25,993 bases of DNA from a virus. Lineage: Duplodnaviria; Caudoviricetes. Positions 1 through 25,993 of this stretch are shown here, piece by piece. Position numbers and translations under genes: made by a program. The stretch's first letter is position 1. The number at the start of each line of letters is the position of its first letter. The notes under the pieces were generated by a model, which searched no databases, had not been told where the DNA came from, and saw only the letters and a list, made by a program, of their open reading frames with translations. The stretch covers positions 1 to 25,993 of the IMG/VR virus record IMGVR_UViG_3300046757_000313, one strand, 5' to 3'.

Positions 1-2
1 TC

Positions 3-269
3 ACAGGTAAGTTTGCTGATCAACTTGTGAGTGAAATTAATATCACTGCAAATAAAAATACAGTTCCTTTTGATCCTGAGTCTCCCTTTGTTACCAGTGG
101 ATTACGTTTAGGTACTGCTGCTCTTACTACTAGAGGGTTTGATGAAAACGACTTTGTTGAAGTTGCTGATATTATTGCAAGTCGATTAAACAATTATGAG
201 CAAGAAGGAAATAAAGAAGAGTGTTTGGTAAGAGTATCTAAACTTTGTAGTAACAATCCCCTGTACTAA
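3..269 (+). CDS. glyA: Serine hydroxymethyltransferase, C-terminal part (5' end outside window)
   Basis: Frame open from nt 3: [46 protein letters not shown], the NKN..P.D...P..TSG.R.GT.A.TTRG signature of the SHMT C-terminus. Confidence 0.95.
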
Positions 270-304
270 AACCAAAATTGAGCTTTTATTTCAAAAATAG
301 CGCG

Positions 305-343
305 AAAAAAACTCCCGGCATTTTTTGGTTGCCAGGGTTTTTT
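305..343 (+). terminator. Imperfect hairpin flanked by A and T tracts, possible bidirectional intrinsic terminator
   Basis: AAAAAAACTCCCGGCA (305-320) ... TGCCAGGGTTTTTT (330-343), downstream of glyA. Confidence 0.45.
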
Positions 344-371
344 ATGATATTATAAGTAGTATTGTACTTTT

Positions 372-935
372 ATGGAAGACGGTGTGAAAGTAGACATGGG
401 GAAACTATTGAATGTACCTTACATTCAAGATTATAGGGATAATCCTAAGTTTCAAGAGTATTGCGAACAATATGTGGATTTTTGGAGTAAACAGACTCCA
501 GAGGGATTAGACTCAATCGCTCTTGTACGTGCAGTTGAGTGTACAAATGGTATTGTGCAATATTCTTACCGAGATAAAGATCCCTGGGCTTTGGATACTG
601 AACAAACTCGACTTTGCATGAAAACTTCCATGTCTTTTATCAAAAGTAAGGAATTGCCTTTACCTGATGGTACAATAGTCAAATGTGATCCATCCGTTAT
701 TGATGCCTTGAATAAGGTAAGAGATATCTACATTAAAGGATTTAAAATGGGTGATGAAGACTGTATGATGGAATTCTACGCACAATCTATCGCACAGTTT
801 TATGTGATTGGTAGAGAAAAACTAAATGAAAAGTGCGATTTTGTTGCAGAACACTTTGAAGACGTTTTTGGTCAATTTATGCTCGAAGAAGGAAGATCTT
901 ATATAATGTCATATTTAACTGCTATGGGTAAATGA
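372..935 (+). CDS. Hypothetical protein (187 aa)
   Basis: Long ORF, ATG start, ATGA overlap with the next gene; no motif recognised. Confidence 0.8.
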   Translation: MEDGVKVDMGKLLNVPYIQDYRDNPKFQEYCEQYVDFWSKQTPEGLDSIALVRAVECTNGIVQYSYRDKDPWALDTEQTRLCMKTSMSFIKSKELPLPDGTIVKCDPSVIDALNKVRDIYIKGFKMGDEDCMMEFYAQSIAQFYVIGREKLNEKCDFVAEHFEDVFGQFMLEEGRSYIMSYLTAMGK

Positions 936-1351
936 CCAAAATCTATACTGAGAGGGTATGGTTCTCTGTTATCTACAAATCTACTGGAAAGAAAAAATGT
1001 GATTGTGGATTGGAAACTACCGCAATGGAAATAGTTGCCAATAATCCATATGAACTTACATATGTAAGGAGTGACGCCCATCTTATGGGTCAAGTTATTG
1101 ATGTTACTCCTCCCCCCGCACTCCCTACTAATGAAATTATTATGACTGACGGTTACAGTACAAGTGAAGACGACATCGTTGTAAATATGGATGGTGGAGT
1201 TGGTGGATCTTGGAAACGGATCAAACCTGAAGATGAAGAGTACGTACATATCAACGACGATCCCCATGATGGATGGTGGTTGAGACCTGAACATAGAGAT
1301 GATGTTCTACCGCAACTACAAGCGAGTGACTTAGAACCTTTTAATCCATGA
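932..1351 (+). CDS. Hypothetical phage protein (139 aa)
   Basis: ATGA-coupled at both ends. Confidence 0.8.
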   Translation: MTKIYTERVWFSVIYKSTGKKKCDCGLETTAMEIVANNPYELTYVRSDAHLMGQVIDVTPPPALPTNEIIMTDGYSTSEDDIVVNMDGGVGGSWKRIKPEDEEYVHINDDPHDGWWLRPEHRDDVLPQLQASDLEPFNP

Positions 1352-1488
1352 CCAAAGACTGGAAAGAAATTGCTATCGCATCTGAATCTGATGAAAGAAT
1401 TTTAAAAGTTCTCAAAGAGGGCCCCAAAAGTCTTGCTCAATCCTGGATGATGCAAGCAATGAAATACAAGTACGATCGAAAGAAATGA
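1348..1488 (+). CDS. Small hypothetical protein (46 aa, MTKDWKEIAIASESDERILKVLKEGPKSLAQSWMMQAMKYKYDRKK), not in ORF track
   Basis: Translated by hand; fills the gap exactly with ATGA overlaps at both ends. Confidence 0.8.
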   Translation: MTKDWKEIAIASESDERILKVLKEGPKSLAQSWMMQAMKYKYDRKK

Positions 1489-1799
1489 CACATCCACACC
1501 AAGAACACAATACACTTTCCGCAATTCGTGGATTTCTTCAGAATATTGTTAATGAAGATTTGACAAATGTTCCCAATAAAATTAAAATGAGTGCAAAATA
1601 TTTTTTGAAGACCTATCCATCTCAGGAAAGGTTGGATGAACTATATCGAGGTCAAACTTTCACTGATCTTGCTTCTCCTGCGGAACCAGATAAGGCGATT
1701 CCCAATCCAAATAGGATTGTAAATGATAACCAGACTTGGGAAACACCAGGATTCAACTGGAAAAGTGAAGTGGAATTCAAATCCGCTCAGGGGAATTAA
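1485..1799 (+). CDS. Hypothetical protein (104 aa)
   Basis: ORF in packed operon, ATGA overlap. Confidence 0.75.
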   Translation: MTHPHQEHNTLSAIRGFLQNIVNEDLTNVPNKIKMSAKYFLKTYPSQERLDELYRGQTFTDLASPAEPDKAIPNPNRIVNDNQTWETPGFNWKSEVEFKSAQGN

Positions 1800-1804
1800 C
1801 TCAT

Positions 1805-2092
1805 ATGCACTATACTCCTGAAGTTGATGATTACGTTATTTGGAATCATCATGGTTTAGTTCACAAGGGATGGGTGTATTTTAGAGATGAGAAGTATATC
1901 ACAATAGAGACAGGTATCAAACCTAAACCTAATTGTGAGTATACTAAAGTAGAGAGGCATAAGTATATTCACACACTCTTACTATGTCATCCACACTATT
2001 GGAAAGACTTAGAGTATGTTCATACAAGAAAGAATAAGTATGGTAAGAATTTAGAAGAGATGGAAATTTATAATCGTTTTGATAAACAATAA
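1805..2092 (+). CDS. Hypothetical cyanophage protein (95 aa)
   Basis: ORF in packed operon; Y.P.VDDYVIW...GWVYF...YITIETG resembles small cyanomyovirus proteins. Confidence 0.8.
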   Translation: MHYTPEVDDYVIWNHHGLVHKGWVYFRDEKYITIETGIKPKPNCEYTKVERHKYIHTLLLCHPHYWKDLEYVHTRKNKYGKNLEEMEIYNRFDKQ

Positions 2093-2095
2093 ATA
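2088..2095 (+). promoter_or_regulatory. T4-like late promoter (NATAAATA)
   Basis: AATAAATA about 21 nt upstream of ATG 2117. Confidence 0.5.
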
Positions 2096-2116
2096 TTTTC
2101 AAGACCGGGGAAGAGT

Positions 2117-2314
2117 ATGAGAGATCAAAATTCTATTCAAGATAATGAATCAAAAGAAGAGAAGTGGAATAGGGGACTTGATATCTTTATCGAGTCTGTA
2201 ATTAAACCTGACGATAAACTCCGATCTTGTGCTCATAATCAAAGTTGTTACAACGAACTTATGGATATTCGTAATGATGTTCTACAGTATTTAAAATCTA
2301 AGAGATGGAACTAA
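2117..2314 (+). CDS. Hypothetical cyanophage protein (65 aa)
   Basis: ORF preceded by a purine-rich GGGGAAGAG RBS-like sequence. Confidence 0.75.
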   Translation: MRDQNSIQDNESKEEKWNRGLDIFIESVIKPDDKLRSCAHNQSCYNELMDIRNDVLQYLKSKRWN

Positions 2315-2556
2315 ATTTAATCTTACTTTTTTCATTTGGCACCGTAATCTGGTTTATTTCTACAGATCAAAGTGTTGCCGAATTTGTAGTATTAGTGGGA
2401 GAATATATAAAGACAAAAACACGGATATATTGGTGGTGGGTAACCAACAATCCAAGAAATCCCATTGTAAAATTTTCAATTAACAGAAGGTCTCATCGAG
2501 AGGCTAAGAAATTACTCAAGATAATTAATGAAGAACGCAATCGTAATCCCAGCTAG
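2305..2556 (+). CDS. Small hypothetical membrane protein (83 aa)
   Basis: Hydrophobic N-terminus, basic C-terminus, overlaps both neighbours. Confidence 0.7.
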   Translation: MELNLILLFSFGTVIWFISTDQSVAEFVVLVGEYIKTKTRIYWWWVTNNPRNPIVKFSINRRSHREAKKLLKIINEERNRNPS

Positions 2557-3238
2557 ACTTTACAGTCAAAGACTTCCGAAGAAGGCTATGATTGATATTG
2601 AAGGTAAAACCTTAATCCAAAGAGTAGTCGGACAATGCCTTAAAGCGGATCTACCTGTTTACCTTATTACTGATAGTCAAGAAATTGCTGACTCCGTGTG
2701 TCCTCGTAGGACCACGGTTCTTTTTTTGAGAGAAGAAGCATGTTCGGGAACAGAAAGAATTGCAAATGCAATTGATATGATTTCTGCAGATGGTATTATT
2801 AATGTTCAAGGTGATCAACCGTTCGTTGATCCTCAAGAGATCTTGGTCATGAATGAACACCTGATTGCAAACAATTCAATGTATCCCGTGATCACACCAT
2901 CCAAGATCTACGAGAGGGATCATCCTTATGCAAAGGATCCGAACAAAGTTAAAGTTGTTACTGCTAGGTGTGGTCGTGCTCTCTATTTTAGTCGTCATGC
3001 CATCGGGGATGAGAGAGTTAGAATACACATGGGAATTTATGGATATCGACGATCGGTATTAGAAAGGTATCAATACATGAAACCAACTCCTCTGGAACAA
3101 AGAGAGAAGTTAGAACAGTTGAGATTCCTTGAAAATGACGTTTCGATTTACAGTTACGAAACAGAAAGGGATCTGTTTTCTGTAGACACGCCAGAAGACC
3201 TAGAACACGCTAGAGAGATAGCCTGGGAATACGACTAG
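2528..3238 (+). CDS. kdsB: 3-deoxy-manno-octulosonate cytidylyltransferase (CMP-KDO synthetase)
   Basis: VIPARLYSQRLPKK, SGTERI, INVQGDQP, PNKVKVV, ALYFSR, HMGIYGYR, EKLEQLRFLEN, SVDTPEDL motifs. Confidence 0.95.
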   Translation: MKNAIVIPARLYSQRLPKKAMIDIEGKTLIQRVVGQCLKADLPVYLITDSQEIADSVCPRRTTVLFLREEACSGTERIANAIDMISADGIINVQGDQPFVDPQEILVMNEHLIANNSMYPVITPSKIYERDHPYAKDPNKVKVVTARCGRALYFSRHAIGDERVRIHMGIYGYRRSVLERYQYMKPTPLEQREKLEQLRFLENDVSIYSYETERDLFSVDTPEDLEHAREIAWEYD

Positions 3239-3934
3239 GGGTATTTGAGAGTATCGGTCTGAGAGTGCCCTAGAAGGATCTGGATGCACCTCAGCAAAGA
3301 ATGCTTCCGCACCCCAGATCTTTGCACTCTGTGCAAGAGGTTGTGCATAAAACCAGTTACCACCAGTTGTAGATTCTCCACCTTCTTGAGTAGAGTGAGT
3401 TGAATCGAAACAAACTTTGAATCCAGCACTCTTCAGTTTATGAATGGTTCGGAAGTCAACCACTAGGTTGTCATAACCGAAAGATGTACCACGTTCGCAG
3501 ATATAAAAGTCTTCACAACCATATGCTTCCATGTTCTCACCTAGGAGAATTGCCTGACGAGGGGACATAAATTGACCCTTCTTGACATTGACTAATTTGC
3601 CAGACTCTGCAACTGCTTGAAGCAAGTCGTTTTGACGACACAAAAATGCAGGGATCTGGTATGCGTCTACATAGTTGGAAAGGACTGCAACGTCTTGTGG
3701 TTCATGGACATCGGTGATAACTTTGTAACCTGCATCACGCAGTTTCTCAAAGATCTTAATTGCAAATCCAAGTCCATGTCCACGAAAACTTTTATAACTG
3801 GATCGGTTTGCCTTGTCAAAGGATGCCTTGAAGTAATAATCTACACCTTCGGGTAGATTCTCAGTAATAGTTTTCGCTACCAGGAATGCATCTTCTTCAG
3901 ACTCTAGTAGACATGGACCTGCAAATAGTTTCAT
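3200..3934 (-). CDS. kdsA: KDO 8-phosphate synthase (2-dehydro-3-deoxyphosphooctonate aldolase)
   Basis: AGPCLLES, FKASFDKANRSS, TDVHE, QIPAFLCRQ, NVKKGQF, ERGTSFGY, FDSTHS, EVHPDP..ALSD motifs; Cys in AGPC suggests the metal-dependent class. Confidence 0.96.
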   Translation of the reverse strand: MKLFAGPCLLESEEDAFLVAKTITENLPEGVDYYFKASFDKANRSSYKSFRGHGLGFAIKIFEKLRDAGYKVITDVHEPQDVAVLSNYVDAYQIPAFLCRQNDLLQAVAESGKLVNVKKGQFMSPRQAILLGENMEAYGCEDFYICERGTSFGYDNLVVDFRTIHKLKSAGFKVCFDSTHSTQEGGESTTGGNWFYAQPLAQSAKIWGAEAFFAEVHPDPSRALSDRYSQIPLVVFPGYLSSVF

Positions 3935-3938
3935 TCTA

Positions 3939-3966
3939 TGTTATACTTCTTTCACTAATTATACCA
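3939..3966. promoter_or_regulatory. Pair of overlapping, oppositely oriented extended -10 sigma70-type promoters
   Basis: + strand TG-T-TATACT (3939-3947); - strand TG-G-TATAAT (3966-3958); both in or at the edge of the 31-bp gap between divergent genes. Confidence 0.55.
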
Positions 3967-4862
3967 TGATGGCACAGTATTTTCCAGAGTACAATAGATT
4001 AAGAGAGTGTTGGGTTGGTCGTGCATACGATTCTTCACTCGTAACTGATACATTTGTTAAAGATATCCTTGACGAAACCGAAGAGGATCTGTCAAACTTT
4101 AGTCAAATGCTAAGAGATTTGGAAGTCGAAGTCAAACGACCGACTTATAAAAATCCCGATGTAACTCGGAAACCACAACTTCTACATGCACGGGACCATC
4201 TCCAGTATCTTAATGGCAAACTTTATGTTGGTCCAAGGTATGAAGACAATATTGATGATTGGTTGGAGTTGCTTGATAATCGAACTCCTTTTGTCACTCT
4301 GGATAATCTCTGTGCGCCTTCTGTAGTTCGTGCCGACAGAGTTTACTTTGATGCAGTATCATGGACACGTAAACGTTTTGAGTATTTTCAACATGGGAAT
4401 CCTGATCTGCCTTGTGTTTATGAGCGACTCTCTTCTCGCGATTTTAACATCGAACGTCATACAGATGGTGTATTCTGTGTAGTCAAAGAAGGTGTAATTA
4501 TCTCCACTCCACAAGGACGTAACCTAGAGTATCTGTTCCCAGAATGGGATATCCTGTATCTTGATCAGAATACTGAAGATCTTAATGATATGGCGAAGAC
4601 CAAGGGCAAGTTTACTTGGTCTGCAGATCAGATTCCTGATGATTACCGAGATTGGGTAGGATATTCACCCGAAACTTTCTTTGATGTCAATTCACTTGTT
4701 GTTGATGAGAAACACTTTATGTGTACTCGATATAATAAACAAGTGTTTGATTTTCTGAAGAAACATAAGGTAGAACCCATCATTGTTCCTTTCCGACATA
4801 GATATTTGTGGGACGGTGGACTCCATTGTATGACGTTTGATTTTATTAGAGATGCATATTAA
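3966..4862 (+). CDS. Amidinotransferase-superfamily protein (divergent)
   Basis: EY..LRECWVGR, ETEEDL, ARD, HTDG, FDVNSLVVDE and C-terminal WDGGLHCMTFD with the catalytic Cys. Confidence 0.85.
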   Translation: MMAQYFPEYNRLRECWVGRAYDSSLVTDTFVKDILDETEEDLSNFSQMLRDLEVEVKRPTYKNPDVTRKPQLLHARDHLQYLNGKLYVGPRYEDNIDDWLELLDNRTPFVTLDNLCAPSVVRADRVYFDAVSWTRKRFEYFQHGNPDLPCVYERLSSRDFNIERHTDGVFCVVKEGVIISTPQGRNLEYLFPEWDILYLDQNTEDLNDMAKTKGKFTWSADQIPDDYRDWVGYSPETFFDVNSLVVDEKHFMCTRYNKQVFDFLKKHKVEPIIVPFRHRYLWDGGLHCMTFDFIRDAY

Positions 4863-5544
4863 TAGTAGTCTTTATAACGCTGATATCATTCATGAACCTT
4901 GGCCCTATACAGTTATTGATGATTTTTTCACTAAAGATACTTGGGAAAAGTTAAGTCAAATACCAAAGTATATTTTATCGGATACTCCTAATGAATATTT
5001 GAGAAACTGTATTGAGAAAGCAAAACACACTGAAGTTGGTGGAAAGGTATTTAATATCTGGGAACTTATTCAATCTGGAGTTCCCGAAGATATTGTTGAG
5101 TGTTATTGGGATGCATGTCAAGAAATTTTAGAAAACAAAGAAAAAATTTACGATCAGTTTCCTTCACATAAACCTGATGTGAGTTCATTGATGAAACCAT
5201 GTTTGAACTTAGACTTCAAAGGAAATTGGTATGAACCGCATCCAGATTCTGACACAAAAGTCATTAGTCTTATTTGTTATCTTGATCCAGAGGAAAGTGA
5301 AGGTACTGCATTGCATACTGACGAAACCCATGATAATATGGTAGAGAGACTGGATTGGAAACCAAACAGATGTATGATTTTTTGTCCAAGTGAACATACT
5401 TGGCATTCTTTTCGATGTCAGTCTGAACATAGATTAGTTCTTGCTATGTTTGTTGAACGTTATATGATTAATAATAAGAAAATTAAAGACAGACACACAT
5501 TTTCTAACGGTAAAGTCGCTGAGTTCTGGTATGATTATGGCTAA
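4852..5544 (+). CDS. 2OG-Fe(II) oxygenase superfamily protein
   Basis: EPWPYTVIDDFF N-terminus, HPD...TWHS...R facial triad, WKPNRCMIF; ATG 4852 preferred over the ORF-track start at 4837. Confidence 0.85.
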   Translation: MHINSSLYNADIIHEPWPYTVIDDFFTKDTWEKLSQIPKYILSDTPNEYLRNCIEKAKHTEVGGKVFNIWELIQSGVPEDIVECYWDACQEILENKEKIYDQFPSHKPDVSSLMKPCLNLDFKGNWYEPHPDSDTKVISLICYLDPEESEGTALHTDETHDNMVERLDWKPNRCMIFCPSEHTWHSFRCQSEHRLVLAMFVERYMINNKKIKDRHTFSNGKVAEFWYDYG

Positions 5545-5767
5545 AATTGAAGTCGGAGATTACGTCAAGTACATGGGATGTACAAAAGAACAAATCCGTT
5601 GGGGTAATAATGATGATCCAAGTGGTCAACTTATGATCAATAGTGTATACTATGTGACCAACGTAAATATTAGGTCATCTCATACCAAAATCTCTTTGCG
5701 TGGCATTCAGGGTAGATTTAACAGTGTATGCTTTGATGTCTTAAGTGGAGGATATGATTATAAATGA
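5531..5767 (+). CDS. Hypothetical cyanophage protein
   Basis: ORF coupled to both neighbours; GCTKEQIRWGNNDDP...FNSVCF. Confidence 0.75.
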   Translation: MIMAKIEVGDYVKYMGCTKEQIRWGNNDDPSGQLMINSVYYVTNVNIRSSHTKISLRGIQGRFNSVCFDVLSGGYDYK

Positions 5768-6729
5768 AAAAGATTCGTAGGGTAATTCAAAAAGACCAGA
5801 ATCTTATGCATTTGACCTGGATGGTCAATAACATTTGTCAGAATAAGTGTGCCTATTGCATTCCTGGACTGAATAGTGGTAAAGGACACCACTATAAGTG
5901 GGAAAATGCAAAAAGATTCATGGATATTCTTTTTGAAAAATATCCTAAGATTCATTGTTCTGTTACTGGTGGAGAACCAAGTATCAGTTCTTTCTTTCCA
6001 GAACTAGTTCAACGATTTGTTGATGCTGGTCACACTATAGGAACAACCACAAACGGATTTAAACCTGTAGAGTATTGGAAAGAAATTTCTAAGAATCTCA
6101 GTTATGTTTGTTTCTCATATCATCCAGAACAACCAACAGAAGATTTTCTAGATAAAGTTCTTTATTGTTCACTCAATACAATGGTGACAGTAAGAATCAT
6201 GATGCATCCTAGATACTGGGATCATTGCGTAGAAGTTTATAATGATATTAGAAATATTCCAACAATCTTTGTAGAACCTGTTCGATGTCTTGATTGGGGT
6301 AGCGTTGATAGAACTGTTCACTTATATGACGAAAACCAACTTGCATGGTTTAGAGATGTAGAGTCTTCTCTTGGTCATGAAAAATACTTAGAGACTGACG
6401 AAAAGTTTAATAGAACTCCAGACATCGCTGCCGACTTCGAGATGGATGATGAAACCATTGAGAGGGGTACAAATACTCTGAATTATATTAACTCAGGTCA
6501 AACAAACTTTAAAGGGTATGTTTGTGAAGTTGGTTTGAAGAGTTTGTTTATTGATCACTCTGGTGAAATCTTCTTGGGTAATTGTTGCATTGGTGGACCA
6601 CAGGGTCACATGGATGAACCAGATCAAATTGAATGGCCTACCAAGAGGGTAATTTGTTCAAAACATATCTGTCACTGCTCCATTGATGTCAACATAAATA
6701 AGTGGACTAGGGGATATTTCAGAAAATGA
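5764..6729 (+). CDS. Radical SAM enzyme with Cys-rich C-terminal (SPASM/twitch-like) domain
   Basis: CQNKCAYC (CxxxCxxC), TGGEP, TTNG; C-terminal C...GNCC...CSKHICHC. Confidence 0.92.
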   Translation: MKKIRRVIQKDQNLMHLTWMVNNICQNKCAYCIPGLNSGKGHHYKWENAKRFMDILFEKYPKIHCSVTGGEPSISSFFPELVQRFVDAGHTIGTTTNGFKPVEYWKEISKNLSYVCFSYHPEQPTEDFLDKVLYCSLNTMVTVRIMMHPRYWDHCVEVYNDIRNIPTIFVEPVRCLDWGSVDRTVHLYDENQLAWFRDVESSLGHEKYLETDEKFNRTPDIAADFEMDDETIERGTNTLNYINSGQTNFKGYVCEVGLKSLFIDHSGEIFLGNCCIGGPQGHMDEPDQIEWPTKRVICSKHICHCSIDVNINKWTRGYFRK

Positions 6730-7064
6730 GAGTTGACAAACCCTGGGGGTGGTATAAGGATCTTGAACGAACACCCAATCTTGTTATCAAAAAGATTTGC
6801 ATTAAACCTTTCTCTAAGTTTTCACTTCAAAAACATTCCGAAAGAGAAGAATTCTGGTATATTGTCAGTGGATGTGGTAGACTGACTCTTGATAATACGC
6901 TTCACACGGTTGGACCTGGTGACTCTTATAAAATTGAGAAAGAACAAGTCCATCGGTTGGAAGCATATGCTGATGGTATAACTTTTGTGGAGGTGCAAAG
7001 TGGAGAATGTAGAGAAAACGACATCTACAGAATCGAAGACGACTACGGAAGAGAAAACTCTTAA
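6726..7064 (+). CDS. Cupin, mannose-6-phosphate isomerase type II C-terminal-like
   Basis: KPWGWY, SLQKH..REEFW..V.G, HRL, EVQSG...ENDIYRIEDDYGR. Confidence 0.9.
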   Translation: MRVDKPWGWYKDLERTPNLVIKKICIKPFSKFSLQKHSEREEFWYIVSGCGRLTLDNTLHTVGPGDSYKIEKEQVHRLEAYADGITFVEVQSGECRENDIYRIEDDYGRENS

Positions 7065-7197
7065 ACCACCGATCCCTAACCTTATAATGTTGGGCTTGTT
7101 TTTACTCGGCACTCTTGGTATAATCTATAGTGGTTATGTACATGGGCAAATGCACTTGTTGACAACACTAAAAAACGCTAGAGATCTTTATGTCTAA
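7039..7197 (+). CDS. Small membrane protein; start uncertain (ACG 7039, ATG 7087 or GTG 6985)
   Basis: One hydrophobic helix LIMLGLFLLGTLGIIYSGY followed by HGQMHLLTTLKNA; fills the gap between flanking genes. Confidence 0.6.
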   Translation, partial: TTTEEKTLKPPIPNLIMLGLFLLGTLGIIYSGYVHGQMHLLTTLKNARDLYV

Positions 7198-7381
7198 AGA
7201 AGAACGTAACACCCGTCATAGCGTTGATAAGGGTGAAGACTTTATTAAAAGTGGTATGACTCTTATCACAGACACTGTTAGTGATAAGTATCTCAAATCC
7301 CCAGTACGACCACATAAAACTATTAGTGATCTTGAGAAAGATCATGCAAAAAAAGGCGGAGATTACGGAGTAGGTAAATGA
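7190..7381 (+). CDS. Hypothetical protein (63 aa)
   Basis: ORF with ATGA overlap to talC. Confidence 0.7.
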   Translation: MSKEERNTRHSVDKGEDFIKSGMTLITDTVSDKYLKSPVRPHKTISDLEKDHAKKGGDYGVGK

Positions 7382-8025
7382 AAATCTTTCTTGATACTGC
7401 AGATTATGATGCAATCTCTATGAGATATGACACTGGTCTTCTCGATGGAGTTACAACTAATCCCAGTCTGATTAAAAAGAGTGGTGAGGATCCTTTTGAG
7501 GCAATCAAAAAAATCTCAGAATCCTTTCCAACACTGCAGTCTATCTCTGCCGAGGTAGTTGCAGATATGGCATGTGACATGGTTGAACAGGCCAAACCTT
7601 TCATGGAACTAGATAATGTAACGATTAAAGTTCCTTGTACTGTTGAAGGTCTCAGAGCTTGTCGTCAATTGCGAGATCTTGGTGCAACGGTCAATGTTAC
7701 TCTTATTTTTTCTGCTGCTCAGGCTGTACTTGCTGCTAAGGCTGGTGCAACTTACGTCTCTCCTTTTGTCGGTCGTCTTACCGATAATGGTTTTGATGGT
7801 CTTGAACTGATTAAGACGATCTATGAAATTTATAGGAAAGATGGGTGTCAGACGGAAATTCTTTCTGCATCTGTTCGTAGTCCTGAGGTTGTTGCACTCT
7901 GTTATCGTGAAGGTTCTGATATCGTAACAATCCCACCTGGAGTTTTTGATCGTATGTATGAAAGTGTCCTAACTAGAGAAGGTCTTGCTATCTTCCAGAA
8001 AGATTGGGATTCTATCAATAAGTGA
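7378..8025 (+). CDS. talC: Transaldolase, phage TalC/FSA type
   Basis: MKIFLDTAD, GVTTNPSLI, TIKVP (Schiff-base Lys), NVTLIFS..QA.LAAKAGATYVSPFVGR. Confidence 0.96.
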   Translation: MKIFLDTADYDAISMRYDTGLLDGVTTNPSLIKKSGEDPFEAIKKISESFPTLQSISAEVVADMACDMVEQAKPFMELDNVTIKVPCTVEGLRACRQLRDLGATVNVTLIFSAAQAVLAAKAGATYVSPFVGRLTDNGFDGLELIKTIYEIYRKDGCQTEILSASVRSPEVVALCYREGSDIVTIPPGVFDRMYESVLTREGLAIFQKDWDSINK

Positions 8026-8026
8026 C

Positions 8027-8206
8027 ATGTACGAAGAACTAAATTGTTTTGAAGAAGCACTTAAGCACTTCGGAACAAGAGTTGAGATCATCACTGCTAT
8101 GGAAATGGCAAAGAAAATATCACCTGAAGATGCCTATCAGATGATTAAAGATGAACTTAAAGAAGTTAAATCATGTCGTAAGAAATTTAAAAAAGAGGAG
8201 TGTTAA
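8027..8206 (+). CDS. Hypothetical cyanophage protein (59 aa)
   Basis: ATG directly after the talC stop; MYEELNCFEEALKHFGTRVE...SPEDAYQMIK. Confidence 0.75.
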   Translation: MYEELNCFEEALKHFGTRVEIITAMEMAKKISPEDAYQMIKDELKEVKSCRKKFKKEEC

Positions 8207-8209
8207 ACT

Positions 8210-8440
8210 ATGTCACAACCACGCCAAAAAGATCCATCCGATCCACTTTATGATCCTAATGATAAGTGGAATGAATATAAGGTAGATCTACATTGTAATG
8301 AAACTCACGCCCCTGATGAGTGGGATCCAAAGACAGAAGGTAAGATTGCTAATCCAGAGAATCGTCACCAAGATAAGGTGTTAGATAAGTTCTGTGATGA
8401 TCACCCAGGTTCCCCTATGTGTAAAGTATTTGATGACTAA
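8210..8440 (+). CDS. cp12: CP12-like protein (C-terminal CP12 Cys pair)
   Basis: Ends LDKFCDDHPGSPMCKVFDD, matching the CP12 C-x8-C-x(3)-DD terminus; near talC. Confidence 0.7.
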   Translation: MSQPRQKDPSDPLYDPNDKWNEYKVDLHCNETHAPDEWDPKTEGKIANPENRHQDKVLDKFCDDHPGSPMCKVFDD

Positions 8441-8455
8441 TTGTCTACTTAGGTT

Positions 8456-8463
8456 GATAAATA
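8456..8463 (+). promoter_or_regulatory. T4-like late promoter
   Basis: GATAAATA 20 nt upstream of a tail-fibre-like gene. Confidence 0.65.
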
Positions 8464-8483
8464 AATCATACGGTTAAACTATT

Positions 8484-9026
8484 ATGGCTGCTGAAATTAA
8501 TACTGATGGTATTGTATTTTCCAATTCCACCACGGTCACCACTAGAGGGTGGATGACTCCAGATAATACAGCAATGTTTTTCTTTCAGGCAGCTGCTCCT
8601 ACTCATTGGGTGAAGAGTTCTACTCACAATGATAAGATGCTTAGAGTTGTGTCTGGAAATGGTGGTGGATCTGGTGGTGATATTAGTTTTGGTTCTTTTA
8701 CTGGACAAACATATTCATCACCATGGTCTTCTAATAGTTCGACAGATAACCACACTTTATCACAAAATAGAATTCCTTCACATACCCATAGTACTGAAGG
8801 AACTTCTCTATCGCCATTTCCACAAAATCCAAATGGAACTTTTAATGGTGGTGATGTGAATAAAGGTACTGGTTGGACTAGGAGCACCAGTAGCACTGGT
8901 GGGGTATCTGGTCCTTCACAACACAGTCATCCTTTTAGTGCCTCTGGAACTACACCAAACCTTGCCATAGGCATTAATGTTCAATACGTAGATATTATTC
9001 AGTGCAACTTCGATATCGACGCATAA
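8484..9026 (+). CDS. Short tail-fibre/collar-like structural protein, paralog 1
   Basis: FFQAAAPTHW.K, LRVV, G/S/T-rich, HTLS...IPSHTH and HSH motifs, QYVDIIQC end; late promoter upstream. Confidence 0.75.
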   Translation: MAAEINTDGIVFSNSTTVTTRGWMTPDNTAMFFFQAAAPTHWVKSSTHNDKMLRVVSGNGGGSGGDISFGSFTGQTYSSPWSSNSSTDNHTLSQNRIPSHTHSTEGTSLSPFPQNPNGTFNGGDVNKGTGWTRSTSSTGGVSGPSQHSHPFSASGTTPNLAIGINVQYVDIIQCNFDIDA

Positions 9027-9032
9027 TAAATA
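9025..9032 (+). promoter_or_regulatory. T4-like late promoter
   Basis: AATAAATA between the two fibre-like paralogs. Confidence 0.65.
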
Positions 9033-9066
9033 ACCATAGCAAACCCTTATTATTCAGTGAACTAAA

Positions 9067-9585
9067 ATGGCAGCAGAAATAGATGGGACTGGTATTCTCT
9101 TTAGTGATGGTACTAGACTAGATAGTAAGTATGATATTTTTGCCCAAAGTACTGCGTCGATATTTTTTCAGGCAGCAGCTCCAACTGGATGGTCAAAAAT
9201 CACATCCAATAACAATAAAGCACTTAGAGTTGTAACTGGAACAGGTGGTGGTACTGGAGGATCAAACTCTTTTACTAGTGCATTTCCATCCTCAAAACCT
9301 ATATCTGGCAATTTCCCTATTTCTGGAACAGTTGGTAACCACACTTTAACGTCAAACCAACTTCCAAGTCATACCCACGCTAATGGTGGTTCAGTTACAT
9401 TGAGTCCTGGTGGTGGCGATGTAAGATCTGGCGGTGGATGGTCACGAAGCACTCCAGGCACTGGTAACAATACTACTAATGCATCTGCACATAGTCATGG
9501 ATTTAGTAGTGGTAGTGCTTCATTCTCGGCTAACGTAAACCTTGCCGTGCAATATATTGATGTCATAGTTTGCTCTTTCAGTTGA
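9067..9585 (+). CDS. Short tail-fibre/collar-like structural protein, paralog 2
   Basis: MAAEI start shared with paralog 1; FFQAAAPTGWSK, HTLT..QLPSHTH, HSH, QYIDVIVC. Confidence 0.75.
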   Translation: MAAEIDGTGILFSDGTRLDSKYDIFAQSTASIFFQAAAPTGWSKITSNNNKALRVVTGTGGGTGGSNSFTSAFPSSKPISGNFPISGTVGNHTLTSNQLPSHTHANGGSVTLSPGGGDVRSGGGWSRSTPGTGNNTTNASAHSHGFSSGSASFSANVNLAVQYIDVIVCSFS

Positions 9586-9601
9586 TCTCCAATTTTTTAT
9601 T

Positions 9602-9961
9602 ATGATGAAATTCAAAAAAGAAGAACCAGGTAATTGGTGTCCTCTGATCAAAAAAGATTGCATAGAACATAAGTGTGCATGGTATATGCATATTCGTGGA
9701 ATGGATCCCAATACAGGACAAGATATTGATCACTGGGGATGTGCAGTGGGTTGGATGCCTACTCTCCTCATTGAAAATTCCCAACAACAGAGACAGACTG
9801 GTGCTGCTGTAGAATCTTTCCGCAATGAGACCGTTAAGGAGTCTCAAAAAAATCGTACTATGTACGAGGAAGTTTTGAAACAACAAACAATATTACCAGT
9901 TCAAGTTAATCCACTTGAAAACCTTTTAGAGGCATCCGATGAATCTGACAGTAATAATTGA
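9602..9961 (+). CDS. Cys-rich phage hypothetical protein of fibre modules
   Basis: CPLIKKDC...CAW...G.DPNTG..ID.WGCA..WMP.LLIENSQQQRQTGAAVESFRNE. Confidence 0.75.
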   Translation: MMKFKKEEPGNWCPLIKKDCIEHKCAWYMHIRGMDPNTGQDIDHWGCAVGWMPTLLIENSQQQRQTGAAVESFRNETVKESQKNRTMYEEVLKQQTILPVQVNPLENLLEASDESDSNN

Positions 9962-10583
9962 AGATAAAGCCATCTATGTTGATGGTTTTGTTGTACAACC
10001 TGCCGATATGAGTTGGTTTAATCCAGATGATTATGACCGAAAAGTTAATGCAATTCAGTGGGAGGAAGATCGTGGTGAGATTGAATATGTAGATGGACCT
10101 CCTACTTCCATCGATAATATTGACTTTTTAAAAGATGTAATTACTGTTCATCAACTTGCAAGAGAACAATTTGAGAAAGATCAAGAAACTTTCAAAAAAG
10201 AATGTGAACTGAGTACTCTTGTTGAGTACAATGGAGACGATCCTAAACTAGAGTTTGTGGACTATGATGAAACTCGCGATATTGACGAAGATAAACTAAA
10301 TGATATTCTGGATGAAATTGATTTTGATCTAGAAGATGAACCAGACAGAGGATATGCAGAATTAATCCATGCAGATGATGAAGATGGACCAGAATCTGTA
10401 GAAGATATACTTGGACTTGGGTCATTAGATCAGGAACCAGTGCCTCAAACAGAAGATAATGATATAATGCATGAAGATCTCCGTGATGCTCTTGATACTC
10501 AAGAGGATAGTTCGTATGAGATGGAAGAAGATGTAGAAAATCAAATCTACTATGACATTGAAGAATTACTCAAAGAGATATGA
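9939..10583 (+). CDS. Putative fibre-assembly-like protein with long acidic C-terminal extension
   Basis: N-terminus LTVIIEDKAIYVDG...VNAIQW...GEIEY; C-terminal half very D/E-rich; function inferred from context. Confidence 0.6.
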   Translation: MNLTVIIEDKAIYVDGFVVQPADMSWFNPDDYDRKVNAIQWEEDRGEIEYVDGPPTSIDNIDFLKDVITVHQLAREQFEKDQETFKKECELSTLVEYNGDDPKLEFVDYDETRDIDEDKLNDILDEIDFDLEDEPDRGYAELIHADDEDGPESVEDILGLGSLDQEPVPQTEDNDIMHEDLRDALDTQEDSSYEMEEDVENQIYYDIEELLKEI

Positions 10584-11728
10584 TTCCCGAACTCCAAGTC
10601 AATGATTATACTGTAGTCAGAAATTTCATTGATCAGGAAAGGGCAATAACACTGGGTTATGAATTCATGCATTTCTGTGAAGAACATGATGCTGCAGGTG
10701 ATAATCAGGCAGTAAACTCAAACTCAGTTCACAATTACTTACCCTTTCTTGAGTTACTTTGTGAAAAAACACCCGAGGTGAGTAAGATTGTTGGAGAAAC
10801 AGTTTTACCCACTTATGTTTATTCTAGAGTATATGGAAATGGTTCTGATTTAAAACGACATACTGATAAAGATGAGTGTGAGATTTCTCTTACACTCAAT
10901 TTGTGTGCAGATAGACCATGGAAAATATGGATTGAAACTCCGAAAGGCGAAAAAAGATCTGTGATGCTTGCTCCTGGAGATGCCATGTTCTATCATGGAT
11001 GTAATGCACCACACTGGAGAGATAACTATACTGGAACCTATTATACTCAAGCATTTCTACACTATGTGTATAGTAGAGGTGAACGTGTCAATTCTTACTT
11101 CGATAAGAAACGACCAGGTGTAAACAACTTTGAACGGAAAGCACCAAAACTTTTAGTAGAACCAGGAAGAGGTGAATCAATGATTAGCGATTACATCATG
11201 GTAATCAAGGGACTTGTGCCTGAAGATCTGTGCGATGATATTTTAAAAGAATTCCCAGAGAACTCTGTTTATTGGGAACCATCTTCCGTTGGTGATGGTG
11301 ATGTTCGTCGAGATGTCCGAAGTTGTAATACGATTGGATTATCTAAATTGCCATATCAAAACATGGTGTATGAGAATCTAGATTCTAGAATGTTTGAGTG
11401 TGCAGCAGAAGCAATCAAACAGTACAGAGAACGTTGGCCAGGTGTAGAAACTGGGATCGATACTGGGTATGATCTTCTTCGTTATAAGACTGGGGAGTTC
11501 TATACTCAACATACAGACTCATTCAAAGAACAACAAAGATCTGTAACTTGTTCTTTCCATATCAATGATGACTATGAAGGTGGTGAGTTTGCCTTTTTCA
11601 ATAGAGAAAAGGTATATAAATTTGAGAAAGGTGACGCGATTCTTTTCCCATCAAATTTTATGTTCCCGCATGAAATTTTGCCTGTAACTTCTGGAACACG
11701 GTACTCTATTATTACTTGGTATGTCTGA
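10580..11728 (+). CDS. Two-domain 2OG-Fe(II) oxygenase (prolyl-hydroxylase-like)
   Basis: Domain 1 LKRHTD..CEIS.T...HWR; domain 2 YTQHTD...NDDYEGGEF...FPSNFMFPHEILPVTSGTRYSIITW. Confidence 0.9.
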   Translation: MIPELQVNDYTVVRNFIDQERAITLGYEFMHFCEEHDAAGDNQAVNSNSVHNYLPFLELLCEKTPEVSKIVGETVLPTYVYSRVYGNGSDLKRHTDKDECEISLTLNLCADRPWKIWIETPKGEKRSVMLAPGDAMFYHGCNAPHWRDNYTGTYYTQAFLHYVYSRGERVNSYFDKKRPGVNNFERKAPKLLVEPGRGESMISDYIMVIKGLVPEDLCDDILKEFPENSVYWEPSSVGDGDVRRDVRSCNTIGLSKLPYQNMVYENLDSRMFECAAEAIKQYRERWPGVETGIDTGYDLLRYKTGEFYTQHTDSFKEQQRSVTCSFHINDDYEGGEFAFFNREKVYKFEKGDAILFPSNFMFPHEILPVTSGTRYSIITWYV

Positions 11729-12494
11729 TAAACTTAACGGTCTCCCAATGGTATATTGGTTGAGTTGTGACACAGATAGAATCGCTCGTATGGAATCCCA
11801 GTTTGATAAGTGGGGTATCCAAAATCAAAAATTTTGGTTTGGTAGTTTAAGGCCAGATCATTATGAAATGTGGAAAGATAAGGTATTCAAACCAGAATTA
11901 ATTCATCCAAGAGATTATCGATCCACATGTATTACGATCTCTACACTTGAGATGATTCGTTATTGGTTGGAGAATACCAATGACAAATATCTGATTCTAA
12001 TGGAAGATGATTATGATTTAGATCTGATCGAATATTGGCACTTCGATTGGAAAACTCTGATGAAGAATCTTCCCTATGATTGGGATTGTATTCAGTTGGG
12101 ATTTGAATCACAAGAATATATTTCTTTCTTCCTTCATCCAAAGACAAAACATAGTGCATTTGGACCTGTAATGATCAACAGGTGGTTTGCGGAGAAACTA
12201 CTTCGTATTCATACTGTTCAGAGAAAATACTTTTTCCTCAGGAGATTTGCTGGATATCCTGGTATTCGTTCTCTTGATATTGACCACTTCTTCGGATTTG
12301 TAGGCAGAACATATCAGATGCCACTGATCACTCAAGATCCTTACCTAGATAAAGTACCAAAGAAACATCACTTTGTCTGTAGAGATCTTTACTACGATTG
12401 GTGGGAAAATGAAAGAGATAATTACACTCTCAAAGAATTCTTCACTTATGGTAAACCTAACGACGGTGAAATGACTAAAATTGTTCGTTTATGA
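11721..12494 (+). CDS. GT25-like glycosyltransferase, paralog 1
   Basis: VYWLS....R...ME.QF, LILMEDD, LPYDWDCIQLG. Confidence 0.75.
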   Translation: MSDKLNGLPMVYWLSCDTDRIARMESQFDKWGIQNQKFWFGSLRPDHYEMWKDKVFKPELIHPRDYRSTCITISTLEMIRYWLENTNDKYLILMEDDYDLDLIEYWHFDWKTLMKNLPYDWDCIQLGFESQEYISFFLHPKTKHSAFGPVMINRWFAEKLLRIHTVQRKYFFLRRFAGYPGIRSLDIDHFFGFVGRTYQMPLITQDPYLDKVPKKHHFVCRDLYYDWWENERDNYTLKEFFTYGKPNDGEMTKIVRL

Positions 12495-13258
12495 AGTTAT
12501 CTAATCTACCTCCCATCTATTACCTCAATCTCCAAGAGAGGGAAGAGAGACGAGAGTATATGGAGAAGCAGTTTAAGAAATATGAGATCCGTAAGTGGAG
12601 ACGTTGTAACGGTTCTATTTTTGGTGAACAAAACTATGAACATTGGAAAAAGTTAGTTCTCGATGATGTTCTTAGGACTCCGAAAAGATTTTATAGTGTA
12701 CTGTTGAATCGATCTGAGATGATCGCTAACTTTCTCTTTGATCTAGATTCTGATATTGTTCTTCTATTGGAGGATGACTTATCTTTTCATACGGAAAGAT
12801 ATTTGAATTTTGAGTGGGAAGAGTTTATCGAACGTCTACCTCACAATTGGGATTGCGTTCAACTTCATATCATCGGTGAGAAGTTCATGCCTCTGACACT
12901 TTCACCTTGGTCGGTGAACAATCATAGTGCTGCAGCAATCTTGATTAATAAAAGGTATGCAGATAAGTATGTGAATATGTTCATGGAGAATGGTAAGTGG
13001 AGATTTCTGAACAACTATGGATACAGTAATGATATCCCTCAGTATCACTACCACTCTGCAGACTTCATCCCATATCAAGTAGGTACTACGTATTCTTTCC
13101 CTATGTTTGTAACCAACTCTAAGTTTGAGAGTGATGGTGCTGGAGTCAATGCCTTAGCTAAACGATCTGACGCAACTGTGTTAGAATGGTGGAAGAATAA
13201 TGAAAAGAGTTTGGAAGAAATGATGTATCTTGATCGTCCGATGTTCGCTCAACTATGA
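12491..13258 (+). CDS. GT25-like glycosyltransferase, paralog 2
   Basis: IYYLNL..REERREYMEKQF, LLLEDD, LPHNWDCVQL, SAAAILINKRYA. Confidence 0.8.
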   Translation: MKLSNLPPIYYLNLQEREERREYMEKQFKKYEIRKWRRCNGSIFGEQNYEHWKKLVLDDVLRTPKRFYSVLLNRSEMIANFLFDLDSDIVLLLEDDLSFHTERYLNFEWEEFIERLPHNWDCVQLHIIGEKFMPLTLSPWSVNNHSAAAILINKRYADKYVNMFMENGKWRFLNNYGYSNDIPQYHYHSADFIPYQVGTTYSFPMFVTNSKFESDGAGVNALAKRSDATVLEWWKNNEKSLEEMMYLDRPMFAQL

Positions 13259-14097
13259 AACTGAAAGGTCTTCCGACTTTATATTATCTGAATCTAGACG
13301 AACGACCAGATCGTAGGGAATACACAGAACTGCAGTACGACGAGTTGGGAATCACTAACTTCAAGAGATTTTCTGCGTCTGAGTATCAGTATCCAGACTT
13401 CGTTGATTGGAAACATAGAGTCATCCTCAACGATATGTCTGAGTGTGTTCGATGGAGACAACATATCCTAGAGATTGGTACTGCAATCTGCACTCTGGAT
13501 ATGATCAAACATTGGTTGACTACGACCAATGAGAAATATCTCCTATTGATGGAAGATGACTACGATTATCGATTCGTCAAGTATTGGCACTTCGATTGGG
13601 AATATTTGATGAATCATATTCCTTTTGATTGGGACTGTATTCAACTTGGATTTGAGAATGAACATGAGATTCCATGTTTCTTACATCCCATTAGATCACA
13701 TCATGATTACGGTCCTGTTCTGATCAATAGACCATATGCAGAGAAGTTGATGAGACTTTTTACAGATGGTGATCAATATAACTTCTCTCACAGAATTCAG
13801 AATTATAAGTGGGGAAAGATGTTGGATATGCCAAATAGGACTATTGATTATTTTATGTGTCACTCAGGTAATACATACTGTATGCCATTGATTAGTGTCA
13901 ATCCTCATATCGGTAGTTACGCTAAAAACATTGTAAGAAAAGACCGACCAGACTTGGAACTTGCCAGAAAGGCATATAATAAGTGGTGGACTGTTATGCG
14001 CGATGAGTATACTCTGGAAGAGTTTTTTATGTACGGTAAACCAAATGATTATGTGATCACTCCAGAAGAACCTGACATCGACGATTATTATGTTTGA
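13255..14097 (+). CDS. GT25-like glycosyltransferase, paralog 3
   Basis: YYLNLDERPDRREY, RFSA, LLMEDD, PFDWDCIQLG. Confidence 0.8.
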   Translation: MKLKGLPTLYYLNLDERPDRREYTELQYDELGITNFKRFSASEYQYPDFVDWKHRVILNDMSECVRWRQHILEIGTAICTLDMIKHWLTTTNEKYLLLMEDDYDYRFVKYWHFDWEYLMNHIPFDWDCIQLGFENEHEIPCFLHPIRSHHDYGPVLINRPYAEKLMRLFTDGDQYNFSHRIQNYKWGKMLDMPNRTIDYFMCHSGNTYCMPLISVNPHIGSYAKNIVRKDRPDLELARKAYNKWWTVMRDEYTLEEFFMYGKPNDYVITPEEPDIDDYYV

Positions 14098-14686
14098 ACA
14101 TGTAAGACACTTTGAGAAACAAATTGCAGACTTCTATGGTGCTCCATATGCAGTCGCAACAGATTCTTGTACTCATGCAGTTGAACTTTGTTTGAGGTTG
14201 CACCGCCCTTCAGTGGCATCTCTACCCAAACATACATATCTTTCCATTCCAATGACATTTATGAAGTTGGATATTCCCTTTATATGGACCCATCGTAAGT
14301 GGAGTGATATGTATACTATCAAGGGTACTAATATAATTGATGCTGCGGTTCTATGGGAACCAGATAGTTACCAATCAGATACCAATATGTGTCTGAGTTT
14401 TCAATTTAAGAAACATCTTGGATTGGGACGAGGTGGTATGATTCTTACAGATAATGAAAAAGACTATCATGAACTCCAGAAGATGTCCTATGATGGTAGA
14501 GATACGACTAAACCCTGGGCGGAACAAGACATCACTACGATTGGATATCATTACTACATGACCCCAGAAACAGCTATTGAAGGTTCACACAAGTTTGAAT
14601 TAGTTAAGAATTTGTTACCACAAGCTTGGTCATGGAAAGATTATCCTGACCTATCAAAATTAACGGTATTTCAATCAATTCTATGA
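14090..14686 (+). CDS. Short DegT/DnrJ/EryC1/StrS-family PLP aminotransferase
   Basis: FE..IA.F.GAPYAVATDSCTHAVELCL, IIDAA, SFQFKKHLGLGRGGMILTD, GYHYYM. Confidence 0.85.
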   Translation: MFEHVRHFEKQIADFYGAPYAVATDSCTHAVELCLRLHRPSVASLPKHTYLSIPMTFMKLDIPFIWTHRKWSDMYTIKGTNIIDAAVLWEPDSYQSDTNMCLSFQFKKHLGLGRGGMILTDNEKDYHELQKMSYDGRDTTKPWAEQDITTIGYHYYMTPETAIEGSHKFELVKNLLPQAWSWKDYPDLSKLTVFQSIL

Positions 14687-15189
14687 AACATATAGAACCT
14701 AAGTGGAATATTGATGAATTTCGCAAGTTAGATTATACTCGCGCAACTCATAACGATCCCCTACTCGTTACCGAATATCTATGGGCAGGACATGATAAGA
14801 ATAAACTGTCAATATATAAGTACCATGAACCTAAACCCATGCCAAAGTGTATGGATTATATTAAGGAACACTTTTCTTTTTGGTCCGATGTATGTGTTGC
14901 AGTAAACCATTTTACACCTGGACAATATCTACCCATGCATACCGACTTATATGGAAGATATGTTGAAATGACTGGGGCATCACCCTGTTTTATAATGCGA
15001 TGTATGGTTATGCTTCAGGATAGTTCTCCTGGACAAATCCTACAGATCCGAGATGATTGTCATGGTAAATGGTCCGCAGGTGATTGTTTTTACTGGGACT
15101 ATGATGCACCACATGCGTTCTACAATATGAGTATGGTTCCGAGATACGCAGTTCAAGTTACAGGTGTTTGTAATGCATATCCGATGTAA
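14683..15189 (+). CDS. Cupin-fold / 2OG-Fe(II)-type hydroxylase-like protein
   Basis: PGQYLPMHTD ... W.AGD...W....PHAFYN....RY..QVTG. Confidence 0.7.
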   Translation: MKHIEPKWNIDEFRKLDYTRATHNDPLLVTEYLWAGHDKNKLSIYKYHEPKPMPKCMDYIKEHFSFWSDVCVAVNHFTPGQYLPMHTDLYGRYVEMTGASPCFIMRCMVMLQDSSPGQILQIRDDCHGKWSAGDCFYWDYDAPHAFYNMSMVPRYAVQVTGVCNAYPM

Positions 15190-15949
15190 AATTTCAAGTA
15201 TTGATATACACATCACTCATCGATGTAACTTCACTTGTGATAGTTGCGCTCACTTTGCAAATCACAAATTCACAGGAGAAGTTACTTTTGATAACTTCAG
15301 GGAATGGGTAGATCTTTGGAAAGATAAACTTGATCCAGATAATATTGGTATACTAGGTGGTGAACCATTCTTAAATCCTAGAGTTGATGAGTACTGTGAA
15401 TATGCAAGAAAATCTTTTCCAAATTCTAGGATAGAACTAGTAACAAATGCATTTATCTTGAAGGATATATCTGAAACTCTGATTAAAAATGATATAGTTC
15501 TTGCAGTATCTGTTCACCACAACAACCCAGAATATAAGAAAACTCTTGCAAAAAACAAAAAAATTATTGAGAGTTGGGGTGTTAAGGTAGAATATTGGAA
15601 TAGTTTTCTGAGATGGCAAAAAGTTTATAAAGGATATGGGGAAGATATTGAACCCTATGAAGATAATGATCCAGAAAGTAGTTGGAATCACTGCCCTACT
15701 GGGCAGAACTGTTTCCAACTTCATGAAGGTAAAATGTGGAAGTGTGCGCCCTTGGCGTTCTTGCCAATGATGAATGAAAAGTATAAACTGTCTGAAAAGT
15801 GGAATAGATACTTAGAGTATGTTCCTCTGTCGTCAGATTGTACGACTGAAGAACTACAAAACTTTATCAATCGTGGTGCAGAATCTTATTGTTCTATGTG
15901 TCCATCTAAACCACAATATTTTATGAAAGACATGCCTTATGGGAAGTAA
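15173..15949 (+). CDS. Radical SAM enzyme with C-terminal Cys cluster
   Basis: CNFTCDSC, LGGEPFLNP, VTNA; C-terminal HCPTGQNC...KC...YCSMCP; ATG 15173 preferred over GTG 15164. Confidence 0.92.
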   Translation: MHIRCKISSIDIHITHRCNFTCDSCAHFANHKFTGEVTFDNFREWVDLWKDKLDPDNIGILGGEPFLNPRVDEYCEYARKSFPNSRIELVTNAFILKDISETLIKNDIVLAVSVHHNNPEYKKTLAKNKKIIESWGVKVEYWNSFLRWQKVYKGYGEDIEPYEDNDPESSWNHCPTGQNCFQLHEGKMWKCAPLAFLPMMNEKYKLSEKWNRYLEYVPLSSDCTTEELQNFINRGAESYCSMCPSKPQYFMKDMPYGK

Positions 15950-16901
15950 GAATGAATGGGGGCAACTCCGAAAAGTAATTGTAGGTCATGCTGAGGGTGC
16001 GAGAGTTCCTGAAATGGATAGAACTTTACGTCTAATCAACTATGCAGATCGTGAGGATGTTTCTGATGTTCCTTCTGGACTATACCCTCAACAGGTTATT
16101 GACGAAGCAAATCAAGATCTTGAGTTATTGGTAGATCTTTTCATCCAACTTGGAATTGCAGTTGGTAGACCTCATTATGAACCCACACCATACTATAATT
16201 ACTGCCCTAGAGATCTCGTATTTGTCCATGGTGATAAGACTTATGCAACACCCTCTCCACTGAAGGCAAGACAATTTAATTTTGGATCTATTTCCCATCA
16301 CTTCAATCAGTTGACTCCCATTACTCCCTCATATGAGACGGGATTATATAATGACAACTGTGTGGGGAATAAAGATATTCTTGCATTGACGGAAGAATGT
16401 CCTGCATTTGACGCTGCAAATGTTATTAGAGCGAATGATGATATTCTCTACTTGGTATCCAATAGTGGTAATATAAAAGGTGCTGAGAAACTGCAATCAC
16501 TCCTACCCGATGTAAAAGTGCATCTTTTGGAGGGAGTTTATAGTTACATGCATATAGATACTACAGTTGCATTTTTGAGGGAAGGATTGCTTCTCGCAAA
16601 TCCAGAAAGGATTAAAGATAGAGATGTTCTACCTGGACCATTCAGAGATTGGGATATCATTTGGTGTCCAGAACCTGTTGACATTGGTCACTATCCTGGT
16701 TATAATCATGCTTCAGAGTGGATAAATATGAATTTGTTCAGTATTAATCCAAATTTGGTGGTACTGGAAGAACATCAAGAACCAACCAGAAAGGTTTTGG
16801 AGAAACATGGAATTGAATGTGCTATGTTACCCATGAGACAGTCCAGAACTTTAAGTGGTTGTTTTCACTGCGTTACCTTAGATCTAGAAAGAGATGACTG
16901 A
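15939..16901 (+). CDS. Amidinotransferase (glycine / inosamine-phosphate amidinotransferase family)
   Basis: NEWGQLRKVIVG, NYCPRD, FDAAN, SNSGN, HIDTT, WINMN, GCFHCVTLDL; Asp-His-Cys triad present. Confidence 0.93.
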   Translation: MGSKNEWGQLRKVIVGHAEGARVPEMDRTLRLINYADREDVSDVPSGLYPQQVIDEANQDLELLVDLFIQLGIAVGRPHYEPTPYYNYCPRDLVFVHGDKTYATPSPLKARQFNFGSISHHFNQLTPITPSYETGLYNDNCVGNKDILALTEECPAFDAANVIRANDDILYLVSNSGNIKGAEKLQSLLPDVKVHLLEGVYSYMHIDTTVAFLREGLLLANPERIKDRDVLPGPFRDWDIIWCPEPVDIGHYPGYNHASEWINMNLFSINPNLVVLEEHQEPTRKVLEKHGIECAMLPMRQSRTLSGCFHCVTLDLERDD

Positions 16902-17112
16902 ACCAACTAAAATTCATCCGTCAGGATTGAATATCATTCAAAATGATAATGGATCTTATTCTTTTGAATGGGACGATAAAGACGAACGTTGGAGTTGGAT
17001 GAACGACTTGACGGACGAGGAAATTAAGGTTATTATTGAGGCTGCAATCGAGTACGAAGCTACTCGTCCAGTTGATGTTGAAACTATCGATGAGGTCTAT
17101 GATGACGTATGA
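16894..17112 (+). CDS. Acidic hypothetical protein (72 aa)
   Basis: ORF overlapping both neighbours. Confidence 0.7.
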   Translation: MTEPTKIHPSGLNIIQNDNGSYSFEWDDKDERWSWMNDLTDEEIKVIIEAAIEYEATRPVDVETIDEVYDDV

Positions 17113-17491
17113 AGAACAACGCAAACAACGTCTAGATGATGTGGTGTTCGATTATATTCAAGATGAAACTGTTACTCCAAAACAATTTCATGATGACTTG
17201 ATTCAAATTCTTAAGAGTCATGTTGACCACTACCAAGAACGTGCTTTGGAAGTTGACCGTATGATCTTTTTGGTCAACGGCGAAAGTCAAAGTCCAGACA
17301 TGTCCAGATATAGTCAGTACGATCAATCCGAAATTGACGCTATGTGTCATGAAGCAGATCGCGTCAATAAAGAAGATCTTAATTTGAAGATCCAAGCCAA
17401 TTCGCCCTACAATGACGGTTGGACTCAGGAGTTCTATAAAGACGAAGTGGAACACTCTAAGTATTATTACGATTTTGATCGAAATCGTTGA
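17102..17491 (+). CDS. Hypothetical protein
   Basis: Likely start at ATG 17099 or 17102 (MTYEEQRKQRL...), not the ORF-track start at 17036. Confidence 0.7.
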   Translation: MTYEEQRKQRLDDVVFDYIQDETVTPKQFHDDLIQILKSHVDHYQERALEVDRMIFLVNGESQSPDMSRYSQYDQSEIDAMCHEADRVNKEDLNLKIQANSPYNDGWTQEFYKDEVEHSKYYYDFDRNR

Positions 17492-17536
17492 AACCCTGAC
17501 ATTACTAGATAAAATACTACTAGATACTTACGCACT

Positions 17537-17683
17537 ATGACTTTTAAGAGAGAAAAAGAAGAACTCTGTTCCGAAGAGATCAAATCAATCGAGAAAGCCG
17601 TGGAAGAACAGGGTATTCGTGCAATTCATCCAGATAAAATGGAAGATTGGGCAGAACACCTTGTCAGAAAATTGAAGTCATAG
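17537..17683 (+). CDS. Small hypothetical protein (48 aa, MTFKREKEELCSEEIKSIEKAVEEQGIRAIHPDKMEDWAEHLVRKLKS), not in ORF track
   Basis: Translated by hand; fills the intergenic gap. Confidence 0.7.
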   Translation: MTFKREKEELCSEEIKSIEKAVEEQGIRAIHPDKMEDWAEHLVRKLKS

Positions 17684-17689
17684 TACAAT
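17661..17689 (+). promoter_or_regulatory. Sigma70-like (early) promoter for glutaredoxin
   Basis: TTGTCA-N17-TACAAT. Confidence 0.55.
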
Positions 17690-17711
17690 TATCCCATGTA
17701 TGTATTTTTAA

Positions 17712-17948
17712 ATGAAATTTATTGTCTACAGTAAAGAATCATGTCCACATTGTTATCAGGTAAAAACGGCTCTTGAACTATGTGGTTTAGATCCTACAGT
17801 TTATGAGTTGGGGGAAGATTACACAAACGAAGAATTCTATGATAAATTTGGAAATGGTTCAACCTTTCCACAAGTTCTTTGTGATAATGAACTCCTCGGA
17901 GGTGCGAAGGAAACTATTTTATACCTCAAATCCAAGTCATTAACATGA
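17712..17948 (+). CDS. Glutaredoxin (NrdC-like)
   Basis: YSKESCPHC, TFPQV, LLGG. Confidence 0.93.
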   Translation: MKFIVYSKESCPHCYQVKTALELCGLDPTVYELGEDYTNEEFYDKFGNGSTFPQVLCDNELLGGAKETILYLKSKSLT

Positions 17949-18124
17949 ATCCTAAGGATGACGAGTTGCACATAAATAGAGGTGTGGAGCTATTATTAAG
18001 GAGAAAAAAACCCCCTGAAAAATCGAAAACATTTCATGTGAAATTCGGTAAAATGTTTTCTCTCCTTAAACGAGAGATTAATATTTACTTTGAATTTTCT
18101 ACAGATATAAGAAAAACTAAGTAG
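17945..18124 (+). CDS. Small basic hypothetical protein (59 aa, MNPKDDELHINRGVELLLRRKKPPEK...), not in ORF track
   Basis: Translated by hand; ATGA overlap with glutaredoxin; contains a late-promoter-like CATAAATA at 17971-17978. Confidence 0.7.
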   Translation: MNPKDDELHINRGVELLLRRKKPPEKSKTFHVKFGKMFSLLKREINIYFEFSTDIRKTK

Positions 18125-18145
18125 AGTCTCTCGGAGGAACGAGTT

Positions 18146-18376
18146 ATGACAGGTCCCGTAATTGCACTTTTTTGTATGATTACCTTTATATTTCTACTAA
18201 TTGGTGGTATAATTGGTTGGATTTGGAAAGAACATGTAGTTTATTCCGCTCCAAATTTAGGATTTGTACATCCAGAGATGTTTGACGCAAATGGGAATGT
18301 GATTCCTGATGAAATTTTAGCAGTACGATTTGAAAACGATTATGACTACGACGAAGAGGACGACGACAACAACTAA
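18146..18376 (+). CDS. Small membrane protein with acidic tail
   Basis: GGAGGA RBS; N-terminal TM helix; HPEMFDANGNVIPDEILAVRFEN. Confidence 0.8.
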   Translation: MTGPVIALFCMITFIFLLIGGIIGWIWKEHVVYSAPNLGFVHPEMFDANGNVIPDEILAVRFENDYDYDEEDDDNN

Positions 18377-18875
18377 ACGTAAGTCCACTACTACTCGTAA
18401 ACCTGCCGCTAAGAAATCATCGACTCCGAAGGTAGTTCTCACTCCTTCATCAAGAGTCGATGAAATTCTTTCCGCAGTTGTTGCAGAGAGAACCAAAGCA
18501 AAGAAGATTGAAATTCTTCAACAATATAACGAAAACTTTATCAAAGCAGTCTTCATCTGGAATTTTGATGAAACTGTAAAATCCGATCTTCCACCCGGAG
18601 AAGTGCCTCTTACTGCACAGGAAGATCGTGAAGTAAACGCTTCTAGTATCCGTAAAGAGTGGGATAAACTCTATAACTTTGTGAAAGGTGGTAACGATTC
18701 TATGAGTCGCCTTCGTAAAGAGACGATGTTTATCAATATCTGCGAACAACTTAATCCAAAAGAAGCAGAGATCCTTATCCTCGTAAAGGATAAACTACTC
18801 CAAACAAAGTATAAGATCACCCAAGAACTAGTCGAGGAAGCGTATCCAGATATCCAATGGGGAGGACGTTCTTGA
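18342..18875 (+). CDS. Hypothetical T4-like cyanophage protein
   Basis: ATG 18342; K/T-rich N-tail, then K.KKIEILQ...IWNFD..VKS.LP.GEVP...LYNFVKGGN...ETMFI...L.P.EAEIL.LVKDK. Confidence 0.8.
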   Translation: MTTTKRTTTTTKRKSTTTRKPAAKKSSTPKVVLTPSSRVDEILSAVVAERTKAKKIEILQQYNENFIKAVFIWNFDETVKSDLPPGEVPLTAQEDREVNASSIRKEWDKLYNFVKGGNDSMSRLRKETMFINICEQLNPKEAEILILVKDKLLQTKYKITQELVEEAYPDIQWGGRS

Positions 18876-19133
18876 ATGAAAGTTATTCACGAAGACTGTG
18901 ATCCAACTTTATCTGATGACAAATCTCTACCAACTAGTGCTTACTTGGTAGAATATATTCAGGGAGAAACATCACACTTTGATATTGTTTCCACTGGTAA
19001 AAAGGTGGAAATCTTTGATCACTATTATGACAAATATAAAAAAGACTTAATAAACATTACTCAGACAGAAGGAAGAGCTAATCCCAAACTGTACGGGTAC
19101 AAACCGACCGAAGAAAAGAAGAAAAAACGATGA
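18876..19133 (+). CDS. Hypothetical cyanophage protein (85 aa)
   Basis: ORF abutting the previous gene, ATGA overlap with the next. Confidence 0.8.
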   Translation: MKVIHEDCDPTLSDDKSLPTSAYLVEYIQGETSHFDIVSTGKKVEIFDHYYDKYKKDLINITQTEGRANPKLYGYKPTEEKKKKR

Positions 19134-19348
19134 GCGATGGATTTAAGGGTTTTACGGATAAGGAAGATAAAGAGTTAAAACTCAACATCCGTACTAGTGA
19201 GATCAACAAAATTATTAAACAGTACAAAAAACTTAAAAAGTATAATAAGTCTTCTATGTACGAAATCACTAAACTTAGTGGTCAGGAGACTGCAGTTGAG
19301 AAACTAGTAAACGAATTTGGTATTGCCCCAGAGGCGTTAGAAGACTGA
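19130..19348 (+). CDS. Hypothetical protein (72 aa)
   Basis: ATGA-coupled ORF. Confidence 0.75.
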   Translation: MSDGFKGFTDKEDKELKLNIRTSEINKIIKQYKKLKKYNKSSMYEITKLSGQETAVEKLVNEFGIAPEALED

Positions 19349-19377
19349 ATAAAGTGTTCGTGTTGATACGAAGACAC

Positions 19378-19406
19378 TTGACTAAATATTGTATGAGGTC
19401 TATAAT
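19378..19406 (+). promoter_or_regulatory. Near-consensus sigma70 promoter
   Basis: TTGACT-N17-TATAAT; predicted start near 19413, just before the structured RNA. Confidence 0.8.
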
Positions 19407-19415
19407 GAGACCTGA

Positions 19416-19641
19416 CGTTCATCCGAGAGATCGGACGCAAGTAAGTCGCGGAACGGAGCCGTTCATCCTATGTTAGAATTATTATTCTATTCACAACTCA
19501 CATGTGCTCAAGCCGATTCAATTATGTTTCGGATGAGAACAAATGAGAACATTCCTGCCGAATATAAGGTGGAATTGATTGAGGTCATGAAGGAATCAAC
19601 CCCTGATTGCTACCCATGGGACGCAAACGACTGAAGGAACG
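19416..19641 (+). ncRNA. Tandem glutamine-riboswitch-like RNA (glnA / Downstream-peptide type), two aptamer-like copies
   Basis: Copy 1: CGTTC-A-TCCGA-GAGA-TCGGA-CGCAAGTAAGTCGCG-GAACG (19416-19455). Copy 2: CGTTC-A-TCCTATG...CATGGGA-CGCAAACGACTGAAG-GAACG (19460-19641). Lies between a promoter and a YRGxxY peptide gene. Family assignment is from recall of the motif, not from a covariance-model search. Confidence 0.65.
19470..19634 (+). CDS. 54-aa protein nested in RNA copy 2 (MLELLFYSQLTCAQADSIMFRMRTNENIPAEYKVELIEVMKESTPDCYPWDAND), not in ORF track
   Basis: Translated by hand; GGAG about 10 nt upstream of ATG 19470; stop TGA at 19632-19634. Confidence 0.7.
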   Translation: MLELLFYSQLTCAQADSIMFRMRTNENIPAEYKVELIEVMKESTPDCYPWDAND

Positions 19642-19705
19642 GGAAAAAACGGATCCTCGGAAACGAGAGAAGGTTAATTTTCACCCAACTTCAGGAGTAA
19701 CAATC

Positions 19706-19873
19706 ATGAATACACTTAATCTCATCAGAAAGCAGATCAACAAAGCATCTGCACTTCACGACGCACAGATTACCCACACCTCATATCGTGGTGTTGAGTA
19801 TTCTACCCGTTGTGTAGAAAGTAAGGAAGCCCACGGTACATTCTGCTATCGCGGTAAGACTTACACTAAGTGA
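19706..19873 (+). CDS. DUF4278-like small protein (55 aa)
   Basis: AGGAG RBS before ATG 19706; two YRG motifs (YRGVEY, YRGKTY). Confidence 0.75.
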   Translation: MNTLNLIRKQINKASALHDAQITHTSYRGVEYSTRCVESKEAHGTFCYRGKTYTK

Positions 19874-19892
19874 TTAGTAAACTTACTTAACG

Positions 19893-19918
19893 GAGAGGTT
19901 TTATACCTCTCTTTTTTT
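19893..19918 (+). terminator. Rho-independent terminator
   Basis: GAGAGGT-TTTAT-ACCTCTC followed by T7. Confidence 0.85.
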
Positions 19919-19958
19919 ATGTCTATAAAAACTAAATACTCATACGTTGCGAACATTT

Positions 19959-20327
19959 ATGGATCTTCTCCAATCGCCCGATGAATACTTGTTTAACCTG
20001 TACACAACAAGTTCATCCGAAGCTCGACGATTGTGGAAAGACCGAATAAAAGAAAGTTGGGATAATAAGTGCGCCTATTGTGGTTCGGAAGAAAATCTAA
20101 CACTAGATCATGTTGTTCCACATTGTAGAGGTGGATCAGATATGACAAAAAATATTGTATGTTGTTGTAGTTCGTGTAACCAATCAAAGGGACATGAACA
20201 CTGGAAGTTATGGTATATTCAACAGGATTTTTATAATGAAGATAATTTTAATAAAATAGAAGACTGGATGGAACCACCCGCACCCATCCTATATCGTATA
20301 AGAAGAAGAAGAAATATAAATTATTAA
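19959..20327 (+). CDS. HNH endonuclease
   Basis: CAYCG....LTLDHVVP..RGG.D...N.V.CC..CN..KG; ACTAAATA upstream at 19931-19938. Confidence 0.92.
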   Translation: MDLLQSPDEYLFNLYTTSSSEARRLWKDRIKESWDNKCAYCGSEENLTLDHVVPHCRGGSDMTKNIVCCCSSCNQSKGHEHWKLWYIQQDFYNEDNFNKIEDWMEPPAPILYRIRRRRNINY

Positions 20328-20502
20328 CTTATATTTCAAAAAAATATTACAAATACTTTCTTTTTTTGTATTATCGTATAAAAGATAACAAACTTAGTTA
20401 ATTTGTGTGTAAATCATGACATTTCTACTATATAAGTGTAGAATTAGGGATGAAAAGATGATCTGAGAATTTATTCTTTTCAAAAAATAAATTGGAGTGG
20501 AA

Positions 20503-20676
20503 ATGCACAATCTACTATCCCGAGCTCAATTTGACGAGTGGCGACATTTAGAACGTACTATCGATGATTTGAGGGAGGACGAGCAAAAAATCAGTGACTA
20601 CTATGAATGTCTAATCGAGTGTGATATACTAAGACAACAGGAGTGTAAAAAGGTATGCAGGAAAATTCTTAATTAG
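20503..20676 (+). CDS. Small Cys-rich protein (57 aa, MHNLLSRAQFDEWRHLERTIDDLREDEQKISDYYECLIECDILRQQECKKVCRKILN), not in ORF track
   Basis: Translated by hand; GGAG RBS; CxxxC-x7-CxxxC; followed by a terminator. Confidence 0.8.
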   Translation: MHNLLSRAQFDEWRHLERTIDDLREDEQKISDYYECLIECDILRQQECKKVCRKILN

Positions 20677-20702
20677 TAAGTTTTGTCTAACAGATCGTTT
20701 TT

Positions 20703-20730
20703 AGGGGGTTGGTGACAACCTCCTTTTTTT
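20703..20730 (+). terminator. Rho-independent terminator
   Basis: AGGGGGTTG-GTGA-CAACCTCCT followed by a T run. Confidence 0.85.
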
Positions 20731-20745
20731 GTGTTAAAATAAATA
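20712..20745 (+). promoter_or_regulatory. Sigma70-like promoter overlapping a late promoter
   Basis: GTGACA-N17-TAAAAT with extended TG; AATAAATA at 20738-20745. Confidence 0.6.
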
Positions 20746-20761
20746 AGAACAAGGTTTTTTT

Positions 20762-20920
20762 ATGCAAAAAGAAAAACTAAAATTAATCGTCCGAAATCTT
20801 AAATCACTGGTTGATCTCCTAGAGTCTGAAGTCTATTCTGATCCAGACGCTTATGTGGTAAAATCAGAGACAAGCATATATGCCAACAGTGACAACGATG
20901 ACGACGGATACCCAGACTAA
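20762..20920 (+). CDS. Small hypothetical protein (52 aa, MQKEKLKLIVRNLKSLVDLLESEVYSDPDAY...DDDGYPD), not in ORF track
   Basis: Translated by hand; AAGG RBS; directly downstream of the promoter. Confidence 0.8.
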   Translation: MQKEKLKLIVRNLKSLVDLLESEVYSDPDAYVVKSETSIYANSDNDDDGYPD

Positions 20921-20927
20921 ACATTCT

Positions 20928-21590
20928 ATGACAAACCAAATCAAACTTATCGCCCTGACTCAAGGTGCAGGTGAACTTCTTGAGAAAACGGCGCAAGAAG
21001 TTATTTCGTATGTCGCTCGTGTAAGCAATCCAAACAATCAATTAAACTTTGATACCTCTGCAGGTCTTCTTAAGTACTGCATCAAACACGAACATTGGTC
21101 AATCTTTGAACAGGCTTATATGACTCTGGAGATTAATACTACCAGAGCTATCGCGGCTCAAATTTTGCGTCACCGTTCATTTACATATCAAGAATTTTCT
21201 CAGCGTTATGCTGCGTCTACTTCTCTCGATCCCATTCAGATGCCAGAGTTCCGTCGTCAAGATACTAAGAATCGTCAAAATAGTACTGATGATATGGATC
21301 CCTTTGAGGTTCAAAACCTTGAGATGCAGACTAAAACTCTATTTGACTCTGCAATTGCACTGTACGAACAGATGCTTGAGAGAGGTGTTGCTAAGGAATG
21401 TGCTAGAAATATTTTACCTCTCGCAACGCCAACAAGAATTTACATGACTGGCTCTGTAAGATCATGGATTCATTATATAAATCTGCGCTCTGGTCACGGA
21501 ACTCAGAAAGAACATATGGACATTGCAGAAGGATGTCGTGAGATTTTTGTCGAACAATTCCCAGAGATTGCAACCGCTTTAGAGTGGTAA
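20928..21590 (+). CDS. thyX: Flavin-dependent thymidylate synthase
   Basis: ARVSNP, HWSIFE, QILRHRSFTYQEFSQRY (RHRx7S), GVAKECAR..LP, RSWIHY..LR; ATG 20928 avoids overlap with the upstream ORF. Confidence 0.96.
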   Translation: MTNQIKLIALTQGAGELLEKTAQEVISYVARVSNPNNQLNFDTSAGLLKYCIKHEHWSIFEQAYMTLEINTTRAIAAQILRHRSFTYQEFSQRYAASTSLDPIQMPEFRRQDTKNRQNSTDDMDPFEVQNLEMQTKTLFDSAIALYEQMLERGVAKECARNILPLATPTRIYMTGSVRSWIHYINLRSGHGTQKEHMDIAEGCREIFVEQFPEIATALEW

Positions 21591-21614
21591 TATATAAGAT
21601 AATAGGTATTAAAT

Positions 21615-22514
21615 ATGTCCGTTTCTGTTATTTGTGCGTGTAGGGATAGAATCAAACCTTTGACGATATCCCTTTCTTCTTGGTTATTGTTTGATCAAAT
21701 TAAAGAGATAATTATTGTTGACTGGTCTTCTAAAGAGGAGATCAGTCACTTGACAAAACTAGATGATAGAATCAAGGTGATTCGGGTCAATGATGAAGAG
21801 TTCTTCAATCAACCCCAACCCCTGAATCTTGCTGCGTCTATGGCTACAGGAGAATTTATTCTGAAGTTTGATGCTGATCATATCCTGAACCCTTACTATA
21901 ATTTCTTCCACGTCAACGGTATCTTTGATGATGAATCGTTTGTGAGTGGCGTGAATGATAATGTTGGGGATGAGTGTCTTCATCCTATCTGGGGACTCTT
22001 GTACGTCCGCCGAGAGCACTTTGAGAAGGTCGGTGGCTACAATGAGAAGATGGGTAAGTACTATGCGGTAGAAGATGATGAAATCTCCATCAGACTCCAG
22101 GCCGCGGGGTATACGTGTTGTCCTATCGATATGCGTGTTCTGACTGCAATCCACATCCCACATAACGATGAGGTTAGAATCTCTAACTTTGAAGGATATG
22201 CAAAGGATCGTGAGTTCCTGGATGTCTTTGAGAAACAAACTGGACACTGGTACAAAGATCGCATTGATGAAGTGATCGCTCCTGGCATCATGGGTATCCT
22301 CAACAGTAAGGAACTCAAGAAGACTAAGTTCAAGTATCTGACTGAACAACACAAAGAGAAGAACATGGAAATCTTTGGTCTTAAAGAATATATCGACAAG
22401 TCTCGATACGACTATGGTGGTATTGACTTTGATCAACCAAACTTCAAGTTGTATGACTGGAAAACCAAAGAAGTAGAATCAAATTACTTCATTGCAACAA
22501 AGAAAGAGAAATGA
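21615..22514 (+). CDS. GT-A fold glycosyltransferase (GT2 / GT7-C-like), paralog 1
   Basis: SVICACRDR, IIIVDWSS, LNLA, KFDAD (DxD), FEKVGGYNE....Y..EDDE...RL. Confidence 0.88.
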   Translation: MSVSVICACRDRIKPLTISLSSWLLFDQIKEIIIVDWSSKEEISHLTKLDDRIKVIRVNDEEFFNQPQPLNLAASMATGEFILKFDADHILNPYYNFFHVNGIFDDESFVSGVNDNVGDECLHPIWGLLYVRREHFEKVGGYNEKMGKYYAVEDDEISIRLQAAGYTCCPIDMRVLTAIHIPHNDEVRISNFEGYAKDREFLDVFEKQTGHWYKDRIDEVIAPGIMGILNSKELKKTKFKYLTEQHKEKNMEIFGLKEYIDKSRYDYGGIDFDQPNFKLYDWKTKEVESNYFIATKKEK

Positions 22515-23317
22515 GTGTATCAGTGATATCTGCCTGTATGAACAGGGTGGATCCACTATCCATTTCTATTCAATCGTGGGCAATGAGTGACCACATTGAT
22601 GAAATCGTTTTCGTTGACTGGTCATCAGACAAATCCTCAGAACATTTAACTAAGATCAGTCCAAAGATCAAACGTGTGTATGTTCCTGATCAAAAATACT
22701 TTAATCAACCTCAACCACTAAATCTTGCATTTAAGATTTCAAGTGGAGATCAAATCTTGAAACTGGACTCAGACACGATTCTAAATCCATACTTTAATTT
22801 CTTTGATGAATTTAAGGTTGATGAGTTTAGTTTTGCCTCTGGTTTATATTCCCCAGGACATAAGTGTTTGCGGCCGATCTGGGGGACTATCTTTGTCAAT
22901 AGAGAAAACTATGCAAAAGTTGGTGGATATAATGAATCAATGGGTGAGTTTGTTGCTTGGGAAGATGATGAGATTGTAAATCGTTTCTTGCTCTCAGGAC
23001 TAGAACATCGTAGAATTCAAGCGTCGAAGAATACTATCTTCGCCATGCCCCATGACAATAAGAAGAGAATCGAGAACTTCAAAGCTTATAATGAAAATGG
23101 GGAGATTGAAAAGAAGGTAAGAACTCTTATGGAAAAGAAGGGGTATGATGTTGAAGATAATATCGACTATGCAATCCTTTCTCACCATACAATTCTAAAC
23201 AACAAAAAATATAAACGATACAAAGGTGACAGTTATTATGCGGAACCAGTTGTAGACTGGAACGTAACACAAGTCGATGAACAGAATTATGTTTGTCAAA
23301 AATCATCCACTAAATAA
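22511..23317 (+). CDS. GT-A fold glycosyltransferase (GT2 / GT7-C-like), paralog 2
   Basis: SVISACMNR, VFVDWSS, FNQPQPLNLA, KLDSD, KVGGYNE...WEDDE. Confidence 0.88.
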   Translation: MSVSVISACMNRVDPLSISIQSWAMSDHIDEIVFVDWSSDKSSEHLTKISPKIKRVYVPDQKYFNQPQPLNLAFKISSGDQILKLDSDTILNPYFNFFDEFKVDEFSFASGLYSPGHKCLRPIWGTIFVNRENYAKVGGYNESMGEFVAWEDDEIVNRFLLSGLEHRRIQASKNTIFAMPHDNKKRIENFKAYNENGEIEKKVRTLMEKKGYDVEDNIDYAILSHHTILNNKKYKRYKGDSYYAEPVVDWNVTQVDEQNYVCQKSSTK

Positions 23318-23338
23318 TTTTGTAGTCCTAAATTTATC

Positions 23339-23581
23339 ATGCCCACATATCCTGTAAAGAATTTGAAAACTGGTGAAGAACAAGAATTGAGTATGTCCAT
23401 TACGGACTACGATCAATGGAGAAAAGACAACCCCGACTGGGATAAAGACTGGTCGAAAGGTTGTGCTGCCGCCCAAGAAGTTGGGGATTGGCAGAATAAA
23501 CTGATCTCTAGAAACCCAGGGTGGAATGATGTCTTGAAAAAGGCAGGTAAAGCTCCTGGATCTCGCGTAAAACCTTTATAA
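23339..23581 (+). CDS. Hypothetical T4-like cyanophage protein
   Basis: MPTYPVKNLKTGE...W.K.NPDW...GWNDVL; ACTAAATA upstream at 23309-23316; directly before phoH. Confidence 0.8.
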   Translation: MPTYPVKNLKTGEEQELSMSITDYDQWRKDNPDWDKDWSKGCAAAQEVGDWQNKLISRNPGWNDVLKKAGKAPGSRVKPL

Positions 23582-23591
23582 CCAACAGCAT

Positions 23592-24350
23592 ATGCCCAGA
23601 TCAAAGAAGTCCAACGGCGGAAACATTGGTGTTGGTATGAGTACCAAACAAATGAGACGTAAGAAACCCATCAATACTGATTTGATGGTTGACATTAATC
23701 CTCTAACAGACAATCAGAAAAAATTCTTTGATGAGTATAAGAGTGGTAAGAACATGTTCGCTTACGGTGCCGCAGGTACTGGTAAGACTTTTATTGCTTT
23801 GTATCACGCACTAAGAGATGTTCTTGACCCTGAAACTCCATATGATAAAGTTTACATTGTAAGATCTCTGGTATCCACGCGAGAGATTGGTTTTCTTCCT
23901 GGAGACCACGAAGACAAAGCTGCACTTTATCAGATTCCATATAAGAATATGGTGAAGTATATGTTTGAACTTGTTTCGGACTCAGACTTTGAGATGCTTT
24001 ATGGTAATCTTAAAGCACAAGAAACTATTTCATTCTGGTCTACGAGTTTCATCCGTGGTACTACTCTAGACAGGGCAGTAGTTGTTGTGGATGAAATGCA
24101 AAACTTGAACTTCCACGAGTTAGATAGTATAATAACAAGGATTGGTGAAGATAGTAAGATTGTATTTTGTGGTGATGCCACTCAAACCGACCTTACCCGA
24201 TCCAATGAAAAAAATGGTATCCTTGATTTCATGAAAATTATTCGTGCAATGGAATACGATTTTTCAACTGTAGAATTTGGAACCGAAGACATTGTACGTT
24301 CGGGTCTTGTCAAGAACTACATTGTAACTAAACTAGCAATGGGTATGTAA
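23592..24350 (+). CDS. phoH: PhoH-family ATPase
   Basis: GAAGTGKT Walker A, IGFLPG, FIRGTT, VDEMQN, GDATQTDL, DIVRSGLV. Confidence 0.96.
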   Translation: MPRSKKSNGGNIGVGMSTKQMRRKKPINTDLMVDINPLTDNQKKFFDEYKSGKNMFAYGAAGTGKTFIALYHALRDVLDPETPYDKVYIVRSLVSTREIGFLPGDHEDKAALYQIPYKNMVKYMFELVSDSDFEMLYGNLKAQETISFWSTSFIRGTTLDRAVVVVDEMQNLNFHELDSIITRIGEDSKIVFCGDATQTDLTRSNEKNGILDFMKIIRAMEYDFSTVEFGTEDIVRSGLVKNYIVTKLAMGM

Positions 24351-25015
24351 TGTTTGAACATCTTGATTATTTGAAAGATGAAGTTGATTTAGAAGCACAG
24401 AATATCGAAGGGACTCGTTTTTATCGGGTTCCTTCTGGTAAGATGTACCCTTCAATTACCTCTATCACCAGTTTCTATGGACGCCAAACCTTTATAGATT
24501 GGCGTAAGAGAGTTGGTAATGAAGAGGCAGACAGAGTTACTCGGATTGCTACTACTCGTGGAACTAAGTTTCATGATTTGGTAGAACAGTATATGTTGAA
24601 CAATAATGTAGACGATTTCAAACCTCTACCAACTACAAAGTTTCTCTTTCTCAAGGCTAAACCTTTTCTAGACCGTATAAATAATATACACGCTTTAGAA
24701 AAATCACTCTATAGTGATTACCTTGGACTTGCGGGTCGCGTTGATTGCATCGCGGAGTACGAAGGAGAACTCGCAGTCATTGACTTTAAGACATCTAAGA
24801 AAATCAAACCTGAAAAATGGGTTGAGAACTACTTTGTTCAAGAAGTAGCCTATGCTTGTATGTATTATGAAATGACTGGAATTGCAGTCGAAAAATTGAT
24901 TACCATTATGGTAGCTGATAATGGAGAATGTCACGTCTATGAAAAACGCAACAAAAGTCACTATATTAAACTTCTTACCAAGTACATCCGAGAGTTCGTC
25001 GAACATCACGCTTAA
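24350..25015 (+). CDS. PD-(D/E)XK exonuclease of T4-like cyanophages
   Basis: YPSITS, RGTKFH, E..LYS..LGLAGRVDCIAEY.G.LAVIDFKTS, YFVQ..AY. Confidence 0.9.
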   Translation: MFEHLDYLKDEVDLEAQNIEGTRFYRVPSGKMYPSITSITSFYGRQTFIDWRKRVGNEEADRVTRIATTRGTKFHDLVEQYMLNNNVDDFKPLPTTKFLFLKAKPFLDRINNIHALEKSLYSDYLGLAGRVDCIAEYEGELAVIDFKTSKKIKPEKWVENYFVQEVAYACMYYEMTGIAVEKLITIMVADNGECHVYEKRNKSHYIKLLTKYIREFVEHHA

Positions 25016-25019
25016 TCTT

Positions 25020-25280
25020 ATGCCAAACACTGAAAAAGTAGACTCACTAATAAAAGAAAAGTTTCTTTGTCAGTCAAAGTTTGCACAAGATATTGAACAT
25101 TTGGTCGCGACTTCAAGGATTAACTACATCGAAGCAATCGTAACTTATTGCGAAGAGAATGGTATTGAGTTTGAATCGGTAGGTAAACTAATTTCAAAAC
25201 CCCTAAAGGAAAAACTTAAGTGTGAAGCGATTCAACTTAACTTCCTCAAAAAAACCAGTCGTGCTAAATTGATGTTTTAA
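25020..25280 (+). CDS. gp33: Late-transcription coactivator gp33
   Basis: F...IE..V......YIEAIV.YCEEN.IE.ESV.KLISKPLKEKLK.EA..LNFLK; directly before gp59; ATG 25020. Confidence 0.88.
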   Translation: MPNTEKVDSLIKEKFLCQSKFAQDIEHLVATSRINYIEAIVTYCEENGIEFESVGKLISKPLKEKLKCEAIQLNFLKKTSRAKLMF

Positions 25281-25873
25281 TGATGACACCGCTAGATGTT
25301 TATAAGACATACCTAGCATTCAAGAATCATTTCACTAAGGAAAACTACGACTACTTTCAATATTGTGGAAAGTCTCGAGCATCTAAAGAGGCTTTCCACA
25401 AGAGAAAGGATCGGTATTTTTTTGAACGTATGTCACGAAAGAAGAGTGATGACGAAATCAAACAATATTTTCTCGCCAACTTTGTTGAATGTAGTGATCC
25501 CAGTAAACTGTGGATCGGTGAAATTATTGAATCGGGTGAGTCTAATTACCAGAATTGGTTAAAGAGATCTCAGAGTCTCACATATTTGTTTAAGACTGAA
25601 GTAGAAGTCTTTATCAACAAAAAGAATTTTGAACAACTATTCAAAGTAAAAGGAACAAATCATCCAGACATCTTAAAGAAGTATTTGCAAGGTGCAATCT
25701 CTATAGAGACACTAGTAATCCTTAATTTGATACTTGGATTTGTACCTAACTTTGACAAAAAACTAATAGATCCTGTTTGGGAAACTACCAGTCTACGACT
25801 CAAAAAATATCAGGCTTTCCTAAATAATGATAGCAGTAAATACAAAAAAATCTTAAAAGAAATAGTCTTATGA
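25280..25873 (+). CDS. gp59: Helicase loader gp59
   Basis: YKTYLAFKNHFT...YDYF.Y.GK.RAS...F.KRKDRYFF, ISIETLVIL. Confidence 0.9.
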   Translation: MMTPLDVYKTYLAFKNHFTKENYDYFQYCGKSRASKEAFHKRKDRYFFERMSRKKSDDEIKQYFLANFVECSDPSKLWIGEIIESGESNYQNWLKRSQSLTYLFKTEVEVFINKKNFEQLFKVKGTNHPDILKKYLQGAISIETLVILNLILGFVPNFDKKLIDPVWETTSLRLKKYQAFLNNDSSKYKKILKEIVL

Positions 25874-25993
25874 GTAAATTCTTCGATTCAGAAATTGTAA
25901 AAGAACAGATCAAAGAAATGGAAGATCTCCAAAAAGAGATCGTCAAAAAAACAATGTCTGCTCCATTTATGGATAGATCTGAAAAGAGGGAAC
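25870..25993 (+). CDS. Partial hypothetical protein (DUF1825-like; MSKFFDSEIVKEQIKEMEDLQKEI...)
   Basis: ATGA overlap with gp59; runs off the window; FFDSEIV start. Confidence 0.65.
   Translation, partial: MSKFFDSEIVKEQIKEMEDLQKEIVKKTMSAPFMDRSEKRE

Follow-up and report, generated by a model that had tools for sequence, protein, structure and literature searches.

A tandem glutamine-riboswitch-like leader of marine cyanophages with a small gene enclosed in the P2 loop of an interlocked core

Introduction

Can the aptamer of a glutamine riboswitch hold a whole gene in one of its loops, and what would the RNA and the gene then do to each other? The question is raised by a stretch of viral DNA of 25,993 nucleotides (Caudoviricetes; IMG/VR record IMGVR_UViG_3300046757_000313, positions 1 to 25,993), which is termed the window here and is a piece of a T4-like marine cyanophage genome. 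A first-pass annotation had proposed that two copies of one aptamer frame lie on its plus strand and that a 54-aa open reading frame (ORF) occupies the P2 loop of the second, and both statements were borne out when the letters of the window were read again. Copy 1 is composed of CGTTCA (19416-21), TCCGA-GAGA-TCGGA (19422-35) and CGCA...GGAACG (19436-55), and copy 2 of CGTTCA (19460-65), TCCTATG (19466-72), CATGGGA (19615-21) and CGCA...GGAACG (19622-41); the loop of the latter measures 142 nt and contains the ORF (19470-19634), which ends in WDAND-stop. It is held here with high confidence that the RNA structure and the gene status of this element are real, widespread and well supported.

The Two-gene Unit and Its Distribution

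The genes flanking the element are members of phage families, and the unit itself runs on the plus strand from a sigma-70-type promoter through the RNA with the 54-aa ORF to a 55-aa DUF4278-like ORF and a terminator-like hairpin. The promoter, TTGACT-17-TATAAT (19378..19406), agrees with the consensus at 11 of 12 positions, has a predicted start site near 19413 and is overlapped by a T4-late-like TAAATA (19383-88); among the relatives, -35 and -10 peaks stand at a fixed distance and TAAATA occurs in 137 of 247. An NtcA-like box, GTT-N8-TAC (19356..19369), has its centre some 50 nt before the predicted start site and deviates by one mismatch from GTA-N8-TAC, a consensus taken from PMC3037559, where NtcA boxes in cyanophages are already in print. 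The strict form was found in 119 of 247 distinct upstream regions of relatives, compared with 2.4 in shuffles. The unit ends at an intrinsic-terminator-like hairpin with a U tract (19892..19920, hairpin 19892-19912).

Relatives were collected by several routes. A pattern in which CGTTCA is joined to the copy-2 3' half over 4-30 nt was searched in viral sequences and disclosed 120 loci (95 distinct) where this half closes a short hairpin without an ORF; among the matches listed, these compact loci have the same first copy upstream and a similar small ORF downstream. A loop-blind sample, selected by the copy-1 3' half alone (119 loci, of which 118 could be parsed and 115 were distinct), contained a long second loop in 99 distinct loci, a compact one in 12 and an intermediate one in 1, with 3 not available, and the first loop was long in 29 of the 115; either P2 loop can thus be found empty or filled. 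When loci were chosen by protein similarity alone, both RNA halves flanked the ORF in 64 of 66 distinct loci, the two exceptions being a locus cut by a contig end and one with a variant 3' half. All searches together gave a pooled set of 286 distinct tandems, 196 with a long second loop and 90 compact.

Relatives of the nested protein were found in 313 phage records, which are without exception Synechococcus, Prochlorococcus or 'Cyanophage' entries. By estimate, about 2,100-2,300 IMG/VR stretches harbor the element, and reading the nitrogen status of the host through it may therefore be common among marine cyanophages. A search of 185,579 prokaryote genomes found the 3' half 5 times; 3 of these, among the matches listed, have the same nested layout. 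Two occurrences are on contigs, L645 (194 kb, from a Synechococcus MAG) and L646 (188 kb, from a Nonlabens assembly), that may be phage genomes carried in the assemblies.

The Interlocked Fold

The first-pass annotation had placed two aptamers one after the other, each closed by its own P1. This part of the description was not upheld, and all discriminating variants favour a different fold, shown by covariation among the relatives, in which an outer glutamine-I aptamer encloses an inner, circularly permuted core. The outer P1 5' strand CGUUC (19416..19420) pairs with 19637-19641, as it does in the Rfam alignment of compact relatives, and is followed by the outer-core P2 UCCGA-GAGA-UCGGA (19422..19435), which in other phages is the loop site of a paralogue of about 66 aa. 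The outer junction CGCA, the E-loop 5' strand AGUA and the P3 5' strand AGUCG lie at 19436..19448, with P3 completed by 19628-19632 and the long-range 23-60 pair of the outer core formed by C19438 and G19642. Between them stands the circularly permuted P1 hairpin of the inner core, GAACG-GAGC-CGUUC (19451..19464), which holds GGAG (19455-58), and the nested ORF is the P2 loop of this core. The 3' half (19615..19642) comprises the inner P2 3' arm (19615-21), CGCA (19622-25), the P3 3' strand (19628-32), the E-loop GAA (19633-35), G19636, the outer P1 3' strand (19637-41) and G19642, and the same letters code for P-W-D-A-N-D-stop.

Several features of the relatives point to pairing across the two copies. 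Six of 10 compact tandems pass in Rfam as one aptamer that begins with the 5' strand of copy 1 and closes with the 3' strand of copy 2, and in the four alignments shown the E-loop consists of copy-1 AGUA and copy-2 GAA. P3, in which copy-1 AGUCG pairs with copy-2 CGACU, has compensatory changes at three pairs, G-C being replaced by A-U at pair 2 in 7 of 196 long forms and at pair 5 in 4 of 196 long and 16 of 90 compact forms. The inner P1 is swapped to copy-1 3' strand CAACG with copy-2 5' strand CGUUG in 8 of 259 parsed loci, the outer strands remaining unchanged. The 23-60 pair, a contact described as critical in PMC6212724, varies in 5 of the 286 tandems; in all 5, position 23 of copy 1 and the base after copy 2 change jointly, so that C-G becomes G-C, and position 23 never tracks the base after copy 1. 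Six further rows with a seemingly changed copy-1 5' strand were all excluded, 4 of the 6 having been checked and found to be parsing errors.

In alignment A6, a set of 69 diverse loci with the ORF, pairing of the interlocked model amounts to 98.8%, compared with 27-50% in slid controls, and the double changes in the model fall on 9 pairs and 32 cells as against 2.1 and 3.7 in shuffles (0/500). A misaligned 5' end makes six rows of A6 count against either fold, and P3 pair 3 is mismatched in 11 of the 69 rows. The inner core keeps C1, G22, C58 and G59 together with its own C-G long-range pair; it is without an E-loop, the two sides of its junction are CGCA-AA and a single C, and its P1 hairpin runs 3' strand first.

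Class Membership and Known Systems

The glnA-type identity proposed at the outset is supported by the compact relatives that pass RF01739 and by the covarying pairing of the outer core. At gathering level Rfam returned 0 matches in the window, where copy 1 reaches 23.1 bits against RF01739 (gathering score 35), a model that does not span the insert, and copy 2 has no match. The gathering score is attained by 6 of 10 compact relatives, at 38-46 bits, and by 0 of 10 ORF-bearing loci, and since the ORF-bearing form dominates (99 of 115 distinct loci in the loop-blind sample), annotation misses the element. In the interlocked reading, and only there, the outer core has the three-way junction of P1, P2 and P3 with the E-loop AGUA/GAA; it also lies in the leader of a DUF4278-like gene and can alternate with a helix that blocks the ribosome-binding site. 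The bases C1, G22, C58 and G59, named as glutamine contacts in PMC6698751, are invariant or nearly so in both cores (A6, besides its six misaligned rows). The inner core departs from glutamine-I by having no E-loop beside P3 and a strand order other than the normal 5'-to-3' one; judged on its bases it works like a glutamine core, and it is not filed as a member of RF01739. Glutamine-II (RF01704) was considered and rejected, the window scoring 20.7 of 33 bits with non-standard or unpaired positions in the second helix, and the threshold of 33 being reached by 0 of 20 relatives.

Coding frames situated in a peripheral loop of a folded RNA are familiar from the loop ORFs of group I and group II introns and from the tag frame of tmRNA. 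The element differs from both in having no catalytic RNA, nuclease or maturase and no observed splicing, its RNA being a putative metabolite sensor, and in that the first and last codons of the ORF belong to the sensor itself.

Compared with the glutamine-I riboswitch, for example the gifB/IF17 leader of Synechocystis as described in the accessible part of PMC6212724, the element has in common P1 CGUUC/GAACG, P2, the E-loop, P3 and the 23-60 pair, as well as the contact bases, a DUF4278 gene downstream, an NtcA-type promoter box and a predicted translational ON switch. It is unlike glutamine-I in being phage-borne, in a P3 that leads into a second, permuted core instead of a loop, in the whole gene within its P2 loop, in the C-G identity of its 23-60 pair and in the score of the window below the Rfam threshold; moreover, its switch strand is the E-loop/stop-codon strand, whereas glutamine-I uses the bases that follow position 60 for this purpose. 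Tandem glutamine riboswitches (PMC2864571; PMC9481103; PMC5066625), of which 157 doublets and 4 triplets are given in PMC9481103, likewise contain two cores a few nucleotides apart. The accessible portions of these papers present them as serially arranged aptamers and identify no expression platform, whereas the cores described here are interlocked by a shared P3, enclose ORFs and are accompanied by a covarying platform. Glutamine-II (Downstream-peptide, RF01704) of marine Synechococcus and Prochlorococcus has the same pocket bases, a C-G long-range pair (C19:G41 in PMC6698751), a short DUF4278 ORF and the same hosts, but it possesses a pseudoknot architecture from which the phage element is free; as far as the accessible text goes, the hosts are reported to have only type II, while the phage uses a type-I fold.

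The literature already describes, according to the accessible sources, both tandem arrangements and the occurrence of glutamine riboswitches in cyanophages. The 2010 motif alignment (PMC2864571, supplement 5) enters compact phage-type halves as aptamers of their own, and none of ten strings from the interior or the end of the ORF was found in that alignment, as far as the accessible supplement shows. For an ORF within an aptamer, the interlocked fold and the present platform, no description was found in the searchable full-text literature, which covers few subscription papers.

The Nested Gene

The nested ORF (19470..19634, plus strand; 54 aa, phrog_504) encodes a protein with a hydrophobic N-terminus and a predicted two-helix hairpin between two invariant cysteines, which AlphaFold models with a pLDDT of 83. 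An ORF of at least 40 codons with exactly two cysteines is present in 196 of 196 long second loops and starts 4 nt into the stem in 189 of them, and the dN/dS of 0.23 (62 disjoint pairs) shows, at the level of sequence comparison, that it is a real gene under protein-level selection. The linker reads GGAG in 170 of 196 ORF-bearing forms versus 6 of 90 compact forms, and GGAG at 19455-58 is likely the Shine-Dalgarno sequence of the nested ORF. Its product is probably, from sequence and model, a small membrane-associated or exported disulfide hairpin.

Database comparisons placed the protein in no characterised family: the Pfam search gave no family, Foldseek against the PDB gave 0 of 7 matches at E<=0.001, viral structures matched only uncharacterised cyanophage proteins, and the ESM Atlas returned hypothetical clusters only. 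Eight matches from the PDB sequence search (E 0.87-3.1) were all judged to be chance. Four giant proteins among the 150 profile matches listed were rejected as well, having only many weak repeats (one of them HEAT/ankyrin), and a match in S-CRM01 (E 0.09), a candidate homologue at most, is the N-terminus of a 223-aa gene without a surrounding aptamer. P0193 had no match in phage records.

The last codons serve two readings. An RNA-level constraint on the WDAND codons had been suggested and is upheld by codon usage, the terminal Asp codon being GAC in 157 of 157 cases versus 59 of 370 internally and the terminal Ala codon GCA in 161 of 161 versus 176 of 471. In 7 of 196 relatives, e.g. S-CAM1, a stop codon precedes the 3' half and the RNA half is nevertheless intact, which indicates that the constraint acts on the RNA.

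The Stem Closing around the Gene

The inner P2 5' arm (19466..19472), which overlaps the start codon, pairs with 19615-19621 across the whole gene. The covariation expected for this long-range stem was found, with 40 double-change cells in the 196 ORF-bearing relatives against a shuffle mean of 5.0 and maximum of 14 (2000 shuffles); these counts refer to related sequences, not to independent events, and the statistics ignore kinship. Together with the ORF-less compact loci that have the same 3' half, the covarying stem places the layout beyond chance. Pairing at positions 1-4 is intact in 783 of 784 cells, and pair 5 forms in 176 of 196 relatives. The stem of 7 bp, TCCTATG/CATGGGA, drawn in the first-pass annotation therefore stands in part: pairs 1-5 are general, pairs 6 and 7 form in only 102 and 115 of 196, and the general stem amounts to 4-5 bp. 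Its arms occur as TCCC/GGGA, CCCC/GGGG, TCCT/AGGA, TCTT/AAGA, TTCC/GGAA, TCTA/TAGA and GATT/AATC, variants that are spread over several of 22 protein clusters (55% identity), and CCCC/GGGG changes the protein end to WGAND. The most divergent stem, GATTATG/CATAATC, belongs to L344 and L381, whose loops have a frameshifted length and whose nested ORF reads through the 3' half to 92 aa.

The Downstream Gene and the Predicted Expression Platform

A DUF4278-like gene had been claimed downstream, and it is present as a 55-aa ORF (19706..19873, plus strand; phrog_545), which matches PF14105 over residues 25-53 with E 3.4e-4 and a score, 21.3 bits, under the cut-off of 25.3; the gene is DUF4278-like by motif in 277 of 286 loci, and its protein has relatives in 372 phage records. 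From sequence likeness, the product is probably an IF17-like modulator of host glutamine synthetase; picocyanobacterial DUF4278 proteins are described, in the accessible literature, as being without the glutamine-synthetase-binding part of IF17.

The switch strand CUGAAG (19631..19636) contains the nested UGA stop and in the ligand-free state would pair with CUUCAG (19689-94) of the target strand (19689..19697), which overlaps the Shine-Dalgarno sequence AGGAG (19693-97) of the downstream gene. For 187 of 196 relatives the last base of the nested stop is 13 or 16 nt inside the 3' half. The general form of the helix is CU(G/A)AAG with CUU(C/U)AG, its third pair over 209 distinct leaders being G-C in 97, A-U in 69, G-U in 40, G-A in 3 and A-C in 0, and folding predicts it in the window with a probability of about 1.0. 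Of the long forms the first 60 were folded and all 60 form it, as do 65 of 71 compact forms. Covariation of the paired strands shows this stop-codon/Shine-Dalgarno helix, which would be the expression platform. The outer aptamer requires the same six switch bases for its P3, E-loop and pocket, and the two folds are therefore mutually exclusive, which leads to the prediction of glutamine-ON control of the DUF4278-like gene. Such a mechanism is likely from the sequences, and the ON direction measured for gifB and DP leader reporters (PMC6212724) agrees with it. According to the accessible part of PMC5066625, no expression platform or benefit of the tandem is known for tandem glutamine aptamers; the shared-helix fold with its covarying platform is a possible answer to this point.

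Positions 19643-19688 of the window form an optional insert between the aptamer and the downstream ribosome-binding site, which is absent in many relatives, and the stem pairs of its GNRA hairpin CTCG-GAAA-CGAG (19656-67) vary among relatives.

Folding Models

Nearest-neighbour models, in which E-loop, tertiary and ligand terms are missing, put the bound fold some 10 kcal/mol higher than the free ensemble, at -74.4 versus -84.0 in the window and with a median gap of +10.2 over 148 loci. Glutamine binding of millimolar affinity may, on these models, be too weak to cover such a gap. The mean probability of the outer P1 in the ligand-free state is 0.94-0.96 without the downstream leader and 0.01-0.02 with it, while that of the ORF-closing stem is only 0.09-0.27 in the window and has a ligand-free median of 0.96 in the relatives.

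Predicted effects on the start sites are small, because the stem is weak in the window models and already formed without ligand in most relatives. Between the free and bound states the mean unpaired probability of the DUF4278 start moves from 0.55 to 0.58 (more open in 85 of 148 loci, less in 39), the compact forms being divided almost evenly (n=71; 27 more open, 24 less), and that of the nested start moves from 0.33 to 0.29; in the window the respective changes are 0.50 to 0.62 and 0.52 to 0.28. Glutamine control of the nested gene is plausible and rests on anatomy, for its GGAG contains G59 and G60 of the inner pocket.

Proposed Mechanism and Alternatives

The reading that we prefer, with somewhat better than even confidence, is an interlocked two-core leader whose inner P2 closes around a 54-codon gene and in which glutamine would likely turn on the DUF4278-like gene through the stop-codon strand. 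Without glutamine, CUGAAG (19631-36) would pair with CUUCAG (19689-94) and the DUF4278-like gene would be off; with glutamine, the bases of CUGAAG would go to the outer P3, E-loop and pocket, and the downstream ribosome-binding site would be freed. The inner pocket would be built from the nested Shine-Dalgarno bases G19455 and G19456 and adjoin the start-codon stem, so that glutamine held there would repress the nested ORF more tightly. To translate the last six codons of this ORF, a ribosome would have to unfold both cores, whereby sensing and translation would compete on one RNA, and a ribosome ending at the nested stop would melt the anti-Shine-Dalgarno helix and could couple the two genes. 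If this is true, the aptamer is complete only once a whole gene has been transcribed and is free of ribosomes, which breaks with the usual view of a compact aptamer in an untranslated leader. A broader version is put forward tentatively and at rather less than even confidence: in most of these cyanophages, a gene-in-aptamer switch would act as a two-pocket sensor with whole genes, up to two paralogues, as P2 loops, in which glutamine turns the enclosed genes off and the downstream glutamine-synthetase modulator on while ribosome traffic feeds back.

It is rather unlikely that the interlocked RNA regulates the DUF4278-like gene only and that the nested ORF is a passenger taken up by a tolerant loop, with a ligand-independent start stem setting a low, constant translation and thereby giving the aptamer time to fold. 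The ligand-free prediction of the ORF-closing stem in most relatives (median 0.96) is in keeping with this, as are the P2 loops that can be empty or filled, the aptamer-free homologues (3 of 62 distinct loci; Bellamy gene 59) and the non-cooperative behaviour reported for tandem glutamine aptamers in the accessible part of PMC5066625. However, the bases of the inner pocket are invariant and coincide with a GGAG that is enriched only in ORF-bearing forms, the start codon keeps one stem offset in 189 of 196 relatives, and the modelled nested start closes in the window (0.52 to 0.28 unpaired).

An improbable alternative takes the nested ORF mainly as a leader peptide: ribosomes terminating on it would open the CUGAAG/CUUCAG helix and so carry translation over to the DUF4278-like gene, whose output would depend on glutamine or on nested translation. 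The position of the stop codon inside the switch strand in most relatives (187 of 196) speaks for it; against it stand the 7 of 196 relatives, S-CAM1 included, that stop before the 3' half with the RNA intact, the amino-acid-level selection with two invariant cysteines, the ORF-less compact forms that keep the same platform, and the first-loop paralogue, which ends far from the switch strand.

Lower still stands the view that the fold is real and senses another ligand or a protein, or that only one pocket still binds glutamine. The inner core has no E-loop and the Rfam score is sub-threshold, as this view would have it, but both cores retain the glutamine contacts C1, G22, C58 and G59. A serial arrangement of two separate aptamers, each with a P1 of its own, is very improbable: this sequential fold, which was tried and rejected, is equal to the interlocked one in predicted window energy (-74.6 versus -74.4) and accords with the separate rows of the 2010 alignment (PMC2864571, supplement 5), but it breaks exactly at the discriminating rows, namely the P1 swap (8 loci) and the 23-60 swap (5 loci), leaves the P3 covariation unexplained, and has a mean sequential P1 probability of 0.01-0.03 over 224 aptamer-only folds. 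It is scarcely credible that the ORF is either a selfish mobile element, comparable to a homing gene carried by an intron loop, or a segment removed from the RNA by splicing, for although filled and empty loops occur at the same site and one family occupies two equivalent loops, the product has 54 aa, no nuclease, reverse transcriptase or other Pfam domain and no solved-structure match, and the RNA-library contigs of locus L017 (4 sets), a kind of data that drops rare forms, run through without joints.

The Paralogous Gene and Irregular Loci

The interlocked leader with its enclosed gene has a counterpart in other phages, where an ORF of about 66 aa (phrog_6471; gp196 in the syn9 record) fills the first P2 loop. 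This ORF was present in all 45 long first loops that were counted, where the flanking arms covary in their own right (L169, L400 and L404 were left out of the count, the parser having caught an internal motif), it has a dN/dS of 0.18 (13 pairs), and it is related to the nested family at an HHalign probability of 91.7% (E 7.6e-7). Homologues outside any aptamer were found in 3 of 62 distinct loci (L650-L652), and Bellamy gene 59 is an aptamer-free homologue among other small genes. The existence of such free-standing homologues suggests that a family of small genes was captured into P2 loops. Locus L017, which has ORFs in both P2 loops, is found in four RNA-library contig sets and is unbroken in three, its strand, start and level not being readable from contigs; in run X4, short high-depth contigs over the junction are not interpretable.

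Several loci depart from the common layout. L092 (about 130-445) has an array of three cores, the first and third compact and the middle one holding a phrog_6471-type ORF. In a long-linker class (L309, L319, L336, L364, L401, L321 and others) the ORF ends in DAKAD or similar and the two P3 strands are near-identical 8-mers, for which a symmetric mismatched duplex or two local mini-hairpins are possible. First P2 loops of intermediate length, one of them with ORF-form arms, occur in L202 (S-RIM2, about 1120-1165), L648, L425 and L452 and are possible remnants of ORF loss, and L475, L686, L519 and L499/L606 are partial copies in which copy 1, a part of the junction or copy 2 is missing.

Upstream of the aptamer, the window has an inverted repeat, AGGTCT-ATAATG-AGACCT, around the -10 box (19396-19413). 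In 221 of 247 relatives, compared with 25% of shuffles, the 30 nt immediately preceding the aptamer contain a Watson-Crick stem of at least 5 bp; its sequence differs among relatives, and it may be the 5' hairpin of a late TAAATA transcript or a protein site. The unit lies between nrdB and talC in several cultured phages (L201, L202, L205, L207), and in the window between small unknown genes and an HNH endonuclease gene (19947-20327). Elsewhere in the window, translations of 2528-8025 and 10580-16901, judged by eye, include KDO-pathway-like, radical-SAM-like and amidinotransferase-like proteins, a transaldolase, a 2OG-Fe(II) oxygenase-like protein and several glycosyltransferase-like ORFs.
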